Source: a bacterium (GTDB lineage Bacteria > Vulcanimicrobiota > Xenobia > Xenobiales > JADMJV01). Taken from it: 64,000 nt of DNA. Of this stretch, positions 1-64,000 are shown in pieces. Below the pieces are notes generated by a model. The model was not told the DNA's origin. It searched no databases and saw nothing but the letters and a program-made list of their open reading frames with translations. The position numbers and the translations under genes were made by a program. Position 1 is the first letter of the stretch; each line of letters opens with the position of its first letter. The DNA is taken from positions 9,019-73,018 of the forward strand of contig JASBRJ010000049.1 of assembly GCA_030149525.1 (NCBI GenBank), read 5' to 3'.

Positions 1-1968
1 GCAACGACTATCACCATAACCGGTGTACCCACCAGTACTCAGTCGTTCCGCATCATCGCCACCAACGCCAACGGCGCGACCCTGGCCACCATTACCGGAA
101 ATGTCACTGTAACTCTTAACGGCACCACCGTGGTGGACCTGAGCGGCGTGACGGTCACCGTGCCCCAGCCTTCGGCGTCGGCCATCAATGTTCTGGTCTC
201 CAACAACGGAACCGGGAATGCCGGAGACCTCGACCTGTTCGATCGCATCAACAATCTGGTGCGAACCATCACGTCCGGGTCCAATCAGGGAATTACCCTC
301 GATAAACTGAGTACCGGATACCACAACGGCAATACCGATGTGCGAATCCTCAACAAAGCGACCACTCGCACCGGGGCCTTCAATACTAACATGGACCGTC
401 TATACAACGTTCCCAGTTCCAGCGCGATTAAAGGTTCCGACTACATTCAAAGTCGCGGGCTTATGATATTGGCGGACTTCGGTGCCAGCAATCTCTACCT
501 CGTTAGTTCTGCCGGGACTTCCGGAGAGTTCTTCCAAGCTCTGCCTGCTGGTGGGAAACCCTGGGACGTCCTCTATGACGACACCAACGATAGACTTTTT
601 GTGGCCTTCTCTGAGGGAAGCGTATCCGTCTACGACAACTTCGTGGGCGGAAACTTCAATCAAACTCCCAGTCGTACTTTTACTTCACAAGGTCTAGACA
701 ATGCTCACGGGATTGCTTACGACCTGGCCACCGATACTCTCTTTATTTCCGATGTCGGCGCCGTTACCACGGGAGCTAATAGCGATGGCGAAATTTTCAT
801 TTTCTCCAACGCCTCCACCGCCACCGGTTCGGTCATTCCTAAAGCGATCATCGGTGGCTCCAATACCATGCTGGGCAACCCCGTCGACATCGACTTTGCC
901 AATGGAGATCTTCGCGTTGCTGAAAAGACTAACGACAAGCTCTTGATTTTCGCCAACATTCTGCAGTCCACCGGAGGGAACATTGCACCCACCGTAGCGA
1001 CGACGGAAACCAAGCCGGAATCGCTGACCTCTCAAGCAGCCGTCACGGTTGCTTCAGACAACTCCGATATTGACGGCGGCGCGACCGTTCAAAACATCCT
1101 TGTTTCTACAAATCCTAGCTCGGCAACTCCGCCTACCGGTTCGTTCATCAGAATGTCTCCGACTTTGACGGGTAATAGCCAATTCGACCCCGGACTAGGT
1201 TTCGCCACCGAAAGCATCAAAGTCGATACCGTAGGCGACGTCTTTATGACCGGTGACAATCTCCTGGGTCAATTCAATCGTGTCGCAAGCGGTGTTCGAG
1301 ACACAAGCAACTCGAGAGTCCTGAACCAAGACCGCGTAGCCACCGCTACCGGCAGCTTCAAAGGTCTCGACGTGGTCGACTCCCGCGGCGTCATCATCGT
1401 AGCCGACGTGAGCGGTAGCGTTAAGGTCTTCGGCAAATACGGCGAGCTAACAACCCCTATCACCACCACCACGACTCCTGGTAACCCCTGGGATGTGGAC
1501 TACGATGTGGCCAACGATCGCCTGTACGTGGCGCTAACCAACGGCTCTGTAGCGGTCTATGACAACTACTTCGCTAATAACCCCGCCACTGCAACTCGCA
1601 CCATCACCTTCGGTGCAACCAACGCTCACGGTATCGTTCACGATGCGGCCAACAACGTACTGCTGGTCTCCGACGTAGGCGCCACAACCGGCGGCACCAA
1701 CACCGACGGACGACTGTTTGTTATTGCCAACGCCTCCACGGCATCCGGCGCGGTCACCCCCAGCGTCACCATCAGCGGTGCAGCCACCAATCTCGGTGAC
1801 CCCGTTGACGTAGCCTATGACGGCACCAACCTCTACGTTGCAGAGAAGTCTCTGAACTTCGTGCACCGTTTCGACAACATCCGTGCTTCCAACGGCGGCA
1901 ATGTTGCTCCAAGCATCAGCAGAGCCATTACCAAGCCTGAATCTGTGAGCCTCATTACCGGCCTCTAA
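1..1968 (+). CDS. Surface/secreted NHL-like beta-propeller repeat protein, 5'-truncated by the window edge
   Basis: Frame 1 is open from base 1 (ATTITITGVPTSTQSF...) to TAA at 1966-1968. It has two homologous modules (PWDVxYDxxNDRLxVA...AHGI...SDVGA...NASTAxG...LGxPVD...KPES) at about 553-1030 and 1480-1950, and is S/T/N/G rich. Confidence 0.8.
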   Translation, partial: ATTITITGVPTSTQSFRIIATNANGATLATITGNVTVTLNGTTVVDLSGVTVTVPQPSASAINVLVSNNGTGNAGDLDLFDRINNLVRTITSGSNQGITLDKLSTGYHNGNTDVRILNKATTRTGAFNTNMDRLYNVPSSSAIKGSDYIQSRGLMILADFGASNLYLVSSAGTSGEFFQALPAGGKPWDVLYDDTNDRLFVAFSEGSVSVYDNFVGGNFNQTPSRTFTSQGLDNAHGIAYDLATDTLFISDVGAVTTGANSDGEIFIFSNASTATGSVIPKAIIGGSNTMLGNPVDIDFANGDLRVAEKTNDKLLIFANILQSTGGNIAPTVATTETKPESLTSQAAVTVASDNSDIDGGATVQNILVSTNPSSATPPTGSFIRMSPTLTGNSQFDPGLGFATESIKVDTVGDVFMTGDNLLGQFNRVASGVRDTSNSRVLNQDRVATATGSFKGLDVVDSRGVIIVADVSGSVKVFGKYGELTTPITTTTTPGNPWDVDYDVANDRLYVALTNGSVAVYDNYFANNPATATRTITFGATNAHGIVHDAANNVLLVSDVGATTGGTNTDGRLFVIANASTASGAVTPSVTISGAATNLGDPVDVAYDGTNLYVAEKSLNFVHRFDNIRASNGGNVAPSISRAITKPESVSLITGL

Positions 1969-1990
1969 GTTTCAAAGCTTACCAGAAAAG

Positions 1991-2019
1991 AAGACCTCGC
2001 CTCGGCGGGGTCTTTTTTT
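1991..2019 (+). terminator. Rho-independent terminator
   Basis: AAGACCTCGC-CTCG-GCGGGGTCTT hairpin followed by a T-run, about 20 bp after the stop codon. Confidence 0.85.
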
Positions 2020-2043
2020 CTGTCACCGAAGCGATAGATCGAC

Positions 2044-3504
2044 ATGAACGCTGAAGACCGATACGAGAGACGAGGTTGGGAACTTCTCAGAGAGCTTTTG
2101 CTGCTGCGAGATTCCGGCGACGAAGAATGCTCACTCCTTACTGAATCAAACCTGTTCTATGAACTTCTCCATCAGTCACCGAACCAACAAAGTCGCTTCG
2201 ACGAGAGATTTCTGCGAATGGCCCACCTGGTGAGAGGGTTTCTACACGCTAACGGGATCGAAAGGCCTCAACTCCGGAAGCTAGTCGACCAAATCCGAGA
2301 ATATGGCGCATTTCTCAGGCTGATAGACCGGGTGGACAAACTCCAGACCCAGCTGTTCTGCTCCCAAGCTGTTGCACTAGCCTATGCAATAGAATTTCAA
2401 GAGAAAATCGGTGGCCGCTGCTCAGGTGGGCTCTCTCTCCTCCGAGGTATTCTCTCCTTGGGAGACTGTGAAGCCACAAAATTTCTCCAGAAACAAGGCC
2501 TTGATGTGGAGAAACTGGCCTATCGCCTGGAAGACTTCGAAGACGAGACCGAACCACTCGCGACGGAGTTAATTTTTCGAGCCGCCTGTCAACAACGAAG
2601 CGAACTCCAGTCCACTCAGCTCCTCCACTACTTGATCTCAAGAGGAGACCTCAGGGCTGGTCAGGTCCTCAAAAAATTGGGACTGGACGGTGAAGAAAGT
2701 CAGCGTCGTCTGGTCTCGCTTTTCAAAAACTTCGATGAGCCTGTTATCATAAAGAAAGAATCACAGTTTGTCCCAGAAAACCTCTGGTGGAGCGAGTATA
2801 TCTCACCGAACCAAAGTGAAGAAACCAGATTCATGATACACTGCAAAAAGGGCTGGTTTCTCATGGGAGAGCTGCTGCGTCACGCTGACTCAGACACGGA
2901 GGATTGGCCAATTTTTAACGCTATCCTGACAGGTTCGGCTCATCCCTACTGGGCCCGTTTCTGCTCTCACTCTGCTTGGGAGAGAAAGTTCATTTTGCTC
3001 GCCCGAGAGTGCAATAAAAAGCTCCCGACCTGCCGGAGAACTCTTCATCTAGCAAAAGAAATTAATGAGTCCTGGAATCCTTTCGCCTATTTTGGCAGCT
3101 TCCCAAGCATGACTTTGAGAGACGTTCTTTGCCAACCAGGTCTCACGGATCTCGACTTTCTTGAAAGAGCCCTCGCTTCTCATCAAAGCAACACTCGGCA
3201 GGCCCTCCTGACAGGTGAGCTACTGGACAAACAGAGAGTCCTTCAGATTATCACCCTGACTCGAAGACGAGGGAATGAATTCAGAGTTCAGGGAGAGACT
3301 CTAAGAGCCGCCTCAAAATTTGCCAACCGCAACTTTCATAACGGAACTGACAATCCTCAGCCGAATCGAGCGAGCACGCTACACTACCTCATCGTCACCA
3401 TGGAACTGCTGCCTGACTCCGGGCCCACAAAGGTGCTCACATCCCTGGGAGTTACTCCCCAGAAACTACTCACCCACCTGAATGCGCTGGACCCGGAACC
3501 CTAG
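2044..3504 (+). CDS. Clp N-terminal (Clp-R) repeat-containing protein without AAA+ domain
   Basis: Three Clp-repeat-like segments (SLLRGILSLGDCEATKFLQKQGLD; STQLLHYLISRGDLRAGQVLKKLGLD; STLHYLIV...PTKVLTSLGVT). No Walker motifs. Confidence 0.6.
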   Translation: MNAEDRYERRGWELLRELLLLRDSGDEECSLLTESNLFYELLHQSPNQQSRFDERFLRMAHLVRGFLHANGIERPQLRKLVDQIREYGAFLRLIDRVDKLQTQLFCSQAVALAYAIEFQEKIGGRCSGGLSLLRGILSLGDCEATKFLQKQGLDVEKLAYRLEDFEDETEPLATELIFRAACQQRSELQSTQLLHYLISRGDLRAGQVLKKLGLDGEESQRRLVSLFKNFDEPVIIKKESQFVPENLWWSEYISPNQSEETRFMIHCKKGWFLMGELLRHADSDTEDWPIFNAILTGSAHPYWARFCSHSAWERKFILLARECNKKLPTCRRTLHLAKEINESWNPFAYFGSFPSMTLRDVLCQPGLTDLDFLERALASHQSNTRQALLTGELLDKQRVLQIITLTRRRGNEFRVQGETLRAASKFANRNFHNGTDNPQPNRASTLHYLIVTMELLPDSGPTKVLTSLGVTPQKLLTHLNALDPEP

Positions 3505-4013
3505 AAGCCCGTCCGAAGCGCCTGCTCCACCACAACCTCACTCCAGTCTCGGGAAGCAGGCAAAGTGAGAAATAGTTGAGAGCCATGATCGCAAAGAGCG
3601 CTCCGTTCGACTTTTTCCGCGTCGGGACTGAAGAATACTGTCAGCTTGAAGCGGTCCTTGTTCTCTACATTCCTCTGTATCAAGTGGGCAAGTCGTTCGA
3701 GGCCGGCAACGGTGTACTTTCGACTTCGTTTATCGGGGACAAATTGAAAGCCTAAATGCAGCTGGAGCTTGCCTTTCCAGCTTTCCAAAACAGCGTGTCG
3801 GCGACCGGTATGGTAGTCCGACACTCCGCCCTTGTCGCCTGTTTCGCCGGAAGCCGCAAATGCGGTAAGAAGCTCGGCCAGAGCTTTCCGTTCCTCTTTA
3901 TTCAGGGGATCTCGAAAAATTTTTGACCATTGAGGAGAAAGCTTGAGTTCCACCAATCGCTCCAGAGTCTCAGCAGCGACGGCGTAACCCTCTACGCGAA
4001 GTAAGTAGCTCAA
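3501..4013 (-). CDS. Hypothetical protein
   Basis: 170-aa ORF whose stop overlaps the neighbour's stop in CTAG (3501-3504). No recognisable motif; start uncertain. Confidence 0.55.
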   Translation of the reverse strand: MSYLLRVEGYAVAAETLERLVELKLSPQWSKIFRDPLNKEERKALAELLTAFAASGETGDKGGVSDYHTGRRHAVLESWKGKLQLHLGFQFVPDKRSRKYTVAGLERLAHLIQRNVENKDRFKLTVFFSPDAEKVERSALCDHGSQLFLTLPASRDWSEVVVEQALRTGF

Positions 4014-4226
4014 ACTGTTCTGAGCGCCTGCCCCAGAAACGAGAAGCAGTTGTCAAAGGACTATGAATAGAAGGTTTTTTCTCATGCCGGGCCGTTCGCC
4101 GAATCTCGGCTCCAAACATTCTGCGGGCAGCACGGGGATTATACAAAAGTATAAGGGTCAAGAATTCCCCCGGGCGCTTTCCTGCCGTTCGAGAGAGTCT
4201 ACACTTGAGATGATTGGAGAGCGATC

Positions 4227-5207
4227 ATGGAAAACCGCAGCCCGAATTTTTATAAGAAAATCCTAGTGCCTTTAGATGGAACCAGGTTTGCCGAGAGTCT
4301 GATATCACACGCCGTCTCTCTGGCCTCAGCCTTCTCGGCCGATGTGCATCTCCTGCGAGCCGTTCCTTTCCCCTCCTACATCTTCACGCCGCCCGGAGTG
4401 ATCTATGCCGGAGCGATGCCGATCTACCGTCCCGCCGTCATCGAGAATGAGGATGCTTGGGAAGAGGACAAGAAAAGCGCCCAGAGCTATCTTGATACCG
4501 TGGAGGCTAGATTTCGTGAAGAGGGCCTCGGCGTGTCGTCCAACGTGAGATTCGGGGCAGCTCATGAGATTATTCTGGAAGAGGCTCAGGCGCGACACTG
4601 TGACCTTATTCTCGTGGCCAGTCATCAAAGGCAAGGGCTTTCTAGATGGCTCGCACCAAGCACTTCGACCACTCTTTGTCTTCAGGCAAAGTGTCCGGTC
4701 ATGGTGGTGCCGGGAGACGAGAGTGAAGGGCGCTTCGGCGAAAAGCAACTCTTTCAGGAGCTTCACGAACAGGTTCTGTCCCACCTCGAGGAGTTGTCAA
4801 AGGAGACTGAAATCGAGCCCGAGACGCTCAAGAAAGCGATTCCTAGTGCTCTGACGATGATTCTGGCTGCCCTGGCTGAGGAGCGTCGACGCGGCCCCGA
4901 CCTTGTAGAAATACTGACCGAACACGAATCGCCTTCCGACGGTCGACCAGACCTGAAGCTCGTCTCTCTTATCTTCAATCGTCGCGGAGTTCTGGCAACC
5001 GCGAACCTTAAGGAAGAGATTGAAGAACTGGAATCCGATCAGAGCTTAGAGCTCTTAGCACGACTGTCGCCATTCGTCCTGGCATACTTGAGAGCGACAG
5101 CCCACGACGAATCGGACGTGCGAACCTTCATCGACAGGCAGCTCGCCAACTCGCCGGAAACCGTCCGGGAGACGGCCAAGAAGACATCGGAACTCGTTCA
5201 TGTTTGA
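4227..5207 (+). CDS. Universal stress protein (UspA domain) fused to a DUF937-like C-terminal domain
   Basis: YKKILVPLDGTRFAE...CDLILVASHQRQG...CPVMVV is a USP domain. The C-terminal KKAIPSALTMILAAL helical region resembles DUF937/YidB. Confidence 0.8.
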   Translation: MENRSPNFYKKILVPLDGTRFAESLISHAVSLASAFSADVHLLRAVPFPSYIFTPPGVIYAGAMPIYRPAVIENEDAWEEDKKSAQSYLDTVEARFREEGLGVSSNVRFGAAHEIILEEAQARHCDLILVASHQRQGLSRWLAPSTSTTLCLQAKCPVMVVPGDESEGRFGEKQLFQELHEQVLSHLEELSKETEIEPETLKKAIPSALTMILAALAEERRRGPDLVEILTEHESPSDGRPDLKLVSLIFNRRGVLATANLKEEIEELESDQSLELLARLSPFVLAYLRATAHDESDVRTFIDRQLANSPETVRETAKKTSELVHV

Positions 5208-6310
5208 GGCGAGTGACGACTTCCACAATGAGGGCCCACAAAGGCGTGGCAATCGTGAGACAGGGCAACCTTAGAAAGGTCGTTCAGTAAGTATTGGTGA
5301 GCAGCCTCGTCCTGTTTTAAGGTAGAATCCAAGAAGGCCATTGAGGTGCTGTTGGCCACCGCAGCCGTGATCCCGATCAATCCGAAAACCTGACCGAACG
5401 AAGCGTGCATCGTGTTGTCGATCACAACATGATACTTGTGTTCGCTGGAGGCTCCGTTGAAGGTATCCAGATGAACATTAGGGCCCTCCGTGCCGGTGAA
5501 AATCCGGTCGTGGTCACCGCTCAGCGTTAGGAGCGGTTTTTCAATCTTTTTGTAACTCTTCGGGTCCATCCCCAGGAGATGAGTCGGCAGAGAGTCTCCG
5601 TAGGGGCTCATTCCGATGAAAGCATCAATTCTCTCGTCCTCCACGGCCGCCTCGGTGCCATCTTTGTCGACAACATCCACCCCCGCCATGGCCTGAGCTG
5701 TGAGGGCACCGAAGGAGTGCCCCGCTAGGGCAACGTTTTCCATATCTGCCTGGGCAGTGATTCGCTCAGGCAGTACTTTGTGGTCCACTAAGTCAAGAAC
5801 GTTGGAAACGTCTCTCGTCCGCTCCACAAGCTCTTTCTGACTGAAAATCTTCAAGGACGGACGGCGAATAAAAGAAGTCGTATCACTTCCCAGATGAGTC
5901 GGCTGAAGCACCGTGTATCCGTGGCTTGCCAGATGTTTCCCAAAATAGCGGTAGGTCAATTCGTTACCGGCCAGGCCGTGAGAAAAGACCACAACGGGAG
6001 ATTTTTCGCCCGGGCCCAGATTTTTAGGATGATAGACGGTGAGAGGAACTTTACGACCTCGATCTTCGTCTTGGAAACTGAAACGCTCTATGGCGACATC
6101 GTACGTCCCGGCCGCTTCTTTATAGAGAGGTAACTTCGGCCTTCGCAAGCCTTCCACGGCTTTCTGAGCCAGGTCCTTGATTTCCTGAAAAAAACCCTCA
6201 CCCTCGTCCTGAGCCGTGAAAGACTCTCTGGGCTCCGGGTCTAGACCTTTGCTACCAGGCCTTCGGAGAGGCTTGGAAAGAAGTTTGTCACGAACGGCTC
6301 CAATGAGCAT
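5198..6310 (-). CDS. Alpha/beta hydrolase (PAF-acetylhydrolase/dienelactone hydrolase-like)
   Basis: PVVVFSHGLAG, nucleophile elbow GHSFG, GDHD and H(ASF) as candidate triad residues. Confidence 0.85.
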   Translation of the reverse strand: MLIGAVRDKLLSKPLRRPGSKGLDPEPRESFTAQDEGEGFFQEIKDLAQKAVEGLRRPKLPLYKEAAGTYDVAIERFSFQDEDRGRKVPLTVYHPKNLGPGEKSPVVVFSHGLAGNELTYRYFGKHLASHGYTVLQPTHLGSDTTSFIRRPSLKIFSQKELVERTRDVSNVLDLVDHKVLPERITAQADMENVALAGHSFGALTAQAMAGVDVVDKDGTEAAVEDERIDAFIGMSPYGDSLPTHLLGMDPKSYKKIEKPLLTLSGDHDRIFTGTEGPNVHLDTFNGASSEHKYHVVIDNTMHASFGQVFGLIGITAAVANSTSMAFLDSTLKQDEAAHQYLLNDLSKVALSHDCHAFVGPHCGSRHSPQT

Positions 6311-6425
6311 AGTTATCTCCTAAGTCTGACAACAGTCTAGGAGAAGTCACTGGAACTCGGGTGGAATGGATGCCGGTGGAAGTAAAGAATAGGTTAAAGC
6401 CTAGTGCAGTTTCAGTATGCTGTAC

Positions 6426-7046
6426 TTAGTAAGGCGTATCAATAACCACGGTCTGGCCGGGTTCATCCATACGAACGTCCCGGAACGTTTCGGTTCCATC
6501 TTCCCATTCAACTTTGACCTGGTAGTAAGAGCCCACTTTGGCGTTTTCAAACTTACTCTCGTGCTTGTTATAGTCGGCACGGTTTTCATCCCACTGACGC
6601 GTGCTCCACTTGCGATGCTCGTGAATGGTGACTTTCTTGGCCTTCACGCCGTCGTTTCGGTTTCCGGCGACCACGTTCAGATCGCCCTTTTGCGCCGAAG
6701 CGTTATCTTTCTTGTCGGTATTGACACCCTTGGCGGCTTCCAGAGCTTTCAGTAGAGCAATCTGCTGAAGAAGTTGATCATAATAGCTCATCTGCTCGTC
6801 TAAGCGGCGGTTCATGAGCGCATAAGGGTCATTGAGAGGCACACCCGGCATGCTCGTTGCCTTCAGAGGACTGGGGATCAAGCCCAAGTCGGGAAGTCCA
6901 CCACCGAGCGACACAGTGTCCTGGGGCATGGAGATGGTGGGAAGGGGCAGACCGCCACTGAACCGTTGCTGAGAAAGCGTGGCTATCTGCGCCGTCTGGG
7001 CGCGTTGGAGGCGGTTCATGGCTTGAAAAATGGCTGCGTCGTACAT
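6426..7046 (-). CDS. Hypothetical protein
   Basis: 206-aa ORF with a low-complexity N-terminus and a beta-rich C-terminal domain (YYQVKVEWEDG). Start uncertain because AGGAG abuts the ATG. Confidence 0.65.
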   Translation of the reverse strand: MYDAAIFQAMNRLQRAQTAQIATLSQQRFSGGLPLPTISMPQDTVSLGGGLPDLGLIPSPLKATSMPGVPLNDPYALMNRRLDEQMSYYDQLLQQIALLKALEAAKGVNTDKKDNASAQKGDLNVVAGNRNDGVKAKKVTIHEHRKWSTRQWDENRADYNKHESKFENAKVGSYYQVKVEWEDGTETFRDVRMDEPGQTVVIDTPY

Positions 7047-7169
7047 CTCCTGAGTATTTTCTCAGAGAATCCCAAAAAAATTCTTAAATTTTGCGGAACT
7101 CCTGGTCAAAAAGCGAGTTTGATCCCATGTCAAAACCCCTCTAAAAACGAGACAATCTCAAAACCTCCC

Positions 7170-7195
7170 GCCGAGGACCTTTCCTCGGCCTTTTT
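7170..7195. terminator. Hairpin / possible terminator
   Basis: GCCGAGG-ACCTTT-CCTCGGC directly downstream of the acetyltransferase stop. The T-run is on the + strand. Confidence 0.45.
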
Positions 7196-7835
7196 ATTGA
7201 CCGAGCTTTGCCCTGGCCGGAACTCCAACGGCAACCACATCTCCCGGAAGATCGTCCACCACGACCCCACCCGCCCCCACAACGCTTCCGCTACCAACGC
7301 TCTTTCCGGGAATCACACAGGCGTTGGTTCCTATCATAACCCTCGGGCCCAGTGTCACGTTACCGGTCAGTCGGGCACCGGGACAAAGGAAGCTGAAGTC
7401 GCCCACTCGACAGTCATGACTGATACTGCTGTGGACTCCAAGAATCACATGGGCTCCCACCACCACATTCGTACTCACCGTGACTCTGGGAAAGATCATG
7501 GCTCCAGGACCGATCTGGCAGGCGGGGGAGAAGTGAGCCAGAGGAGACACGGCAGAACCGAAGGTTGCCCCCAACTCCAAGGCTCGGTCCGCTATCCTTT
7601 GGCGAACGGAATTATCACCGATAGCCACGATGAGATCGAACTCACTCAGATGCTCTTCAAGCCAAGAGAAGCCACCCAGCACCTCGTACCCAAGCACCCG
7701 CTCCCCCTTCCGCTCGGAGCGATCGTCTAAGAAGCCCAAAAGACTCGGGCGTCCCTGCTCCTGATGCGCGTGCATTACGATCTCAGCGACTTCCCGAGCA
7801 TGACCACCACTTCCGTAAATAACAATAGGCTTCAT
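7194..7835 (-). CDS. NeuD/PglD-family sugar O/N-acetyltransferase (hexapeptide repeat)
   Basis: MKPIVIYGSGGHAREV, IAIGDNSVR, left-handed beta-helix repeats, GVPAR. Start moved to ATG at 7835. Confidence 0.9.
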   Translation of the reverse strand: MKPIVIYGSGGHAREVAEIVMHAHQEQGRPSLLGFLDDRSERKGERVLGYEVLGGFSWLEEHLSEFDLIVAIGDNSVRQRIADRALELGATFGSAVSPLAHFSPACQIGPGAMIFPRVTVSTNVVVGAHVILGVHSSISHDCRVGDFSFLCPGARLTGNVTLGPRVMIGTNACVIPGKSVGSGSVVGAGGVVVDDLPGDVVAVGVPARAKLGQ

Positions 7836-7927
7836 GCAAAACTCCCGAACATAGGTCTCTATGCTCGGGAGTTTTGTTTCGAGAATTGCACTAACCTGCA
7901 AGTCCTATCTTGGCAGGGAGAAAGATA

Positions 7928-8275
7928 TTACCAGCGTCCGCGATTCATCTTCTTTCGCTGCCCCGGCGGCATTCCGTGAGGGTGGCGAGGGTGATTTCGA
8001 CGCTCCCACTGATAAGGGTCCTGGACATAACGGATTCGATTCTGTTGGGGAACATAGTAATTGATGCTTTGACCGGGCTGCAGGTCTGACCAGGAAACGC
8101 GGAGTCCTCCAAGTTGAAAAGTCGCCTGCTGCTGCGGTACGAGATAGGCTGCTCCCCCTCGTTGAATCAGTACCCCTTCCGGATAAACTCCATAGACGGT
8201 ACCACTCTGATAGGGCTGGGCCCACAGTCCGCCGCTCAAATATAAGAAACATCCTAATGTTAGTAACTTCTTCAT
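7928..8275 (-). CDS. Small secreted protein
   Basis: Sec signal (MKKLLTLGCFLYLSGGLWA), beta-rich core, C-terminal HPRHPHGMPPGQRKK. Confidence 0.7.
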   Translation of the reverse strand: MKKLLTLGCFLYLSGGLWAQPYQSGTVYGVYPEGVLIQRGGAAYLVPQQQATFQLGGLRVSWSDLQPGQSINYYVPQQNRIRYVQDPYQWERRNHPRHPHGMPPGQRKKMNRGRW

Positions 8276-8340
8276 CGGTCAAGTCCTTTCACGACTCCCC
8301 CAGTCTCCATATTGCGGACAGCGAAGGATTCGACCAACCT

Positions 8341-9639
8341 TCAGGAGCTTACAGTAGCCTTATCCTTTTGGGGTAAGACACCGGGTGCCAGAAACCGCTT
8401 ATCCTCTGCCGTTGCTCCCCAGGACTCAACCCAGACAGGAGCGAGTTCACTGAGACAACTTAACAACCCCGCGGCGCCGGCAACCTCACGATAGATTGGG
8501 GTCACGCTCTCTAGCTGATGAGTGAGGTGGGCCTGGTAATCCAGATCCCTGAACCGACCTGGCGCGACCTCCTCTAGCTCTCGATAGCGTTCAGCCACCT
8601 TCCAGCCATCGGAGATCCGATCCAGGTGAGTCACGGCCAGTCCGTCCAATCCACCGCACACCCGCTTGGCGTAGCGCAAGAGGGGCAGATCCAACCAACC
8701 GTTACGAAAACCTTCCTGCCAGGGTCCCCATCGGTTGTGGAGTTCCGGAAGTAGAAGCTGTTTCTGTTCGGTGGGAAAAGGACCGGCCCCATGGCGAGTA
8801 GCGTAACTCCTCACCACACCTAAACGATGAGCCTCACCACCCCATTCGCGCACTAGCTCCAAAGCGTTGTCGAAGGTGCAGGTGGACCAGGTTGTGTAGG
8901 GGTGAAACCCGCGCCACTCATCGAGCAAAACCCCCTGAGCGCCCTCGAAAACAACCGATCCATCAGTGGGACCTTGCAACCCCACGCGACTCGAGACGAT
9001 CTGAGCCTCCATAAGAAACCGCTCAAGAGCCTCCTCGCCTTCCAGGAGCGCCAGTTCTTGAGTCGCCAACGGCTCATTTTCCAGCTCTCTCCTTCGAGCT
9101 CGAAACTCACTGTAGTACCTTTGCTGGATACGACAAAGTTTTCGGAACAAACGTTCCTGGTGAGACAGATCGTCTGCAACGACACCTTCCTCAGGAAACT
9201 CCAAAGAGTGATGCATGGTCTCTCCCACACCTAGTCCACAGGAACCGTGGCGCTCGTCTCCTCTCAGGATCTCCCGCAGACGATTGGCCGCCTGGTGGAA
9301 TGGAGTGCTCACTCTGGCCCGGGGGTCGATGACAACCCTGGACAGCGCATTCTCGACGCCTTTCCCCTCTAGAACCTCAGCCTCCCTTAGCAACCCTCCG
9401 GGATGGAGAACCATGAAGCGCGACAGATAGGTCCTCACTCCTGGAACGAACGTTCCCGCTCCGAACTGACTGAAGATATGCTCTCTGCCGTCCTCGGTGA
9501 CCACCGCGTGGCCCGCCTGGGCGCCGCCGTTGAAGCGAACAACCCAGGCGGCATCGGTTTGCCGCACCAGAGCATCGGTGATGGTACCTTTACCCGAGTC
9601 ACCGAACCCGAGGTCGACTACGATGATAGCCTTTACCAT
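8341..9639 (-). CDS. Adenylosuccinate synthetase paralog (PurA-like, non-canonical)
   Basis: GFGDSGKG, RFNGGAQAGH, FEGAQGVLLD, HPYTTWS, YATRHGAGPFPTE, GWLD. The GxTTGRxR aspartate loop is absent. Confidence 0.85.
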   Translation of the reverse strand: MVKAIIVVDLGFGDSGKGTITDALVRQTDAAWVVRFNGGAQAGHAVVTEDGREHIFSQFGAGTFVPGVRTYLSRFMVLHPGGLLREAEVLEGKGVENALSRVVIDPRARVSTPFHQAANRLREILRGDERHGSCGLGVGETMHHSLEFPEEGVVADDLSHQERLFRKLCRIQQRYYSEFRARRRELENEPLATQELALLEGEEALERFLMEAQIVSSRVGLQGPTDGSVVFEGAQGVLLDEWRGFHPYTTWSTCTFDNALELVREWGGEAHRLGVVRSYATRHGAGPFPTEQKQLLLPELHNRWGPWQEGFRNGWLDLPLLRYAKRVCGGLDGLAVTHLDRISDGWKVAERYRELEEVAPGRFRDLDYQAHLTHQLESVTPIYREVAGAAGLLSCLSELAPVWVESWGATAEDKRFLAPGVLPQKDKATVSS

Positions 9640-10571
9640 GCGGCCACCGGCTCCACTGGAACAGGGCCTGAACCATCCTTGTCGAGAGTAGCGGCAAACG
9701 GGCTGATGGCCCGGACCACACTACCAACCTGTTGTCGAGTGAGACCTTCTTTGCTCATCTTAACAGCCAGCATATCAAGATCAGTTACCAATCCCTCGCA
9801 GAGCGCCACCAGTCCGGCCGCCACATGACAGGTGTCTTGAGGCTGGTCCAGCACCAGAACATGATCCCCTAAATATTGGCGCCACACATTCTCCACTCGT
9901 CGCCGACCCTGGTCGGGTATCAGGAAGAAAGGATGATAGCTGCAGCTCAACTCATCGACGACTTGCTGTAACGGGATATCTCTCTCGATATCCGCGTCGA
10001 TAAGCGATTTTACCACCGACTTGGAGGTGGTCTTAAACGGCGGCTCGTCACCGGTCATAAAGAAGTAGCCTCGTTTGTTACGTCGCTCCATGCTGTCGGT
10101 GATGGTGTGTCGGGCGGCAAAATACATGGCAAGGTCGTAAGACTCTCCGCCGTTTCCTCCGCCTCGACCCTCCAACCAACTCCAGGTCAACCAGCGGTCA
10201 ATATCCTCCGCCGTGGACTCAAATTGCCCTACCTGTAGCGGACCACTGTCACAGAAGGCATCTCCGAAGGCGAGAAACATCACCTGAGGGTCGGTCACAC
10301 CCGAGGCAAGAAGGCCCTGCATGAAGTGGGGCAACTCGGTCTTGGCCAGAAGCTCGGGGATGGTTCCCATGGAGCCGGTAACATCCAGAGCGAAGACAAT
10401 GGGTAAAGAGTTCGGGTGATCCGCGCTGTCCCGGCTCTCTCTGAACTTCACACCATGCGGATTCATCAGGGGATGAACCTTTCGCTGGCGAAAGACCTCT
10501 TCCCGGCTCTTTGTGCTCCTGGTGGAAACAATCTCCTGATGCGCCTTGTAGCTGTAATCTCCGTATCCCAT
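9633..10571 (-). CDS. von Willebrand factor A (MIDAS) domain protein
   Basis: IVFALDVTGSM (DxTxS MIDAS), GGGNGGESY, FMTGDE. ATG at 10571 has a GAGG RBS; 7-bp overlap with the PurA-like start. Confidence 0.85.
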   Translation of the reverse strand: MGYGDYSYKAHQEIVSTRSTKSREEVFRQRKVHPLMNPHGVKFRESRDSADHPNSLPIVFALDVTGSMGTIPELLAKTELPHFMQGLLASGVTDPQVMFLAFGDAFCDSGPLQVGQFESTAEDIDRWLTWSWLEGRGGGNGGESYDLAMYFAARHTITDSMERRNKRGYFFMTGDEPPFKTTSKSVVKSLIDADIERDIPLQQVVDELSCSYHPFFLIPDQGRRRVENVWRQYLGDHVLVLDQPQDTCHVAAGLVALCEGLVTDLDMLAVKMSKEGLTRQQVGSVVRAISPFAATLDKDGSGPVPVEPVAAW

Positions 10572-10600
10572 ATGGGTTTCCTCACTTTCTTGTTCACGCA

Positions 10601-11425
10601 CTAGAGCGCGAACGGTACGAACCGAGGCGGACCAAATTCCGCCCTGGCAACTTTTTTAAGCTCCGACTGCAAATGATGGGGACGATCAAATTGGTAGGCC
10701 GACTCGGCCAGTTCACGGAGCGCCCTGGGAGCGCCGCTCCCCATCAACTCGGTCAGACAGCGACCACTGTCGGCAAGATCCTGGTGCGCTCCCATCACCG
10801 CCTCTCCCCAGCCACAAAAGGCCACTCCGTGGTCTCTCGGGTGAACCAGGAGATGTTCAGGCCGCAGTGCCCGATGGCTGTATCCCAAATCTCTCAAAAC
10901 TGTTATCTGGTCGAGAACCCGGCTCCAAATCCATACCAGCGCTGCAGGGTCAAGGCCGGTGGGTCTGCGCTTGCGAGCATAGGCAAGAGTATGGACAAAC
11001 CCGCTTCTCCATCCCGTTACCAGGACGGCTTTTCCACGCCAGGAGCCGAGCTTGAGCGGCTGGGGAAGCAATCTGTCTAAGTAGGAATTCCGGTGTTGAA
11101 GATGACGCAGGCTCGACCACTCAGACTCCAGTCGCTCGACATCCTCTGCCACCTTGAGAACGACTTGCCGGGTGGCCGCACAGGCTGTTCGCGCCAGCAG
11201 CACTTCAGAATGCCCACCAACAGCGATTCTGCCCCGAACTCGATAGCGCGCCGAACCCAACTCCACTTCAAAAAGTCCGGCTGGAACAAGCTCAGGCCGC
11301 GGCTCAGGAATTCGATATCCAAGGTCTACTGCAGGTTTATATTCGGTATCGCAATACAGACACAGATAGCCCGAAAGGGGGGCTCCGCAGTTGGAACAGG
11401 TCTTGGACAAAACATTTATGCTCAT
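10601..11425 (-). CDS. Zn-ribbon + protein kinase-like (probable pseudokinase)
   Basis: CSNCG...CLYCD zinc ribbon, IAVGGHSEV Gly-loop remnant, VVLK lysine, HRALRPEH in place of HRD, FCGW in place of DFG. Start is ATG 11425 or TTG 11410. Confidence 0.75.
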   Translation of the reverse strand: MSINVLSKTCSNCGAPLSGYLCLYCDTEYKPAVDLGYRIPEPRPELVPAGLFEVELGSARYRVRGRIAVGGHSEVLLARTACAATRQVVLKVAEDVERLESEWSSLRHLQHRNSYLDRLLPQPLKLGSWRGKAVLVTGWRSGFVHTLAYARKRRPTGLDPAALVWIWSRVLDQITVLRDLGYSHRALRPEHLLVHPRDHGVAFCGWGEAVMGAHQDLADSGRCLTELMGSGAPRALRELAESAYQFDRPHHLQSELKKVARAEFGPPRFVPFAL

Positions 11426-11434
11426 AATGAGCAT
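11418..11434. promoter_or_regulatory. Perfect 8-1-8 palindrome, candidate operator in a divergent region
   Basis: ATGCTCAT-A-ATGAGCAT lies at the 5' end of the kinase/vWA/PurA operon, about 100 bp upstream of the divergent HK/RR operon. Confidence 0.5.
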
Positions 11435-11535
11435 TATGCACAATTCGCCAAGACTTGTCAATTCTTCTCAAAAAGAGCATAAATATCTTAAAAGACGGCT
11501 CAAGGGACCCAATACTCTCCTCCGAATCCTTGGGT

Positions 11536-12735
11536 ATGAACTCCCGGAGAGCAAAAAATTGGCGAGAGCAACTCCGGGCGACGTTAGTCCAGGAGCCCTC
11601 GCTCATCAGTCTGACGTTGCGTTGGTTCGGTTGGTTCGTGGCTCTAGCTATCTACTTCCTCAACGCCGCGCCGACGGTGAACCTTGAAAACACCCCACCC
11701 GTCCTGGTCGTGACGTCCATCCATCTCTTTCTCATGAGCCTGTACCCGCGCCACATTAGAGGCCGACTCTCAAAGAAGCTCTCTCAGAAGGTCCCCGCCC
11801 TTTGGCCCGCCCTCGATGGAGTCATCGCCATCTGGTCTATCTACCAGACAGGAGGTTGGGACAGTCCTTTCTATCACTACGGAGTGACCGTAGTGCTCGC
11901 CCCTTCCCTTCAGTTCGGGCTTCTAGGCGCTCTTCTGTCCTCCACGGCCTTCTCCATAGCTTTCATGATCGTAGTGAAAATGACCGAGCAAGGCTTCAGT
12001 CCCGCCTACGCGGGCAACCAGGCTGAGCCGGATCTGGTAAGCAGCCCTCTCAACCCACTCATGATAGCCCTCTACGCCGCCTTCCTGGGAGAGGTTCTCA
12101 AGAAACTTCGCCGAGAGATGGAACGCTCAAAAATTCTTGCTGCTGAAAACGAGCGAGCCAGAATGGCAGCCGACATCCACGACGGCGTCTCTCAAACACT
12201 CTTCATGCTCAGCATGTCGTTGGAGACGGGCAAAGTTCTGGCTCAAAAAGAAAAGGCCGACAAAACCGCGGTTCACCTGGAGAAATTGGTCCCGGTAGCT
12301 CAGAAGGCTCTAGTGGAGCTGCGCAACGCCATGTATAGCGTGGAGCCCTTGGCCGAGGGAAAACAGACTTTAGCCGAAGCGGTGACTCAGCTGGCCCGCG
12401 ACTATCGATCGGCCACGGGTAAAGACGTTGAATGCTGCTCAGAAGACGGTTTTAGCTGCTCGACGCAACTCTCATCCGAGCTCTTCAGAATGACCCAGGA
12501 GGCTCTCTCCAATGCCTGTCAGCATAGCGGCGGAGACAAGATCAAAGTGTTGCTCTCGAACCGTTCCATCCAGGTTGTCGACAACGGCAAAGGGTTCGAC
12601 CGGGCCTCCATCAAGCCAGGTCGGGGGCTGGGGAACCTCGAAAAGCGTGCCCACGAGCGAGGAATTGCGCTGGAGCTTTCAAGCGGCGACGAGGGCACAA
12701 CCGTGACCTTCACATGGAATGAGGACGAACCGTGA
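11536..12735 (+). CDS. Membrane sensor histidine kinase (HisKA_3, NarX/LiaS type)
   Basis: Several TM helices, ERARMAADIHDGVSQ H-box, QEALSNACQHS N-box, DNGKGFD, GRGLGNL. Likely start ATG 11536. Confidence 0.92.
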   Translation: MNSRRAKNWREQLRATLVQEPSLISLTLRWFGWFVALAIYFLNAAPTVNLENTPPVLVVTSIHLFLMSLYPRHIRGRLSKKLSQKVPALWPALDGVIAIWSIYQTGGWDSPFYHYGVTVVLAPSLQFGLLGALLSSTAFSIAFMIVVKMTEQGFSPAYAGNQAEPDLVSSPLNPLMIALYAAFLGEVLKKLRREMERSKILAAENERARMAADIHDGVSQTLFMLSMSLETGKVLAQKEKADKTAVHLEKLVPVAQKALVELRNAMYSVEPLAEGKQTLAEAVTQLARDYRSATGKDVECCSEDGFSCSTQLSSELFRMTQEALSNACQHSGGDKIKVLLSNRSIQVVDNGKGFDRASIKPGRGLGNLEKRAHERGIALELSSGDEGTTVTFTWNEDEP

Positions 12736-13400
12736 TAAGGATCATGTTGGTCGACGACCACGATATGGTGAGAGCCGGTTTAAGAACGGCTATCGAGATT
12801 GAAGACGACATGGAGGTCGTGGCAGAGGCCTCCAGCGGCGAAGAGTGTCTGGACCAACTGCCGTCGGTTGCCGTCGATGTCATTCTCATGGATGTGATGA
12901 TGGAAGGCCTGGGAGGTGTGGAAGCCTGCCGCCTGGTCAAAGAACGAGGTCAGCGACCGAGAGTTCTCATGCTCACCTCCTCTTCGGACGAACAGGCGGT
13001 TCTCTCCTCATTAGTGGCCGGGGCCAACGGCTATCTCCTTAAAAATGTTGGTCGAGACGAGCTGTTACGCAGTATCCGGGCTGCCAACGACGGTCAGACA
13101 ACTCTAGATCAGAACGTCACAGCCCTGGTCACCAAGCAGCTCATGAGCCTCTCTCAAGGGCAGGGTGAGTCCGGTTTGAGTGGGCAACTGGAAGAGAACC
13201 CCCTTTCCGAGCGAGAGATGGATGTTATCGGCCTCATCGCTCAGGGGAAAACCAACAAGGAGATCGCAGCGGAGTTGATCATCGCCGAAAAAACGGCTCG
13301 AAATCATGTCAGCCGGATCCTCACTAAACTTGGTCTCACTCGCCGAAGTCAGGCCGCCGCCTGGGCCATCAAGGCCGGTCTCTACGATGAAGAGGTCTAA
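12732..13400 (+). CDS. NarL/LuxR-family response regulator
   Basis: IMLVDDH, DVILMD, MLTS, GYLLK receiver; LSEREMDV...NKEIA...TARNHVSRILTKLG HTH. GTGA overlap with the HK. Confidence 0.95.
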   Translation: MIRIMLVDDHDMVRAGLRTAIEIEDDMEVVAEASSGEECLDQLPSVAVDVILMDVMMEGLGGVEACRLVKERGQRPRVLMLTSSSDEQAVLSSLVAGANGYLLKNVGRDELLRSIRAANDGQTTLDQNVTALVTKQLMSLSQGQGESGLSGQLEENPLSEREMDVIGLIAQGKTNKEIAAELIIAEKTARNHVSRILTKLGLTRRSQAAAWAIKAGLYDEEV

Positions 13401-13403
13401 GTC

Positions 13404-14336
13404 ATGAGTGTTCAACCACGAGTTTCGGTGGTCGTACCCGCCTTTAACGAGGCGAACTCTCTTCCCACCCTTTGCCGAAGAATCGATCAGATTCTCACCC
13501 AAGAATTGGGTGAGACCTACGAACTGATTCTGGTCGACGACGGCTCCATCGATAACACCTGGGACTCCATCCAGCGGCTCACCGAGCAATTCCCCGTTCA
13601 CGGACTCAGACTGAGCCGCAACTTCGGCAAGGAGTCGGCTCTCTGTGCCGGCATCGAAATGGCGCAAGGAGAGGTGGTCGTTTCCATGGACGGCGACCTG
13701 CAGCACCCTCCGGAACTCCTGGCTTTGATGATTGAGAAATGGAGAGAAACGGGCTGCGATCTCGTTGAGGCTGTGAAAACGAGGGCGCAGAACGAAGGGA
13801 CAGTTTCAAGACTTCGCGCCAAGATTTTCTACAAGGTCTTCTCCGTTCTCTGCGGCTTCGACCTGAGCGGCATGACCGATTACAAGCTACTGACTCGCTC
13901 GGCCCGAGAAGCCTGGCTGAATATGCCGGAAAGAACTCTCTTCTTTCGAGGAATGACCAACTGGATCGGCTTCCACCGTGAAACCGTTCAGTTTCAGGTT
14001 CCCGATATTGAGGATCGGCACAGCCGGTGGTCTTTCACCGGACTCCTGCGCTACGCTCTCCGCAACATCACCGCGTTCACCGCCGTTCCGCTCTACCTCT
14101 TCGCTTTTCTTGGCCTTTTCTTTCTCTTTCCAGCCGCCATACTCGCACTCGACACTCTTCGTCGTTGGTTTCAGGGAGTGGCGGTGGAAGGCTTTACTAC
14201 GGTCATCATTCTGGTTCTGCTGGTGGGAGGTCTGAACTTCATCGGCTTGTCCGTGCTTGGCCTTTATCTGGGAAGGGTCTATGAAGAGGTCAAACAACGG
14301 CCGCGATACATCATCAGGGCTCGCACCGACCGGTGA
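13404..14336 (+). CDS. Glycosyltransferase family 2 (GtrB/ArnC-like, two C-terminal TMs)
   Basis: VVVPAFNE, LVDDGSxD, RNFGKESA, MDGDLQHPP, EVKQRPRYI. Confidence 0.92.
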   Translation: MSVQPRVSVVVPAFNEANSLPTLCRRIDQILTQELGETYELILVDDGSIDNTWDSIQRLTEQFPVHGLRLSRNFGKESALCAGIEMAQGEVVVSMDGDLQHPPELLALMIEKWRETGCDLVEAVKTRAQNEGTVSRLRAKIFYKVFSVLCGFDLSGMTDYKLLTRSAREAWLNMPERTLFFRGMTNWIGFHRETVQFQVPDIEDRHSRWSFTGLLRYALRNITAFTAVPLYLFAFLGLFFLFPAAILALDTLRRWFQGVAVEGFTTVIILVLLVGGLNFIGLSVLGLYLGRVYEEVKQRPRYIIRARTDR

Positions 14337-15205
14337 GACTGAGAGTTCACGCCGACGACCTGGGAGTCTGTCCAGCAGTTACCGACTCTATTCTTCAAGC
14401 TCACGCAGACGGTGTTCTCCAAAGTTGCAGTCTGTTGGTGAATACGGTTGGAACTCACGACGCCCTGGAGAAGATAAGAGGCTTTCCCAAACTCCAACTG
14501 GCTCTGCATTTAAACCTGATCGAGGGGGCTCCCCTTTGCCTTCCTTCCCAGGTGCCGGATCTGGTGAACCGGAACGGGCTGTTCAAAGGAACTCTAAGCT
14601 CACTTGTGAGCCACGGAATCCGCCCTTTTGGCAAGAATATCGAAGAACAGCTCAGGAGAGAGCTACGAGCTCAGTTCCTATTTTTCACCGATCACCTGGG
14701 GCCGCCCCAATGGGTTGATAGCCACCTTCACCTCCACGCTTTGCCCTGGGTTTACCCCATCGTACAGAGCCTCTGCCTGGAGTTCGGTGTAGGACAGATC
14801 CGAATGCCTCGACGCTTCGTTTTCCTGGACGGATTCGGCACGGAGAAACGCCCTGTTCAGACCCTGAAATCCGTGATTCTCAGCGGGCTCTCTCAGTGGT
14901 TTCGCATGCGAGGAGCCGCGGCCAAAGACGATTATGTCTTTACCGGAGTTCTCTCAACCCAAGCCGTGAACCAAGCCCTGACAAAAATCCCGCCGAGTTC
15001 CAGTGTGGAGCTTCTCTTCCATCCCGGTGCGCCCCCCGAAAACGAAAACCAACTCGCCCACCACCCTGCCTATCTACGAGAGGTCCACTTTCGACCCGCC
15101 CGGGCTTTGGAACGTGAGGTCTTGTCGTCCACTCAGTTCCGCGACGTTCTGCAAAGCTGGGGCCACCAAGGTGAGTCATCCCAAGAGAAGAAGCAAACCT
15201 TATGA
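14333..15205 (+). CDS. ChbG/HpnK/YdjC-family carbohydrate deacetylase
   Basis: HADDLG, LHLNL, DSHLHLH, ELLFHPG, E at the RALERE motif. Confidence 0.88.
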   Translation: MRLRVHADDLGVCPAVTDSILQAHADGVLQSCSLLVNTVGTHDALEKIRGFPKLQLALHLNLIEGAPLCLPSQVPDLVNRNGLFKGTLSSLVSHGIRPFGKNIEEQLRRELRAQFLFFTDHLGPPQWVDSHLHLHALPWVYPIVQSLCLEFGVGQIRMPRRFVFLDGFGTEKRPVQTLKSVILSGLSQWFRMRGAAAKDDYVFTGVLSTQAVNQALTKIPPSSSVELLFHPGAPPENENQLAHHPAYLREVHFRPARALEREVLSSTQFRDVLQSWGHQGESSQEKKQTL

Positions 15206-16182
15206 CCCGACGCAGAGAAGAACTTGTATCGGCCCCAAACCTGGACTACCCCACTTTCACCAAGGTCCAGTACCAGGTCTTTCATGAGTTGGTCAAAGCC
15301 CAGGGCGCCGACCTCTCCTATATCACGGAAGAGTTCTATCGCTGGAAATACAACCCGCCCGCAGGCTCCGGCAAGACCGCCGTCATTTATCTGGACGACG
15401 AGATGAGCGCCGTCAACTCCATGTATCCCTTTCAGATCCGCTCACCCTTCGGTCTACACAAAGGTTGGCAATCCTGTGATACGGCCACCATGCCTCAAGC
15501 ACGAGGCCAGGGGTGTTTTTTCAGTTGCATCAGTCAGCTCAAGAGTTCTTTAGCTCAGGAAGCCTTGTTTTTCGGTTTTCCCAATCAGAATTCCAAGAGG
15601 GGATTCGAGAAGCTGGGATGGAGTGTATGGCGGGAAGTCGACACCTGGGTCTTTCCTCTCGTCCTGGCCCGGAACCCTCAGCCGACAAGTCTTCAGGAGT
15701 TTGAGAAATTCGGAGAAGCTGTCGATCATCTCAATTTGCAGATTGCTTCTCAAGGATTAACTTATCTGGATCGCAACGCTGCCTATCTCAACTGGCGCTA
15801 TCTCCAGCATCCCCAAGTGAAGTACCGAATCTTGGCCTGGGTGGAGAACGAGCAATGGCTCGGCTTCGTGGTCACACGTGAAGCCCAGGTGAAAGGGCGA
15901 CGCTTTTTGTTCATCATGGAACTCTGGTCACTCACTCCAGAGTTGGAGAGAGCCTTGCTCTCTGCTTGCGTCAGCGTGGCGGCCCAGCAAAAACTCCGCC
16001 ATGTGCTGCTTTTTGACAGCGGTCATAACGACTGGGCCAAGTGGAGCAGTGGTTTTCTCCGCATACCTCGCCGCTTTCTCCCCAAGCGCCAACTCCTCAT
16101 GGGAGAAGTGGTGGGCTATTCCAATGCGCCGCTTCAGCACATGAATTGGCGCACTCAACTTGGAGATTGGGACGCCTTCTAA
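15202..16182 (+). CDS. GNAT-family N-acetyltransferase
   Basis: WKYNPP, DTATMPQARGQG, FGFPNQNSKRGFEKLGW, YLNWRY, LGDWD. Confidence 0.8.
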   Translation: MTRRREELVSAPNLDYPTFTKVQYQVFHELVKAQGADLSYITEEFYRWKYNPPAGSGKTAVIYLDDEMSAVNSMYPFQIRSPFGLHKGWQSCDTATMPQARGQGCFFSCISQLKSSLAQEALFFGFPNQNSKRGFEKLGWSVWREVDTWVFPLVLARNPQPTSLQEFEKFGEAVDHLNLQIASQGLTYLDRNAAYLNWRYLQHPQVKYRILAWVENEQWLGFVVTREAQVKGRRFLFIMELWSLTPELERALLSACVSVAAQQKLRHVLLFDSGHNDWAKWSSGFLRIPRRFLPKRQLLMGEVVGYSNAPLQHMNWRTQLGDWDAF

Positions 16183-16264
16183 TAAGAATAGTCCAGGAGA
16201 AACCAAGCAGTAGCTCCTATAGCACGTTAAAAGGTGAATAGGCGATAGAGTCAAACTCAGTTCG

Positions 16265-18436
16265 GTGTCTGAACAACGCGGTCGTTTCGGTACGTTTGAA
16301 GGAGTCTTCACTCCCAACGTGCTCACAATTCTGGGCCTCATCCTCTTCTTACGCACAGGATGGGTGGTAGGCCAGGCTGGTCTTTACAGTGCCCTGGCCA
16401 TTGTTCTTCTGTCGGCCAGCATCACCCTGATCACGGGGCTTTCCCTTTCGGTTATCGCCACCAGCCTGAGAGTCGGTGCCGGAGGCACGTATTATGTCAT
16501 TTCTCGAACCCTGGGAGCCGAAGCAGGGGGTGCCATCGGGATCCCTCTCTACCTGTCGCAGGCGGTTTCAGTAGCTTTCTACATCATCGGTTTTACCGAC
16601 GGACTAACAGCCACATTTCCAGACCTGGATGCACGGCTCACCTCCACGGCGGTCGCTCTGACCTTCGCGGCGTTGGCTTGGATCGGAGCCGACTTCGCCT
16701 TTAAGATCCAAAATCTCATTCTGGTGGTGCTTGGTGCCTCGATCGTCTCATTCTTCGCGGGCGGATGGTCCACAATCCAATCTCCCCTGCTCACCCCTGC
16801 CTACACGGTAGGCAACAACTTCTGGACGGTTTTCGCCGTTTTCTTCCCCGCCGTCACCGGTATCGCCGTGGGCGCCAGCATGTCGGGGGATTTAAAAAAT
16901 CCCGCCGAGAGTATTCCCAAAGGCACCCTTTACTCCATCGCCGTCTCTACTGTCATCTACGTGCTGACCGTCGTCTGGCTGGCCTTTCATGGGCCTCGTG
17001 AGAATCTGCTCGCCAACACGATGGTGATCAAAGACATCGCCTATTGGCCGACTCTCATACTGGCCGGAATCTACGCAGCCACCCTGAGCAGTGCCCTGGG
17101 GAGCATCCTGGCTGCGCCCCGAACTCTGGAAGCCCTATCTAACGACGAGGTCTTGCCGGAGACCTTCAAATCCAGACTCGGTAGCAAAACCGAGCCCCGT
17201 ATGGGTGTTCTCATCACCACCGTCATCACACTCGTTACGATCTGGGCAGGCGATCTCGACTTGGTTGCCCCTGTGATTACCATGTTCTTCCTCAACACCT
17301 ACGGCATGACGAATCTTGCTGCAGGCGTTCAGCTTCTAGTCGACAATCCGAGTTTTCGACCCAGCTTCAAGATTCCGTGGTGGCTGGCTTTCGTCGGCGT
17401 GTTCGGCTGCTACGGAACCATGTTTTTGATCAACACCCCGGCCACCATCGTTGCCATCATCATCAGTGCGGCTATCTATCTTCAATTGGAGCGACGCTCC
17501 CTCACCAAGACATGGGGGGACGTTCGAAGCGGCTTCTGGTTCGCCGTAGCCAGGCGAGCCCTGGTACAGCTAGAGACGGTCACCTGGCATGTCAAGAACT
17601 GGCGCCCCAGTATTCTGGTCTTCACAGGTCAGCCTCACAACCGAGAGCACCTGGTTGAAATGGCCGAGTGGCTCAGCACGGGAAAAGGGATCGTCACGTT
17701 CGTACAGCTCGTGCCGGGCAACCCCGAAAACCTCATGAGATCCGGTCAGATCGATAAGGCCCGAGAGGAGATTCAAGCCTACATCAAAGATCGAGGTTTG
17801 CAGGCCTTCGGTGCCAGTGTGGCTGCCGAGAGCTTCAAATCCGGTGCCGATGTCATTATGCAGAGTCACGGGGTGGGAGGCTTGAGTTCGAACTCTATCC
17901 TTATGGGAATGGGCGGAGAAGCCAAGGGGCTGACAGTGCAGATGCACAAGGTTCGCCGCGCTGCTCTTTTCGGCAAATCCGTTCTTATGCTCCGATACCA
18001 CGAAGAGCGGGGCTGGGGCTCCTACAGCACCATCGACGTATGGTGGGGTGGAATGGGCTCTAACGCGCCTCTCATGCTGCTTCTTGCTCACCTGATTCAA
18101 ACCCACCCGGACTGGAGGGACGCCACGATCCGTCTGCTCCAAGTGGTCCAACACGCTGACCAGAAAGAGGCCGCACTGGTGGAGCTTAACCGTCTTTTGG
18201 AAGATGTCCGAGTCCAGGCGGAGCCCACTGTCATTGTGAAAGAAGACGGGCAGACCGTGGGCGAGATCATTCGCCGGCAAAGTACACCCACCGATCTCGT
18301 CTTTCTCGGTCTGCAAGCTGTGGAGGAAGATGAGGCGGAAGACTATGCTAAGTCTCTCATCGAACTAACCAAAGATGTCGGCTCCAGCCTAATTGTGCAT
18401 AGCCTTGCCGGGGGTGAGATTCTCCAGACCTCTTAG
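16265..18436 (+). CDS. Amino-acid permease / SLC12 cation-chloride cotransporter family
   Basis: FGTFEGVFTP, LFLRTGWVVG, GGTYYVISRTLG, FFPAVTG, NWRPSILV, IDVWWGG. Confidence 0.92.
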   Translation: MSEQRGRFGTFEGVFTPNVLTILGLILFLRTGWVVGQAGLYSALAIVLLSASITLITGLSLSVIATSLRVGAGGTYYVISRTLGAEAGGAIGIPLYLSQAVSVAFYIIGFTDGLTATFPDLDARLTSTAVALTFAALAWIGADFAFKIQNLILVVLGASIVSFFAGGWSTIQSPLLTPAYTVGNNFWTVFAVFFPAVTGIAVGASMSGDLKNPAESIPKGTLYSIAVSTVIYVLTVVWLAFHGPRENLLANTMVIKDIAYWPTLILAGIYAATLSSALGSILAAPRTLEALSNDEVLPETFKSRLGSKTEPRMGVLITTVITLVTIWAGDLDLVAPVITMFFLNTYGMTNLAAGVQLLVDNPSFRPSFKIPWWLAFVGVFGCYGTMFLINTPATIVAIIISAAIYLQLERRSLTKTWGDVRSGFWFAVARRALVQLETVTWHVKNWRPSILVFTGQPHNREHLVEMAEWLSTGKGIVTFVQLVPGNPENLMRSGQIDKAREEIQAYIKDRGLQAFGASVAAESFKSGADVIMQSHGVGGLSSNSILMGMGGEAKGLTVQMHKVRRAALFGKSVLMLRYHEERGWGSYSTIDVWWGGMGSNAPLMLLLAHLIQTHPDWRDATIRLLQVVQHADQKEAALVELNRLLEDVRVQAEPTVIVKEDGQTVGEIIRRQSTPTDLVFLGLQAVEEDEAEDYAKSLIELTKDVGSSLIVHSLAGGEILQTS

Positions 18437-18546
18437 GATGGTTTTTACATTTTGTTAACCTGAAATGTGACAAATACGACATTCGTAGCGATAGAAAAAT
18501 CGGAAAATAAGGTCAAGAAACCACGAAAGCTCACCGAGGTAAAACC

Positions 18547-18882
18547 ATGACCGAACATCTCACTGATACCCGACCGAAACTCCCCCAAATCAACTCTCTT
18601 GATAGAAGAAGCCGCCCGCGTAAATCGCTGAAAGCTGAAATCCTGACCTTCTGGAACGATGCCCGTTTTCGGCGCTCTCCGGTTATCGACTGCACCCCCG
18701 ACGGGGCCCGAGTGATTCTCAACCACCCGGTAGAGAAAAATGAAACGATCGGTGTGATCATCGAAACCTCGGGGCAGCGAGTTCGAACTTTTGCCCGAGT
18801 TGCTTGGGTCAAACAGTGGAACAGCACCAGCCAGATCGCAGGCCTTGAATTTATGAAACTCGATTATACCCTGGCCTGCTAA
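18547..18882 (+). CDS. Stand-alone PilZ domain protein (c-di-GMP receptor)
   Basis: DRRSRPR (RxxxR) and IDCTPDGA (DxSxxG-like). GAGG RBS upstream. Confidence 0.8.
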   Translation: MTEHLTDTRPKLPQINSLDRRSRPRKSLKAEILTFWNDARFRRSPVIDCTPDGARVILNHPVEKNETIGVIIETSGQRVRTFARVAWVKQWNSTSQIAGLEFMKLDYTLAC

Positions 18883-19099
18883 AGCGCTGTGCAGGTTCAA
18901 ACCTCCGGCCTCATCAGAAGCCGTTGGAGTGTGCCGAAAGCCGCCCTGGGGCGAAAACTTGTGCGAGAAGTTATATGCGGGGGTATAATGTTCACTTTCT
19001 AGAAACCTCTCAGCCCGACTCTGCAAGTAAGTTAGGATTCGCCGTACCATCCACTCACTAACTTCGGATGATGCTCAACATAGACCCAAGGAGACTCCC

Positions 19100-21322
19100 A
19101 TGCTTGCCATCGGTACCTTCGGTCCAACTGCTGCCCGCTCACTCGGCGCCGATAGATACACTCCGGCCGCCCCCAAAACAGATTTTCATAGCTCCACTAT
19201 TGAAGACAGAGTCGAAATCACTTCGGCCCGCGCTCAAGAAATCGAGGCCAATCTAGGACCTCGCGAAGAGGGCCAATTGCTGGTGAAAGTGTCTGCCTCT
19301 TTGACCAGTGAACAGCTCAAAGATTTGGCGGCAGACCACGGTGCCACCCTCAAACAAGAGTTGAAGATCCCCGCTGTGATGCAAGAAGCCTTCGGGGGCA
19401 AGCTTGTCGTTCTAGAGACCGGCTCGGGACTCTCCGAAGCTCAAACCATGGCGCTTCTGGAGCAGGATGAGCGAATTCTCAGCAGCGGAACCAACGACCG
19501 ACTGGAACTGATCGACGGACGCCGTGGTCAACATAGGCTGGAAGACGACGGCTCTCAACAGCCCCAACCGCCCTCTGACGATAAACCGAAAGAAAAGCTC
19601 CCCAACGACGTTCATCCCGAACAGTGGAACATCCGCAACCGCAACTTTCCAGGCGGAGTGGATGGAGCCGATATTCAAGCCGGTCAGGCCTGGACCATCA
19701 CTACCGGCAAGAGCGCCAAAGAGGGCGGACCGGTGGTGGCGGTTATCGATAGCGGTATCGATGCTTTCCACGAAGATCTCAAAGACAACATGTGGAACAA
19801 CCCACGAGAGATCAAGAACGGCGAAGACGACGACTGGGACGGGTTCGTCGACGATATCCACGGAATCGACGGACATAACGGCTCCGGCAATATCTACGAT
19901 GAGATCGGCCACGGAACGCATGTGGCGGGGGTCATTGGAGCTGTGAGCAACAACGGCAAGGGGGTCGCGGGGATCAACTGGGACACCCAGCTTCTGGGCG
20001 TCAAGATCACCGACGGTGACCGCCTAAGCTTACTGGCTGCCATCACCGGGATTCTCTACGCCGCAGAACATGGTGCCCGGGTAGCCAATCATAGCTGGGG
20101 TGGTCTCATCGACAATCCTATCCTCAAAGACGTCATGGCTAGCTCCCCCACCCTCCATGTATGCGCCGCCGGTAACCGAGAACAAAACAGTGACACTACT
20201 CCGAGCTATCCCGCCGCTTACGATCTCCCCAACGTGATCTCGGTAGCCGCCTCAACGCGGAAAGACTCTCACGTCTTCTTTAGCAACTGGGGAACCGAGT
20301 CGGTGGACCTTCACGCTCCCGGGGCAATCGTTTACTCAACAACCCCTATCAACACCTACCAGGAGATGAGCGGCACCTCGATGGCAGCACCTCATGTCTC
20401 CGGAGTGGCAGCACTCATCGCAAGCAAGTATCCGGAGGCCTCCAACCAGGAGATCAAAGATCGCATCATCTACAGCGCCGACAAAGTCGAGTCATTTAGA
20501 GACAAGAGCGTCTCGGGCGGCCGTCTCAACGCCTTCCGAGCGCTGGAAGACGACACCACGGCGCCGGCTCCGGTGACCGATCTGAAACTGACCGACCTGA
20601 CCGCCGACGGCTTCCATCTGACCTGGACCGGCGTGGGCGACGACGGCATGGAGGGCGTTCTTTCCCAATACGATGTATGGGCTCACTACGGCGACAAGAA
20701 AACTCGCCTGGTCCCAGAGTTTCCCAAAGGCCCGGGAGCCAAAGAGTCCGCCTCTTTTCGCACCGAACCGATCTCCACAGATAGGCCGTTGAGAGTCACC
20801 TTGCAACCGGTCGACAACGTGGGCAACCGACCCCAGGCCTCGGTTATCGAAACCGTGCTGCCGAAGGCCGCTGTACCGTTCAGCGACGGTTTCGACTCAG
20901 AAACCAGTGACTGGGTCACTGAGGGCGAGTGGGGTCGAGTAGAGGAAAAGGGACGGGGGATGGTCTTCACCGACAGTCCCAACGGCGACTACAAGGATAG
21001 CACCGACACCGGAATTCTCTCCCCGGTGTTCGATTTGAGCAACATGCGAAGCTCCACCCTCACCTTCGACGCCAAACTGAAGGCTGAAAAATGGGACTTC
21101 ATCTGGGTGGAAGCCAGCAATAACGGCGGAGAAGACTTTGAGCATCTTGGGGTTATTCGCCCCAACGACGACCGAGACTGGCAGAAGCACAAGTTCGATC
21201 TGTCGGCCCTGGACGGCAACCCCCAGGTCCAACTGCGTTTACGTTTCCGAACCAGCAACAAAGGAACCGATGACGGAGCCTATATCGACAACGTGAAAGT
21301 GGAAGCCGCCCAACTGAAATAG
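19100..21322 (+). CDS. Subtilisin-like S8 serine peptidase with FN3 and C-terminal beta-sandwich domains
   Basis: Catalytic triad VIDSG, GHGTHVAG, GTSMAAPHVSG; AAGN oxyanion motif; FN3 (APVTDLK...LTWT). No Sec signal evident. Confidence 0.95.
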   Translation: MLAIGTFGPTAARSLGADRYTPAAPKTDFHSSTIEDRVEITSARAQEIEANLGPREEGQLLVKVSASLTSEQLKDLAADHGATLKQELKIPAVMQEAFGGKLVVLETGSGLSEAQTMALLEQDERILSSGTNDRLELIDGRRGQHRLEDDGSQQPQPPSDDKPKEKLPNDVHPEQWNIRNRNFPGGVDGADIQAGQAWTITTGKSAKEGGPVVAVIDSGIDAFHEDLKDNMWNNPREIKNGEDDDWDGFVDDIHGIDGHNGSGNIYDEIGHGTHVAGVIGAVSNNGKGVAGINWDTQLLGVKITDGDRLSLLAAITGILYAAEHGARVANHSWGGLIDNPILKDVMASSPTLHVCAAGNREQNSDTTPSYPAAYDLPNVISVAASTRKDSHVFFSNWGTESVDLHAPGAIVYSTTPINTYQEMSGTSMAAPHVSGVAALIASKYPEASNQEIKDRIIYSADKVESFRDKSVSGGRLNAFRALEDDTTAPAPVTDLKLTDLTADGFHLTWTGVGDDGMEGVLSQYDVWAHYGDKKTRLVPEFPKGPGAKESASFRTEPISTDRPLRVTLQPVDNVGNRPQASVIETVLPKAAVPFSDGFDSETSDWVTEGEWGRVEEKGRGMVFTDSPNGDYKDSTDTGILSPVFDLSNMRSSTLTFDAKLKAEKWDFIWVEASNNGGEDFEHLGVIRPNDDRDWQKHKFDLSALDGNPQVQLRLRFRTSNKGTDDGAYIDNVKVEAAQLK

Positions 21323-21332
21323 AGCCAACCCG

Positions 21333-21513
21333 AGGCCCGGGTTTCGCACTTCTCTCGGAAGATGGCTGATTGAGGTGCTGATATGGGGTTAAAACGTCGG
21401 GCGCGGTGTACCATTGTACATAAGGGAGGCGGTTTGACCCAAGATTAGTGCATTGATCGGCCAGCTTTCGGGACATTGTGCCCTTTACGGGTAGAAGTGC
21501 GGAATCCGGGCCT
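21333..21513. mobile_element. MITE-like non-coding element with 21-bp terminal inverted repeats
   Basis: AGGCCCGGGTTTCGCACTTCT (21333-21353) and AGAAGTGCGGAATCCGGGCCT (21493-21513) are inverted repeats with 19/21 identity. No credible ORF lies inside. Confidence 0.55.
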
Positions 21514-21542
21514 AGGCCCGGCTCCGGAATCGTTGAAAATGG

Positions 21543-21580
21543 AAACTCGCGTCCATCTTGGATGGATGCGAGTTTTTTTT
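21543..21580. terminator. Bidirectional rho-independent terminator
   Basis: 15-bp stem AAACTCGCGTCCATC-TTG-GATGGATGCGAGTTT with T8 on the + strand and TTTCCATTTT on the - strand. Confidence 0.85.
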
Positions 21581-21800
21581 ATGAGGCGTAGCGAGCGGCC
21601 AACTTGACTCTTCTGGCTTTCACCAGCGCTATGGCTGCATCTTTGGCCTTCTCATAGAACTCACCGTTGGAAGATTGCCAACCGATGCGCTTTTCTGAAG
21701 CAGAGAACTCGTGTCTGATTCGGCCGAGAACGGTGCCGTCTTCGTCTCTTATCTCATAAAGTTTGGGGCGGATTGATTTGTATTCGTAATTGTATTTCAT
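21579..21800 (-). CDS. Small hypothetical protein (73 aa, phage/MGE-like)
   Basis: MKYNYEYKSIRPKLYEIRDEDG...; AAGGA RBS before ATG 21800; followed by the terminator. Confidence 0.65.
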   Translation of the reverse strand: MKYNYEYKSIRPKLYEIRDEDGTVLGRIRHEFSASEKRIGWQSSNGEFYEKAKDAAIALVKARRVKLAARYAS

Positions 21801-21825
21801 AATTTTCCTTCCCAAAGATCATAAC

Positions 21826-21878
21826 ACACCATATATATGTTGTAAAAAACTTTTGACACCATAAATATATTGTGTCAA
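21826..21878. promoter_or_regulatory. AT-rich divergent control region with direct and inverted repeats
   Basis: ACACCATATATATGTTGT (21826-21843) and ACACCATAAATATATTGT (21856-21873) match at 16/18 and are 30 bp apart. TTGACAC-N12-GTGTCAA inverted repeat at 21853-21878. Confidence 0.6.
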
Positions 21879-21916
21879 TATGTTCACATTCTTGAAACAC
21901 GGGAAGAGAGGTTCTT

Positions 21917-22318
21917 ATGTCTACCAAAGGGGTCTTTGTGAGTCTGCCTGAGGATGTCATCAAAGACATTGACGATATCTGCGGTGGCCCCAGTCTTCCT
22001 GAGGAGAAGAAGAGAGCCGGAACCGCCGGTGGGCGTGCAGCCTGGGTCAGGGAGTTGATCTACAACGCCTTAGGACGAACTCCACCGGAGGATGTTCATG
22101 AGCTACGAAAGCGACGTTTCCAAGAATTGGTCGAGCAAAAAATAGACTCGGCTGAACAAGACGATTGGCCGGGCACCCTCACTAGACTGAGGAAACTGAA
22201 ACAGGATGGGCTCTCCCTGAGACAGATAGCCAAAGTTGTCTCCCAGGAGGGGCGAAAGACGCGTCGAGGTGGCAAATGGTCGGCTCAAACCGTGCGGCAC
22301 GCCCTTCTAAAGTCGTAA
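21917..22318 (+). CDS. RHH-like DNA-binding domain fused to a serine-recombinase DNA-binding (Recombinase-like) domain
   Basis: VFVSLPEDVIKDID...RAAWVRELI (RHH-like); GLSLRQIAKVVSQEGRKTRRGGKWSAQTV (recombinase HTH motif). No catalytic resolvase domain. Confidence 0.7.
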   Translation: MSTKGVFVSLPEDVIKDIDDICGGPSLPEEKKRAGTAGGRAAWVRELIYNALGRTPPEDVHELRKRRFQELVEQKIDSAEQDDWPGTLTRLRKLKQDGLSLRQIAKVVSQEGRKTRRGGKWSAQTVRHALLKS

Positions 22319-22327
22319 AATGCCGGT

Positions 22328-23611
22328 TCAGCGATTTGCGAAATAACGGATAGTGCGTAGAGCAAGAGTGAGTCCATCCTCTAAGCCATAGCGGGCCGCC
22401 AGCATAACCACATCTTCATCCTGTCCAAACCCGGCGGCGAAAGCGTTGATCTTGGTGGCCAAATAACTGCTACTCAGATCGATCTTTTGCAAAGTCCGAA
22501 CCAGGAGTGGAATTTTCCGAAGGGCTTGCTTCTGCTCATCCTTCTTGGCAGCCTCGAACCAGTTGCAGGGCTTGAGAAAGAGTTCATCACTCACCACCCA
22601 GTCCGGCTGGGAGGCTTTGAAATCTTGCCAGGCCTGATAGCAACGCCTCTCTTGCTCCGGCGTGGTGTAGAAGAGGAGATCGCCTTGAGAGGAATAGACT
22701 TCCCAGAACCTGTGGAGAATCGATTCAAGATCGGTCCCATCCGGCTCGTAAGTGATCTCGACCGCCTCGAACCATTCCGGCAAATCATCCCCTGCGAACT
22801 GACGGTGAACATGACCTATGCGAGTCAGCGTCACTCCCGGCAATCCGCCCAAAAGACTCTCCAGCTTCCAGATAACAGGCGATCTCAGCCCTCGAGTGGC
22901 GGTGAGAGAACCGAAGACAAGTTGTTCGCCCGTCGGGCGCGAGCGATACTCCTCGAGCGGAGAAAACGGCCCGAAAAGTTCGAAGGCATCGCTGCGGGAG
23001 AACGGCTGCACCAATGGCAGAATACTTTTGCCCGTCCGATACGTCACCTGTCCCCGGGTCCAAAAGTTCAGCCCGAAGGAAGCGAACGACCAACCGAGCT
23101 CCGTGAGGTGCTCCAGTTGAGAAGAGGGCTCTTTCGACCAATGCGTTTGTAGCCAGTGACCGATGAGATAGGCCCATACCTCCGTGCGACTCTCACCCTG
23201 ACCGGAAATTTTTCGCAACCGATCTCGAAGCTCGAAAATCCCAGGGCGATTCCGGTCAGGTTTGAGAGTTTGCAAGAAATTCGCCACCTCAGATATCTCC
23301 GTGTGCAGAGCATTCTTGTGAAACGTCTCGATCTCCCAAAAGTCGAGAGCGCTCCAGGTCGAAGCAAACGCCGCTTCCGCTAGAACCGGTAAGAAGAAAT
23401 CGGGCATCTGAGGAGTTCGGGCAAGTTGGGCGTGAAGCAGGCAATCCAGCCAGAGAAGGCGGCTGCGCTCTAGATCTTGGTAGCGAGCGGCCGAACCGGG
23501 CCGCCCGTCGACGATCACAACACCGTTATCCAGGCCGGGAGCCTCTCGGGCTTTCATCTCCGCCAGCATGGCCAAGCTTATTACGGCTCCTAGAGCCTGG
23601 AACACCCACAT
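22328..23611 (-). CDS. Hypothetical protein with a C-terminal degenerate MsrA domain
   Basis: WKLESLLGGLPGVTLTRIG, EAVEITYEP, RFWE, FYTTPEQ, FEAAxxDEQKQALRKIP and ATKINAF align by eye to MsrA. The GCFW motif reads PVIW. Confidence 0.7.
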   Translation of the reverse strand: MWVFQALGAVISLAMLAEMKAREAPGLDNGVVIVDGRPGSAARYQDLERSRLLWLDCLLHAQLARTPQMPDFFLPVLAEAAFASTWSALDFWEIETFHKNALHTEISEVANFLQTLKPDRNRPGIFELRDRLRKISGQGESRTEVWAYLIGHWLQTHWSKEPSSQLEHLTELGWSFASFGLNFWTRGQVTYRTGKSILPLVQPFSRSDAFELFGPFSPLEEYRSRPTGEQLVFGSLTATRGLRSPVIWKLESLLGGLPGVTLTRIGHVHRQFAGDDLPEWFEAVEITYEPDGTDLESILHRFWEVYSSQGDLLFYTTPEQERRCYQAWQDFKASQPDWVVSDELFLKPCNWFEAAKKDEQKQALRKIPLLVRTLQKIDLSSSYLATKINAFAAGFGQDEDVVMLAARYGLEDGLTLALRTIRYFANR

Positions 23612-23666
23612 ACGAAGATTGTACCACTATCAAAGGAAGTGAGGGCGTTGTTGGAAACTTCCAGAG

Positions 23667-24149
23667 ATGCAAATTTACCACAATCCGAGATGCGCTAACA
23701 GGCTGATGCAGAACTCGGACCGAGCCAGGAAATGGGCATTTTTGTCGTGCGGAATCGCAATTTTTGAGGCATATGTGGACATACGGTGAAAAAATTTCGA
23801 TTTCGTACGGCAAATAATGAACTTTTCTGGCGACGGGAGAGTTTTGCATCAGCCTGCTAAATCCCGACAGGCTCTGGCCCAACTCCAGGAGGCCGGCGTG
23901 GAACCCAAGGTCGTCGAGTACCTCAAGACACCTCCGACTCTTTCCCAACTTCAAGACATCCTGGAGGGACTCAACGGTGATTTGAGTCTCATGATTCGCG
24001 AGAAGGACTTGAAGAAAGACGGTTTAGAGCCCAGTCTGGAACTGCTGGCAGAGCAACCCAAATATTTGCAAAGACCGATCCTAATTCGGAATAAGCGGGT
24101 TTCAGTTTGTCGAACTCCGGAGGAAGTGGAAGCTTTCCTGAACTGCTAA
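23667..24149 (+). pseudogene. arsC: ArsC/Spx-family arsenate reductase interrupted by a MITE
   Basis: Removing the 158-bp insert and one CTAA copy restores MQIYHNPRCAKSRQALAQL...YLKTPP...QRPIL (106 aa). As present, the frame stops at TGA 23787-23789. Confidence 0.9.
23699..23856. mobile_element. MITE, 158 bp, 18-bp TIRs, 4-bp TSD CTAA
   Basis: CAGGCTGATGCAGAACTC ... GAGTTTTGCATCAGCCTG (one mismatch), with CTAA at 23695-23698 and 23857-23860. Confidence 0.92.
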
Positions 24150-24802
24150 AGACCGCCTCCAAAGACCTGAGTCACAACAATGATTCGACCTTCTTTTGCG
24201 TATCCAATCCCCACATGGGTGGCCTGCGGGTCCAGGATGTTTTGGCGATGACCGGGAGAATCCATCCATTCCTGCACTGTCAGCTTAGCAGCCCCTGTCG
24301 GATCGTGTCCTGTACACTGGAAAATATTCTCCGAGACCATAAGCGGATCGGCACCGGCCAGGCGGACTCTGTCGCCGGGTTGACTTCGACCCTTAACCGG
24401 TGAGGTATGGGAAAAATAGCCAAGCTTCAGCATCTCCTGTGAATGACCCTCGGCCGCTTGCTGCAGCGATCCGTGAACGGCCACGTCCTCCAAGCCCCTT
24501 CGCCTTCGATTCTCATTGGTAAGCCTCAAGACTTCCGCCTCGAAAATCTGAGCTTCGGTCAGGGTGGGAGAGGGAGCTGTGTCGGCGGGAGTGACCCGAG
24601 AATCGCCCACCTTATAGGTCTGCAGACGCACCTGACTGCTGGGGACAGTGTAGACCTCGTAGTTCCCGTTGGCGTCGGGGCTTGAAGTCACTTTCATCAT
24701 TCCGTTTTCGAAAGTCACCTTGTAGGTAACCTCGGCTAGAGTCGGAGCAGACATTGTGAGCAGACAGAGCAAGGAGAAGAGGCGGATTTTCAGGCAGTTC
24801 AT
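24146..24802 (-). CDS. CAP (SCP-like) domain secreted protein
   Basis: Signal peptide; LTNENRRRRGL, AEGHSQEM, YFSHTS, ENI, WMDSPGHRQNIL, GIG. Confidence 0.9.
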   Translation of the reverse strand: MNCLKIRLFSLLCLLTMSAPTLAEVTYKVTFENGMMKVTSSPDANGNYEVYTVPSSQVRLQTYKVGDSRVTPADTAPSPTLTEAQIFEAEVLRLTNENRRRRGLEDVAVHGSLQQAAEGHSQEMLKLGYFSHTSPVKGRSQPGDRVRLAGADPLMVSENIFQCTGHDPTGAAKLTVQEWMDSPGHRQNILDPQATHVGIGYAKEGRIIVVTQVFGGGL

Positions 24803-24856
24803 GGCAAAGTTATACCTCAATCTTTCAAATTTGTCTCTGAACCGTTGGCACAATCA

Positions 24857-26242
24857 TCAATTCCAATGAAAAACCGACACGGGCAGCACTAGCAGCACAC
24901 ACGAGATCAAGGAGAGAATAACCACCAGGGGCATACAGAACTTGAACCATCGATCATAAGGAATCCCCGCAATCTGAAGCACGCCCATACAGACTCCACT
25001 GGTGGGGATCACCATGTTGGAGATCCCGTCGCCGAACTGGAAGGCCAAAACCGCCACCTGCCGCTCCAGGCCTAGAAGATCGCTCAAAGGCGCCATCAGC
25101 GGCATGGTAAGAGCCGCCTGCCCTGATCCTGAAGGGACAAAGAAGTTGAGAAAACTCTGAAAGAAGAACATGACGATGGCCGACAAGGCGGGGGCCAGTC
25201 CGTCTGCCAATCCCGCCAGATTATTGAGAATGGTGTCGATGATGAAACCCTTTTCCGCAATGACCAGCAAGCCTCGACTGAAGCCGATTATGAGCGCCGC
25301 CACGACCACCTCCGCGGCACCTTCGGAGAACGCCTTAACGGTGTCTTCAGCTGTCAGCTTCCCAAAGATGGCCGACAGAATGCCCATCCCCACAAAAAGA
25401 CCGGCAATCTCTTTGATATACCAATCCCATACCTTCACGCCGTAGACCAGCAACACCAGTGTCAGAGCAAGAGAAACCAGGACAAAGACTCTTGAGGTTG
25501 TCATATCGGCTTGCTCGTTTAACGACTCTCCTCGGTCCCACTTGGTTTCGATACCAAAGGTGACGCTCAACCGAGGGTCTTTCTCCACTTTCAAGGCGTA
25601 ACGACAGATAAAAAAGATTCCGGCAAGAGTATAGACCACCCAACAGAACAGGCGATAGTTGAAACCACTCCCTGGCGCAAGCCCGGCGATACCCTGAGCT
25701 ATTCCCACCGTGAATGGATTGATAAATGCGCCCGCAAAACCTACGGCAGCCCCCACGAACGGTACCGCCACACCCACCACGATGTCATAGCCCAGGGCGA
25801 GAGCCATAGGAATAGTGAGCATCACGAAGACCAGCACTTCCTCGGTCATGCCAAAGGTGGCACCACCGAGAGAAAACAGAATGATGATGACTGGTAAGAT
25901 CAGCAGTTTGTGGCGAGGGCTTGCCACTCCGAAGGCGATGACTTTCTCCAGAAAGGCCTGGATGGCTCCCGTCTTCTGAACAATGCCGAACGCACCGGCC
26001 ACCAGAAAAACGAATCCGATGATATCGGCGGCAGCCTCAAAGCCTGCAATCGGGGCGGTGAGAAAATCCATGATCCCCTGACCGTTCTGTTCCACCTGAT
26101 GATAGGTGCCGGGCACAACGACCATCTTATTCTTGTACTGTTGCCGCTCAAACTCACCAGCCGGAATGATCCAGGTGAGAAGGGTGAACAGGACCATAAA
26201 GACCGTCAAAAGAGTCAGAACGTCGGGGAATTTTCTCTTCAT
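24857..26242 (-). CDS. yfcC: YfcC-family (DcuC/TRAP-like) transporter
   Basis: LTWIIPAGEFER, NPFTVGIAQGIAGL, PSGSGQA, AFQFGDG, IPTSG, GIPYDRW. Confidence 0.9.
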   Translation of the reverse strand: MKRKFPDVLTLLTVFMVLFTLLTWIIPAGEFERQQYKNKMVVVPGTYHQVEQNGQGIMDFLTAPIAGFEAAADIIGFVFLVAGAFGIVQKTGAIQAFLEKVIAFGVASPRHKLLILPVIIILFSLGGATFGMTEEVLVFVMLTIPMALALGYDIVVGVAVPFVGAAVGFAGAFINPFTVGIAQGIAGLAPGSGFNYRLFCWVVYTLAGIFFICRYALKVEKDPRLSVTFGIETKWDRGESLNEQADMTTSRVFVLVSLALTLVLLVYGVKVWDWYIKEIAGLFVGMGILSAIFGKLTAEDTVKAFSEGAAEVVVAALIIGFSRGLLVIAEKGFIIDTILNNLAGLADGLAPALSAIVMFFFQSFLNFFVPSGSGQAALTMPLMAPLSDLLGLERQVAVLAFQFGDGISNMVIPTSGVCMGVLQIAGIPYDRWFKFCMPLVVILSLISCVLLVLPVSVFHWN

Positions 26243-26278
26243 GAGCCACGGAATTAGCCGCGGCCGGGATAAACCCCG

Positions 26279-26383
26279 TTAAGCCGACTCCTCGACTTCC
26301 ACATCCGCCACAGAAATAACGGACCTTGTGGCCACCACTGCAACCAATCCCACGTCCACAAAGACTGTCTGGAAACTTTTCAT
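26279..26383 (-). CDS. Putative 34-aa Val-rich small protein (below the ORF-track cutoff)
   Basis: AGGAGAGAGGTG RBS, then ATG 26383: MKSFQTVFVDVGLVAVVATRSVISVADVEVEESA, TAA at 26279-26281. Confidence 0.4.
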   Translation of the reverse strand: MKSFQTVFVDVGLVAVVATRSVISVADVEVEESA

Positions 26384-26474
26384 AGAGACACCTCTCTCCT
26401 ATCACAGTATCGGTGTCCGTCAAGAGACGATAAAGGAGGGAAAATCCCCCAATCAGATGGGATTTCGCCCATAG

Positions 26475-26499
26475 AAAAAGCGGACCCAAGCGAGCCCGC
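26475..26499 (-). terminator. Rho-independent terminator of the Gly/Cys-rich peptide gene
   Basis: On the - strand, GCGGGCTC-GCTT-GGGTCCGC followed by TTTTT. Confidence 0.7.
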
Positions 26500-26523
26500 C
26501 TCTTGTTCAATATCGTTAGGAGA

Positions 26524-26772
26524 TTAGAATCCCACGGACTTTGCTCGCTGACAACAACGGCCACCACAACCGGAACAACCGCCGCCTGAGCATCCACCGC
26601 TCTGACATTGACCGCCCTGACAGCCGGAACACCCTCCGCCGCCTCCCTGTCCTCCGGAAAGCAAGCGCTTGATCAGTTCGATGATACTGCCGCCACCAGC
26701 GCCGTTCGCTTTGCGTCCGCCAAAAAGTTGCCCGATTCCTCCGGCTGCTCCGTTGAGTAATTGTCCTATCAT
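26524..26772 (-). CDS. 82-aa Gly/Cys-rich peptide (8 Cys)
   Basis: AAGGAG RBS before ATG 26772. Sequence MIGQLLNGAAGG...LLSGGQGGGGGCSGCQGGQCQSGGCSGGGCSGCGGRCCQRAKSVGF, with its own terminator. Confidence 0.75.
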   Translation of the reverse strand: MIGQLLNGAAGGIGQLFGGRKANGAGGGSIIELIKRLLSGGQGGGGGCSGCQGGQCQSGGCSGGGCSGCGGRCCQRAKSVGF

Positions 26773-27073
26773 AGTTGCACACTCCTTTGTGTTTCCACGG
26801 CCCTGCCTGAACCGGCGCGGCCGTTCTTGATTTCGTGTAACTCCATTGTAAGAGGCAACCGCAGTCCAAAGAGGGCCGATTCTGTTGAAAAAATATGAAC
26901 TTCTATTTCCAACCTTGAACCGGATATTGCCAGAACGTAAAGTCCGGTCTTGAAACCTTCTCGATACGACGATTGTCACAAAGTGTCATGCGGCGCTAGT
27001 ACAGATCCCCTAAGCTCACATTGTCCCACAAAAGCTGGAATCGACTCACCGGTCGCTCCGGGTTTTCGGACAA

Positions 27074-27111
27074 CGGTGCGTCGCGCACCGCGCGGTGCGT
27101 CGCGCACCGCG
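27074..27111. repeat. Perfect tandem duplication of a 19-bp hairpin unit
   Basis: CGGTGCGTCGCGCACCGCG occurs twice. Each unit folds as CGGTGCG-TCG-CGCACCG. Confidence 0.9.
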
Positions 27112-27151
27112 CGATTCATCGAAAAACCAAATCAACAACGGAGGCAATAAC

Positions 27152-27517
27152 GTGTTTCGTTATTCCATGATACTTCTCACAACTATGTTGGCCATTTCCA
27201 CGGCCGCTTCAGCTCAAATCACCTTTACCATCGGTGGCGGCAATAACAATTGTGGCCAGCGCCCCTACTACACCAACAACGGATACGGTGTCCCCCCGGG
27301 GCACTACTACTGCAACGCCCATCAAAGCTATTGTAACCACCCTGCCAACAACGGCAACCGATACGGAAACCGTTACGGCTACGGCGACGATCACCGTCAT
27401 CGCAACAACAAACGACGATTCCGCAACAGAGGTCGAAACAACTGGCGCAACGGTAACGGCAACTGTCCACCCGGTCACTACTACTGTAACGCTCATCGAA
27501 GCTACTGCAGTCACTAG
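27152..27517 (+). CDS. Secreted N/G/R-rich protein with two PPGHYYCNAHxSYCxH repeats
   Basis: GGAGG RBS before GTG 27152; Sec signal ending ASA-Q; duplicated 16-aa His/Cys motif. Confidence 0.8.
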   Translation: MFRYSMILLTTMLAISTAASAQITFTIGGGNNNCGQRPYYTNNGYGVPPGHYYCNAHQSYCNHPANNGNRYGNRYGYGDDHRHRNNKRRFRNRGRNNWRNGNGNCPPGHYYCNAHRSYCSH

Positions 27518-27518
27518 T

Positions 27519-27558
27519 GAGTTTGTCGGCTTGGACGGGAGGCCAAGTCGGTAAACTC
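27519..27558. terminator. 16-bp stem hairpin immediately after the stop codon
   Basis: GAGTTTGTCGGCTTGG / CCAAGTCGGTAAACTC pair with G-U wobbles. There is no T-tract. Confidence 0.35.
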
Positions 27559-27604
27559 CATAAACTCAGGAGAGAGATTTCGAAGTGAGGAGTTCCAGGG
27601 CGGG

Positions 27605-29245
27605 GTGAAACGTTTCACATTGATAGCGGTCGACCCGGAAGGCACGAGACGAGAATGGCCTCTGGAGAGACCTGCTTATATCGTGGGCCGGGAACCTCAA
27701 ACCGCTGACGGTTCAGGCATCCCTGTTCCCGGTGATCGCCATCTCTCCCGACAGCACTTCTCTCTCCAGGTCAGTCCCAAGAAGGTCGTTGTAGAACGCT
27801 CCCCCAGCGGTCGGAACCCACTCTTTTTTAACGGGGAACAGGTCGACCGTTTCTCCCTGGAGCCGGGACAAGTTTTCTATACCGGAAAGACTCAGTTCGG
27901 AATTGTTCTAAGCCAAGGCGTCGCCACTACCACCCGCTACACGTTAGCCAGAAACGCCAAGGAAGAAGCCCGTCTTCGCCGTTTGGAAGACTGCTTCAGT
28001 GCCGTGCTCGACTTACTCCGCGCTCTCAGAGAGCAGTCTCAGGTGGCGGCCTGGCAGGTCGCCTTCCCGGTGGTTCGCTCCATGCTGCCCGAGGTCGAGC
28101 AGGTCGCCTTCCTCCAAGTCCATCGAGACTCGTCGGTGAACAGAGTCATCGATCAGGATCCGGTTGAGACGCAACTCCAGGTCGACCCCGAACTTGTGGC
28201 ACAAGCTCTTCAAACTCGCCAAACTGTGACGGCGGTCTCAGAGGACTACGACCTCACCACCCCATCTCAAGAAACTCTCAACGTCCGCTATAAGTGGTCG
28301 GTGGCAACACCCGTGCACGGCTTGGAACAGGCCACCTTTGTTCTCTGGGTGTCCGGAACCGGCGCTCTCAATAAAGAGACTCTGGAAGAACGTGCCACTC
28401 TGGTCGATTTAGTGGCCGAGTTGGTTGGCCATCACATCGTAGTACGCCAGGGGAGTGAGTACTCCAGCTTGCTGGGTGTCTTCGGTCACCATGTGGGCAC
28501 GCTCTTCAAGACCTCCGGCGCTCTTCAACTCTGGTCCAACGCCGACCCGGACTCGGAGATCAAGAGCGTTCTCAACCGCTTGCTCCCTATCTGGGGCATC
28601 TCTCAGGCCATCTCGCTCCACAAGAAACGTGGAGAGAAGGCGGAGAAAGCCCTCTTAGAGAGCTGGATCAAAGAACCGGTCGTAGAACCGCAAGCGCTCA
28701 CTCGGGCGCTGAGTTCCATCGTTTCTCATGTCTACTTCTCTCCTCAGGATGAACCGTTTCTGAGTTGGAAGCTCAACGGAGAAGAGATTTCACGCTCCCC
28801 AGGGCTCATATCTCTGCCTCCTTTAGACGACGTCCCTCAGCTTTTTGACAAAACACTGGCCCTGACCATCGGTTTACTCGAAATGCTGAACAACGTGAGA
28901 AAATACCCGTCCAACCGCGGAAGCGGCCGAGAAGACCGCCTTGATTTGGGCGAGCTTGAGGCGCAGGAAAGGGAGGTTCTCGTCACAGTCACGGTGGACG
29001 AAAAAGAAGCTGCCGTGGAAGTGATTCAACCTGTGGTCACCGCCTCCGGTGGACAGATCCCCAAATCCCGCAGTCTGGAGAGAATTCGAGCTTTAGAGCA
29101 AAGTCTTCTGGGTGCCATTGTGGGCACGGAGGCGGAGACGGTGTGCGGAACGACCAGTTCGGAGTATGTGGTTCGGATTCGCCACCGCTGGGTTTACCGA
29201 TACGGACAACTGTTGAAAGACTGGAGAGATCACTTCGATGCGTAA
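27605..29245 (+). CDS. FHA + GAF-like + degenerate histidine kinase-like protein
   Basis: FHA (IVGR, LSRQH, GRNPLFFNG); FGHHVGTLF H-box-like; LLEMLNNVRKY N-box. No DxGxG or GxGL boxes. Confidence 0.75.
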   Translation: MKRFTLIAVDPEGTRREWPLERPAYIVGREPQTADGSGIPVPGDRHLSRQHFSLQVSPKKVVVERSPSGRNPLFFNGEQVDRFSLEPGQVFYTGKTQFGIVLSQGVATTTRYTLARNAKEEARLRRLEDCFSAVLDLLRALREQSQVAAWQVAFPVVRSMLPEVEQVAFLQVHRDSSVNRVIDQDPVETQLQVDPELVAQALQTRQTVTAVSEDYDLTTPSQETLNVRYKWSVATPVHGLEQATFVLWVSGTGALNKETLEERATLVDLVAELVGHHIVVRQGSEYSSLLGVFGHHVGTLFKTSGALQLWSNADPDSEIKSVLNRLLPIWGISQAISLHKKRGEKAEKALLESWIKEPVVEPQALTRALSSIVSHVYFSPQDEPFLSWKLNGEEISRSPGLISLPPLDDVPQLFDKTLALTIGLLEMLNNVRKYPSNRGSGREDRLDLGELEAQEREVLVTVTVDEKEAAVEVIQPVVTASGGQIPKSRSLERIRALEQSLLGAIVGTEAETVCGTTSSEYVVRIRHRWVYRYGQLLKDWRDHFDA

Positions 29246-30458
29246 TCTGCGCTTAATGTTGGTGGACGACAACCCCGTCACGGAGCTGGAAACGGTTTTT
29301 TTGGAGTTGCAACCGGTTCCGTACGACGAGAATGAATTCGATCCGTCACTGGGAACCTGGGCTCAACATCTGAAGCTTTGGAGCGACGGGCTCTTCCCCG
29401 CCAACGATCCCGACCTGGTGCTGGTGGATTGCCGTTTCGAAGAGGACAATAAGTACGCCCCCACCTCGCCCAACCTCAACGGCTTCGACCCGAGAGGTCT
29501 TATGCACGGGGCCATCTTCGTTTCTCGCTTATTCGGGCGTGACCGATTCCACCCGTTTGGCTTTTCCGTCTACAGCATGGACGCCTCGGCTTTTCATCAA
29601 GATCCGTATGCCCAAACCTTCATGGGCTTTTTGCTGGCCATGCGGGACTCGACTCTTGCCCCCGGAGAGAAAGGAACCATACGTGGGGCTAGAGCCCGAG
29701 AGCTGGCCCAGGTTTGCGGCGACGTTCTGGCCCAAACCGTCAAGCAGACGCCGGCCACAGCCTGGGGTCCGGCTCTGGAGATGTATCGCCAGAGGCTTCT
29801 AGAAGTGGCCGATCTGCAGGCCATCGTGGTGGAAGGCCAGAGCTTTCTCCAACTCACCGACACACTCCAACGCCAAGATCTCGAGGCCCTCAACACAGGA
29901 GTGGGGCTGACCTGGCGGCGATTCAACGGGGAAACCGACACGGTTGATGCCCGCTCTCTTTTCGCGGATCATCTCGAAGGCGACAAATGGACCGAAGAAA
30001 CGACCAAAGTGGCGCTTCCATGGCTTGAAAGGCTCCTGGTTTTGGGTGATTATCTGGCCGAAGCGGTGGACTACTCCCGAACCATCATCGTGGAAGGCAA
30101 GGAACCCGAGGAATCGAGTATCATTCGCGGCCGGGATATTCACGGGAAGAAATTGACCCGATTCTTTCACGCCTGTCTGGGAGTGATCGGTTGGTATGAA
30201 AATAGGGTCCGGGCCGACATTTCCCTGACAAGTAGCGCCATTATTCTTGAGCTCGGTCTTTCCGACAAACAGATCAACAGATATTTCAAGCCGCTTTTGA
30301 GCCTGCCCTGGGGTCGCGTGGTGGACAAACTGGACGAGGGCCTACGAGACGGCGTGTGGCCGTTGCCGGGTCAGTGGGAGCTTCACACGGTTCTCAAGGA
30401 CTGGTGCAAAAGGGTGCGCGGGGAAGACTGTCAACTGGCGGGTCCCTGGGAGCGATGA
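29238..30458 (+). CDS. Atypical receiver-domain protein with a C-terminal HTH
   Basis: LMLVDDNP, DLVLVD, FSVYS; C-terminal ELGLSDKQINRYFK resembles an AraC-type HTH. Overlaps both neighbours. Confidence 0.65.
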   Translation: MRNLRLMLVDDNPVTELETVFLELQPVPYDENEFDPSLGTWAQHLKLWSDGLFPANDPDLVLVDCRFEEDNKYAPTSPNLNGFDPRGLMHGAIFVSRLFGRDRFHPFGFSVYSMDASAFHQDPYAQTFMGFLLAMRDSTLAPGEKGTIRGARARELAQVCGDVLAQTVKQTPATAWGPALEMYRQRLLEVADLQAIVVEGQSFLQLTDTLQRQDLEALNTGVGLTWRRFNGETDTVDARSLFADHLEGDKWTEETTKVALPWLERLLVLGDYLAEAVDYSRTIIVEGKEPEESSIIRGRDIHGKKLTRFFHACLGVIGWYENRVRADISLTSSAIILELGLSDKQINRYFKPLLSLPWGRVVDKLDEGLRDGVWPLPGQWELHTVLKDWCKRVRGEDCQLAGPWER

Positions 30459-33268
30459 GAGACGACCAGGCGGTTCCTGAAACCATCGGTGTCTCCATGG
30501 ACACCAGGGAATCGTTGCGCCTGGCTTCCCAGAGTCTTACTCTCATCGAACTCCCCGACTACAAGCTCGACCGAGAGTTGGGGCGCGGAAGCTTCGGTAC
30601 CGTATGGTCGGCCACTCGAATCAAGACCGGTCAGCAAGTGGCCATCAAGATCGTGGAGAACGGGGCCCAACTGAATTGGGACTTTTTTCGCCGCGAACTG
30701 GGCTTTTTGAGAGAACTGGAGGAACACCCCTATACTCTCACCTTGCTCGACGCCCAGCTCGATCACGACCCGCCGTTCATCGTCATGCCGCTGGCCGATG
30801 GCGGCTCCTTGGAAGAAGCTTCCAGAGAAGAGATGCCCAGTGTGGAGCAGGTGGAAAAGTGGATGCGTCAGATGGCCGAGGGGCTCGTTTTTATCCATCG
30901 AAAGGGTGTCATTCACTGCGACTTCAAACCCTCCAACGTCCTACTCTCATCGGACAAGAATATTCGGATCGCCGATCTGGGCCAGGCCCGACGCACAGGC
31001 CACGGCCAGGCGTTGGGAACCATCGGGTTCATGGCACCGGAGCAGTGCCTGGAGGAGAGTAAAACCACCCCCTCCGTGAGCTGGGACGTCCATGGGTTCG
31101 GGGCCACAGCCTACTGGCTTCTCACCGGAAAGATTCCCCGTCTGGCGAATCTCCAAGAGCCTACCCTGACGGCCTATATCGAAGTCTTCGAAAAAGGTGG
31201 TGAACTGGTCCCGGTTCGAGAGCTCAACCCGAAAGTCGACAAAGAGTTAGCTGCTATCGTGGAAGGCTGTCTGCAGGTCGACCCCAATAAACGAGTTCTC
31301 AACATGGACGCCGTTCTAGAAGATCTGGAAAGGCGGAAGAATAAGGAGCCCCTCAACTGCAAACGCCCATGGAAACTCAGCTATATCCTAGCCATGGCTC
31401 TGCAACGACGGACCGTTCAAGCCGTGCTTCTCATGGTTCTTTTGGCTCTCGTCGCCTCCGTCTACGGCTGGCATCAACGTAACGAGAATCTTTATCAATC
31501 TCACCTGGTGGGCGGATTCCATGCCCAGGAATCGGGTCGACTGGAGGAAGCCTACTTAGAATGGCTGGAAGCGTTGAGCTACCGACCGAATAGCCTTCCT
31601 TTGAAAGAAAGATTGCACTTCATGCAGTTAGACTTCGTCCTCCCCCATCAAGCCAAGGTCACCGACATGAGACTCTTCGACGAGGGCTCTCGCCTTTTGA
31701 CCAGCAGTGCCGATGGAGAGCTTGCCGCCTGGCAACTTGAGACGGGCGATAAGATCTTTTCCCTCAAGCACCCGGATCAGATCAGCGCCCTTGCCGTGAA
31801 TCCCGACGAAACCTTGATGGCCACAGCTTCCTGGGATGGTTTCGCCCGCATTTTCGATGTCAAGACTCAGACCTTGAAGGCTAAACTGGCCCACTCAACC
31901 GACGGCTTCAAAGCGACCGTTGAGGAATTACTCTTTTGCGGTCAGGGGCGGTATCTCGCCACCGCCGATATTTATGGCTATCTGAGAGTGTGGACAACCG
32001 AAGGCGAAAAGCGACAACTAGCCGGCTTGCCGGAGAGCCCGGAATTCGAGCAAGTCCTGGCAGCCCATCCCACAAAACCTTGGCTTGCCGCCCTTTCCGA
32101 CCTCGATCAGATCGCCTTATGGGATCTCGATGAGGGGAAAATGCTCGGGTTGGGATACAAGCACCGGGATCTCGTCAACGAGCTACAATTTAGTGCCGAC
32201 GGTCGCTTTTTGGTTTCGGCCTCCGACGACACCACCGCCGTGGTCTGGGATTTGGAAAAGGGTCAGGTCGTCAGAGAACTCGATCATGACAGCAAGGTGA
32301 TCACTCTCCTGATGCTGGATTCACAACGTCTGGCCGCCGGTTGTGAAGACGGCACCGTGGTCATTTGGAACCTTCAGGAAAAGACACCTGTCCACCGCCT
32401 CTATCATCGACGGCCCGTTCGCTCTCTGGATCTGGATAAGCAGGGTCAACTTCTGGCGGTGGGCACCGGAGAAACAGAGATCTTATGGTCGGACACCGAA
32501 GCCAACGGAACCGTCAACGTCTGGAACGTGGAGGGTGGATATCGTCTGGGCGACCCCTGGCCCCACGATGGTCCTATTGAAAAGGTTCTTTTCAGTCCGC
32601 AAGACTCTCTCGTATTGAGCGCCTCGGGTAGTGCTCGTCAGAACACCGCAGTCCATCCCGGCTCGGTTCGAGCCTGGCGCTTCTTTCTCCCAACAGAGGA
32701 CAAAGAACTCATAGCCAAGCGGATCGTACCCCCGGCAACAGAAGTTGTGACTCTGGCTAACGGAGTGAAAATCAGCCACGGAGAAAAAGTCGAAATCAAT
32801 CAGTCGGACACATTTTCCCCCGCCAATCTCATCGCCACAGCCTCCCAAGACCGAACTGTCAGACTGTGGGACACCACCGATGGAGGAACGGCCCTGGAAC
32901 CTCTCCTTCTTGCCGGTTCGGCCGAAGCGGTGAAGTTCAGTCCCAACGGGAACGTTCTGGCTACCGCCTCCTGGAACTCTCAGTTCGACAATTCGGAAGT
33001 TCGTTTGTGGGAAGTAGAGAACGGTTACCCCATTACCCCTCCCCTGTCTTGTCCCGGGAGAGTCGTGAGCTTAGAGTTCTCCTCCGATGGTCGCACTCTC
33101 ACGGCCGGCACGGAAAAGGCCAACTACAGTTGGCAACTCACGGAAGCCAACGATCAGAACTGGAAAGACCTTTTAAGGAGGAAACTCCACTCCCAACTGG
33201 ATAAACGGGGTTCAGTGGTCTCCATTCCGGAAATGTCACAAACCGTCATGACTCAGAAAGTGCCTTGA
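30455..33268 (+). CDS. Ser/Thr protein kinase - TM - WD40 repeat protein
   Basis: LGRGSFGTV, VAIK, HCDFKPSN, DLG, APE, DV; hydrophobic segment; multiple WD repeats. ATGA coupling at 30455. Confidence 0.92.
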   Translation: MRDDQAVPETIGVSMDTRESLRLASQSLTLIELPDYKLDRELGRGSFGTVWSATRIKTGQQVAIKIVENGAQLNWDFFRRELGFLRELEEHPYTLTLLDAQLDHDPPFIVMPLADGGSLEEASREEMPSVEQVEKWMRQMAEGLVFIHRKGVIHCDFKPSNVLLSSDKNIRIADLGQARRTGHGQALGTIGFMAPEQCLEESKTTPSVSWDVHGFGATAYWLLTGKIPRLANLQEPTLTAYIEVFEKGGELVPVRELNPKVDKELAAIVEGCLQVDPNKRVLNMDAVLEDLERRKNKEPLNCKRPWKLSYILAMALQRRTVQAVLLMVLLALVASVYGWHQRNENLYQSHLVGGFHAQESGRLEEAYLEWLEALSYRPNSLPLKERLHFMQLDFVLPHQAKVTDMRLFDEGSRLLTSSADGELAAWQLETGDKIFSLKHPDQISALAVNPDETLMATASWDGFARIFDVKTQTLKAKLAHSTDGFKATVEELLFCGQGRYLATADIYGYLRVWTTEGEKRQLAGLPESPEFEQVLAAHPTKPWLAALSDLDQIALWDLDEGKMLGLGYKHRDLVNELQFSADGRFLVSASDDTTAVVWDLEKGQVVRELDHDSKVITLLMLDSQRLAAGCEDGTVVIWNLQEKTPVHRLYHRRPVRSLDLDKQGQLLAVGTGETEILWSDTEANGTVNVWNVEGGYRLGDPWPHDGPIEKVLFSPQDSLVLSASGSARQNTAVHPGSVRAWRFFLPTEDKELIAKRIVPPATEVVTLANGVKISHGEKVEINQSDTFSPANLIATASQDRTVRLWDTTDGGTALEPLLLAGSAEAVKFSPNGNVLATASWNSQFDNSEVRLWEVENGYPITPPLSCPGRVVSLEFSSDGRTLTAGTEKANYSWQLTEANDQNWKDLLRRKLHSQLDKRGSVVSIPEMSQTVMTQKVP

Positions 33269-33293
33269 GTTATACTGCGAACAGGAGAAAGAT

Positions 33294-33563
33294 ATGAATG
33301 CACTTCTAGCCACCATAACCGCTCTTTCCCTCTTCGGGTCAGCACCCCAAGCCCCCGAGGCTGGTTGCCCGCAAGGTCATGATCACAGTCATCGGCACCA
33401 GATTGTGGTGAGCGACTCCTATATGGCACGCGCTGCCAGCTACCGAGCCGTCTGCTCTCGGGGCGACCTCAACAGCGTCTTCCCCAACCGAGGAGCCGCA
33501 CTCAAAGCTGCCGCCGATCACCAACGCTCTACCGGACATCGCACCAGCGTGCAAAAGCAGTGA
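33294..33563 (+). CDS. Small secreted His-rich protein
   Basis: Signal-like N-terminus, CPQGHDHSHRH, and a C...HxxxTGH C-terminus. Confidence 0.65.
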   Translation: MNALLATITALSLFGSAPQAPEAGCPQGHDHSHRHQIVVSDSYMARAASYRAVCSRGDLNSVFPNRGAALKAAADHQRSTGHRTSVQKQ

Positions 33564-33614
33564 GACAAGTTTAGCCCCACCAAAGCTAGGGGTGCCTGTG
33601 CCTGCTTCGAGGAT

Positions 33615-36056
33615 TTAGTGTCGGCGAACCTGGAGCGTGAGCAGGCTTGCCTGCCCAACGTCGTACTTGCGCGTTTGTCCCGAACACCAAAGATGAAACT
33701 GGTCCATGTAGTTACGGCTGCCCGGATGTCCCGATTGTCCGGTAGGCAAGACGGAACGATATTCTTGAGGGTCGGTCATTTCCACCACTTGACGGAAAGA
33801 CGGGCACCAGGCGTTGGCCTCAAAGGGTAGAGCCGGATTCACGATGGTTTGGAAAACTGTATCTGCGTCTCCTCCTGCCGACCCCGTGGGGCTGTTGAGG
33901 AGCATTGCCAGCAGGGGCTGACTTCCCAGGGCGTGCTTGAACTGGATGCGGTGTAACTTACCCCACTCCCAGTATTTGGGATTGCGACCGTAAGCCTTGG
34001 AGAGTTGATTGAAGGCCTCTCCCAGGTGTTCTTCCAGAATCTCGGCACGATCTCTCAGACTCGGGACCAGTTGCTGAAGCCTGGTGTAGGCGGCGTCATT
34101 CTCAAAAAGCTGGAGAACCCAGACCGTGTATCGTCCGCCATGTCCTCCCAGAGTGCTGAACGGGTTTCTACTACCACCCAGCAGACTGCTCCCCAAACGC
34201 TCCCCCAGGACGGTGTGGGCAACTTCTTTTGCGACCCCGAGGAGAGCCACCTGATAGAGAGCCATACCGCCACTTTCAGGATGTCCGCTTCCATCCCACT
34301 CCGAAAGCCAGATCTTTCCCTTTTCCGCGTCTTCTCGCGAAAACTTGTGGTGGGCACACAGCCGACCAAATCGGAGCCCCGTAGCGCAGTGTACATCCAC
34401 CTGCATGGAGACAAAATCTTCCACTTCGAACTTCGGCTGAGAAAGGAGAAGCTCTTCTATCCTTTCCGCTCTGGTGGAACTCATCCAATCCCAGGTGAGA
34501 TGGTAGGGGTATTCTGGACCCACCACGGGGTTGTTGGCCGTAACGATATAGCCACAGGCTGGATTGTCTGCCTGGGGAAGCTCTTCAAACGGTATGACGC
34601 CGTCCCATTCATACTCACCGTTCCAACCAGGGACCGGAGTAAGACCCGTCCCCTTCTTCCGCATGGGAACCTGACCGGCCATGATGTAGCCGATATTGCC
34701 GTCCGCGTCGGCGAAGACAAAGTTGGAAGAGGGAGCCTGCCATGTGCGAAGCGCTTCCTTGAATTGCGAACAGTTCGTGGCAGAATTCATTTGGTAAAGA
34801 GTCTGTACCGGGTGAGAGGGCTCGAAGTTCATCCAGCGCAGGGCGAGCCCCAGGCTTTTTGAGCGAAACAAGATGGGTCCGTGCCGGGTGCACTCAACCT
34901 CCTCCACATGATCCTCTGCCCCTCGTACAACGATACGCTCTCTGCGAACCGTAACTCTCTCCCAACCGTCTTCCGTCTCGTAAAGGGCTGGGTCATCGGG
35001 AGAAAACCGCTCCATGTAGAGGTCCTGAGTGTCGGCATAGGAGTTCGTGACTCCCCAACCCACCTTGGGGGAGCTACCGATGACAATGAAAGGCACACCG
35101 GGGAAAGAGGCCCCTCTCACGTCCAGTTCGGGCGAGACCAGGCGACTCTCATACCAGATACTGGGGACCCGCCCTACTAGATGAGGATCACTTGCCAACA
35201 AAGGCTTACCGGAACGTGTTCGACTTCCCGAAACCACCCAGGCGTTGCTACCACCGGGAAGACCACTGTTAGGAAGAAATCCCCGGGCCTCTTGGAAAAG
35301 CTCTCGAAGCCCGTCCAGAACCAGTTTGCTGGACTCCCCGGGGGGGACCGTACAGGCTCCCTCCCGCTGGTAAAGGTGGAGAAGCTCAGCCACCTCCGGA
35401 CTGACCTTTTCCAACATCTCGCCTCGAGTGAGTTCTTGCTCCCAATTGGCACACAGATCCATGGACATCACCTGAATCCAGGCCAAGGTGTCTTCCGGTG
35501 TCCACGGTTGGGGAGAAAACTTGAGAAGTTGGAACTCTACGGGCAAAACCTTCAGGGAGTTAATACCGGCGTTCACTCCAGCGCAGAAAGCGTCCAGATG
35601 CTCTCTCTCCTTCTCGGTGAGAGCCTCAAGATCCGAACGTGCCGCCGTTCGCAGACCCAGCTTACGGAGAAAGATATCGGCCCTCAGAGCTTCCTTGCCC
35701 ACGATCTCCGCCAATCGTCCCTCACCCAGTCGACGATTGAGTTCCATCTGCCATAATCGATCTTGGGCCTGAGCGAACCCTTGACCGAAGAGAACGTCGA
35801 CCAGAGAAGACCCTTCTATGGTCGGCACGCCGTAGTCGTCGCGACGGATGGTCACCTGACTGTGAATTCCATCGACCGCAACGGTTCCTCTCCGTCTGGG
35901 CAAGGAGCGTCTTAGCCAGAGACGCAAGACTAACCAGAACATAAGCCCCAGAAAGATCAGTCCGGCCATAACTTGTAGCACAGGGTGATTGACGTACCAA
36001 TCTAATTCGAGGAGTCGAAAGAAACCATCCCTGAGGAGAAAGGCCGTAATGCTCAT
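33615..36056 (-). CDS. Penicillin acylase family (S45 Ntn-hydrolase)
   Basis: RDDYGVPTI, AQDRLWQM, GGSNAWVV nucleophile, DPHL, TANN, GQSGHPGS; N-terminal TM. Confidence 0.95.
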   Translation of the reverse strand: MSITAFLLRDGFFRLLELDWYVNHPVLQVMAGLIFLGLMFWLVLRLWLRRSLPRRRGTVAVDGIHSQVTIRRDDYGVPTIEGSSLVDVLFGQGFAQAQDRLWQMELNRRLGEGRLAEIVGKEALRADIFLRKLGLRTAARSDLEALTEKEREHLDAFCAGVNAGINSLKVLPVEFQLLKFSPQPWTPEDTLAWIQVMSMDLCANWEQELTRGEMLEKVSPEVAELLHLYQREGACTVPPGESSKLVLDGLRELFQEARGFLPNSGLPGGSNAWVVSGSRTRSGKPLLASDPHLVGRVPSIWYESRLVSPELDVRGASFPGVPFIVIGSSPKVGWGVTNSYADTQDLYMERFSPDDPALYETEDGWERVTVRRERIVVRGAEDHVEEVECTRHGPILFRSKSLGLALRWMNFEPSHPVQTLYQMNSATNCSQFKEALRTWQAPSSNFVFADADGNIGYIMAGQVPMRKKGTGLTPVPGWNGEYEWDGVIPFEELPQADNPACGYIVTANNPVVGPEYPYHLTWDWMSSTRAERIEELLLSQPKFEVEDFVSMQVDVHCATGLRFGRLCAHHKFSREDAEKGKIWLSEWDGSGHPESGGMALYQVALLGVAKEVAHTVLGERLGSSLLGGSRNPFSTLGGHGGRYTVWVLQLFENDAAYTRLQQLVPSLRDRAEILEEHLGEAFNQLSKAYGRNPKYWEWGKLHRIQFKHALGSQPLLAMLLNSPTGSAGGDADTVFQTIVNPALPFEANAWCPSFRQVVEMTDPQEYRSVLPTGQSGHPGSRNYMDQFHLWCSGQTRKYDVGQASLLTLQVRRH

Positions 36057-36106
36057 GACCGCAAGTTTGGGGAGGTACCGGTCGGGGCCTGCCGCAATTT
36101 CAAGCT

Positions 36107-36754
36107 ATGGAAGAAACCTTGCACGAAGCCTGGGAGAGTAACGCTCTAGAATGGACGAGAGCGGTTCGTGAGAATGTCATCCCCAGCCGAAATCGAGTGA
36201 CCAACGCCGCTATTCTTGAGGCGATCAAGAGGTGCCGGGGAGAGTGTGTCTTGGACCTCGGCTGCGGGGAGGGCTGGCTATGTCGAGAACTCCTTCGGCT
36301 GGGCTGGAAGACCTGGGGAGTGGACTCGTCGCCAACTCTCATAAAGCTTGCCGAAGAGAACGGCCCCGGCCGCTATCACTGCGGCAGCTACCTGGAACTG
36401 GACACACTTTTTCAAGCGAACTCCTTTGATCTGGTGGTGGCAAACTTTTCCCTGCTGGGCGAGCAATCTGCCGAGACCGCCCTGACAAAGGCTCGGGCGC
36501 TTCTCAAACCGGAAGGAGTCTTCCTGATACAAACTCTCAACCCTAAAACACTCAACCACACTGGATGGCAAACGGAAACCTGGGAGAGCTTGGGGACGTT
36601 ACGATGCTCACCCAGCCCTTGGTACTCGAGGACCCTGCAAGGCTGGACCGAGTTGTTCGACTCCTGTCAGTGGAAGATGGAGGAAGCTCTCTGGCCCAGG
36701 CACCCGGCGGACCCCGAGCCAAGCTCCGTCATCTTTAGACTGAGCGTAAGTTGA
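36107..36754 (+). CDS. Class I SAM-dependent methyltransferase
   Basis: VLDLGCGEG, GVDSS, FDLVVANF. Confidence 0.9.
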   Translation: MEETLHEAWESNALEWTRAVRENVIPSRNRVTNAAILEAIKRCRGECVLDLGCGEGWLCRELLRLGWKTWGVDSSPTLIKLAEENGPGRYHCGSYLELDTLFQANSFDLVVANFSLLGEQSAETALTKARALLKPEGVFLIQTLNPKTLNHTGWQTETWESLGTLRCSPSPWYSRTLQGWTELFDSCQWKMEEALWPRHPADPEPSSVIFRLSVS

Positions 36755-37244
36755 AGAGCATCCCGCTCTTTTGGTCTTTATCCAGGTCATCAAGATTGTC
36801 CAGGATGACGGCTGAGGAGGAACAGACTCCTCGAAAGAAACCCACTAGATTCTCCTCGGCCCGCTCGAAATCGTCGGACTCACCGGCCAGGATAGCCTCT
36901 ACCCACTCCACTCCCTGGAACGCCATCTGAATCGCCTTATCCAATTGCCGGAAATACTTGGCGAATTTTTCACTCAGTGCCGGAGACAGTCGTTCGGTGA
37001 AGAGAGACTCCTTTAACTGCCACTTTTGCACGAATTGCTCCAATTGCTCTACGAATCCATAGAACAACCCTTCAAACTCCTCAACATCCATCTCGTCCTC
37101 AGCCAGCATGTCGAGAGCGGAGAGGAGTTGACTCACATGATTGATTCCCACAACCGGAGGACGGCTTTCATGCACGAAACCACACTCGGGACACTCCAGC
37201 GGAGGCCCGCCTTCCAAGTCGGTTCGACAGATGAGGCAAATCAC
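36735..37244 (-). CDS. Zn-ribbon hypothetical protein
   Basis: CLIC...CPECG followed by an acidic helical region. GTGA coupling with the upstream small gene. Confidence 0.7.
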   Translation of the reverse strand: MICLICRTDLEGGPPLECPECGFVHESRPPVVGINHVSQLLSALDMLAEDEMDVEEFEGLFYGFVEQLEQFVQKWQLKESLFTERLSPALSEKFAKYFRQLDKAIQMAFQGVEWVEAILAGESDDFERAEENLVGFFRGVCSSSAVILDNLDDLDKDQKSGMLFNLRSV

Positions 37245-37450
37245 AGGCCGCGCACCGTCAGCCCGAAGATATCCACCAGAAGATCCCGACACACCTCGCG
37301 AATTTGGTCGGGAGACTCAAGCTTCTGCCTCTCCTCCGAAGTGCTGCCCCAAAAATTTCCGTTCATACCCAAAAGACTGTCGAGGTCGTCCATCAGGGTC
37401 CTGATCTTTTCGGTTCTGTCCAGATGAGATACATCTATAGGCTGGCTCAT
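37241..37450 (-). CDS. Small hypothetical protein (69 aa)
   Basis: MSQPIDVSHLDRTEKIR...; translationally coupled to the next gene. Confidence 0.6.
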   Translation of the reverse strand: MSQPIDVSHLDRTEKIRTLMDDLDSLLGMNGNFWGSTSEERQKLESPDQIREVCRDLLVDIFGLTVRGL

Positions 37451-37514
37451 TGACCTAGCCTTCGTTGAGAACACTCATTCCCCTCGGCTCAAAGCCCGGT
37501 AAGGCGTAGAAATG

Positions 37515-37535
37515 AAAAAAGCAGGCGAGCCTGCT
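37515..37535 (-). terminator. Rho-independent terminator
   Basis: On the - strand, AGCAGG-CTCG-CCTGCT followed by a T-run. Confidence 0.7.
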
Positions 37536-37560
37536 GTTTCTCGAGACATGCTAGCGGGGA

Positions 37561-38250
37561 CTAGCCGAATACGCTCTTCAAACCGTTTCTGGCTGCATTC
37601 CAAAGACCCTTAGCCGCATCCAGTTTTTGTTGGCGATACTGGTTGGCAGTACCGGCTCTTTGGGAAGATGTATCGGCAAACTGCTTTAGTGCGCCCCCGA
37701 AGGTTTGGGTCTCCCGTTTAGAGGGGTCGTTGGCAGCCTCCGGAGTTTGGAAGTCTGGAGAGAGAGCGGCCTGAAACTGCTCGGTCATGGGCTGTTCGAA
37801 GGTAGCCATAAAGAGGGTTCCGGTACCGCGATTCTCCTTGATGACTGCGTAGCCGTCGGGGGTGGGTCCGTGATAGACCTCGTTGCCGTCATGCAATTTG
37901 GCGTACTGGAAGGTTTCCTCTTTGTCACCCTTAGTCGTCATGAACATAGCGTCGGTGACTTCGCCCTTTTCATTGGCCTGAGTCATTCCGAAGGTGGAGG
38001 CCTTGGCGACATCAATGCCCATTTTCTCGGCGATCTGCTCTTTGGGGGTGAGGGGTAGAGCGGCGGGCTTTTCGGGAGAAATCGTAACCACTGAGTCGGT
38101 AGGGTCGGTGTCGACGTTCTCTACATTGTCAAGTTTCTGAAATCGCGCAGCCGTTTCCTTAACGTTGTTCATAGTGCTGGTGGCTTTGCTATGAATGGCC
38201 ATCTGGTCTTTGTTCATGACGGCGTGAGTATTTAAGCTGATTGAAGTCAC
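37561..38250 (-). CDS. Hypothetical protein
   Basis: AGGAG RBS before GTG 38250. 229 aa, T/E/K rich, no Sec signal. Confidence 0.75.
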   Translation of the reverse strand: MTSISLNTHAVMNKDQMAIHSKATSTMNNVKETAARFQKLDNVENVDTDPTDSVVTISPEKPAALPLTPKEQIAEKMGIDVAKASTFGMTQANEKGEVTDAMFMTTKGDKEETFQYAKLHDGNEVYHGPTPDGYAVIKENRGTGTLFMATFEQPMTEQFQAALSPDFQTPEAANDPSKRETQTFGGALKQFADTSSQRAGTANQYRQQKLDAAKGLWNAARNGLKSVFG

Positions 38251-38316
38251 TGCGATCTCCTGCATGTTTTGGTATTGCCTTTAGAATAGCGCACAGATGT
38301 TAAAAACATGTGAATT

Positions 38317-39045
38317 TCAGGTTAAGCTTTGCGGTCGGAGCCAGCCGTCCGATTGTTGACAGACCACCACCGGACACACGTTTTCCTGTGCCGCGTACTT
38401 CACATCGGCTTCCATTCCGATACGAACAAGTTTCTCTCCGTGAGGGCACTTGAGGAGGAAGGCAGTCACGTCGTCTTTTCCTTCCAGGTAGAGATCTACG
38501 GCCGTCTCGGCTCGCTTGGAGAGACGGTAAGCGTTGCTCTCGTGCTGAGAAAGAGCCAAGGCCACTGCGCCGGCTAGAAAAGTATCCTCTCTCGACTCAC
38601 TGCCGGAATTCCCCGAGCACACCAGAAGAACGGGCTTTCCTCGGCGCACCAGACAGCTCACTGTGCTCTCCAGATTCAGCATCGACACCACCAACGGCAA
38701 ACCATAGCGTCGCGAGGCTGCAAGAGCCCGGGTGCCGTTGCTGGTGGTGAACCAGAGTCTTCGCCCTTGCACCCCCTTTTCGATCATCTCAAGCGGCGAG
38801 TTACCGAAATGAAAACCCTCCGGCGGTAGGCCTCCTCTTTCCCCGGCCAGCAAACCGTCTTGCTCTACCTCCTGTCGAGCCTGCTCTATGGTTGTTACAG
38901 GAAATATTCCCGCAGCACCGTGATAGAGGGCGGTCACAATCGTGGTGGTCGCGCGCAGCAGGTCGATGACCACCGGGCTCCACTCCAGATTTTGTGGCGG
39001 AGTCTCGTTAGGTAGAGGCAAGACATCTACCAAAAGCCGCTTCAT
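38317..39045 (-). CDS. comB: 2-phosphosulfolactate phosphatase family
   Basis: VVIDLLRATTTI, LAGERGG, GNSP, TTSNGT, REDTFLAG. Confidence 0.92.
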   Translation of the reverse strand: MKRLLVDVLPLPNETPPQNLEWSPVVIDLLRATTTIVTALYHGAAGIFPVTTIEQARQEVEQDGLLAGERGGLPPEGFHFGNSPLEMIEKGVQGRRLWFTTSNGTRALAASRRYGLPLVVSMLNLESTVSCLVRRGKPVLLVCSGNSGSESREDTFLAGAVALALSQHESNAYRLSKRAETAVDLYLEGKDDVTAFLLKCPHGEKLVRIGMEADVKYAAQENVCPVVVCQQSDGWLRPQSLT

Positions 39046-39773
39046 TCCGCTCGCCAGGCTTGCGGCAACGAGTTCTCGGAAAAACCGTGTCGTCGGAGAT
39101 ATACCTCGGTGAGCAGAACGTCTTCCGGACTATGAATATCGAGGCCGCCGTCGTTTTCCACAAAGAGAGTGTGCTCCCCCAGGTAAGGGAACGGCTGAGG
39201 TCCGCGAAGGGGAAAGCAGGACGACACTCGCATCGCTCTGGCCGCTCCGTCAAGCAAAAAGCAGGGAGTCATAGTCTGTCGATTGCTGGACGTTGTCTGA
39301 GGAATATCAGACCAGGGGAGCAAGCGCCCGTCTTCAGTGACCTGGCGGGTTCGGTAAGGATGAACCGATTTGTCGACAAGCCCCGTAACACAAGCGTCGG
39401 CTTCGGGATTGTGTTCCAGGGTCTCAAGACAGGCGTCGATCAGGCCCGGTCGGTGGGTGCCGCAGTTACAGTGCAAAGAGACGAGATACTCCACCTCGGT
39501 GCCGATGGTCTTTAGGGCGTGCTCCAAAGCGTGAGCCAGTTCCGAACGGTCTCCGGAAATCTCCTCTGGCCGTTCAATCACCGTGACGCCATACTCTTGG
39601 GCCAGAGCTTTCAGGTCGTTGCAATCGGTGGAAATATAAACCTTATCGATCTTTGTAGCGTTGAGAGCCGACAGAATAGGGTATGTTGCCAACGGACGCC
39701 CAAGAACAGGCATCACGTTTTTCTTCGTGATAGATTTGCTTCCGCCACGACCGGTAAGAAGGGCAATATTCAC
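39042..39773 (-). CDS. Acylneuraminate (CMP-sialic acid type) cytidylyltransferase
   Basis: LTGRGGSKSITKKNV..LGRPL, YISTD, LDGA, DIHSPED. ATGA coupling to comB. Confidence 0.85.
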   Translation of the reverse strand: MNIALLTGRGGSKSITKKNVMPVLGRPLATYPILSALNATKIDKVYISTDCNDLKALAQEYGVTVIERPEEISGDRSELAHALEHALKTIGTEVEYLVSLHCNCGTHRPGLIDACLETLEHNPEADACVTGLVDKSVHPYRTRQVTEDGRLLPWSDIPQTTSSNRQTMTPCFLLDGAARAMRVSSCFPLRGPQPFPYLGEHTLFVENDGGLDIHSPEDVLLTEVYLRRHGFSENSLPQAWRAE

Positions 39774-39810
39774 GGGTTCATAAGAGCCTTTCAGATAGGA
39801 TTTTGAGACT

Positions 39811-40758
39811 ATGAAGTTAGACTACCGCAGAGACAGTCGTCGAGACCTGGAGTTTCTGGGCCTTCCGGGCACCGACCATTCTATGCCAGAAGACTCCAAT
39901 AAAACCTTTTCCGACGGAAGCCATTTCGGAATCGAGGTCTCCAGTTGCAATACGCCGGAGACCCTCTCCGCCATGCTCGATTTCGCAGCTGAGCGGCAAC
40001 TGCGAATCGACAGATTCATGGAGTGCCGAGGGATCTCAAGACTCACCGACTCCGACATCAAATCCATGGCTACTCTCTGCCACCAGGCCGGTGCAGGACT
40101 GTACCTCTCCATCGGTGCCAGAGCGATCTATGCCACCGGCGCCTTCGTCCGCTCCAAGAACGGAGTCCGCCAAGGCTATCGAATGGTGGGAAGCGAGCAA
40201 CTGTGTCACGGGCTGGAAGAGATTCGTCGAGCCTACGACCTGGGAGTTCGAGGCTTTCTTGTCTACGACGAGGGCTTTCTCGACGTGGTAGGTCGACTCC
40301 GGTCCGACGGTCGACTGCCCGCCGATATTCAGTTAAAATTCTCGGTTCACTCCGGTTGCTCCAACCCGGCCTCGGCTTCTCTTCTCAGGCGTCTGGGAGC
40401 GGACTGCATCAATCCTGTGCCTGACCTTTCCATCTCGGCCCTGGCAGGATTGAGAAACGTCGTGGATTGCCCCTTGGATGTATTTAGCGATACGGCAGGC
40501 GATGCCGGTGGCTTGGTCCGAACCCACGAGGTCACCGATTTCATTGAGAAGGCTTCTCCCGTCTATCTTAAGTGTGGGCCCGTCTCCCAGCCCCATCAGA
40601 ATCACCTTCCCGACCAGCGCGAATTGAAAGAGAGAATTCGACAAACCGCCTGTGTGGTGGAAGAGATTCAGAGAAACGGCTCTCACCTGAAGAGAGTCAC
40701 AAAAGAGGAGCCCACACTCGCCCTGACGAGAGCGGAAGAGCCCGCCCCGGTGTCATGA
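39811..40758 (+). CDS. U32-like TIM-barrel protein, function unknown
   Basis: FLGLPGxD...FSDGSHFGIE, GVRGFLVYDEG, KFSVH, ADCINP, PLDVFSD, PVYLKCG. The family call is from memory. The typical U32 Fe-S Cys motif is not evident. Confidence 0.55.
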   Translation: MKLDYRRDSRRDLEFLGLPGTDHSMPEDSNKTFSDGSHFGIEVSSCNTPETLSAMLDFAAERQLRIDRFMECRGISRLTDSDIKSMATLCHQAGAGLYLSIGARAIYATGAFVRSKNGVRQGYRMVGSEQLCHGLEEIRRAYDLGVRGFLVYDEGFLDVVGRLRSDGRLPADIQLKFSVHSGCSNPASASLLRRLGADCINPVPDLSISALAGLRNVVDCPLDVFSDTAGDAGGLVRTHEVTDFIEKASPVYLKCGPVSQPHQNHLPDQRELKERIRQTACVVEEIQRNGSHLKRVTKEEPTLALTRAEEPAPVS

Positions 40759-41456
40759 GTCTGCTGGAACAACTGGTTGAAGGCAAAGACATCGCCGTCA
40801 TTGCCAAAAATCCGAAGTGCGCCGGTCTCGACTTCCACAACAAGGTGGTGGTCCGCTTTAACAATGACAGCGGCCGTGCGGATATCTGGTGTACTGCCCT
40901 CCACCGCGGTCGCAACGAGGAACTCCTGGACAGCTGCAGCCTGGTCGTGGTCCCTCATCCTTTGGAAGATGAAACCGTGCGGGGTCATTTCGCGGCCTCC
41001 TCAGAGTGGCTGGACAAACCTGTCGAATTTTGCGATCCCCAACCCTACTCCGAGTTGCGAAATAAGTTGAACGCCACCCCCCTCAGCGGAACAGCCTTCC
41101 TTCACATGCTGCGAGGCCTGAACAACTTTAAAAGTTGTACCCTCTATGGCTTCGACGCTCACCTCACCCCCGGAGCCCAGGTCACCTCTTTTAGCGTCTA
41201 CTACAACCACAAACCTCTCATGGATCATCGTTACATCCGATATCTTGTTCTCTTCGACTCCCGATTTCGCGCCGGAGAACATACTCGTCTTTTTTGGCCG
41301 GAAATCTGGTGGAACATCCGTCGACCGAAATATTTCCTGGACAAGCACGCGCCGGTGTTCTTGGAACACCTCAAAAAGGGCAGGCTGCTCCAAGCCTTCA
41401 GCCGTCTTGTAGAGGCGCTCAGAAGCAAAACCGGAGACCAGTCTTCAGAGAAATAA
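40755..41456 (+). CDS. Glycosyltransferase family 29 (sialyltransferase)-like protein
   Basis: IAVIAKN...VVVRFNN (L-motif-like), ATPLSG (S-motif-like), LYGFD, HxxxxDH (VS-like). ATGA coupling at 40755. Confidence 0.6.
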   Translation: MSLLEQLVEGKDIAVIAKNPKCAGLDFHNKVVVRFNNDSGRADIWCTALHRGRNEELLDSCSLVVVPHPLEDETVRGHFAASSEWLDKPVEFCDPQPYSELRNKLNATPLSGTAFLHMLRGLNNFKSCTLYGFDAHLTPGAQVTSFSVYYNHKPLMDHRYIRYLVLFDSRFRAGEHTRLFWPEIWWNIRRPKYFLDKHAPVFLEHLKKGRLLQAFSRLVEALRSKTGDQSSEK

Positions 41457-41506
41457 CGCATCGGTTTGATGTTTTTTTGACATCAGCTTAATACGTTTCA
41501 GAGACT

Positions 41507-42025
41507 ATGAACGTCTCATCATCACTCAAACCGGCTGCCGCGCCGAAACTGTCTCCATTCAAAGCCAACAAGCCCCAAACCAAACCCGAGAAACCTCTGG
41601 ACACCTATCAAAGACTCACAGAAGAGTCGGACCGGTGGTCGACCCTGAGATGGGCGGGGACTGTGGCTCTAGGCACCGCAAGCTCCGCTCTGGCAGGAAC
41701 GTTTCTGGGCGCGCTGAGCGGACCCGCAGGCCGGGCGGCCGGAGCCGTCATGGGGGGAGCGTTAGGCTTTCTGGCCGGAAGCGCTGTGGGCTCCATGGGC
41801 ACCTTGGGTCTGGGATCTGCCGACACTCAGTACAAGGTCATGCAGTATGGAGCCGTGGCCGGTTGCGCCCTAGGAACCCTGATTGGAGTGGCCAACGGAG
41901 CCGGATTTTCACCGGCCGGTGGCGCCGCAGCAGCGGGATTCACCGGCTTTATGGCGAGTAACCTTGTGTCTTTCTATATGGACGAAAAGCTCGACGAAGC
42001 CAATCGAAAGAAAGCCGGGCTCTAA
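41507..42025 (+). CDS. Glycine-zipper membrane-associated hypothetical protein
   Basis: P/K/S-rich N-terminus, then GxxxG-rich hydrophobic helices. Confidence 0.75.
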   Translation: MNVSSSLKPAAAPKLSPFKANKPQTKPEKPLDTYQRLTEESDRWSTLRWAGTVALGTASSALAGTFLGALSGPAGRAAGAVMGGALGFLAGSAVGSMGTLGLGSADTQYKVMQYGAVAGCALGTLIGVANGAGFSPAGGAAAAGFTGFMASNLVSFYMDEKLDEANRKKAGL

Positions 42026-43173
42026 GCGATCTGATTGGCTTTGAGATGCCCGCTCAAAGCGTCTTCCAACAATTGCCGATGGGCCACATCATCGAGTGGC
42101 ACAGGATTGGTCCCGGCACTGGGATCGGCTGTGGCTGCCGAGGCTAACTCCACGGCGTCTTCCGGCACGCCCAACTCAAGAAGAGTGTTTGGAATAGCCA
42201 GCTTTTGCCGAATCTTGAGCACCCATCTCAGGGGGTCTTCCCCAAGGGCGTGGGCCATCTCTTCCCATTTGCCCTTGAGGGCTTTCCTGTTGAACTCAAG
42301 AACATACGGCATCAGTACGGCGTTGAGCATGCCGTGGTGGAGATCGTACTTTCCGCCCAGGGGATGACTCAAGGAGTGGATGGCCCCTAGACCCTTCTGA
42401 AAGGCGGTCGATCCCATAATGGAGGCGGCCAGCATCTTGGAGCGAGCTTCCAGGTTCGCTCCGTCGTTGTAAGCCGTTTCCAGGGCTTCAGAAATGAGAC
42501 GCATCCCCTGAAGCGCGATGCCCGCCGCCATGGGATGGAAAACCGGGCTGCAGTAGGCTTCCAGGTTGTGGGCCAGAGCATCCATGCCGGTGGCCGCCGT
42601 GAGTTTCTTGGGCATCCCCACAGTCAGAGCCGGGTCGGCGATGACTCTGGAGGGGAGCATCCTAGGATGAAAGATGATCTTTTTTAGCTTGCTGTTGCTA
42701 TCGGTGATGATAGACGCTCGACCGACCTCGGAGCCTGTTCCGGCCGTGGTGGGGACGGCGATAATGGGTGCTACGGCCTCTGCCTTGACCCTTTTGTAGT
42801 TGTCCCCCTCATCCACGAAATCAAAAAGAGGGCGACCCTGGCCAACCATAAGGGCCACAGCCTTGCCGGCATCCAGAGGGCTTCCACCACCCAGGGCTAC
42901 CACACCATCACACTGACCTCGTCGATAGGCCTCGACTCCTGCCATGACATTGCCCTCGTGAGGATTCGCCTTCACCTCGGAGAAGACTGCGAAGGGCAAC
43001 CCTGCCAATCGCAGAGCACTCTCCGCCTCCTCCACGGGAGGGAGCGCCACGAGGTCTGGGTCGGTCACAAGCAGGGGGCGTCTGATGTTCAATTCGGCGC
43101 ACGCCTCGGCCAGTTCGCTAATACGCCCTGCTCCGAAACGAATGGGTGTGGGATAATTCCAATTTCCGGTCAT
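42022..43173 (-). CDS. Iron-containing alcohol dehydrogenase
   Basis: GGGSPLD, PTTAGTGSE, TGMDALAH, HSLSH, HHG. Confidence 0.95.
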   Translation of the reverse strand: MTGNWNYPTPIRFGAGRISELAEACAELNIRRPLLVTDPDLVALPPVEEAESALRLAGLPFAVFSEVKANPHEGNVMAGVEAYRRGQCDGVVALGGGSPLDAGKAVALMVGQGRPLFDFVDEGDNYKRVKAEAVAPIIAVPTTAGTGSEVGRASIITDSNSKLKKIIFHPRMLPSRVIADPALTVGMPKKLTAATGMDALAHNLEAYCSPVFHPMAAGIALQGMRLISEALETAYNDGANLEARSKMLAASIMGSTAFQKGLGAIHSLSHPLGGKYDLHHGMLNAVLMPYVLEFNRKALKGKWEEMAHALGEDPLRWVLKIRQKLAIPNTLLELGVPEDAVELASAATADPSAGTNPVPLDDVAHRQLLEDALSGHLKANQIA

Positions 43174-44552
43174 CGGGGAACCTTTCTAAGATGAAAAGAT
43201 TTGGGTCGGGTGAGTTGTTCGTAGCCCACCACCGAGAGGGTGCAACCACGACCGGAGTCCTTCACGCCGGTCCAGGCAAGCGACGGGTCCAGGTAGTCAC
43301 AACGATTGGCAAAAATTGTGCCTGCGTGGACTTGACGGGCCAGGCGATCGGCTCGATGAAGATCCTCCGTCCAGATGGAGGCCGTCAGACCGTAACGACT
43401 ATCGTTCATCAGTAAGATTGCCTCCTCGTCAGACTCCACCGCCATGACACCCACCACAGGCCCGAAGGTTTCCTCGGTCATCAAAGGCATCCCGTGATGA
43501 ACATCGATGAACACCTCGGGAGGAAGAAAAGCCCCCTCCCCCAGGCCTTTCCTCAAGATCGCCTGGGCACCCATATCTTCGGCCTGTTTCATTTGCCGTC
43601 GGACAAAGTCGGCGGCCCTAGGGCGAACGAGCGGCCCCAAGGTCGTAGCGTCATCCAGCGGGTCCCCCAGTTTCAATTTGCGGGTGTGTTCTACCAAAAG
43701 GTCTACAAATTCATCGAAGCGTTTGGCGTGAACATAAATCCTCTCAATACCGCAACACGATTGACCGCTGTTGAAGAAAGCTCCGTCAGCGAGGTTTTCG
43801 GCCGAAAATTCCAGATTTGCGTCCTCGCGAACATAGGCCGGGTCCTTGCCCCCTAGCTCCAGACCCATCGGAGTGAACGTTCCTCCGGCGGCTTTATGAA
43901 GGGTCCTTCCCCCCTCCACAGATCCTGTAAAACTGACCATGTCGCAGGCTCCTCCAGCCACCAGATCTTCGGTCGCCTGGTGGGTCAGATGAAGCACCTG
44001 AAAGACGCCTTCCGGAAGCCCCGCCTCCTGAAAAGCCTTCGCGAAACGCTCTGCACAAGCGATGGTCTGGGAAGAATGCTTAAGAATCACCACGTTGCCC
44101 GCAGCCAGGGCCGGAACAATAGAGTTTACTGCAATCAAATAGGGATAGTTCCAGGCCGCGACGACGAAGACAAGCCCTTGAGGCAAGCGCTCAATTCGTC
44201 TACCTTCGCCCACCTCAATCGATTTGAGAGCTTCCGGAGCCAACTCGATCATCTTGCGGGCTCGCTCTTCGAAACCGCGGATTTCTCCCGGCGTGTAGCG
44301 GATGGGGCGACCCATCATCAAAGAAATCTCGCGAGCGATCTCATCGGTCTTCGCCACCATGGCGTCGGTAAATCGTGTGAGAATATCGAGTCGCTCCTCA
44401 AGAGGCAAGCCCGACCAGCGCGATTGGGCCTCCCGCGCCTTATCCAAGGCCCTCTCTACCTCTCGGGCGGTGGCCGCCGGGCGTTCGAAAACGACGCTTC
44501 CGTCGACCGGAGAAAAGACCTGAATGATTTCGGTTGAATTAGATGATTTCAA
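43170..44552 (-). CDS. NAD(P)-dependent aldehyde dehydrogenase
   Basis: AWNYP, FTGS, ELGGKDP, GQSCC, EETFGP. Likely TTG start at 44552 with a GGAG RBS, overlapping the GS stop. Confidence 0.95.
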   Translation of the reverse strand: MKSSNSTEIIQVFSPVDGSVVFERPAATAREVERALDKAREAQSRWSGLPLEERLDILTRFTDAMVAKTDEIAREISLMMGRPIRYTPGEIRGFEERARKMIELAPEALKSIEVGEGRRIERLPQGLVFVVAAWNYPYLIAVNSIVPALAAGNVVILKHSSQTIACAERFAKAFQEAGLPEGVFQVLHLTHQATEDLVAGGACDMVSFTGSVEGGRTLHKAAGGTFTPMGLELGGKDPAYVREDANLEFSAENLADGAFFNSGQSCCGIERIYVHAKRFDEFVDLLVEHTRKLKLGDPLDDATTLGPLVRPRAADFVRRQMKQAEDMGAQAILRKGLGEGAFLPPEVFIDVHHGMPLMTEETFGPVVGVMAVESDEEAILLMNDSRYGLTASIWTEDLHRADRLARQVHAGTIFANRCDYLDPSLAWTGVKDSGRGCTLSVVGYEQLTRPKSFHLRKVPR

Positions 44553-45906
44553 AATAACGCTCCATCTCCCAATCGGTAATGGCTCTGCGAAACTCTCGCT
44601 CTTCCCATTCTCGACTGGCCGCAAAGTGATCGACAAAAGCGTCTCCAAAACCTTGTCTCGCCGCCTCGCAGGCTTTGAGTCGCTGGGCCGCTTCCCACAG
44701 GGTTTGGGGAAGGGCAGTGGCCGGATCTGGAGTCACATCGTAGGCGTTGCCTTGAATCGGCTCATCGGGCTCCAGTTCGTTTTCGATTCCGTAGAGACCG
44801 GAATAAAGCGCCGCAGCCAAAGCCAAATAGGGATTTGCGTCGGCGGCCGCGATCCGATACTCCAGCCGTTGAGCCTTAGGGCTGCCTCCGATAGCGCGCA
44901 GAGCACAGGTTCGATTCTCAATCCCCCAGGTCGGATTGGTGGGGGCCCAAAACCCGGGGATCAGGCGGGTATAAGAGTTGATGGTTGGAGACACCATAGC
45001 CAGGACTCTTGGCATGAGGGCCTGACATCCGGCGATGAAGTGCCGCTGAAGCTTGCTGATCCCTCCCTCGGCGTCTCCATCAAAAAAGACGTTGTTGCCG
45101 TCGAGATCCAGAAGACTCATATGGATATGCCCGCTCTGCCCGGGATAATGGGGCGACCACTTGGCCATGAACGTCGCCATAAGATCATGGCGTTGAGCCA
45201 GCACCTTGGTGAAGGTTTTGAACAGCGCGGCCTTATCTGCCGACGCCATGCTTTCATCCACTGTGATGGCGGCCTCAAGCACTCCCGGACCCGTCTCGGT
45301 ATGAAGGCCCTCCAACTCAAAATTCATCTCCTGGCACATATCCAGGAGATCATGGTAGAAGCCGGCGTGGACTGAGTTTCTCAGGACCGAATAGCCGAAG
45401 TTACCCGGCGTCCAGGGAGTGAGATTGCGGTAACCTTTTTGGCGAACGGAATCGGGAGTTTCCTTGAAAAGAAAAAACTCGTATTCAAATGCTGAGTAGG
45501 GCTCAAAACCCATGTCCTTGGCTTTCTCGACGATTCTTCGAAGACACCCGCGGGGACAAACTTCTTCCGCCCGCCCGATGAATTCGCCCAGAAAGAAAAA
45601 TCCGCCGTCTTCCAGTGGGAGCACTCGAGCCGTCTCCGGGAGGACCCTCACCTCGGCGTCGGGATATCCCGTATGCCACCCGGTCATAGTCACATTGTCG
45701 TAAAGCTGGTCGTTGCTATCCCAGCCCAAAACCACATCGCAAAAACCGAACCCCTTGTCCAAAGCGGATAGGAATTTGGATTTGGACATATACTTGCCAC
45801 GAAGAACACCGTCGAGATCGAAGACCCCGACCTTGACCGAATGAAAAGGCGAGTTCTGGACCAGGTCTCTGGCCTCGTCGACGGTGCTGATCTGAAACGG
45901 CTGCAT
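44539..45906 (-). CDS. Glutamine synthetase family (gamma-glutamyl-amine ligase, PuuA-like)
   Basis: DLDGVLRGK, EYEFF, HTETGPG, GHIHMS, WGIENR, RLEYR, ANPYL. Confidence 0.93.
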   Translation of the reverse strand: MQPFQISTVDEARDLVQNSPFHSVKVGVFDLDGVLRGKYMSKSKFLSALDKGFGFCDVVLGWDSNDQLYDNVTMTGWHTGYPDAEVRVLPETARVLPLEDGGFFFLGEFIGRAEEVCPRGCLRRIVEKAKDMGFEPYSAFEYEFFLFKETPDSVRQKGYRNLTPWTPGNFGYSVLRNSVHAGFYHDLLDMCQEMNFELEGLHTETGPGVLEAAITVDESMASADKAALFKTFTKVLAQRHDLMATFMAKWSPHYPGQSGHIHMSLLDLDGNNVFFDGDAEGGISKLQRHFIAGCQALMPRVLAMVSPTINSYTRLIPGFWAPTNPTWGIENRTCALRAIGGSPKAQRLEYRIAAADANPYLALAAALYSGLYGIENELEPDEPIQGNAYDVTPDPATALPQTLWEAAQRLKACEAARQGFGDAFVDHFAASREWEEREFRRAITDWEMERYFEII

Positions 45907-46001
45907 GAAACACTCCCCTGATTTGGTTTCGGGAAGCTTTCTGAACCTGTCGAGGGCCGACCTTCCCAGGTCGAATCACCTCTCAAGTCGAACCTTTAAG
46001 T

Positions 46002-46610
46002 ATGAATCGAGTCACACTGTTCATTCTTGTTGTCGCGACCCTTCTCTTCTCCCCGGGATGCGCCGCGGCGAAGCTGGCAAGCGTTGCCGGCAAAGCTGCT
46101 AAAGTCGGGTCGGTGGCCGCAAAGACAACAAGCACGGCCGCCAAAGCCGGCTCAGCCGCCTCCAAGGCAGGTGCTGCCGGCAAAGCCATCGGTAAAGGCG
46201 TTACGGTGGTGGCTCTGACTCAGGCCGACGACCTGGCCCGAATGGGGCGCCTGGCTCAACACGCCGACTCGGTCGTTCTCGTGGGCACCGAGCTTCCCAA
46301 GGCCGGGAAAGCCGTTTCCCGCCTAGAGCCGGAAATCATCGACAGCTTCCTCACCGGATTGGATGTGGCGGATCTTTTTTTCGGTGAAGGGGAGACCGAG
46401 GGAAGCGAGTTTCACCTGGGTGACGGCGGACCGACGGGGATGAGAGACGCTTTTATGGCTTTTCCTTCAACCATAGCTATCTCTCCCACCATGCAGATCG
46501 AGAATCGGTTCTGGGCCCAGTGGCTCCGCCGCCCCGAGGGTGACCGGCTTGGTGTTTACGATGCCGAAAGCGACAAGGTCGCCCTTCTGAAGCCGGAGCT
46601 CAAAAAATAG
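46002..46610 (+). CDS. Putative lipoprotein
   Basis: Signal peptide ending FSPG-C (lipobox-like), followed by an A/K-rich low-complexity stretch. Confidence 0.65.
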   Translation: MNRVTLFILVVATLLFSPGCAAAKLASVAGKAAKVGSVAAKTTSTAAKAGSAASKAGAAGKAIGKGVTVVALTQADDLARMGRLAQHADSVVLVGTELPKAGKAVSRLEPEIIDSFLTGLDVADLFFGEGETEGSEFHLGDGGPTGMRDAFMAFPSTIAISPTMQIENRFWAQWLRRPEGDRLGVYDAESDKVALLKPELKK

Positions 46611-46646
46611 TGAAGGTTGGTGGAAGGGCCCTGCGAAAGCTTTGGC

Positions 46647-47792
46647 ATGGACTTTTCCCTTTCCGAAGAACAGACACAAATCCAGCAAGTCGCCCGTGAC
46701 TTCGCCCGTAATGAGATTCTCCCCCGAGCGGCCCACTACGATGAGACCGCCGAGTTTCCAACGCCCATCGTGAATCAAGCGCGGGAACTGGGATTCACCG
46801 CTCTCAACGTCCCGGTAGAATTCGGTGGAGCCGGGCTGGGAGCCCTGGAGATCGCCATCGTGGCGGAGGAACTTGCCTATGCCTGCGCCGGAATTTGTAC
46901 CTGCATCACTCTTAACAGCCTCATAGCCGACGCCGTCGATCTTGGCTGCAACGAGAACCAGAAGAAACGCGCTTATGAGATCCTGAGCAAAGGCTTCGGT
47001 GCGTACTGTTTAACAGAACCAGGTGCAGGCTCAGATGCCGCCGCCTTGGCCACCCGAGCCGAGCGCACCGAGCGCGGTTATCGCCTCAACGGGAGCAAAA
47101 CCTGGATAAGCCATGCCCCTCAAGCCGAGATTATGGTCGTTTTTGCCAAGACAGATACCGACAAAGCTCACCAGGGGATCAGTGCTTTTTTAGTCGACCC
47201 CAAAGCCCCCGGAGTTAACGTGGGGAAACCGCTCCCTAAGATGGGCCAGAAAGCGTCTCCTTGCGCGGAGGTCACCTTCGACAACGTAGAACTCGAGAAA
47301 GAGGCTCTCATGGGTGCCGAAGGAGAAGGCTTTAAACTCGCCATGAAGGTCTTCGACCGCTCTCGACCGATGGTCGCTTCGGTGGGCGTGGGAGTCTCTC
47401 GCCGTTGCTTGGAGGAGGCCACTCGGTACGCCACTCAGAGAAAGACCATGGGAGTGCCCATCGCCTCTCACCAAGCCGTGGGCTTCAAGCTTGCCGAAAT
47501 GGGCATGAAAACGGAGGCTGCCCGACAACTGGTAAGGCTCGCCGCCTGGAAACTTGAATCCGGCAAGAACTGCACCTTGGAGGCCGCCTATGCCAAAGCG
47601 TTCGCCGCCGACACCGCCATGGAAAGCGCAATCGAAGCCGTCCAGGTGTTCGGAGGCTACGGCTACAGCAAGGAGTATCCGGCAGAAAAATTGATGCGAG
47701 ACGCTAAAGTTCTTCAAATCTACGAAGGCACCAGCGAGATCCAAAGAGCCATCATGACTCGGGAACTCACCAAACTTTACGGGGCACGATAA
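46647..47792 (+). CDS. Acyl-CoA dehydrogenase
   Basis: LTEPGAGSD, NGSKTWIS, KMGQKAS, GGYGY, IYEGTSEIQR. Confidence 0.96.
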   Translation: MDFSLSEEQTQIQQVARDFARNEILPRAAHYDETAEFPTPIVNQARELGFTALNVPVEFGGAGLGALEIAIVAEELAYACAGICTCITLNSLIADAVDLGCNENQKKRAYEILSKGFGAYCLTEPGAGSDAAALATRAERTERGYRLNGSKTWISHAPQAEIMVVFAKTDTDKAHQGISAFLVDPKAPGVNVGKPLPKMGQKASPCAEVTFDNVELEKEALMGAEGEGFKLAMKVFDRSRPMVASVGVGVSRRCLEEATRYATQRKTMGVPIASHQAVGFKLAEMGMKTEAARQLVRLAAWKLESGKNCTLEAAYAKAFAADTAMESAIEAVQVFGGYGYSKEYPAEKLMRDAKVLQIYEGTSEIQRAIMTRELTKLYGAR

Positions 47793-47808
47793 AGAAAGCT
47801 TTCTCGAG

Positions 47809-47877
47809 CAGGCTGATGCAGAACTTTTCCGGCGACCGGACGTGATGCTCGAACAGTAGAGTTTTGCATCAGCCCTG
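47809..47877. mobile_element. 69-bp short member of the arsC MITE family
   Basis: CAGGCTGATGCAGAAC...GTTTTGCATCAGCCCTG. Internal GAACTTTTCCGGCGACCGG matches GAACTTTTCTGGCGACGGG of the 23699 element. Flanks are CGAG / CTAG. Confidence 0.8.
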
Positions 47878-48465
47878 CTAGACTGCGAACGCCTCTCGAA
47901 ACTTCTTCCACAGGTCAGCGTCGCCCAGGACCGTCGGTTCCGAGGTGCTGTTTCGAAGAATAAAAAAGCTGAAAAACTCTTCTTCAGTCAAGGTTACCAG
48001 CAGTTCCGGTGCTGCCGCCCGGCCGATCGTCACGTCGAGTTTCTCGGGACAGCAGTTCAAAGTGTAGAGCTTGTTCTCCACCCTGATTTCCACGCAGCAG
48101 TTCAGAGACCGGTCGTATCGCCGTTTCAATGAGATCATGGCCCAATCCACATTCCTGCGGTGGCCTTTCTTGCGAGTCGAAAGAAGAGGTTGCCCCCAGG
48201 CTCCTAATGCCAGAACCACCGCCTCCAACTCTCGACCCCGGTCGGTGAGACGATAGGCTTGCTCGCTCTTCTCGATCAATCCGTCGTCCCGCATGGCTTT
48301 GAGTCTGGAGGCCAAAAGGTTGGTGGTCATTCCGTGAAGATTCTCCAGCAACTCGCTGTATCGCCGTGGCCCCAACAACAGTTCCCGAACGATGAGCAAG
48401 GTCCATCGACCTCCCACCACGTCCAGGGCCCGAGCCAGTCCACAATGTTGTTGATAAGATTTCAT
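47878..48465 (-). CDS. HxlR-family winged-helix regulator with an SCP2-like C-terminal domain
   Basis: CGLARALDVVGGRWTLLIVRELL, RYSEL, YRLTDRG. Confidence 0.9.
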   Translation of the reverse strand: MKSYQQHCGLARALDVVGGRWTLLIVRELLLGPRRYSELLENLHGMTTNLLASRLKAMRDDGLIEKSEQAYRLTDRGRELEAVVLALGAWGQPLLSTRKKGHRRNVDWAMISLKRRYDRSLNCCVEIRVENKLYTLNCCPEKLDVTIGRAAAPELLVTLTEEEFFSFFILRNSTSEPTVLGDADLWKKFREAFAV

Positions 48466-48514
48466 GAATAGCTTTACTTTTTGTTAGTCCTAAGGTAGAT
48501 TTTCTATTAACACT

Positions 48515-49210
48515 ATGATGCCAGAAGTCCCCCTTTGGATACCAACCTTTTTTGCTGTTCTAGCCGTTTGCCTGTCCCTGGTTCTGCCCTGGGCTTTGCG
48601 GCGGACTTCCCCCGGAGCCTCCGCTGCGGCCGCTTCCCTTTTGTCTTTGGGATGGCTCGGCTTCACCGGCCTTTTGGCCTACACCGGACGCCTCCACGAC
48701 TTCCGGTCCTTACCGCCCCCCATGGCGTTGCTGCTTGCCGCCATGGCCGTGGGCAGCGTTCTTCTGTGCCTATCTCCTTGGGGGAAACAACTGGCCGACC
48801 GATGCACCTTTGCGGGTCTGGTGGGGCTGCAAACCTTCCGTCTCCCCCTGGAATTGGTGATGCATCAGGCCGCCGTTCATCACCTCATGCCCCCGCAGAT
48901 GAGCTATACGGGCAGAAATTTCGATATTGTGACTGGAATCACGGCGCTCTGTCTTGGCATCGCATTAAAAAAGAATGCCAATCTCTCGAGAAAGCTTATC
49001 TGGCTCTGGAACATCCTTGGAACGGCTCTGCTTTTCAACATCGTCACTATCGCCATTCTTTCTCTGCCCATGCCGTTCAGAGTTTTCACCAACGAACCCG
49101 CCAACGTTTGGGTCACCTATTTCCCTTACGTCTGGCTCCCGTGTGTGATGGTCGCCGCAGCTTTCATAGGCCATCTGCTAATTTTCCGCAAACTCTTGAC
49201 CTCACAATAG
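48515..49210 (+). CDS. Multi-pass membrane protein, divergent from the HxlR regulator
   Basis: About 7 TM helices; LQTFR, GRNFDIVTG, WNILG, FPYVWLP. Confidence 0.8.
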   Translation: MMPEVPLWIPTFFAVLAVCLSLVLPWALRRTSPGASAAAASLLSLGWLGFTGLLAYTGRLHDFRSLPPPMALLLAAMAVGSVLLCLSPWGKQLADRCTFAGLVGLQTFRLPLELVMHQAAVHHLMPPQMSYTGRNFDIVTGITALCLGIALKKNANLSRKLIWLWNILGTALLFNIVTIAILSLPMPFRVFTNEPANVWVTYFPYVWLPCVMVAAAFIGHLLIFRKLLTSQ

Positions 49211-49346
49211 AGTTTGCAAGGACCCGGCAGGGGAGACGCGCTCAGCGCATCTCGTGACCCGTTTAACGTTTCTCGTGACCGGGATTTTACGTCTCTTTGA
49301 CAGTGTCTCGATAATCTGGTCTCAGATAATCGAAGAGGAACCGGAC

Positions 49347-49655
49347 ATGCTGTCAATCATCTGCAATCTCAAATTCTGCTACAAGTTTTTCCAAGAGGAG
49401 AACTTCGCCGCCCTTTCCGACAGCCAGTTCGAGCGCTTCGAGCGAAGCCTTGAGTCCACCGAGAAGATGATTGAGCGCCAACGCAAGGCCATCATGCTGA
49501 CTCTGCTTAGCCAGCCAGGCCAAAGCCACGACACTCTCCACCAAGCCATGGACAGCCTGGAGAAGCTCTCGAAATTGGCCGGTCAATTCTGGAGTCAGGA
49601 ACTGGAGGCCAACTTTCTGGCCCAACTGGAAGACGCTGCGCTAAGCCTCGCCTAG
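49347..49655 (+). CDS. Small helical hypothetical protein
   Basis: GAGGA RBS before ATG 49347; coiled-coil-like sequence. Confidence 0.55.
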   Translation: MLSIICNLKFCYKFFQEENFAALSDSQFERFERSLESTEKMIERQRKAIMLTLLSQPGQSHDTLHQAMDSLEKLSKLAGQFWSQELEANFLAQLEDAALSLA

Positions 49656-50987
49656 GCGCTCTTGGTGAGCTTTACGCTGCCAGGCTTCGGTGCCGCCGGC
49701 CTCTCGAAGAGCCTCTCTGAGTTCTGTCAATTTTTCCCTATCGCGGGGATGGGTCAGGATCTCCAGGCTGCTTTCGATCAACCGTTGGGTGGCGTAGTAG
49801 ACCGAGAGAGCGCGCTTCGGCGGCAGTGCATCCATCATTGAGAGAGCACTTTCGAGCATGTGGAAAGTAACGTTCCGGTCTTTTGAGACATAGGGCCGGA
49901 GCTTATCCCAGCAATCGAAAAGGAGTGTCTCGAAGTCGCTGCGGGGAGCCATCAAAACGATTTTGCCGTCTTGATCGGATCTGTATATCGAGGGGGCAGA
50001 GCGCTTGCCGATTCGCAGAAAAACCGCACTCAGCCAATCGATACAAGACATAGCCGTAAAAGGGTCGTTCACACCTGGGGAGAGGGCGCGTGCAGCGATA
50101 TCGATCAGCTTGTTGATCAAAAAACGGATATCCTGGGTGGGCGAGCGCTCTCTTCCGATGAGAAAGGTTGCCTCGAAGTTCCGGTCCTGAGAATCCTCTC
50201 CACCATAGACCTGACCCAAGATCATGGACTTCGCCACAAAAGCGCCCGGCTCCACGTCCAATTTCACAAGAGCGTTGTCTTGAGAAGCTCGAGAGACCAG
50301 GGTGCCGTACTCGATACTCTGGATGTATCCGGAGGTAGGCGCACGGAGAATATATGTCGGCTTGTCCAGAGACGGCAAGTCGATAACCGTTCCTTCCTCC
50401 GGTGGCTCTTCAGAAAAAAGACGGTCCGCCTGCTGTTCCAACTGATTCCCGATGTCGGCCACCACATGATAAACATGGATCGACTCCGGAATGTGGTGAA
50501 TAAAATAGATCAGAACTCCGAGGCTGGCCAGGGCCAGGCCTACCGCAAGGGCCATAGAGCCGTAGGGAACAAATCCCACCCCCTCGTCAGAACCTCTCAC
50601 CGTTCTTAAGACCAGCAGACAATACAAAAGTGTGGAAATGAAGGTCCCGAGGGTGATCTGATTGCCCTGGTCCTCCATAAAATTATCGATGATTCGAGGG
50701 CCAAACTGTCCTGAGGCGTAGGCTACCGCGGCAATGGTGATGGAGAAAGTGACACCCGCCACTCCAATCATAGAGCCCGCAATGGTAAAAAGGATGGCCC
50801 GCGCGCCGTCTGAGCGAGTGGCGAAGAGAAACTCCCAGTAGTCGATCCAGTCGCTCCCTATGCTTCGGTCCATGTAGAGGGTCAATTGAGAGAGTAGAAG
50901 TGCGGCAACCGCCATGAAACTGGGGATAAACCAATAGCTGCCGCGAATCTGGCGCCATGTCTCCCTGAGCCATCCCTTGAAAACCAT
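49641..50987 (-). CDS. DUF2254 family membrane protein
   Basis: SYWFIP, AGSMIGVAGVTFS, SGQFGPR, LGTF, DIAARALSPGVNDPFTA. Confidence 0.9.
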   Translation of the reverse strand: MVFKGWLRETWRQIRGSYWFIPSFMAVAALLLSQLTLYMDRSIGSDWIDYWEFLFATRSDGARAILFTIAGSMIGVAGVTFSITIAAVAYASGQFGPRIIDNFMEDQGNQITLGTFISTLLYCLLVLRTVRGSDEGVGFVPYGSMALAVGLALASLGVLIYFIHHIPESIHVYHVVADIGNQLEQQADRLFSEEPPEEGTVIDLPSLDKPTYILRAPTSGYIQSIEYGTLVSRASQDNALVKLDVEPGAFVAKSMILGQVYGGEDSQDRNFEATFLIGRERSPTQDIRFLINKLIDIAARALSPGVNDPFTAMSCIDWLSAVFLRIGKRSAPSIYRSDQDGKIVLMAPRSDFETLLFDCWDKLRPYVSKDRNVTFHMLESALSMMDALPPKRALSVYYATQRLIESSLEILTHPRDREKLTELREALREAGGTEAWQRKAHQERLGEA

Positions 50988-51064
50988 ACCCCTATCTTGG
51001 GACTTGGGCCGGAGGGGAAACACGACCCATGGCCGACTCCGACGCTATACCAAGGGATACAATC

Positions 51065-53353
51065 TTAAGCCATTTCTGCCAGAAAGAAAGAGCCGCCTTT
51101 CGGACTGGCTAACACCGCACACGACTTGGTGCACCGTGTCAGGCCCACATGGAGAATTCTTCTCTCCTCTTCTTCGTCTTCGGCCAGTCGGTGCGGGAAC
51201 AGGCCGTTATCCACCCCGTAGATGAGAACTCGCGGCCATTCCAAGCCTTTCACCCGATGAATACTTGAAAGACGTATCCCGGACTCAGCGCCCTGAGGAC
51301 GCTCGAGATGCTGGTAGAGCCACTCCTCAAAATCGTCTTCACGGCAAAGATGAGCCAACTGTTCCAGGGCGATGAGATCGTCTTGATGACTCGCCCCTGC
51401 CGACCCCAAGCCCACCGAATCCAGCTGATCCAGGGCGCCGGAAAACTCCGTCTCTTGCCTGAGAGCTCGAAAAAAGGCGGCATCGCTCTTTTCCAAGCGA
51501 CGATTGAGGAAGGTGAGATCAGCCAGGAACTCTTCGAGCTGAGATGAGGCCCACTCATCCTTGAGCCTTGTCATGTAGCGCCGAAGAGCTTTCCGAGAGC
51601 CACACTCACTGGCTTGCTCGATGTACTCACGACGAAGCTTGCGGTTGGGTCGCTTCAGGGCATCGGCCAGATCATCGGCCGACATGTCGTGGGGATGAAG
51701 ACAGAGTCTGCGATAAGCCAACGCCGATCTCACACCGGTTCGATAGAGGATAGAGGTGTCTACCACTTTATTATGAGGAATCTTGTTCTCCGCCAGAGCG
51801 ACTTGGAGGGGAAGCAAGAGAGCGTTCACCCTGGACAGAACGGCAATCTCCGTGGGCTCATGATGTTGCAGCCAGCCTTGAATGACTTCTAAAGCCTTAT
51901 TGCTCCAATTCTGTTGATCGGCTGCCACCAGCAAAGGGGGCTCCCCCTGTCGTTGATGGGCAGTGATGTCTTTGTCCACTCTTTTTTTATTTTCGCTCAG
52001 AAGCCGAGCCGCCGCTCTCACCACACCCTTGGGACACCTGTAGTTTGTCTCCAGGGCATAGGTGGATGAGCCGGGGAAGTATTCTGCGAACTTGATCAGA
52101 TATTCGGGGGTGGCACCTGCATAACCGTAGATAACCTGATCGTCGTCGCCGACTCCGAACACCTGATAAGCGGGGGCCGATAGGAGCCGGATAAGCAGCA
52201 AGAAGGCCGGAGTAAGATCTTGAAACTCGTCCACCAACATATGGCTGCAAAAGCTCTGAGCTGTTTTGCGAACGGCGGGTTCGCTGAGGAGCAACTCGAT
52301 AGCCCCGTAGATCTGCTCGTCATGATCGACCAGGTTGAGCTGCTTGAGCTTGTTCCGATAGCGACCGAAGGCCGCGGCAAATCCGGGAACGTCGTCTCTG
52401 CGAGCCTCCACTTCAGCAGGTTCCAGCAAACCCAGTCGCACCTCCTGAAGGGCGTCCAGATAGGGCTGATAGGGGTCGGTGTTGAGTTGGGGGGAAACCT
52501 GAATGAGGCTTTTTAGAATTCCTCTCACCTGTTGGGGGGAAGCCAATTTTACCCCCCATGCCTTTCTTTGCAGCCCGTACCCCAAAGAGTGGAGAGTGCG
52601 AATGGAAAGCCTGCCGTGTCCCAACCTTTCTTGCATTTCTGCGGCCGCTCGTTTGTTGTAGGCCACAGCGGTGATCGACTCCGGCTCAACGCCTCGTTTC
52701 AGGAGATGGCGAAATCGATGAGTGAGAACTCTCGTTTTCCCCGAACCGGCAGGCGCAAGAATGCGGGCTCCTCCCCCCTTGTGAACCACCGCCTTGGACT
52801 GGTCTTCGGCCAAATCGAGAGTCGATTGCGTATCGGGCATGGTCAGGGTGAGTCTGCCTTTCAGCAAAGACTCCCGATGGATAACGGGAAAAGGCAGGTC
52901 CGTCCGTGGCCCTCCGTCACACCACCGGGCACCTTCAAGCTCAACATCGGCAACTGGGCACTCTTGCGCTCCCAGCCGAAGAGCCAGGCGCTTGTACCAC
53001 CATATCGGTTCACCGCTTGTGGCATCGTAATTATTGGCCCAAACCAGAAACTGGAGGCGCTCCTGACTGAATTCGAAGGTTGGATCCAGTGTGTGGGGCT
53101 CCACCTTCAGGGCTTCGGGTGTCTTGAGGCGCTCTTTGTCAACGGCCAGGCGAATAATGACAGTCTGTCGGGCCAGCCAATGCCCGTGGAGACGTTGAAT
53201 AAGGTCGTGGGGATGAAGAAGCGTCCGTTCCTCCACTAGAAACATAGGAAGACCGCGAAACGGCTCCGGAATGTCCGCCTCGGGTGGCAAAACCATGCCT
53301 CTCCCAAGCGCTTTGGGGACAGCTAAGCCCGCTATGTTGACACACTCCAGCAC
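51065..53353 (-). CDS. UvrD/PcrA-like SF1 DNA helicase with an N-terminal extension
   Basis: APAGSGKT, YNKRAA, VDEFQD, GDDDQVIY, NYRC, SIHRVKGLEW, EERRILHVGLTR. Start uncertain. Confidence 0.93.
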   Translation of the reverse strand: MLECVNIAGLAVPKALGRGMVLPPEADIPEPFRGLPMFLVEERTLLHPHDLIQRLHGHWLARQTVIIRLAVDKERLKTPEALKVEPHTLDPTFEFSQERLQFLVWANNYDATSGEPIWWYKRLALRLGAQECPVADVELEGARWCDGGPRTDLPFPVIHRESLLKGRLTLTMPDTQSTLDLAEDQSKAVVHKGGGARILAPAGSGKTRVLTHRFRHLLKRGVEPESITAVAYNKRAAAEMQERLGHGRLSIRTLHSLGYGLQRKAWGVKLASPQQVRGILKSLIQVSPQLNTDPYQPYLDALQEVRLGLLEPAEVEARRDDVPGFAAAFGRYRNKLKQLNLVDHDEQIYGAIELLLSEPAVRKTAQSFCSHMLVDEFQDLTPAFLLLIRLLSAPAYQVFGVGDDDQVIYGYAGATPEYLIKFAEYFPGSSTYALETNYRCPKGVVRAAARLLSENKKRVDKDITAHQRQGEPPLLVAADQQNWSNKALEVIQGWLQHHEPTEIAVLSRVNALLLPLQVALAENKIPHNKVVDTSILYRTGVRSALAYRRLCLHPHDMSADDLADALKRPNRKLRREYIEQASECGSRKALRRYMTRLKDEWASSQLEEFLADLTFLNRRLEKSDAAFFRALRQETEFSGALDQLDSVGLGSAGASHQDDLIALEQLAHLCREDDFEEWLYQHLERPQGAESGIRLSSIHRVKGLEWPRVLIYGVDNGLFPHRLAEDEEEERRILHVGLTRCTKSCAVLASPKGGSFFLAEMA

Positions 53354-53403
53354 GCCGGTGTTTTCTTTTGCTCGATCGAGAAACCTCTGCTATCCTTTAC
53401 CCT

Positions 53404-55311
53404 ATGAAGGTCTCACTCGGAAAGAGGATACGTGGAATCTCCCTAATGTCCACTCTCTTACTGGTGACCATCGTGCTCTTGGTGGCCGCCACCATGGCCG
53501 GCGTCTTCACCTTGAATATGAATATTACCCAGCGAGTGTCCAACGGAACCGTCGCGCTCAATGAAGCTGAAGCGGGTATTGCCGAGGTTCTTTATCAGAT
53601 CAGTCGCGACGAGAATGTCAGCAAGACGGAAAACGCTCAACAGCAACCGATCATCGACTGGGGCAAGAACAACGAGACCCTCCGAAGCACCATCACACCC
53701 GGCTATTCCGACGAAGAGGCTTTTCATATCGTCACCTTCGACCCCAGCTCGGAGTTCCCACACTCCACCAACAACACGAGTCTTGACCGCAATAGCGGTT
53801 CATTGGGTCGAACCGTACCGGACGGGCGTCTTCATCTGGTCAGCACGGGCTACTGCTAGGGGCAGTACCGGACGGTAGAATGCGTTGTGGAACGCCCCCC
53901 GTTTCCTTTCGGATTGGCCACCTCCGGGCCCATCAACTCCGAGGATCCCATCGTGGTGAAAGGGGTTAGTAGCATCGCTGAACTCCAATCGGCAAACGAG
54001 GATAGACCCGGTCACCTGGTTTGCAACTCTCCACAGGGAATCACCATCAAAGCCGCCCCCCACGGCTCCGTCACAACTGAGATCTCAGGCTTTGTCAAAT
54101 CCACCGGCCCCGTCAACATTGAGCAACCGGCAGTGGTGCGGGGCGGAATCCGAAGCTTTTCCGACGACAGCACCCTGGCCAATCTGGATGTGACCAAGTT
54201 TAAAAACCAGGGAGAGCCCGGGGTCATCACCTTGATGGACTCAAGCTACGACAAAGAGCAAGAGCTCGACGTAATGTACTACCGCTCGGGCGATCTTCGT
54301 TATCAGCGTTCGGTCCAGCTCAAGAACGCCATGATCTACGTGGATGGTAATCTCACCGTAGACGGCCCGCTCTCGGGTGAAGGCCTGATCGTGGTTAACG
54401 GCAACGCCACCTTCAACTCCGGCACCGCTCTCAGCGGCTCCAATCGAATGGCTGTTCTAGCTAGCGGTGACATCAAGATAGTCGGTAACAACAATTACTT
54501 CACCGGCTTGGTTTACGCCGAAGGAAACTTCAGTGCCAAAGACATCACCATCGTAGGCAACACCATCGTGAATTCGGAGAATCCAGCCAAAGGTCGGGCG
54601 GAGCTTTCCAACGTGACCATCGTCTCCAACGAAGAGACAGGCGATATGACGGTGACCATCACGTCCAGTACGAAGGCCGATGAAGGCTATAGCGGCGGAG
54701 AACTGGAGAACTTCCCGCCCAGCGGTGCGATGAACTTCGACACGGGAGCGACCACGGTAGGAGACTTCGGTGCCAACGATCGAGGGTATGTCGGCCCCGA
54801 GGACGTCGGCAAGAAAGACTCTTTGAAAGGGAATATGAAAACTGCGGTCTGGGACAGAGCAGCTGCGGGCGGGGGCTTCCCTCAGCTTGTCCGACCTATG
54901 GGCCTCGACCCGAGGGTCGCCGGTCTTTGGGATAAGTTGGCCGATATTCTCTCCATCGCAGAAAACTATCACGACGCGGTGAAAGCTGTTGCCGATCAAC
55001 AGGCCAAGGTCGACGGGATGGATAGCCAAGACCCGGACTACCAAGCCGAGAAAGACAAACTTGAGACTCTGAAGACCGCCCTCAATGCAGCCGAGGCCAA
55101 GCAGGGAGAAATGAATGGCAAAATCGACGATTATGTTGAAAGCATCTTCGATGTTATGGGCTCGCGAACCAACAAGAACGGCACCTTCGAAGACGGTATC
55201 CACCCCATGGACATCAGCAAAGATATCCGATTCAACCTGAACGAATACTTGCCTGAGAGCGAAAAGCTCAAAGTCTCTTTCTATCGAGTCTACAACCGCC
55301 GCATGAAGTAG
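53404..55311 (+). pseudogene. PilX/type IV pilus assembly-like protein split by one in-frame TAG (53857-53859)
   Basis: PilX-type N-terminus (RGISLMSTLLLVTIVLL...ALNEAEAGI). Frame reads ...VSTGYC-TAG-GQYRTVECVVERPPFPFG... and stays open to 55311. Confidence 0.7.
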
Positions 55312-55442
55312 TAGCCTGTTCTCAGCCGGCCTCTACTCCCCAAAACTTCGTCAAGAGAAGTTAGGCCGCCACTCACACTGTCTATGTTTCCTCAAGGAGC
55401 CTAAAATCCCGGGTTGAAGTGAAGAGCAAGGAGTTTTCTACC

Positions 55443-56402
55443 ATGAAAAAAGTCGCCGCTCTTTCCGGCCTGTTCGCGCTCTCGGTTCTGTTTCACCCCC
55501 AACCCAGTGAAGGGTGCATCGCCATTCCCGTCCGGCCGGATGACAGCCAACTGGAGATCGCGCTTCCCGAACAACGGGCCTTTCTCTACCGCCAGGGCGA
55601 CACCGAACATATGATTCTTTCCGTTCAGTATAACGGGGCCACAGAAGAGTTTGCCTGGGTCATTCCCACAGAGACGGCGGCCAAGGTCGATGTTCAATCA
55701 GGAGCACCGTTCCACGAGCTCTGGAAAGCCACCAAGCTCAGACCACAGCAAGTCGTGCGAGCCTCACAAGGTGAAGGAGCGGGAGTCAGAGCACCTGCGG
55801 GCGCCGCGGTGGAGGTCATCGAGAGAAAGACGGCCGGACCCTACGATATCGCCGTTCTCAAAGCCAGTTCGGGCGGGGGACTCTACAAATGGCTGAAAGA
55901 CAACGGATTCGGCTTGAACCAGAACACTCGAAACGCCCTCGATGACTACGTTCGTAAGAACTGGTATTTCGTGGCGGCCAGAATCCGCTCCGACAAGACC
56001 TCATCCAGTCGCGAAGCACTCCAGAACGGGACTATTGCTCCCATCCACATAGCCTACAAGGCCAAGAAACTTTCCTACCCTCTCCGTGTCACCCAGGGTA
56101 ACCCTGGAACCTCTGAGATCGAGTTGTTCGTGGTCACCGAGGAGCCGCCTCAACACGCAGGATTGAACGCAACTACATTTCGACTCACCCCGTCCGGCCA
56201 GGGGGAGTTCAAAATCGATGGACCTCCCAATCGAATGTACACTAGCGGAAAGTTTCCCACTCTGAGCAAGCTGATTCCCAAAGGGGGAACTCTCACCAAA
56301 TACAAGGGCCGAATGGGCACCGCTCAACGTCAGCGAGATCTCATCTTCGACTCCGAGGTTACCATGAAGAAACAGGGAGACTGGACGGTTCCCGAGATGT
56401 GA
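55443..56402 (+). CDS. DUF2330 domain secreted protein
   Basis: Signal peptide followed by C; EQRAFL, FAWVIP, GPYDIAVL, WL.DNGF, WYFVAARI, YPLR. Confidence 0.85.
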   Translation: MKKVAALSGLFALSVLFHPQPSEGCIAIPVRPDDSQLEIALPEQRAFLYRQGDTEHMILSVQYNGATEEFAWVIPTETAAKVDVQSGAPFHELWKATKLRPQQVVRASQGEGAGVRAPAGAAVEVIERKTAGPYDIAVLKASSGGGLYKWLKDNGFGLNQNTRNALDDYVRKNWYFVAARIRSDKTSSSREALQNGTIAPIHIAYKAKKLSYPLRVTQGNPGTSEIELFVVTEEPPQHAGLNATTFRLTPSGQGEFKIDGPPNRMYTSGKFPTLSKLIPKGGTLTKYKGRMGTAQRQRDLIFDSEVTMKKQGDWTVPEM

Positions 56403-57963
56403 GGTGGCCTGCCAGTCTTAAGGCCAACGCCGCCACAGTCAAGGTCGGCGGCGCTGTTCCGCTGGTAGGAAAGACATGGCTTCCTACCAGATAGAGATTG
56501 CTATGCTCATGACTCTGAAGATTGCTGTCCACCACCGATGTCCTGGAATCGTGGCCCATTCGAGTGGTCCCCAGGTTGTAGGCGGGGTCGGCGGCCAGAG
56601 AGTGGGTCACAAGCTCTGCTTTGACGGCCTCCAACACTGTCTGGTGGAATCGCCCGGACTCTTCAACCCCACGGCGACTGTAAGGGCCTTCTTCAAAACG
56701 CACCGCCGGCCGTGGTAACCCCGCACTGTCCAACCATTTCCCTGCCAGGACAACACGGTTGGCCGGATGGGGAAGTTGCTCGCAGGTGCTTACCAGAGCC
56801 ACCTGTCGACTCACATGATCGACTACCGCCTCTTTCAGTTTCTTGCCTCGGAGCCCTTGGCGTATAAAGCTCGAAGCCACCTTCTCAGGACCGTACTGAG
56901 GCCATCCGTCGGTGGAAATCGTGGTCAGAAATCCTGCTCGTTCCCTGCGCGAATCTCCACTGCGATACTTCATACAGCCGGAGGTGGCCTGGGGTGCCCT
57001 GTAAGGGTAGACAGCCTTGGGCGACAGCCCCCAACTCAACTGAGCGGAGGCGCCCATAAGGTTTCTGCCCACCTGGTCCGATGAGTTCGAAAGCCCGGAG
57101 CGAAGCAAAAGACAAGCCGACTCCACGGCGTGGGCGGCCACCACGAACAGATTTGCCGAGTCCACGCCGGTCGCGCCATCCCCTGTCAGAAAGTGTAGTC
57201 GCTCGATGTTACCCGAGGGCCCTTTCTCCAGTCGAGTCACCAGAGTGCCGGCTCGAAGAGTCGCTCCTGCAGCAACGGCCATCTCCACATGAACTGAAGC
57301 ATCATATTTAGCTCCGATAGGACAGATGGGAATACAACTGGCGCTGCCACAACAACGAGGCCGTCCCGCGTATGGCACGGAGTTGCGAGCCTGAGGCAAA
57401 TCCACAAAAAGCTCCGAACCTCCGGGAACGGCTTCCTTGAAGAACCGATCCACCAGGGCCGTCTTGATAGCAGGCATGGGATAGTCTTGAGAGCGGGGCG
57501 AACCGAGCTCTCGATTGGAGTCACCGGACACTCCCAATTCTCTCTCAGCTAGACCGTACCAGGGCTCTAGCTCCTCATAGGTTAAGGGCCAATCCACGCC
57601 CACCCCAAATTCTGAACACATTCGAAAGTCCTCGGGCAAAAACCGCAAAGCCGTCCCCAGCCAGTGCCAGGTCGTACCGCCCACAAGCCTCTGGTAGACT
57701 CCCATGAAAAGCTCCGGCCCCTCCTGCCTCAGATGAGACTCCCAGTCGTCGATACGTGGGGCCGGAGCCAGAAGGCTTGGAGGATATGGAGAATCCAACC
57801 CTCGGTCTACGGAGGAACGAAATCTCTCCACGGCACGGGCTCTGTTGACCTGTGGTCCGGCTTCAAAAAGAACCACCTCATATCCGGCCTCCGCCAGTCG
57901 CCAGGCCACAAGAGCGCCGGCCACTCCCGCTCCCACGACAAGAACTTTTATGATGTTCCCCAA
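56359..57963 (-). CDS. GMC-family FAD oxidoreductase (glucose/sorbitol dehydrogenase large subunit-like)
   Basis: VVGAGVAG, VGGTTWHW, CCGSASCIPICP (Fe-S motif), VGRNLM, GTTRMG, PTLTVAALALR. Confidence 0.92.
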   Translation of the reverse strand: MGNIIKVLVVGAGVAGALVAWRLAEAGYEVVLFEAGPQVNRARAVERFRSSVDRGLDSPYPPSLLAPAPRIDDWESHLRQEGPELFMGVYQRLVGGTTWHWLGTALRFLPEDFRMCSEFGVGVDWPLTYEELEPWYGLAERELGVSGDSNRELGSPRSQDYPMPAIKTALVDRFFKEAVPGGSELFVDLPQARNSVPYAGRPRCCGSASCIPICPIGAKYDASVHVEMAVAAGATLRAGTLVTRLEKGPSGNIERLHFLTGDGATGVDSANLFVVAAHAVESACLLLRSGLSNSSDQVGRNLMGASAQLSWGLSPKAVYPYRAPQATSGCMKYRSGDSRRERAGFLTTISTDGWPQYGPEKVASSFIRQGLRGKKLKEAVVDHVSRQVALVSTCEQLPHPANRVVLAGKWLDSAGLPRPAVRFEEGPYSRRGVEESGRFHQTVLEAVKAELVTHSLAADPAYNLGTTRMGHDSRTSVVDSNLQSHEHSNLYLVGSHVFPTSGTAPPTLTVAALALRLAGHLTSREPSSLPVSSW

Positions 57964-58313
57964 TCGTTTCCGCAGTAGCTTGGCGGGCGAGTAAACCGGA
58001 GAGACTCCCAGGCTAAAGAAGTCTTAAAGGCCGTGCGTTCCGAGCCGGTGGTCGTCCCCCGCAGGCCCGTATACCACATCTCGGCGATCCGATTATGCCT
58101 CTCCTCCCTGTCGGCGGGCTCTACATCTTTTAGTGAGGCAAGGTAGCGCTGGGCAAGCTGTCTGTCTAGAGATTCTTTGGGAAATCCCGTAAGCTCGGCC
58201 GAGAGAGTTAAAAAAGACTCGATTTCAGGATCGTTCGGCACGGCTCGGGCCTGAGACAGACAGAATGCAACGGCTGCGAAACCGAGGAGGAGAAAATCAC
58301 GACGTGTGGTCAT
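57948..58313 (-). CDS. Tat-signal small subunit of the GMC dehydrogenase
   Basis: TTRRDFLLLG twin-arginine motif; FLTLSAELTG, WYTG, PPSYC. Confidence 0.85.
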   Translation of the reverse strand: MTTRRDFLLLGFAAVAFCLSQARAVPNDPEIESFLTLSAELTGFPKESLDRQLAQRYLASLKDVEPADREERHNRIAEMWYTGLRGTTTGSERTAFKTSLAWESLRFTRPPSYCGNDWGTS

Positions 58314-59455
58314 AGCATCGGCTTGATGGAGAATGCCTTGATAGGATCAGCGGGGCTTTCAGTGTCCACATCCACTCTCAAATCTACCGACATCCTGTAG
58401 GGCACCCAACGAAAAAACCAGCCTCTATCGAAGTCGTTGGGAATATCACCCGCTGTGGCCACGGGTTCTCCCTCCACTTCCAATGTGCTTCCGGTGACCA
58501 CGATGGTTCTATTGAAGCTGTCGAACTGAACTAGCGTGTCGCCGTACTTGAAAGCGTCCCCCTCCACCTTACCATCCCCTAAAACAAGCTTAGGCACCCC
58601 CACGGCGATCCCGTCTACACTCACAATACTCGGATTGTAAATGAAAGCAGAACCCGGCTTAGAGATGGCGACACCCGAGAGTTCCAACCCCTTAACCAGG
58701 AATTCAAAGGTGACGTCGTCTCGAGTGAATCGGCGCTTCGGGTCCATCTCGAAAGATGAGGTGTAGAAGACATGACTTATCCGCTTGCGCGGGTGACCTG
58801 CCTCTGCCAAAACCTTCCCTTGCTGTGTGAGACTCTGTCCTTGAACTCGCACTATCTGATCAGCCGACACTGTCACGAGAGTCCCCTGGGGAGAGGTATA
58901 GGTCTTACTGGCGGCAGTTAGAAGGTATGGGTAGGGTACCTCCGTCAGTTCACCCAGCTTCGCTCGAGCCTCTTCCAACGACTGTCCCAGGAGAACTCCG
59001 TCGACCTCGCACGCGCCCTTCTGGTAACGGGGAACCGCAGGCACCTCACTCTCTCGAACCGGGTCTCCGAAGCTCCAGAGATAGGAAGCAACAAAAACGC
59101 CAATCGCGAGCGAGATGTAGGCAAGGCACCCAAGGCAACAGCCGCCGTTCTTGAGGCGCAGAGAGGGAAGGAATTGCGCTGTTATGGGCAGACCGAGCGC
59201 TCCTACAGCAAGAAGTGACCCACTTATGGCACTCAACTGAAAAAAACCCACCCAGGCCAGGAACCCGAACAATCCTACAGCCAGCGGACACATGAGCAAA
59301 ATGAGAGCCCAGGACCGTTTGGAGGTGGGCATATCTAAATTCGTGAGTCCGGCTGTCCAACCAAATCCCATTTCGGGGAATCGGTATCCACACGAACAGT
59401 GGAGGGCGTAGACATCATGACTGCGAGTGCACTCGGGGCAAACCTTTTCATCCAT
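58310..59455 (-). CDS. Zn-ribbon membrane-anchored hypothetical protein
   Basis: CPEC...CSCG, three hydrophobic segments and a soluble C-terminus. Confidence 0.7.
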   Translation of the reverse strand: MDEKVCPECTRSHDVYALHCSCGYRFPEMGFGWTAGLTNLDMPTSKRSWALILLMCPLAVGLFGFLAWVGFFQLSAISGSLLAVGALGLPITAQFLPSLRLKNGGCCLGCLAYISLAIGVFVASYLWSFGDPVRESEVPAVPRYQKGACEVDGVLLGQSLEEARAKLGELTEVPYPYLLTAASKTYTSPQGTLVTVSADQIVRVQGQSLTQQGKVLAEAGHPRKRISHVFYTSSFEMDPKRRFTRDDVTFEFLVKGLELSGVAISKPGSAFIYNPSIVSVDGIAVGVPKLVLGDGKVEGDAFKYGDTLVQFDSFNRTIVVTGSTLEVEGEPVATAGDIPNDFDRGWFFRWVPYRMSVDLRVDVDTESPADPIKAFSIKPML

Positions 59456-59555
59456 CCATGATCTTTTCGCCCCTCAAACGAGTTTCCCCACGAAGACTTT
59501 TTGAGGTGCCGACCACCAGGGTGGAAGGCTCCTGTTATCGTACCCTGGTGGAACC

Positions 59556-60677
59556 GTGAGGACATCCTACCAATTGTGGCGCCAAGACGACAATGGCAAC
59601 GAATTTATGATTGAAACCTTTCTCTCCGAGAATGAAGCTGAAGAAGCCAAAAAAGAGTTCGAAGCTAGGGGCCATAAGCAGATGTATTGGGTCCGAGAAA
59701 AATCAGAATCTATCACTAGAGAGCGAGTGAGAGAGGGCCCCCAAGTCTTTCTCGGCGGACGCGATGAAGAAGCCCTCAGTCAACTGGTTTGTGAGGTTAT
59801 CTCCAACTCTATCGACGTCTTCTTGAGAGGGGAAGCCACCGAACTCGCTGTGGAGGTGGAGGGAGCCTGGTTTCGAGTCGTCGACAACGGCACCCACTTC
59901 TCTCGGACCCAGGCCAAAAAGTTTCTCACCACCTATCATCAGACGGCTGCCACCGATGCTCATAACCCGCACATTCGTATAGGCCAGGCTGGGGTTGGCC
60001 TTTTCCCGGTCAATTGTTGCTGCTCGCGTTTCGAGATCGAGAGTGAAGACGACGAGGGCGGGTGGCGACTCGTCTTTCGAGAGGGGATTCTGGAGTCGGA
60101 AGAGAGCATCGAACCGCCTGATCAGACCACCGTGACCGGTGTGGCCGACACCAAGCTCTTTGAGGCCTATGAGATCCCCGAATACCGACTCCGTCGTCTG
60201 CTCTTCGAGGGCGTTCATCTCTTTCCGGGTCTAAGTGTCACCTTCCAGGAAGAAAAATTCTATTCCGAAAACGGTCTTTCCGACTTAGCCGCCTTCGAAG
60301 CACAGTCCGACCTCACGTCTCTCAACCGTGATCTTTCCAAGAGACACTTCGGCTACAGCTACGCCGACGAGCATCTAAGTTTCACCTTCGCCTGCCGCGG
60401 TTCTGCAAGAGAAGAGACTCGCTTCATATCCTGGGTAAACGGTGGCTTGACCGGCATGGGCGGAAGCCATGTCGAAGGAGTCAAAGATGCGATCTACGGC
60501 TTGGAGTGGAAGCCTGCGGTCGCTTTGATCCATGTGGTTATGAGGGAACCTCTGTTCTGTGGCCCTGTCAAAGACGCCCTCAGCGTCCCTGGTCTTCAAG
60601 AAACGGTCCGGGACGCGCTCCTGGAACCGATTCAAGATTATATTTTGGAACAAGAAGACTCTGACTTGAAGGTTTGA
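59556..60677 (+). CDS. Small N-terminal domain fused to a GyrB/ParE ATPase-transducer fragment (no TOPRIM)
   Basis: EVISNSID, VVDNG, GQAGVGLFPVN, SWVNG..T..GGSH, PLFCGPVK. The protein ends after the transducer domain. Confidence 0.8.
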   Translation: MRTSYQLWRQDDNGNEFMIETFLSENEAEEAKKEFEARGHKQMYWVREKSESITRERVREGPQVFLGGRDEEALSQLVCEVISNSIDVFLRGEATELAVEVEGAWFRVVDNGTHFSRTQAKKFLTTYHQTAATDAHNPHIRIGQAGVGLFPVNCCCSRFEIESEDDEGGWRLVFREGILESEESIEPPDQTTVTGVADTKLFEAYEIPEYRLRRLLFEGVHLFPGLSVTFQEEKFYSENGLSDLAAFEAQSDLTSLNRDLSKRHFGYSYADEHLSFTFACRGSAREETRFISWVNGGLTGMGGSHVEGVKDAIYGLEWKPAVALIHVVMREPLFCGPVKDALSVPGLQETVRDALLEPIQDYILEQEDSDLKV

Positions 60678-60703
60678 GGCCGCTCGAACAAAACTAACAT
60701 GCA

Positions 60704-61588
60704 ATGAGAAACGACAAGACTATTGAGTTTCAAGGCCCTCGAGAAACGGATTCCGGGGACGGCCCTTCCGTCCTATGCCTCATGGTTTTGTCCGGGCCGG
60801 AGCAGGGGGCTGTCTATCAACTGGAAGAGGGTGAGATCATCGCCGGTCGCTCTCAGGAAGCCAAAATGCTCTTCTCTGAAGCCGGCGTAAGTCGCAAACA
60901 CGCTCGCTTCACCCTCAGCAACGGAGCTGTCACGGTGGAGGATCTCGGATCCACCAACGGCACCTTCGTCAACGGAACCAAAATCGTATCAGCCCAAGTC
61001 CAACCCGGCGACACCCTTGGGTTGGGCGGTCGTACCAGCATCCGTCTAAGCCTCATGGAAGAAAAAATGAGTCAGATCTTCGCGGAACTATATCGCGAAG
61101 CCGCCCTGGACCCGTCGGGTGTTCTCAACCTAAAAACTCTGAAACCGCGCCTGAAAGCCAGTCCGGATCATTCACTGGCCGTTGTAGAGATCGATCAGAG
61201 TGAACAGACTCGAGACCGGTTTGGTCATTCCACCGAGGAAGAGTTGGCCACCCATATCGCGAGTATTCTCAAAAACGACCTGGCCGACAAGGCCGTGGTG
61301 GGGCGACTGAGCGGCGAGAGCTTCCTGCTGAATCTTGAGTGTCGCGCCCTGGATACGGTGGATGTGCTGGACAGGGTTCGTCGAGCCATTGAGTTCAATC
61401 ATTTTCGTATCGATACGGCCAACGGCCCCGAATTCATCCGTATCACCATCAGTTGCGGAATCGCTGCCTTCGTTGAAAAAGAAGAGTACGAGGAGACCCT
61501 CAAGGCCGCCGAGGACGCACTCATGATGGCCAAGCAAATGGGTCGGAATCGAGTCCACCTCAGTGAACGACGAAAATTCGGACGGTAG
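60704..61588 (+). CDS. FHA + degenerate GGDEF domain protein
   Basis: IIAGRS, VSRKHA, DLGSTNGTFVNG (FHA); GRLSGESF in place of GG(D/E)EF; AKQMGRNRV. Confidence 0.85.
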   Translation: MRNDKTIEFQGPRETDSGDGPSVLCLMVLSGPEQGAVYQLEEGEIIAGRSQEAKMLFSEAGVSRKHARFTLSNGAVTVEDLGSTNGTFVNGTKIVSAQVQPGDTLGLGGRTSIRLSLMEEKMSQIFAELYREAALDPSGVLNLKTLKPRLKASPDHSLAVVEIDQSEQTRDRFGHSTEEELATHIASILKNDLADKAVVGRLSGESFLLNLECRALDTVDVLDRVRRAIEFNHFRIDTANGPEFIRITISCGIAAFVEKEEYEETLKAAEDALMMAKQMGRNRVHLSERRKFGR

Positions 61589-62186
61589 AAGTCGCTGCTG
61601 GTGGTGCTCCCAGTCTGAAGACTACCGAAATTACCACGATACCGAGTGGGGCTACCCTGTTACCGACGATCGGCGCCTCTTTGAAAAAATCTGTTTGGAA
61701 GGTTTTCAATCCGGACTCTCCTGGCTCACCATCCTCAGAAAGAGAGAGAACTTCCGAAAAGCTTTCTGTGATTTCGATTTTCATAAGGTAGCCCGGTTCG
61801 ACCAAGAAGACGTAGAGCGTCTGGTCCTCGACGCTGGGATAGTAAGGCACCGCAAAAAGATCGAGTCCACCATCAATAACGCTCAGCGGGCCCTGGAACT
61901 GCAGAAAGAGTTCGGCAGCCTGAGCAAATTTTTCTGGCAATTTGAACCCCCTGCCCGTGAGCGACCCGAAAAGGTTTCCAAATCTAGCATTCCCGCTCAA
62001 ACCCCAACTTCCAAGCGTCTGAGCCAGGAACTCAAAAAACGAGGCTGGAGCTTCGTGGGTCCTACCACGGCTTACGCCTTCATGCAAGCCATGGGATTGG
62101 TCAACGATCATGTGGAGGAGTGTTGCATCAGAATTCCGTGCATAGACGCTCGAAGTCGTCTTGCAGCTGAAACTCCCGGCGCTTAA
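61563..62186 (+). CDS. tag: DNA-3-methyladenine glycosylase I
   Basis: RCWW, YHDTEWG, LEGFQSGLSW, IVRHRKKI, FVGPTT, GLVNDH. Confidence 0.96.
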   Translation: MNDENSDGRSRCWWCSQSEDYRNYHDTEWGYPVTDDRRLFEKICLEGFQSGLSWLTILRKRENFRKAFCDFDFHKVARFDQEDVERLVLDAGIVRHRKKIESTINNAQRALELQKEFGSLSKFFWQFEPPARERPEKVSKSSIPAQTPTSKRLSQELKKRGWSFVGPTTAYAFMQAMGLVNDHVEECCIRIPCIDARSRLAAETPGA

Positions 62187-63405
62187 GACGCAATTTATCG
62201 GAGGCGTACTGAGCAGCCGCCACCCCGGCAAGACCCAGGAAAAGCGGATTGACCAGACTTAACCCCGTAAAGGTAAGCAAAGCCACCTTTTGAGGTGTCC
62301 CCTTCATCCCCAGGGTCAATCTCCTTCCCGTATCCTTGTCGGCCAAGGCAAAAAGTTTCTCCCGAATTCTTGCCCGAGCGTGCCGCTTCCGCTCTTCGTA
62401 TAGATTGCTGAGAGACAGATTCAAGCCGCTGAGATCTGTTCGTAAGCCCTCGGCACTGATAAGGAGAGTCAACCCGATAGAACCTCGAGACTCCAATTTC
62501 TCGGCACGGATAATGACGCCGTCTTTCACCCACTTGAGGTAGCTGGGCTGAGCGCAAAAGCCGGGCGACTCCACGGTCTCCTGGACGTTAGCGGTGAAGC
62601 AAGCCAGAGCTCCGCAAACCATGGCCTCGCCGAACACTGTCATCAACTCCCCGTCCAGGCGAGCCGACAACTCATCCTTCTCAGGCCTCCAATCCCGGTC
62701 TCTCAAGAAACGAAACTCTGGAAGATGAAGGGTCGGGTTCACCGGCAAAAGAGCGACGGGTGCAGTGTGAGAGGTGGCACCCCCGTTAGGATCGTTGGAA
62801 AAGCCGTTGATGGGGCGGCCGTCCAGAGTGATGGGAATGGGACAGGGATAAGCCAGGTTGCTCAACACTTTTCCGATCATGGCCGAGTCGATGAGACCGG
62901 AAGCCCCCAACGACCAGAAACTCCCGGACTTCCTGGCCGAGAACACTGTCAGTTCGAAACAGTCCACCGGGTAAGGAGAGGTCTCCGAATGAAAAGCCTC
63001 CCCGTCCCAAACCTGGGTGGTGCCGTCCGGATAGCGCAAAGCGAGAAGCTTATCGGCACTCCTGGCCAGGTATCGAACAGCTGCCGCCAGCGGCACCAGG
63101 GCCATATCTTGAGCCGAATCGGCCGAAAAAAGCGCGGCTGTTACCAGATCTTGCGTCCATCGCGATTGGCCCACGAAACGAAACGAACTCTCACTACCGG
63201 TGAGTTTGACCTGGAGAGACTCGCAGGCCGCCAGTACCGCAGCCTGAACAAGCTTGAGGACCCAGGCGTGCTCGAAAGGAAGTTGATAGGTGCTGAGCTT
63301 CTCCCAGGCTTTATCCCTATCTAACGTAAAGCGCCCTTCGGACTCCCAGGTGCCCTGATTGGCCAGGTTTTCGACCCATTGATAAATTTTAGACTGTTTG
63401 TGCAA
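62128..63405 (-). CDS. Hypothetical protein with a degenerate GHKL-like N-terminal region
   Basis: GRFTLDRDKA..KLSTYQL..WVLKLVQAAV (ELVQNA-like); C-terminal hydrophobic segment. Confidence 0.65.
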   Translation of the reverse strand: MHKQSKIYQWVENLANQGTWESEGRFTLDRDKAWEKLSTYQLPFEHAWVLKLVQAAVLAACESLQVKLTGSESSFRFVGQSRWTQDLVTAALFSADSAQDMALVPLAAAVRYLARSADKLLALRYPDGTTQVWDGEAFHSETSPYPVDCFELTVFSARKSGSFWSLGASGLIDSAMIGKVLSNLAYPCPIPITLDGRPINGFSNDPNGGATSHTAPVALLPVNPTLHLPEFRFLRDRDWRPEKDELSARLDGELMTVFGEAMVCGALACFTANVQETVESPGFCAQPSYLKWVKDGVIIRAEKLESRGSIGLTLLISAEGLRTDLSGLNLSLSNLYEERKRHARARIREKLFALADKDTGRRLTLGMKGTPQKVALLTFTGLSLVNPLFLGLAGVAAAQYASDKLRLKRREFQLQDDFERLCTEF

Positions 63406-63558
63406 TGCCCAAGAGATTTAAAGGTAGGCCGCTCCACAACCTGTCTGGCCTTTGCTCCAAGCAGCTCACCTTTTCAGGGTTTTTTCCATACCACTTGCTA
63501 GAGTCCGGGGTAAGACAACTATGCTCACCTTAATCCAAGAAAACATGGGATACAGGTC

Positions 63559-64000
63559 ATGCAAGTCACTCGCAAAACAAACACCACAGCAAGCTTCTTA
63601 GGGAAAGCGGCCACTCACAGCACCCCTCAAGACGCCTCTGCCTCAACGGCTCCCGTTGACACGGCAGAAATCGGTAGCTCAACCAAGGGCTTTTTCCGTC
63701 AAGGAGCCGAGATCATCGGCGGTGTGGCCAATGCAGCCCTGAACATTCCCAAAGCGGTCTTACCTGCGGTCGTGCTCGGCGGACTCAAAGGCTTGGACGA
63801 ACTCACTCCCGACAAAGAGTCTTTCAGCAACGAAACCATCGGTAAGTTCTATGCCTATGCGGGAGCGGCACAATCGGTTGCTATGGCAGGAGCTATGGGC
63901 ATCGTCGGGGGCCCCGTTGCCGCCGCCGGCATGGTGGTCATGGAAGCCCCCCGCGAAGCGGCCGGTCTTGCCACCTTCGTCAAAGGCGGTGGTGCCGAGC
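63559..64000 (+). CDS. Hypothetical protein, 3'-truncated by the window edge (absent from the ORF track)
   Basis: ATG 63559, MQVTRKTNTTASFLGKAATHSTPQDASASTAPVDTAEIGS..., open to the end of the window. Confidence 0.75.
   Translation, partial: MQVTRKTNTTASFLGKAATHSTPQDASASTAPVDTAEIGSSTKGFFRQGAEIIGGVANAALNIPKAVLPAVVLGGLKGLDELTPDKESFSNETIGKFYAYAGAAQSVAMAGAMGIVGGPVAAAGMVVMEAPREAAGLATFVKGGGAE

Follow-up and report, generated by a model that had tools for sequence, protein, structure and literature searches.

What does a paralog of adenylosuccinate synthetase (PurA) do when it is encoded next to a vWA/MIDAS protein and a Zn-ribbon pseudokinase? This arrangement was found on the minus strand of the window (the whole 64-kb stretch of DNA that was analysed), where three co-oriented ORFs code for the pseudokinase (10601-11434), the vWA/MIDAS protein (9633-10571) and the PurA-like protein (8341-9639). 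A gap of 29 nt separates the pseudokinase stop codon from the vWA start codon, and the vWA stop codon and the PurA-like ATG share a 7-nt overlap (ATGGTAA), all as described in the original prediction of three tightly linked genes. The window contained no second purA besides the PurA-like gene, no cassette reads were present in three metatranscriptomes from samples containing this DNA, and the literature search retrieved no description of the chemistry or role of the cassette. The best explanation, which as a whole is somewhat more likely than not, is that the locus is a self-contained, horizontally mobile cassette with the vWA and PurA-like genes as its constant core and an exchangeable third gene, and that it encodes a PurA-family GTP-dependent ligase, a dedicated vWA/MIDAS partner and an exchangeable accessory protein that do not serve AMP biosynthesis.

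Conservation and mobility of the cassette

The linkage of the trio is far beyond chance. It was verified that the order of the three genes is preserved in 66 of 78 species-representative GTDB genomes spread over at least six phyla, the lineages with the triad being Vulcanimicrobiota, Myxococcota, Burkholderiales, Verrucomicrobiota, Planctomycetota and Chloroflexota, and that the misses were mostly due to contig ends. Similarly, the vWA and PurA-like genes were adjacent and ordered as in the window in 74 of 80 viral loci from IMG/VR contigs. Co-conservation elsewhere was the check set beforehand for the proposal that the trio acts as one functional module, and the trio proved to be clearly co-conserved, in keeping with that proposal. 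At least 569 species-representative genomes matched the cassette. Variovorax, Myxococcus and unrelated contigs had the identical gene order within flanks that differed, and no fourth conserved neighbour was found across the 78 bacterial loci. Four genomes carried the pseudokinase and vWA genes with no PurA-like gene within 5 kb, and the vWA protein may therefore be able to function even where the enzyme is not encoded close by.

The core pair is also widely distributed among mobile elements. In phages, the vWA and PurA-like pair was represented by 219 and 239 records, and the matching phages, about 217 in total, comprised 201 Mycobacterium phages of the Bxz1 type, 10 Rhizobium phages and 6 Vibrio phages, with the pair present in every Bxz1-type mycobacteriophage genome among those listed. 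Examples are the loci of Catera (gp249-gp252), Va1 and RHph_Y65. Moreover, the pair was found in 468 IMG/VR contigs, and megaplasmid copies were carried by Rhodococcus, Agrobacterium and Variovorax. The three proteins differ in their conservation: identity across phyla reached about 55% for the vWA protein, the most conserved part of the cassette, about 49% for the PurA-like protein and about 32% for the kinase-like protein, which is the fastest-evolving one. A natural strain variant of the PurA-like gene presented 10 synonymous versus 5 non-synonymous changes.

The PurA-like enzyme

The putative GTP-dependent ligase encoded at 8341-9639 has 432 aa and belongs to PF00709 (209.7 bits against a cut-off of 27, residues 6-388). 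It matched 25 PDB PurA sequences with E-values down to 5.9e-35, and shares the full-length fold of E. coli PurA at 27-31% identity. Its scores were below all NCBIfam equivalog cut-offs, namely 167.4 vs 402 bits for NF002223, 143.8 vs 395.55 for TIGR00184, 127.5 vs 445 for NF010355 and 47.2 vs 300 for the PurZ model NF038379, while phrog_1211 was matched end to end with 252 bits. In public records, relatives of this protein are labelled adenylosuccinate synthase.

The active site was surveyed in 120 relatives and 3 phage copies, using E. coli PurA numbering and the residue roles of the E. coli AdSS literature. The P-loop GFGDSGKG (9586-9609) is retained, with D14 and K17 corresponding to E. coli D13 and K16, and D13, K16 and H41 were kept in all aligned relatives (117/117, 117/117 and 120/120, respectively), as were G40, Q224, T239 and the guanine contacts D333/S414/G416 in the PurA-like protein. 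The aspartate-binding loop, on the other hand, is replaced: the stretch F-G-A-T300-T301-G-R303-R-R305-R-T-G-W-L-D of E. coli PurA corresponds to W304-G-P-W307-Q308-E-G-F311-R-N-G-W-L-D317 (8689-8730), with T300W, T301Q and deletion of R303 in 120/120 relatives and R305F in 117/120. The resulting pocket is invariant in the family, uncharged and aromatic, lined by W300, Q301, F305, H273, W240 and W231, with V273H found in 120/120 relatives and K331 also changed to His. Furthermore, of the IMP 5'-phosphate ligands N38, T129, R143' and T239 only the last one is kept, the site being altered by N38Q (120/120), T129C (117/120), a hydrophobic residue at R131 and E/D/G/A in place of R143.

Since the aspartate loop is replaced and the IMP-phosphate site remodelled, the PurA-like protein is not an enzyme of AMP biosynthesis, which agrees with the original view of a PurA paralog outside normal purine synthesis. 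From its retained residues, it would probably act as a GTP-driven ligase at purine C6, with an amine that is not acidic as its substrate. The changed IMP-phosphate ligands also mean that the acceptor could be something other than a nucleoside 5'-monophosphate. The earlier suggestion that this paralog makes a modified nucleotide is plausible, judging from its sequence. The protein thus resembles PurA (EC 6.3.4.4; 1ADE/1GIM) in its full-length fold, GDxGKG P-loop, and catalytic and guanine-contact residues, but it is always encoded with a vWA partner and found in phages and plasmids. PurZ, from the phage 2-aminoadenine (dZ) pathway, is likewise a phage-borne PurA-family enzyme with an altered substrate, and PHROGs places both in phrog_1211 ('2-aminooxy adenylosuccinate synthetase'). 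PurZ, however, has no vWA partner and still uses aspartate, whereas the aspartate pocket is lost in the cassette enzyme, and genes of the datZ/mazZ type were not seen around the cassette.

The vWA/MIDAS protein

The cytoplasmic vWA/MIDAS protein (9633-10571; 312 aa, starting MGYGDYSY) is preceded by a Shine-Dalgarno sequence, GAGGAA, 6 nt upstream. Its sequence did not match any Pfam vWA model at an E-value below 0.1. Its AF2 model (pLDDT 93.7, pTM 0.91) had only vWA proteins among its top 50 PDB matches, including integrin beta-I, vWF A, NorD and TFIIH p44. The predicted metal site consists of D63-V-T65-G-S67 (10371-10385) and D175 further on, differing from the canonical DxSxS...D motif by a Thr instead of the middle Ser. 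A total of 1672 representative homologs were found, and among 64 diverse ones D63, S67 and D175 were invariant and T65 was kept in at least 90%. Both the fold matches and the invariant MIDAS residues agree with the initial assignment of this protein. In addition, a conserved N-terminal tail, MGYGDYS (10551-10571), which is a coil in the AF2 model, follows the family motif M-G-[GYS]-[GS]-x-[YWF]-[SDN]: of 150 representatives clustered at 50%, 129 had an N-terminal MG, the others being fragments or having MA/MS starts. Additional vWA copies were found in 21 of the 78 bacterial loci.

The dedication of a vWA/MIDAS protein to an adjacent P-loop NTPase recalls the MoxR/NorQ-type pairs, such as NorQ-NorD and CbbQ-CbbO, and the vWA domain of NorD was among the fold matches of the cassette protein. 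Those pairs rely on an AAA+ ATPase, whereas a PurA-family GTP-dependent ligase is found here, and no client enzyme is encoded alongside the cassette.

The Zn-ribbon pseudokinase

The first gene of the cassette (10601-11434, minus strand) encodes 277 aa from the ATG at 11434, the start chosen by gene callers and shared by homologs; the longest ORF spans 10601-11461, with alternative starts at TTG 11461 and at ATG 11425, the latter being used in the original prediction. A promoter-like TTGACA-17 nt-CATAAT element, recognised by its agreement with the consensus at 11 of 12 positions, covers 11433-11461, and ATG 11425 lies 7 nt beyond its -10 box, so that the transcript may be leaderless. The Zn-ribbon, C13-x2-C16 ... 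C25-x2-C28 (11351-11398; Pfam DZR, E 0.0064), is conserved, each of its four cysteines occurring in at least 90% of the 50 homologs compared.

A protein-kinase fold was predicted by AF2 (pLDDT 88.9), and the model matched at least 1981 kinase chains in the PDB at E ≤0.001, PknG ranking first (E 1.1e-9). As had been noted from the sequence, the catalytic Asp and the DFG motif are missing. In residues 187-209 (10808-10876), H187-R-A189-L-R-P-E-H194 aligns with HRDLKPEN of CaMKI and F-C-G208-W209 occupies the DFG position, which corresponds to the substitution of the HRD Asp by Ala, the catalytic Asn by His and the DFG Asp by Gly. The loss of catalytic residues is family-wide in the bacterial homologs; gp249 of phage Catera keeps the Asn and D-W, and also lacks the HRD Asp. 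The VAIK Lys (K94) and the alpha-C Glu (E105) were likewise present in at least 90% of these 50 homologs, and with these ATP-site residues retained the pseudokinase is probably a nucleotide-binding scaffold or regulator. PknG of M. tuberculosis, the best structural match, likewise places an N-terminal Cys4 Zn module, rubredoxin-like in PknG, ahead of its kinase domain. The Ser/Thr kinase of PknG is active, however, and carries a TPR tail, whereas the cassette protein has neither a TPR nor the HRD Asp, catalytic Asn and DFG Asp. In phages, the third gene was kinase-like in 28 of the 80 viral loci, with an HPD motif in 19 of these, and coded for a Met-rich protein in 21 others, the two types never occurring together. 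Such replacements by J-domain (HPD) kinase-like or Met-rich proteins point to a chaperone or adaptor function and away from phosphorylation.

Alternative explanations

Several other readings of the cassette were considered. An ordinary divergent housekeeping purA lying beside two unrelated genes would account for the PF00709 score, for the names given to its relatives and for the lack of another purA in the 64-kb window, but it is close to refuted by scores under every PurA equivalog cut-off, by the deletion of R303 and the replacement of T300, T301 and R305, by a vWA linkage fixed across phyla and phages, and by copies on plasmids and in phages, whose hosts have their own purA. A second reading is that of a phage-style enzyme of the nucleotide pool or NAD economy, which would supply a free metabolite, for example by aspartate-independent re-amination of IMP/inosine nucleotides or by forming an N6-modified adenylate for NAD salvage, with the vWA protein only as activator and the bacterial copy domesticated. 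The retained purine O6 activation machinery is consistent with it, as are the genes found around some copies: within 8 kb, Nampt occurred in 14 and NMNAT-NUDIX in 10 of the 80 viral loci, both are near the cassette of Rhizobium phage RHph_Y65, a NUDIX gene adjoins the cassette on two plasmids (Rhodococcus and A. vitis), and the pair of Vibrio phage Va1 is located among nucleotide-metabolism genes. This enzyme would nevertheless leave unexplained the conservation of the vWA protein above that of the enzyme, its duplication and its N-terminal glycine tail; moreover, the ligands of the IMP 5'-phosphate have changed, neither a glutaminase nor an ammonia-delivering partner was found, and no NAD genes were present near the cassette at the 78 bacterial loci, all of which makes it a rather doubtful explanation. 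PurA is a member of the SIMIBI P-loop GTPases, and the PurA-like protein might also be a switch of this class that performs no ligation and, in concert with its vWA/MIDAS partner, assembles or metallates a client (cf. MoxR-vWA, G3E). The alteration of both substrate pockets would fit, and vWA/MIDAS proteins are often adaptors for NTPase chaperones, with NorD-NorQ among the fold matches, but such a switch is very improbable given the invariance of residues needed only for purine chemistry (the base D13, the acid H41, Q224 and T239) and of the replacement residues W300, Q301 and H273 (120/120), which indicate a specific new substrate site rather than the loss of one.

A conflict or anti-phage role had been proposed from the outset, in which the pseudokinase would sense infection, the vWA protein relay the signal and the PurA-like enzyme make a toxic or signalling nucleotide, leading to abortive infection. 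The patchy distribution across phyla, the variable flanks and the plasmid carriage are like those of mobile accessory systems, the kinase-like protein evolves fastest (its identity is about 32%, that of the vWA protein 55%) and is weakly similar to the kinase domains of PglW and PD-T4-6, and the neighbours at one Myxococcus locus include PIN, NADase-like and caspase-like proteins. The combination of vWA and kinase is also the theme of the TerY-P defence triad, in which a TerY vWA protein reportedly goes with a Ser/Thr kinase and a PP2C phosphatase. The cassette resembles this triad (Gao_TerY) as a three-gene mobile module with a cytoplasmic vWA/MIDAS gene beside a kinase-fold gene, but its vWA protein matched no PADLOC TerY model, no PP2C gene was found among the 78 loci, its kinase is catalytically dead and its third member is a PurA-like ligase. 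Against a defence role, neither the vWA nor the PurA-like protein had any PADLOC match, and the kinase similarities were limited to the generic kinase core, with 23-23.7 bits for PglW (cut-off 990) and 22.7 bits for PD-T4-6. Among the nine neighbouring proteins in the window, which include USP, hydrolase, acetyltransferase, two-component system, GT2 and YdjC proteins, no PADLOC model was matched, and the flanks in five other genomes were mostly housekeeping, all six examined sets being unrelated to each other. Finally, the core pair is very strongly conserved, the 55% identity of the vWA protein across phyla being unlike that of a fast-evolving immune sensor, and its carriage by hundreds of large lytic phages suggests a benefit to the virus. 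The proposal was therefore not upheld, and a defence role is quite unlikely.

Proposed mechanism

In the preferred reading, a PurA-family ligase with a dedicated vWA partner, the enzyme keeps the residues for GTP/Mg binding and for O6 phosphorylation of a 6-oxopurine nucleotide and would form a 6-phosphoryl-purine intermediate, from which an amine without carboxylates would displace the phosphate to give an N6-substituted adenine-type nucleotide. The vWA protein would act with the enzyme as its substrate or as a substrate-presenting adaptor, as suggested by its constant adjacency, its conservation above that of the enzyme, its occasional duplication, its near-invariant Met-Gly N-terminus and its intact MIDAS. 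A small free amine or ammonia is a possible, if less than probable, amine donor; the donor that we favour, the alpha-amine of vWA Gly2 or a client held on the vWA MIDAS, is put forward with marked reserve. The role of the cassette would be an accessory one, of use to large phages as well as free-living bacteria, and may be tied to the adenine-nucleotide/NAD economy. The proximity of NAD genes was limited to 10-14 of 80 viral loci and 0 of 78 bacterial loci.

A more specific and frankly speculative version is protein purinylation, the covalent joining of a purine nucleotide, through its C6, to the N-terminal Gly of the vWA protein. After Met removal, the Gly amine would replace aspartate in the PurA reaction, and GTP-driven C6 activation would yield a protein-N6-adenylate-type conjugate. 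Such a tag might switch the vWA/MIDAS adaptor on or off, with the third protein (Zn-ribbon or J-domain pseudokinase, or Met-rich protein) coupling the adaptor to chaperones or clients, and the NUDIX enzymes encoded nearby in some lineages could trim or erase it.

Significance

If the inferred ligase activity holds, the cassette would add to PurA and PurZ a third functional branch within the adenylosuccinate-synthetase family, with an undescribed chemistry that always goes with a dedicated vWA protein. Since the cassette is widespread, thousands of genes named 'adenylosuccinate synthase' are probably misnamed, which distorts purine-pathway reconstruction in MAGs. Moreover, the retention of the module in large lytic phages as well as in free-living bacteria from many phyla makes a link to some highly conserved process probable, the candidates being the supply of adenine nucleotides or NAD, or a chaperone-linked step. 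If the product were a protein-nucleotide conjugate, this post-translational modification would be a new one and might serve as a tool for labelling N-termini site-specifically.

Organization of the cassette in the window

The cassette is composed of three ORFs in the same orientation on the minus strand of the window. The vWA gene (9633-10571, 312 aa) starts with MGYGDYSY, 29 nt past the pseudokinase stop codon and behind a GAGGAA Shine-Dalgarno sequence, and its stop codon overlaps the ATG of the PurA paralog (8341-9639, 432 aa; PF00709) in ATGGTAA. The original prediction had described the trio correctly in every detail checked, including the ORFs, the 29-nt spacing, the overlap and the motifs. 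The pseudokinase gene extends from 10601 to 11461, 11434 or 11425 according to the start chosen, and ATG 11434, giving 277 aa (P0241), is the start used by gene callers and homologs. A near-consensus, σ70-like promoter sequence (TTGACA-17 nt-CATAAT, 11461-11433, minus strand), recognized only by its match to 11 of the 12 consensus nucleotides, ends 7 nt before ATG 11425, the start first proposed for this gene. A leaderless pseudokinase mRNA is therefore possible, and the starts called at 11434 and 11461 may lie too far upstream.

Just downstream of the PurA-like gene, a 115-aa ORF (7928-8275, minus strand) presents a hydrophobic, signal-peptide-like start (MKKLLTLGCFLYLSGGLWA); it had no Pfam or PADLOC match and was not conserved beside the cassette elsewhere. 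In the marine metagenome run X7, all differences from the window were placed left of about position 9308 (15 within the PurA-like gene and a further 19 at 7800-8300) and positions 9309-12000 were identical, a pattern that resembles a boundary left within the cassette by recombination or strain mosaicism. In three metatranscriptomes of samples that contain this DNA, no contigs on the stretch were found, which is uninformative on expression rather than a negative result.

Distribution among bacteria

Two vWA peptide patterns, derived from a 12-sequence alignment and run against one genome per GTDB species, returned at least 599 matches, at least 569 of them confirmed relatives, from which the best 78 loci were fetched. 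By tblastn with the window proteins, all three genes were found in 66 of these 78 loci, with very few departures from the order pseudokinase, vWA and PurA-like, and 8 of the 12 incomplete loci were cut by a contig end, bearing out the proposal that the trio forms one linked module. The other four loci (L021, L028, L032 and L068) carry the pseudokinase and vWA genes but lack a PurA-like gene in the 5 kb downstream, though the sequence was present; their enzyme gene lies elsewhere, or these are two-gene variants. The hosts comprise Vulcanimicrobiota/Eremiobacterota, Myxococcota, Burkholderiales (Duganella, Pseudoduganella and Variovorax), Verrucomicrobiota (Prosthecobacter), Planctomycetota, Chloroflexota and others, with typical identities to the window proteins across phyla of about 55% (vWA protein), 49% (PurA-like enzyme) and 32% (pseudokinase).

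All-against-all clustering of the flanking ORFs in the 78 loci revealed no fourth conserved gene; the most frequent flank clusters occurred in at most 10 loci and corresponded to within-genus synteny or generic ABC ATPases, and the flanks were mutually unrelated in six genomes read gene by gene. These observations point to the trio as a self-contained, mobile module. Two individual loci presented unusual surroundings. On a 2.7-Mb deltaproteobacterial contig (L003, 1674-3613), a split PrkA (AAA_PrkA plus PrkA) and ExbD lie immediately upstream of the cassette; the usual partner of PrkA/YeaG is the vWA-like YeaH, and this single case may be a coincidence. In a Tetrasphaera MAG (L004, 5242-8195), the vWA gene call covers just 228 aa of the C-terminal part, no pseudokinase was seen and the PurA-like gene is overlapped at its end by a metallo-beta-lactamase-fold gene, which may represent a decayed or variant form of the cassette in an actinobacterium.

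The PurA-like enzyme

The cassette gene was the only match to E. coli PurA in the 64-kb window by tblastn. Its product matched PF00709 with 209.7 bits and fell far below the cut-off of each NCBIfam PurA equivalog model (167.4 versus 402), and a PurZ identity was rejected by a score of 47.2 against a cut-off of 300. A residue census was performed on an alignment of E. coli PurA, the window protein, three phage copies and 119 other relatives, the roles of the positions being those established by E. coli AdSS crystallography. The P-loop residues G12, D13, G15, K16 and G17, together with G40, H41, Q224, T239, R272, N295, D333, S414 and G416, were retained in essentially all members, and the machinery for GTP binding and 6-oxopurine O6 phosphorylation is thus predicted to be intact. 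Uniform changes were found at N38Q (120/120), T129C (117), R131 (to Leu, Val or Ile), R143 (to Glu or Asp), D231W, S240W (119), V273H (120) and K331H (113), and the aspartate loop was altered throughout, with T300W (120), T301Q (120), deletion of R303 (120) and R305F (117). By these residues, the aspartate pocket is gone and a putative uncharged, aromatic and equally invariant pocket stands in its place. That the new residues are invariant speaks for a new specific substrate rather than for decay. Moreover, a natural strain variant presented 10 synonymous versus 5 non-synonymous differences in this gene, in agreement with purifying selection.

The vWA protein and a candidate nucleophile

Searches of the vWA protein against Pfam, NCBIfam and PDB sequences returned nothing useful, and it was identified by its structure model alone. 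This model, built on 64 homologs (pLDDT 93.7, pTM 0.91), matched only vWA domains, namely integrin beta-I, vWF A1/A3, NorD and TFIIH p44, and the same homologs conserve a MIDAS composed of D63-x-T65-x-S67 and D175. The vWA protein is better conserved than the PurA-like enzyme. Two vWA paralogs occur in 21 of the best 78 bacterial loci, apparently all from Myxococcota (L025, L027, L029, L035, L037, L039, L041, L044-L046, L052, L058, L061, L067, L068, L070, L074, L075 and L080-L082), arranged as a tandem pair that separates the pseudokinase and PurA-like genes or flanking the PurA-like gene; L068 is the locus in which both copies were read, and each retains an MGYGSYSY N-terminus.

The N-terminus follows the motif M-G-[GYS]-[GS]-x-[YWF]-[SDN] and begins with MG in 129 of 150 representatives at 50% clustering, the rest being N-terminal fragments or having MA or MS starts, and the tail is a coil in the structure model. 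The annotated start of gp250 in Mycobacterium phage Catera (L007, 4965-6020) reads V-P-N-S-K and lies 12 codons upstream of a conserved MGSGAWDS, the internal ATG being probably the true start. Glycine, alanine and serine at position 2 all allow removal of the initiator methionine, which would bare a free alpha-amine on the flexible tail.

The PurA-like enzyme would still form a 6-phosphoryl-purine intermediate, which an amine without carboxylates would then resolve. Since the enzyme has lost both carboxylate-binding arginines, and since the vWA alpha-amine would be free, the N-terminus of the partner protein becomes a candidate nucleophile. We consider this assignment improbable, with a small free amine or ammonia at least as likely to fill the role, and beyond residue conservation we infer every step of the mechanism.

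The pseudokinase

The N-terminus of the kinase-like protein carries a CxxC...CxxC Zn ribbon (Pfam DZR, E 0.0064), whose four cysteines were each present in 90% or more of 50 homologs. The AlphaFold model (pLDDT 88.9) presented a protein-kinase fold with PknG as the best PDB match. In the alignment, HRALRPEH stands opposite HRDLKPEN of CaMKI, and the DFG position is occupied by FCGW. Because K94 (the VAIK lysine) and E105 (the alpha-C glutamate) persist in 90% or more of the homologs, the protein is read as a putative nucleotide-binding, non-catalytic pseudokinase.

Phages, viral contigs and plasmids

By tblastn, 219 phage records matched the vWA protein and 239 the PurA-like enzyme, with counts agreeing by host: 201 Mycobacterium (Bxz1-type cluster C1), 10 Rhizobium and 6 Vibrio. 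Catera carries gp249 (annotated 'kinase'), gp250 (vWA), gp251 and gp252 (PurA-like), and Vibrio phage Va1 and Rhizobium phage RHph_Y65 carry the vWA and PurA-like genes without a kinase-like gene. All three window proteins matched PHROGs families, namely phrog_1211, phrog_2971 (unknown function) and phrog_3043. Relatives were also found on 468 IMG/VR contigs, 80 of which were fetched (L091-L170), with the PurA-like gene within 2.6 kb downstream in 74.

The gene upstream of vWA varied among these 80 loci. In 28 it was kinase-like, and 19 of those presented near the N-terminus an HPD motif, shared with Catera gp249, that looks like a J-domain. In 21 others, as in Va1 and RHph_Y65, it encoded a protein of about 237 aa whose methionine richness is strong in the C-terminal half (L008, 4198-4911; L009, 3777-4568) and which has no Pfam family; the two upstream genes never occurred together. 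The vWA and PurA-like genes thus form the invariant core, with the third gene as an accessory that can be swapped. In about 25 viral loci, genes were inserted between the core pair, with no recognisable nucleotide-metabolism signature as read without a family-library scan. The cassette was also found on megaplasmids of Variovorax, Rhodococcus, Tsukamurella and Agrobacterium vitis. On the A. vitis plasmid (L090, 8367-12765), it is followed immediately by AAA ATPase, DUF5682 and DUF4132 genes, a MoxR-like set, and a divergent NUDIX gene lies upstream.

Relation to known systems and possible role

The nearest known counterparts are PurA, PurZ, the TerY-P triad, PknG and MoxR-vWA pairs. The fold is common to PurA, PurZ and the cassette enzyme, whereas the substrate features that define PurA and PurZ are absent here. 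The TerY-P triad shares the theme of a vWA protein with a kinase, yet the cassette kinase is dead, and membership was rejected given the lack of any TerY match in PADLOC and of a fourth conserved gene or PP2C. The pseudokinase has the Zn-module-plus-kinase architecture of PknG, and MoxR-vWA pairs likewise dedicate a vWA protein to a P-loop NTPase. No description of the cassette was found in full-text literature searches on adenylosuccinate/PurA-like genes with vWA, phage, Bxz1 or conflict systems, where the sole mentions were genome announcements ('PurA-like adenylosuccinate synthetase' for the phage gene) and a PHROGs-derived label; as a system, it appears to be undescribed.

A role in conflict or anti-phage defence, as originally proposed, is not supported. 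The pseudokinase matched PADLOC at the generic kinase level only, the vWA and PurA-like proteins had no match, and there was no system-level match among the three proteins and nine window neighbours. None of these neighbours matched PADLOC or is a defence gene; they encode a USP protein, an alpha/beta hydrolase, a PglD-like acetyltransferase, a histidine kinase, a LuxR-type regulator, a GT2 glycosyltransferase, YdjC and two unknowns. Moreover, lytic phages retain the core pair.

The surroundings in a minority of loci give another indication. NAD genes were near the cassette in none of the 78 bacterial loci; within 8 kb in the 80 viral loci, Nampt was found in 14 and NMNAT-NUDIX in 10, the same NAD-salvage genes lie nearby in RHph_Y65, and the cassettes of two plasmids are bordered by NUDIX genes. 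This proximity hints that the cassette may be tied to the adenine-nucleotide/NAD economy.

Follow-up and report, generated by a model that had tools for sequence, protein, structure and literature searches.

A PurA-like protein with rewritten substrate sites, coupled to a vWA/MIDAS gene, very probably represents a distinct clade of the adenylosuccinate synthetase superfamily

The window, which denotes here the whole 64,000-nt stretch of bacterial DNA that was analysed, carries a cassette of three genes on its minus strand. A zinc-ribbon pseudokinase gene is followed by a co-oriented vWA/MIDAS partner gene and, in third place, by the gene of a PurA-like protein:

11433..11461, minus strand: promoter-like site TTGACA-17-CATAAT just upstream of the cassette, 11/12 matches (a consensus match only)
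10601..11425, minus strand: zinc-ribbon pseudokinase gene, likely start ATG 11425, ORF open to TTG 11461
9633..10571, minus strand: vWA/MIDAS partner gene, 312 aa, true start ATG 10571 with GAGGAA 7 nt upstream
8341..9639, minus strand: PurA-like ligase gene (P0001), ATG at 9639 and stop at 8341-8343, an ORF of 432 aa

The TGG-TAA end of the vWA partner gene overlaps the ATG of the PurA-like gene as ATGGTAA, indicating translational coupling of the two genes. An earlier note on this DNA had described the ORF at 8341-9639 as a PurA paralog; the reading frame is borne out, with the minus strand as the coding strand, and the motifs quoted there are all present in the translation. The vWA-pseudokinase context of the gene was overlooked in that note. 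Housekeeping or regulatory genes surround the cassette in the window, and a search of the 64,000 nt for a second PurA found none. No Rfam families, and so no riboswitches, were detected anywhere in the window. The downstream 125-aa ORF (7905-8282) and the PglD-like acetyltransferase (7194-7901) were rejected as members of the cassette, as each recurs in 0/86 loci, and an apparent fourth conserved gene, found as a cluster of 28 loci, proved to consist of antisense shadow ORFs in high-GC DNA. Recent horizontal transfer of the cassette was also rejected, the GC content being 0.569 for the cassette and 0.553 for the window.

The PurA-like protein matches the Pfam domain PF00709 with 209.7 bits (E = 8e-62), and its matches in the PDB are exclusively AdSS structures. 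Its AF2 model has a pLDDT of 88.6. The structural comparison with PurA and PurZ for which the earlier note had called was carried out on this model with Foldseek, and gave TM values of 0.77 for E. coli PurA (0.73-0.77 for the AdSS structures 1cg3, 1cg4 and 1iwe) and of 0.55 for PurZ (0.55-0.57 over 6fko, 7odx and 7vf6). Sequence identity to E. coli PurA is 29%, compared with 42-92% within the vWA-linked clade. The scores fall short of the cut-offs of all four PurA equivalog models tried, which cover bacterial and archaeal PurA, by more than 2-fold in every case (NF002223, 167.4 vs 402 bits; TIGR00184, 143.8 vs 395.6; NF010355, 127.5 vs 445; NF010357, 105.2 vs 700). The ORF is a genuine conserved gene, neither a chance reading frame nor a decaying one, because of the Pfam E value of 8e-62, the near-invariance of its substitutions and the distribution of the family over more than eight phyla.

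The residues of the active site were mapped by alignment of the protein to E. coli PurA with MAFFT, using the literature numbering for the latter, and their conservation was checked over 87 genome or phage loci and 70 viral contigs, a divergent subfamily among them. The following segments of the gene are concerned:

9583..9609, minus strand: P-loop GFGDSGKGT, residues 11-19; D14 corresponds to E. coli D13 and K17 to K16
9508..9531, minus strand: NGGAQAGH, residues 37-44; His44, the equivalent of H41, is kept and N38 is replaced by the clade-invariant Q41
9217..9252, minus strand: RHGSCGLGVGET in place of AIGTTGRGIGPA; T128/T129 are replaced by S/C and R131 by L
8872..8949, minus strand: FEGAQGVLLDEWRGFHPYTTWSTCTF; Q235 (= Q224) and T250 (= T239) are kept, and W242, H246 and W251 are new and conserved
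8767..8799, minus strand: TRHGAGPFPTE; V273 is replaced by the invariant H283
8689..8751, minus strand: rewritten aspartate loop LPELHNRWGPWQEGFRNGWLD; N302, W307, Q308 and R312 are clade-invariant
8620..8631, minus strand: THLD (TKLD in PurA), residues 337-340; the guanine-recognising Asp340 is kept and K331 is replaced by H

In PurA, the P-loop with its Asp and Lys, together with the His, the Gln and the guanine Asp, serves the binding of GTP and the transfer of its gamma-phosphate to O6 of a 6-oxopurine. This part of the machinery is retained. With canonical PurA (EC 6.3.4.4; PDB 1ADE/1CG0 series) the protein shares the fold, the length, the GDxGKG P-loop with its Asp, the acid of the GH motif, the Gln of FEGAQG (residues 231-236), the equivalent of T239, the guanine Asp of the (T)xLD motif and the C-terminal S-x-G. 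The alignment accordingly pairs identical residues at the E. coli positions D13, K16, H41, Q224, T239, D333 and S414, and the retention of the GDxGKG Asp, the GH motif and FEGAQG noticed earlier holds in both translation and alignment (D14, K17, H44, Q235). D14 and K17 are invariant across the 87 and 70 loci; by their equivalence to PurA, D14 is presumably the general base and H44 the general acid. Asp340 is kept in 84/87 loci, and the Lys of TKLD is His or Cys across the clade. The C-terminal S406-x-G408 is present in the main clade and missing from a short viral subfamily.

The two substrate pockets differ from those of canonical PurA, in that T300, T301, R303, R131, N38, T129 and R143 are absent and new invariant His, Trp, Gln and Asn residues are found. 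The aspartate loop, LPELHNRWGPWQEGFRNGW (residues 297-315), reads GPWQEGFRNGW, with W/Q at T300/T301 and no counterpart of R303; R131, which in PurA also belongs to the aspartate site, is L here. The earlier observation that the canonical EFGxTTGRxRRxGW loop has been replaced is thus sound, and the replacement is conserved throughout the clade. Whether R305 has been lost is uncertain, because the loop lacks one residue relative to PurA and the invariant R312 may match either R305 or R306. The changes from GTTGRGIG to GSCGLGVG (residues 132-139) and from TKLD to THLD, also read off previously, are found in the translation, and shortly downstream of the RHGSCGLGVGET site P takes the place of R143. 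Of the clamps that hold the 5'-phosphate of IMP, three are replaced clade-wide (N38 by Q, T129 by C and R143, which the partner subunit of PurA supplies, by P), and T250, the equivalent of T239, is the only one retained. The new residues W242, H246 and W251 lie in a region, residues 239-251, that forms a low-confidence loop in the AF2 model.

A signature of the clade can be drawn from these positions. It comprises Q41, H131-x-S-C134, H283, N302, [WFY]307-Q308 and R312, along with the catalytic D14, K17, H44, Q235 and T250; all are present in the protein studied here, each is 96-100% conserved in the 87 loci, and they are retained in the 70 viral contigs, where H131, S133 and C134 are near-invariant as they are in the 87 loci. 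Because the replacement of the aspartate site is conserved clade-wide, ordinary adenylosuccinate synthesis is unlikely and the use of another amine, another nucleotide or both is indicated. The suggestion of the earlier note that the enzyme ligates a different amine or uses a different nucleotide is therefore reasonable as far as the aspartate site goes, but it overlooked the rewriting of the phosphate site (N38Q, T129C, R143P), which implies that the nucleotide substrate is also in question, not the amine alone.

PurZ and PurZ0 are N6-succino-2-amino-2'-deoxyadenylate synthases. Those of Z-genome phages (6FM1, 6TNH, 7ODX, 7VF6) resemble the present clade as a phage-borne branch of the PurA superfamily with altered substrate specificity, and were named as a precedent in the earlier note. 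They differ from it in retaining aspartate as co-substrate, which is bound in 6TNH according to the title of that entry, and in being short forms of about 340-365 aa as opposed to 432 aa. An identity as PurZ was rejected on the score against the PurZ equivalog NF038379 (47.2 bits, cut-off 300), the TM value of 0.55 and the replaced aspartate site. The PHROG label '2-aminooxy adenylosuccinate synthetase' (phrog_1211), which has been copied into RefSeq phage records, lumps PurZ with proteins of the PurA-like kind; no functional study behind this label was found in the literature searched. A full-text literature search for a functional study of any clade member likewise found none, its matches being genome announcements labelled 'PurA-like adenylosuccinate synthetase'.

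The partner gene upstream has no match in Pfam, and is assigned to PHROG 2971. A profile search against PDB sequences returned nothing, and the vWA fold was identified by fold search alone: the AF2 model, with a pLDDT of 92.8, matches integrin beta-I, vWF-A and NorD vWA domains in Foldseek with a probability of 1.0. The conserved elements of the gene are the following:

10536..10571, minus strand: N-terminal motif MGYGDYSYKAHQ, Met-Gly and then [YSGHN][GS]x[WY]S
10425-10442, minus strand: conserved RESRDS
10365..10385, minus strand: MIDAS motif DVTGSMG, with D63, T65 and S67 invariant
10044-10052, minus strand: GDE

The protein encoded in the window begins with MGYGDYS, and a Met-Gly start is near-invariant in its relatives. 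It is present in 143/144 paired loci, in 129/150 independently called representatives and in 75/76 metagenome loci, or in about 93-99% of vWA partners overall, the commonest N-termini being MGGG, MGYG and MGGS. Met-Gly is also retained at loci that have no kinase-like gene. About 6% of full-length partners start with MA or MS and are still paired with a PurA-like gene, which shows that the glycine is not strictly required. In the AF2 monomer, residues 1-10 have a mean pLDDT of 89 and form a coil (residues 1-7) leading into a helix (residues 8-18), so that the conserved Met-Gly could be structural. An analysis of covariation between the N-terminal columns of the vWA proteins and the columns of the PurA-like proteins (APC-corrected mutual information, 143 pairs) gave no signal above background and was dominated by clade structure, so that it tells neither for nor against contact.

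The first gene of the cassette encodes a protein of the kinase fold with these features:

11351-11398, minus strand: CxxC...CxxC
10853-10876, minus strand: HRD replaced by HRA
10805-10819, minus strand: DFG replaced by CGW

The beta3 Lys and the alphaC Glu are retained. A profile search against the PDB matches CK2alpha at 1e-14, HRD and DWG being replaced by HGA and vGW, and the kinase-like members of the clade are without the HRD and DFG aspartates throughout. The gene is present at 66/80 loci from genomes and 51/80 from viruses, and is thus frequent, not universal.

Only three families, the PurA-like, vWA and kinase-like ones, are conserved around the PurA-like gene. Among genome loci whose flanks are long enough, 70/71 have a vWA gene adjoining it, as do 78/80 viral contigs, and the reverse search, starting from the vWA side, finds a PurA-like gene in 57/59 loci. 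The two form a near-obligate pair; one orphan PurA-like gene (L019) carries the full signature and has no vWA gene within 6 kb. This arrangement sets the gene apart from canonical purA, a housekeeping gene that stands alone. In mycobacteriophage I3, Vibrio phage Va1 and Rhizobium phage TM39 the two genes lie side by side, as they also do on Rhodococcus megaplasmids. The clade extends to at least 598 species-representative genomes in more than eight phyla, including genome-reduced CPR bacteria, to 167 IMG/VR contigs, many of them 100-500 kb long, and to about 200 cluster C1 mycobacteriophages. At least 20 marine metagenome runs contain DNA of the cassette, and the same run search found no RNA runs carrying it. 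With its retained GTP-site and catalytic residues, its rewritten sites and its coupling to vWA, the protein is very probably the enzymatic member of the pair and belongs to a clade of the AdSS superfamily that is distinct, widespread and uncharacterised; it is very probably not a housekeeping PurA.

The reaction of the enzyme may be envisaged from the residues kept and replaced. It would begin with the GTP-dependent phosphorylation of an oxygen of a purine (or related lactam), and the activated oxygen would then be displaced by an amine other than free aspartate. Given the near-invariant Met-Gly of the vWA partner, a protein amine has to be taken seriously as a candidate, and the attacking group would most likely be the alpha-amino group of the N-terminal glycine, exposed once Met is removed; this assignment, reached by analogy, is possible, if doubtful. 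The vWA partner would thereby acquire a purine nucleotide (or nucleoside) as a covalent tag. The role of the pseudokinase would be that of a reader or scaffold and not of a kinase, its pocket Lys and Glu being kept and its catalytic Asp residues missing. The combined reading, in which the distinct AdSS clade is at the same time a protein-amine ligase, is tentative and stands somewhat below an even chance. Its most specific form, in which the enzyme, having activated C6 of a 6-oxopurine nucleotide (or nucleoside or base) with GTP, purinylates Gly2 of the vWA partner with an adenine-like tag that the pseudokinase perhaps reads through its nucleotide pocket, is unlikely in that detail. That AF2 predicts an ordered N-terminus for the partner weakens the idea of a protein substrate.

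The nearest analogues of such a reaction are found in the QueC family. In type IV CBASS, Cap9 replaces ammonia by the alpha-amine of Gly2 of a partner with an M(G/S)G(G/S)GG N-terminus (bioRxiv 10.1101/2025.04.06.647259), and QatC and QatB depend on an N-terminal MGTS motif (PMC13279940). Cap9/Cap10, which place NDG on Gly2 of CdnD, and QatC/QatB resemble the present pair in that a paralog of a purine-biosynthesis enzyme is encoded beside a partner with a near-invariant Met-Gly N-terminus, and the vWA-partner N-termini MGGG, MGYG and MGGS resemble M(G/S)G(G/S)GG. The differences are considerable: Cap9 and QatC are ATP-PPases that adenylate a carboxylate, whereas the PurA-like protein would be a GTP-dependent, O6-phosphorylating P-loop ligase of an unrelated fold; their partner is a CD-NTase or QatB and not a vWA protein; and their substrates have long floppy tails, while the N-terminus of the vWA partner is predicted to be ordered. 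The PurA-like enzyme is outside the QueC/ATP-PPase family, and the comparison is one of possible working principle only.

A rather doubtful alternative to the tagging of a protein is that the enzyme makes a free modified nucleotide, either a purine nucleotide N6-substituted with an amine other than aspartate or a compound derived from a different oxo-nucleotide or dinucleotide. Such a molecule would be a signal, a modified precursor or a metabolite that manipulates nucleotide pools, and the vWA protein and pseudokinase would have regulatory or scaffolding roles. PurZ, two structures of which (6tnh, 7odx) are among the fold matches, demonstrates that the superfamily can gain a new small-molecule specificity, and the ordered N-terminus of the partner is in line with a product of this kind. 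NrtR-like regulators typically sense nucleotide-derived ligands. Regulators of this type (Nudix and winged-helix) lie beside the cassette at 11 genome loci and on one Rhodococcus plasmid, and the phage copies sit among genes of nucleotide and NAD metabolism; both contexts fit a small-molecule product equally well. However, a soluble metabolic enzyme seldom needs a near-obligate, translationally coupled vWA partner (the pairing holds at 97-99% in either direction), the near-invariant Met-Gly of that partner is left unexplained, and neither a lyase nor any other enzyme for a subsequent step is conserved nearby.

The vWA and kinase-like architecture resembles the TerY-type triads treated by Anantharaman, Iyer and Aravind in 2012. 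The cassette might serve anti-phage defence or counter-defence in the manner of TerY-P or ternary-conflict systems, the PurA-like enzyme being the effector, but we consider this improbable. Like the TerY-P triad (TerY vWA, Ser/Thr kinase and PP2C), the cassette places a vWA/MIDAS gene next to a kinase-fold gene and is mobile across many phyla, here more than eight, as well as on plasmids and in phages; in addition, Cap9 and QatC, which come nearest to the mechanism proposed here, serve in defence. It departs from the triad in that its kinase is without the HRD and DFG aspartates (HGA/HRA, xGW), in having no conserved PP2C neighbour and in containing the ligase, which is absent from the triad. 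Neither a phosphatase of that type nor any other effector is conserved nearby. The models of PADLOC-DB v2 gave no match for the PurA-like or vWA proteins and, for the pseudokinase, weak matches to PglW/PD-T4-6 kinase domains alone (E = 4e-6 to 5e-3); membership of a known PADLOC defence system was rejected, as no match is specific to a system. The window neighbourhood is of a housekeeping or regulatory kind and the cassette has the GC content of the window, which also count against this reading. The abundance of the cassette in lytic large phages disfavours a classical host defence, but not a conflict role in general.

It is decidedly improbable that the protein forms no C-N bond and acts as a GTP-binding or GTP-hydrolysing switch, or as a pseudoenzyme, that regulates or assembles the vWA-pseudokinase complex. 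vWA proteins commonly pair with NTPases, as in MoxR/NorQ-NorD, and the vWA domain of NorD is among the fold matches of the partner; the aspartate and IMP phosphate sites are both rewritten, and the kinase-like neighbour is already a pseudoenzyme. Against this role, the residues whose sole importance is for chemistry on the purine (D14, H44, Q235, T250) are invariant over more than 150 loci, and the invariance extends to the rewritten loops (H283, N302, W307-Q308, R312), as would be expected of a specific substrate pocket and not of a relaxed one. That the protein is a divergent but functional adenylosuccinate synthetase, be it the organism's PurA or a spare copy, is scarcely credible: its PurA fold and catalytic residues, the name 'adenylosuccinate synthase' given to relatives in public records and a possible replacement of R305 by R312 are outweighed by scores more than 2-fold below all four equivalog cut-offs, by the replacement of T300, T301, R303, R131, R143, T129 and N38, among which R303 and R143, along with K16, were mutated in the E. 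coli enzyme for structural study (1cg4, 1cg3, 1cg1), and by the distribution of the clade, always with its vWA partner, over Rhodococcus megaplasmids, lytic phages and CPR bacteria.

The database names given to the clade, adenylosuccinate synthetase and, in phages, PurZ-like, are almost certainly wrong. The finding raises the question of what is made by a PurA scaffold that has done away with aspartate, with its catalytic core intact and both substrate pockets rewritten, and phages of M. smegmatis, Rhodococcus jostii RHA1 and expression in E. coli offer tractable systems for it. A small-molecule product would be a new nucleotide metabolite common to bacteria and their large phages. If the product is instead an adduct on the vWA partner, it would constitute a new post-translational modification, N-terminal purinylation, and the second independent case, after the deazaguanylation carried out by QueC proteins, in which machinery of purine biosynthesis tags proteins. 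A general rule would then emerge, according to which enzymes of nucleotide biosynthesis are recruited for the tagging of partner N-termini.

The PurA-like ORF at 8341-9639 reported in the earlier note is genuine; it lies on the minus strand, starts with an ATG at 9639, and encodes a protein of 432 residues (P0001) whose translation contains all the motifs quoted there. P0001 is a clear homolog of adenylosuccinate synthetase (AdSS). Pfam PF00709 matches residues 6-388 with 209.7 bits (E = 8e-62), and every significant sequence match in the PDB is an AdSS or PurZ. The protein scores below all PurA equivalog cut-offs, more than twofold short, and shares only 29% identity with E. coli PurA. An AF2 model computed from 40 family members has a pLDDT of 88.6 and a pTM of 0.90, with the rewritten loop 239-251 as its sole low-confidence stretch. 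In Foldseek, the model has TM values of 0.73-0.77 against long-form AdSS structures and of about 0.55 against PurZ/PurZ0. P0001 thus belongs to the AdSS superfamily by fold and Pfam, and an identity as PurZ was rejected on this TM value and a score sixfold below the PurZ model cut-off.

The active site was analyzed in an alignment of E. coli K-12 PurA (L005, the reference), 121 family members and one phage homolog, with residues given in the E. coli literature numbering. P0001 keeps D13, K16, H41, Q224, T239, D333 and S414, and the apparatus for GTP binding and phosphoryl transfer appears intact. From the work of Honzatko and Fromm, we take the L-Asp site of E. coli AdSS to comprise T300, T301, R303, R305 and R131, and the IMP 5'-phosphate site N38, T129, T239 and R143'. 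PDB titles list complexes of the K16Q, R143L and R303L mutants, so these residues have been targeted in mutational structural studies. The replacement of the aspartate loop claimed in the earlier note is borne out by T300/T301 changed to W/Q and the absence of R303. Relative to PurA, the loop lacks one residue, and R312 (P0001 numbering) is invariant; R312 could therefore match R305 or R306 of PurA, which makes the loss of R305 insecure. The other substitutions are N38Q, T128S/T129C, R131L, R143P, V273H and K331H. Judged from the alignment, the Asp determinants and most of the 5'-phosphate determinants appear to be lost, and the new pocket residues are invariant.

This protein represents a conserved family and not a degenerate copy. 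Thousands of relatives came up in a word-indexed database search; for the best 120, identity over the full length is 46-92%. The clade-specific peptides GFHP[HY]TTW and VVR[FY]NGGAQ were matched in at least 598 species-representative genomes; among the matches listed, the closest (58%) is from Eremiobacterota (Candidatus Xenobia), and the others include Myxococcota, Chloroflexota, Actinomycetota, Burkholderiales, Acidobacteriota, Armatimonadota and the CPR groups Saccharibacteria, Uhrbacteria and Paceibacterota. Across 87 loci (P0001 numbering), D14, K17, H44, T250, H283, N302 and Q308 are 100% conserved, and Q41, H131, C134, W251, W307 and R312 at least 96%. A divergent short subfamily is among the 70 viral contigs in which the signature is also retained. 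Strong constraint acts on the clade's catalytic and GTP core, and the new pocket into which both substrate pockets have been rebuilt is constrained as well.

Upstream of the PurA-like gene lie the other components of a cassette:

9633-10571, minus strand: vWA partner gene (312 aa), immediately upstream of the PurA-like gene on the same strand
10601-11425/11461, minus strand: gene for a zinc-ribbon and kinase-fold protein, upstream of the vWA gene
11433-11461, minus strand: promoter-like TTGACA-17-CATAAT, a near-consensus sigma-70-like match preceding the kinase-fold gene

The vWA gene truly starts at 10571 (ATG), 7 nt downstream of a Shine-Dalgarno sequence (GAGGAA). Its end, the final codon plus stop, shares ATGGTAA with the beginning of the PurA-like gene, an overlap that indicates translational coupling of the two genes. 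The promoter-like element ends 7 nt ahead of the ATG at 11425, and the TTG given as a start at 11461 coincides with its -35 hexamer, so that 11425 (or 11434) is the probable start of the kinase-fold gene and its mRNA would be leaderless or nearly so. The GC content of the cassette equals that of the window. Cassette DNA (8341-11461) recurs nearly word for word in at least 20 metagenome runs from about ten studies of marine, ballast-water and hydrothermal-vent sources, which makes its organism a widespread marine bacterium; no RNA run was found to contain it. Among the genomes matched, the cassettes closest to it (58%) are those of Eremiobacterota/Xenobia MAGs. No riboswitch was found in the window. 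Downstream of the PurA-like gene lie a PglD-like acetyltransferase gene and a 125-aa ORF; they do not recur among the loci compared and were rejected as cassette members. Elsewhere, a large protein whose two internal repeats (about 300 aa) are rich in Thr, Ser and Asn extends beyond the window start (1-1968, plus strand), and a separate 740-aa ORF (19100-21322, plus strand) carries, by eye, the subtilisin-type catalytic motifs DSGID, HGTHVAG and GTSMAAPH.

Clustering of the flanking ORFs over 86 loci yielded only the PurA-like, vWA and kinase-like proteins as conserved families. HMM searches detect the vWA gene at 70 of the 71 genome loci that have sufficient upstream DNA and on 78 of 80 IMG/VR contigs; for the kinase-like gene, the counts are 66/80 and 51/80, respectively. 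In the reverse direction, 57 of 59 vWA-seeded metagenome contigs with sufficient downstream DNA contain the PurA-like gene. The pair is found in about 200 cluster C1 mycobacteriophages, in large phages of Vibrio and Rhizobium, and on Rhodococcus megaplasmids, RHA1 pRHL1 among them. Phage I3 (L006) has the order kinase (gp270), vWA (gp271), gp272, PurA-like (gp273); gp272 (L006:4654-4992), an extra 112-aa gene of cluster C1 mycobacteriophages, has no Pfam match in I3. In a Deltaproteobacteria MAG, the PurA-like gene is an orphan (L019:5983-7320): it bears the complete clade signature, but no vWA or kinase gene was found within 6 kb, and a different 324-aa ORF lies directly upstream. Loci with sufficient flank provide only one further exception.

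The vWA partner has no Pfam match. It carries the MIDAS pattern DVTGSMG...GDE, and its AF2 model (pLDDT 92.8) matches the integrin beta-I, vWF-A and NorD vWA domains with a Foldseek probability of 1.0, identifying it by predicted structure as a vWA protein. In a library of 1.84 billion proteins, the family (E <= 1e-3) comprises 1,672 representatives when clustered at 50% identity. A Met-Gly start is found in 129 of 150 independently gene-called representatives, the remainder being mostly fragments or mis-starts, with about nine full-length exceptions that begin with MA or MS, then K-G. It is likewise present in 75 of 76 metagenome loci and in 143 of 144 paired loci; in the one remaining pair, translation starts at a TTG and Gly comes next. 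As a consensus, the N-terminus reads MG[YSGHN][GS]x[WY]S, most commonly MGGG, MGYG or MGGS. The motif is kept in loci that lack the kinase gene, and hence goes with the vWA/PurA-like pair; where position 2 is exceptionally Ala or Ser, the vWA gene is still paired with a PurA-like gene. The requirement thus looks like one for a small residue, overwhelmingly Gly, exposed after Met removal. Residues 1-10 are placed with a mean pLDDT of 89 (coil 1-7, helix 8-18), so the N-terminus may be docked rather than a free tail. Covariation of the N-terminal columns with PurA-like columns gave no signal above background in 143 pairs, in which clade structure is dominant. In Mycobacterium phages such as Pinkcreek, Wally, Sauce and Lukilu (database matches H59-H65, H74, H75, H78, H79), the vWA match is split in two and extends over about 1,580 bp, whereas it covers 819 bp in other cluster C1 phages. 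The region is annotated as "HNH endonuclease" in Sauce, and an intein or homing element has probably inserted into the vWA gene.

The frequent third member is a kinase-fold protein (1e-14 in a profile comparison with CK2alpha) predicted to be catalytically dead. Clade-wide, HRD is changed to HGA/HRA, DFG/DWG to xGW and the catalytic-loop Asn to His; the beta3 Lys and alphaC Glu are retained, and the protein is classed from these motifs as a pseudokinase. The 536-aa kinase partner at the P0143 locus (ENA ERZ27296333) matches Pfam Pkinase (PF00069), and some subfamilies may thus keep an active kinase. The only resemblance of the cassette to TerY-P triads is that a kinase fold accompanies a vWA protein; the cassette has neither a PP2C gene among its conserved neighbours nor an active kinase.

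The pairing of the PurA-like protein with a MIDAS-bearing, Met-Gly-starting vWA protein is near-obligate and translationally coupled. We propose that GTP would still activate an oxo group, which would then be coupled to an amine other than free aspartate. The best candidate would be the N-terminal alpha-amine of the vWA partner, an assignment by analogy that we regard as possible but rather doubtful. In type IV CBASS, the Gly2 alpha-amine of the partner CD-NTase, whose N-terminus reads M(G/S)G(G/S)GG, replaces ammonia in the reaction of the QueC-like Cap9 (10.1101/2025.04.06.647259), and QatC/QatB need an N-terminal MGTS motif (PMC13279940). The PurA-like enzyme may work as these conjugating enzymes do, although it is not homologous to them.

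Alternatively, the product may be a small-molecule nucleotide, with the vWA protein and the pseudokinase as regulators. NrtR-like regulators (a Nudix domain with a degenerate Nudix box and an NrtR winged helix; PF00293 and PF21906) adjoin some cassettes, which favours this reading and hints at control by a nucleotide-derived ligand. They lie beside the cassette at nine further loci and at these homologous loci outside the window:

L017:2807-3505, minus strand
L086:3284-4066, plus strand
L169:6280-6927, plus strand

The regulator adjoins the cassette in 11 genome loci, from CPR Saccharibacteria and several Actinomycetota, and lies directly downstream of it on the Rhodococcus opacus plasmid pLPS8. 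The PurA-like protein might instead be a GTP switch without ligase activity, or the effector of a conflict system; PADLOC does not recognise the cassette as a known defence system. Least likely is an ordinary PurA: the Asp site and phosphate clamps that define the enzyme were looked for in P0001 and not found, and for this reason it is not a PurA equivalog.

A literature search found no functional study behind the PHROG/RefSeq label "2-aminooxy adenylosuccinate synthetase", a phrase that occurs in only one of the papers searched, a soil viromics preprint, and a full-text search found none on the vWA-linked PurA-like clade. If the proposed protein adduct on the vWA partner is real, the system would be categorically new.

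Follow-up and report, generated by a model that had tools for sequence, protein, structure and literature searches.

A segregating MITE insertion with IS5-type termini splits an arsC-family gene of a marine bacterium behind its catalytic cysteine codon

The locus described here raises the question of what is left of a gene for an ArsC-family protein when a short repeat lies directly behind the codon for its catalytic cysteine, and whether the open reading frame that is called at this place still encodes a working enzyme. The original prediction was that a MITE had recently been inserted there and supplied the gene with a new in-frame start. The window, that is the whole stretch of 64,000 nucleotides that was analysed, corresponds to C136:9019-73018 of a MAG (G000) with 8.27 Mb in 398 contigs. 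The features of the locus are listed in Table 1.

Table 1. Position of the interrupted gene, the inserted element and the resulting reading frames in the window.
Feature	Position	Strand	Basis
5' part of the arsC-family gene (MQIYHNPRCA), ending with the left CTAA	23667..23698	+	sequence reading, ORF list
Catalytic Cys codon TGC (Cys9)	23691..23693	+	sequence reading; alignment to 3RDW, 3F0I, 2MU0
Target-site duplication CTAA, left copy	23695..23698	.	empty site with single CTAA
MITE, 158 bp	23699..23856	+	sequence reading, genome copies, fold
Left TIR, CAGGCTGATGCAGAACTC	23699..23716	+	TIR pattern search
Right TIR, CAGGCTGATGCAAAACTC (reverse complement)	23839..23856	-	TIR pattern search
Target-site duplication CTAA, right copy	23857..23860	.	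sequence reading
Truncated ORF, 40 aa: 9 native residues and element-encoded residues, TGA at 23787-23789	23667..23789	+	ORF list
Chimeric ORF, 110 aa, MNFSGDGRVLHQPAKSRQ..., from the element-borne ATG: 13 element-encoded residues, then the Cys-less ArsC body; SD absent	23817..24149	+	sequence reading, ORF list, Pfam
Internal GTG ORF, 83 aa, preceded by AGGAGG (23887-23892)	23898..24149	+	sequence reading, public gene calls
Second MITE of the same family, 68 bp, internally deleted, between convergent genes	47809..47876	+	TIR pattern, copy listing

Reading of the arsC-family frame from its ATG at 23667 gives MQIYHNPRC. The CTAA target overlaps codons 10-11 (GCT AAA), and the element is enclosed by a perfect direct repeat of 4 bp, effectively 5 bp (GCTAA). 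Its TIRs are 18 bp long and match in 17 of the 18 positions; element and one CTAA together amount to 162 bp. The whole element can be folded into one long hairpin, with -46 kcal/mol compared to -18 for shuffled sequences (z = -10). No ORF of its own was found in the 158 bp, the ORFs crossing it (40, 35 and 110 aa) being run-ons from the flanks. The TIR pattern has four occurrences in the window (chance expectation 0.19), the second pair bounding the shorter MITE. Direct reading and the ORF list thus agree with the predicted anatomy in every point, from the coordinates, the TIRs and the CTAA duplication to the TGA at 23787 and the ATG at 23817.

Public sequence data contain the same locus with and without the element. 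Contigs from the runs X6, X7, X8, X9, X10, X12, X13 and X14 skip exactly 162 bp (23693 is followed by 23856) and have 0-1 mismatches in the flanks, and the exact joined-flank string with a single CTAA is present in six assemblies (L134-L139), which share about 99% identity with the window. The occupied form is present in X2, there as a single contig of 1162 bp with 0 differences, and in X15, while in X1 and X3 unitigs over the junctions were found for the occupied as well as the empty form. Unitigs of X1, X3 and X15 cross each junction of the insertion. Eight independent assemblies from several studies (L140-L147) carry the occupied locus, with 0 SNPs in the element. The runs with this locus are metagenomes of marine, ballast-water and hydrothermal-vent origin. 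The empty sites that the original prediction asked for therefore exist, and 16 contigs in public protein collections encode the restored protein of 106 aa without any difference. In addition, an ortholog from the same genus (G007), which is 60% identical, reads IYHNPRCSKSRQ and is uninterrupted.

These data bear on two other explanations for the interruption. The repeat might have been wrongly joined into arsC during assembly, and members of this repeat family are indeed seen to break contigs and to cause wrong joins; the Logan unitigs of X1 moreover end at both element boundaries. However, the identical occupied locus in eight independent assemblies, the 1162-bp contig spanning the insertion and the junction-crossing unitigs of three runs make an assembly chimera extremely improbable. 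A mis-join of the kind mentioned is found on L148 (676 bp, 1.3x coverage), in which the right flank of arsC follows a copy of the C318 type that shows all 14 diagnostic differences and has CTAG on its left. The protein P0007 (MNFSDDGRV...) from this contig was considered as a diverged occupied allele and was rejected as the product of this repeat-mediated mis-join.

The second explanation takes the occupied state as the ancestral one and lets the empty alleles arise by precise excision, and a direct repeat like the one present here can indeed mediate precise deletion by slippage. We regard this as very unlikely. The uninterrupted ortholog argues against an ancestral occupied state, and a gene with an intact frame and a conserved catalytic motif must predate its interruption. 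In addition, empty alleles are in the large majority, with 36 contigs carrying an 83-aa call and 16 carrying the 106-aa call, compared to 7-8 contigs with the 110-aa chimera. A G at position 23312, common to seven of the eight occupied public contigs (L140-L143 and L145-L147, those covering the site), is absent from empty alleles; this shared linked SNP would fit one insertion event. The window itself has an A at 23312, and at six sites in 23020-23291 its sequence is unlike that of all other contigs, possibly owing to recombination or to a consensus of mixed strains in the MAG.

The prediction of a recent insertion is borne out by the near-identical flanks of both alleles, by the lack of SNPs in the element in all eight assemblies and by an undamaged arsC body, which is identical between occupied and empty alleles. 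The 162 bp are missing from orthologs and from conspecific alleles, and the junctions recur in independent assemblies, so that neither of the two outcomes named as refuting the original prediction was observed. The insertion is recent relative to the diversity of the species, yet it is widely dispersed, being found in several unrelated studies.

The element belongs to a family with about 14 full, short or solo loci in G000, four of them 158-219 bp long. Copies of 158 bp are located at C318:9656-9813 (91% identity) and C41:19932-20089 (90%). A 219-bp variant at C324:6929-7147 is identical to the arsC copy over the first 57 bases, the copy at C198:3387-3427 consists of TIRs only (41 bp), C294 holds a diverged copy, and solo or short ends are found on C114, C132, C225, C299, C309 and C358. 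An identical donor copy was not found in the MAG, in which the nearest copies, the C324 variant being the closest, reach 90-93% identity. Beyond this species, the 15 other genomes of the taxonomic family contain almost no members of it. Multiple copies, TIRs, a target-site duplication, the missing ORF, the hairpin fold and the presence/absence polymorphism all fit the original classification as a MITE. A sister subfamily is present at C40:15347-15505 (L008:1485-1643), with the TIR GAGGCTGTTGAYTTAGTC (GAGGCTGTTGA...), an internal identity of about 70% and TTAA as the duplicated target, and a relative of this sister subfamily is found with CTAG in the congener G001 (L114).

The target sites of the copies in G000 are nearly all YTAR and mostly CTAG, with matched CTAG/CTAG duplications at C41, C198 and C299. 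Most copies lie exactly at the junction of two convergent genes (C198:3387-3427, C299:13624-13657, C132:17777-17803, C41:19932-20089, C324:6929-7147 and the second MITE of the window). At these junctions, the two genes take their stop codons from the duplicated CTAG, TAG on the left and CTA on the right, and the element follows the ORF end at a distance of 0 bp. An insertion into a palindromic CTAG that both genes share would thus be neutral, because each gene receives its own stop. The three inner bases of each duplication would therefore be under selection as parts of these stop codons.

In four older copies of G000 the duplications are unequal at one base, and in three of these (C318, C324 and C294) the outermost base is affected. 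The copies in G000 alone are thus compatible with a duplication of 2-4 bp around TA. The three outermost mismatches would also be expected if the element were of the IS630/Tc1-mariner type, with a CTAG target, a duplication of TA only and a true length of 160 bp (RCAGG...CCTGC). In agreement with this, the base before CAGG is a G in eight of nine left ends in G000 and the base after CCTG is always a C, and the MAG contains two fragments of DDE_3 (IS630-type) transposases. However, the arsC copy has an A and not a G before CAGG, which is matched by the A at +4, and neither of the DDE_3 loci (C97 and C130) has such TIRs nearby. The bias at the outer position is explained otherwise, by the retention of the inner TAG/CTA triplets as stop codons of convergent genes. 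Elements with the same TIRs in other genomes have matched non-palindromic flanks of 4 bp (TTAG/TTAG, TTAA/TTAA and CTAA/CTAA), which supports a duplication of 4 bp and not of TA only. Together with the IS5-family transposase of the only autonomous element that was found with these termini, this leaves the IS630-type reading with little probability.

This autonomous element was found in another metagenome by scanning JGI metagenome contigs for TAR followed by the TIR (L122:3096-4421). It is an IS of 1326 bp with CTAG on both sides and the termini CAGGCTGATGCAAAA, its ends reading CAGGCTGATGCAAAACTC... and CAGGCTGATGCAAAATCA..., and it is one complete copy of an IS that is repeated in one metagenome and at whose ends many contigs break off. 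Its transposase ORF of 362-378 aa contains the domains DUF772 (PF05598) and DDE_Tnp_1 (PF01609). On the IS5 model of NCBIfam (NF033581, cut-off 140) it reaches 236.7 bits, on the IS1182 model NF033551 it reaches 214.7 bits, which is under the cut-off of 270. The IS5/IS1182-type transposase of the original prediction can therefore be narrowed to IS5, given the same termini, the CTAG duplication and the passed IS5 model. The IS5 subgroup, in the descriptions of ISfinder, uses a YTAR target and generates a 4-bp duplication. With this IS and the copies in the MAG, the search for further copies and for an autonomous IS with the same ends, which had been suggested as a check, gave a positive result on both counts.

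The IS on L122 has only the terminal 15-18 bases or so in common with the MITE. The MITE is therefore not a deletion derivative of this particular IS, which is a TIR-sharing element. No homolog of the L122 transposase was detected in G000 or in seven genomes of the same genus; the absence from a MAG fragmented into 398 contigs is weak evidence. A search of G000 with the TIR-pair pattern did not reveal a long pair, and no transposase is located beside the MITE copies of the MAG, including the ORFs near C114, C132, C225, C309 and C358. The MAG's own DDE transposases (three with PF01609, two with DDE_3) were considered as partners and rejected, since their ends are unrelated. A different IS is present on C355 of G000, on the minus strand, about 1.9 kb long, with a DDE_Tnp_1 frame of 610 aa and the inverted repeats GAAGCGCTGCCGGAAA...; CTAG adjoins its end, it is a further CTAG-targeting element of this genome, and its TIRs are unrelated to those of the MITE.

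A scan of genome contigs for the TIR returned mostly chance matches of 18-mers, the real ones being located in MAGs of groundwater Gammaproteobacteria and in a few Betaproteobacteria. MITE-like elements of about 162-265 bp with the same 18-bp TIR and TTAR/CTAA duplications were observed on L030, L036, L054, L070 and L086 (groundwater Gammaproteobacteria MAG) and on L072, and one groundwater gammaproteobacterial MAG has at least nine loci with same-TIR elements. No transposase was found within 2.5 kb of these proteobacterial copies. The same termini thus occur widely across phyla.

MITEs that disrupt or fuse genes, small hairpin-forming elements in or beside genes, are known from other bacteria. 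The Correia elements of Neisseria and the RUP and BOX elements of Streptococcus pneumoniae are co-transcribed with genes and can generate new ORF ends; they duplicate TA or belong to other parent ISs, and regulatory effects are documented for them, which is not the case for the arsC MITE. IS5 of E. coli resembles the system described here in its YTAR target (CTAA/CTAG), its 4-bp duplication and its relation to the L122 transposase with DUF772 and DDE_Tnp_1, but it ends in GGAAGGTGCGAA..., whereas the MITE ends in CAGGCTGATGCA... and has no transposase. Closer to the arsC element are two MITEs derived from the IS5 family, BrickBuilt of Porphyromonas gingivalis and ATR of Neisseria meningitidis, for which ISNme1 has been proposed as parent (PMC4596501). 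Like these, the arsC MITE is short and non-autonomous, has TIRs that match IS5-family ISs with a terminal motif of the ...TGCAAAA type, contains no transposase remnant and is present in tens of copies or fewer per genome (PMC4596501). It differs in its internal sequence, in its exact TIR and in its host, an uncultured marine bacterium; moreover, a parent IS was not detected in its own genome, and one copy was caught segregating inside a coding region. The 158-bp element is thus a new member of this kind of MITE, and the insertion is most probably a segregating knockout that involves no new mechanism.

For the effect on the gene, the nature of its product has to be considered. The restored protein matches PF03960 with 45.1 bits (gathering threshold 24), and its best NCBIfam match is TIGR00014 (glutaredoxin-type ArsC) with 94 bits, which is under the equivalog cut-off of 106.05. 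The closest relatives in the PDB are the arsenate reductases 3RDW, 3F0I, 2MU0 and 1I9D. With Grx-coupled arsenate reductases and YfgD-like proteins of the ArsC family (3RDW, 3F0I and 1I9D) it shares the PF03960 domain and the N-terminal motif IYHNPRCSKSR with its nucleophilic Cys; this Cys and three Arg (R57, R84 and R97) line up in the PDB alignments. We take Cys9, R57, R84 and R97 to be the equivalents of C12, R60, R94 and R107 of R773 ArsC. In contrast to these proteins, the restored protein is shorter (106 aa), stays under the TIGR00014 cut-off and is encoded outside an ars operon, its gene neighbours being a CAP-domain protein and a DcuC-like carrier. Its sequence assigns it to the ArsC family as a YfgD-like protein; arsenate reductase activity itself is not certain.

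The insertion parts the first nine codons, with the HNPRC nucleophile, from the remaining 97. Empty alleles have the N-terminal Cys and the Arg-bearing body in one frame; in the window allele, the element and its in-frame TGA lie between them. The 110-aa ORF retains only positions 43-79 of the PF03960 profile. The original prediction that the element supplies a new in-frame start is right in that the ATG at 23817 exists and is used by gene callers, which report a 110-aa protein with a PF03960 match in eight assemblies; as a translation start it is less convincing, since it is preceded by ACGGCAAATA, without an SD-like sequence, and the product would lack the catalytic Cys. The GTG at 23898, on the other hand, has AGGAGG at a spacing of 5 nt. 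Calls of 83 aa are made even on intact alleles because AGGAGG precedes this GTG. These calls had been suspected to be occupied alleles, which was rejected, as they are empty sites with an internal GTG chosen by the caller, L134-L139 being six loci of this kind. With the conserved HNPRC N-terminus dropped on 36 contigs, the 83-aa start is a start-site mis-annotation. Both the 110-aa and the 83-aa product would be without the nucleophile, and therefore the window allele is, judging from its reading frames, most likely a functional null for thiol-dependent catalysis.

Two contigs of 151 nt from the metatranscriptome X25 (23603-23753 and 23737-23887) cross both junctions with 0 differences, which suggests read-through transcription, DNA carried into the library being the alternative source. 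A scan of the element predicted no sigma-70-like promoter and thus gave no support for an outward promoter. It could be argued that the insertion allele persists with a Cys-less ArsC-fold protein that has acquired a new role, such as non-catalytic binding or a dominant negative effect, or that loss of the reductase is favoured in some water masses. The allele is found in several oceans and studies, its body is undamaged and the RNA-library contigs extend over both junctions; the Cys-less protein could start at the ATG 23817 by re-initiation after the TGA, 27 nt before this ATG, or at the GTG 23898 with its SD. We nevertheless consider a benefit of this kind unlikely.

Taken together, it is highly probable that an IS5-family-derived MITE, moved in trans, inserted into the CTAA of a Grx-type ArsC-family gene, duplicated this CTAA and generated a null allele. 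In this process, a transposase supplied in trans would mobilise the non-autonomous element, and a staggered cut of 4 nt at the CTAA in codons 10-11 would lead to the duplication. Translation from the native ATG would then stop at the TGA of the element after 40 residues. The ArsC body could be translated only from the ATG at 23817 or from the GTG at 23898 with its good SD, and neither product would contain the catalytic Cys. The insertion, young compared to the diversity of the species, would segregate in marine populations beside the ancestral intact allele.

For annotation, the locus calls for caution: the 110-aa "ArsC" is a chimeric ORF without the catalytic Cys, and the in-frame start supplied by the MITE, real as it is in the sequence, is a trap for annotation and has no demonstrated function. 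For population studies, the insertion polymorphism is a ready marker that can be used for strain tracking. The locus documents, in nature, the activity of a MITE family in an uncultured marine bacterium with a large genome. Since the same samples contain occupied as well as empty alleles, a working IS5-type transposase would have been present in this lineage in the recent past.
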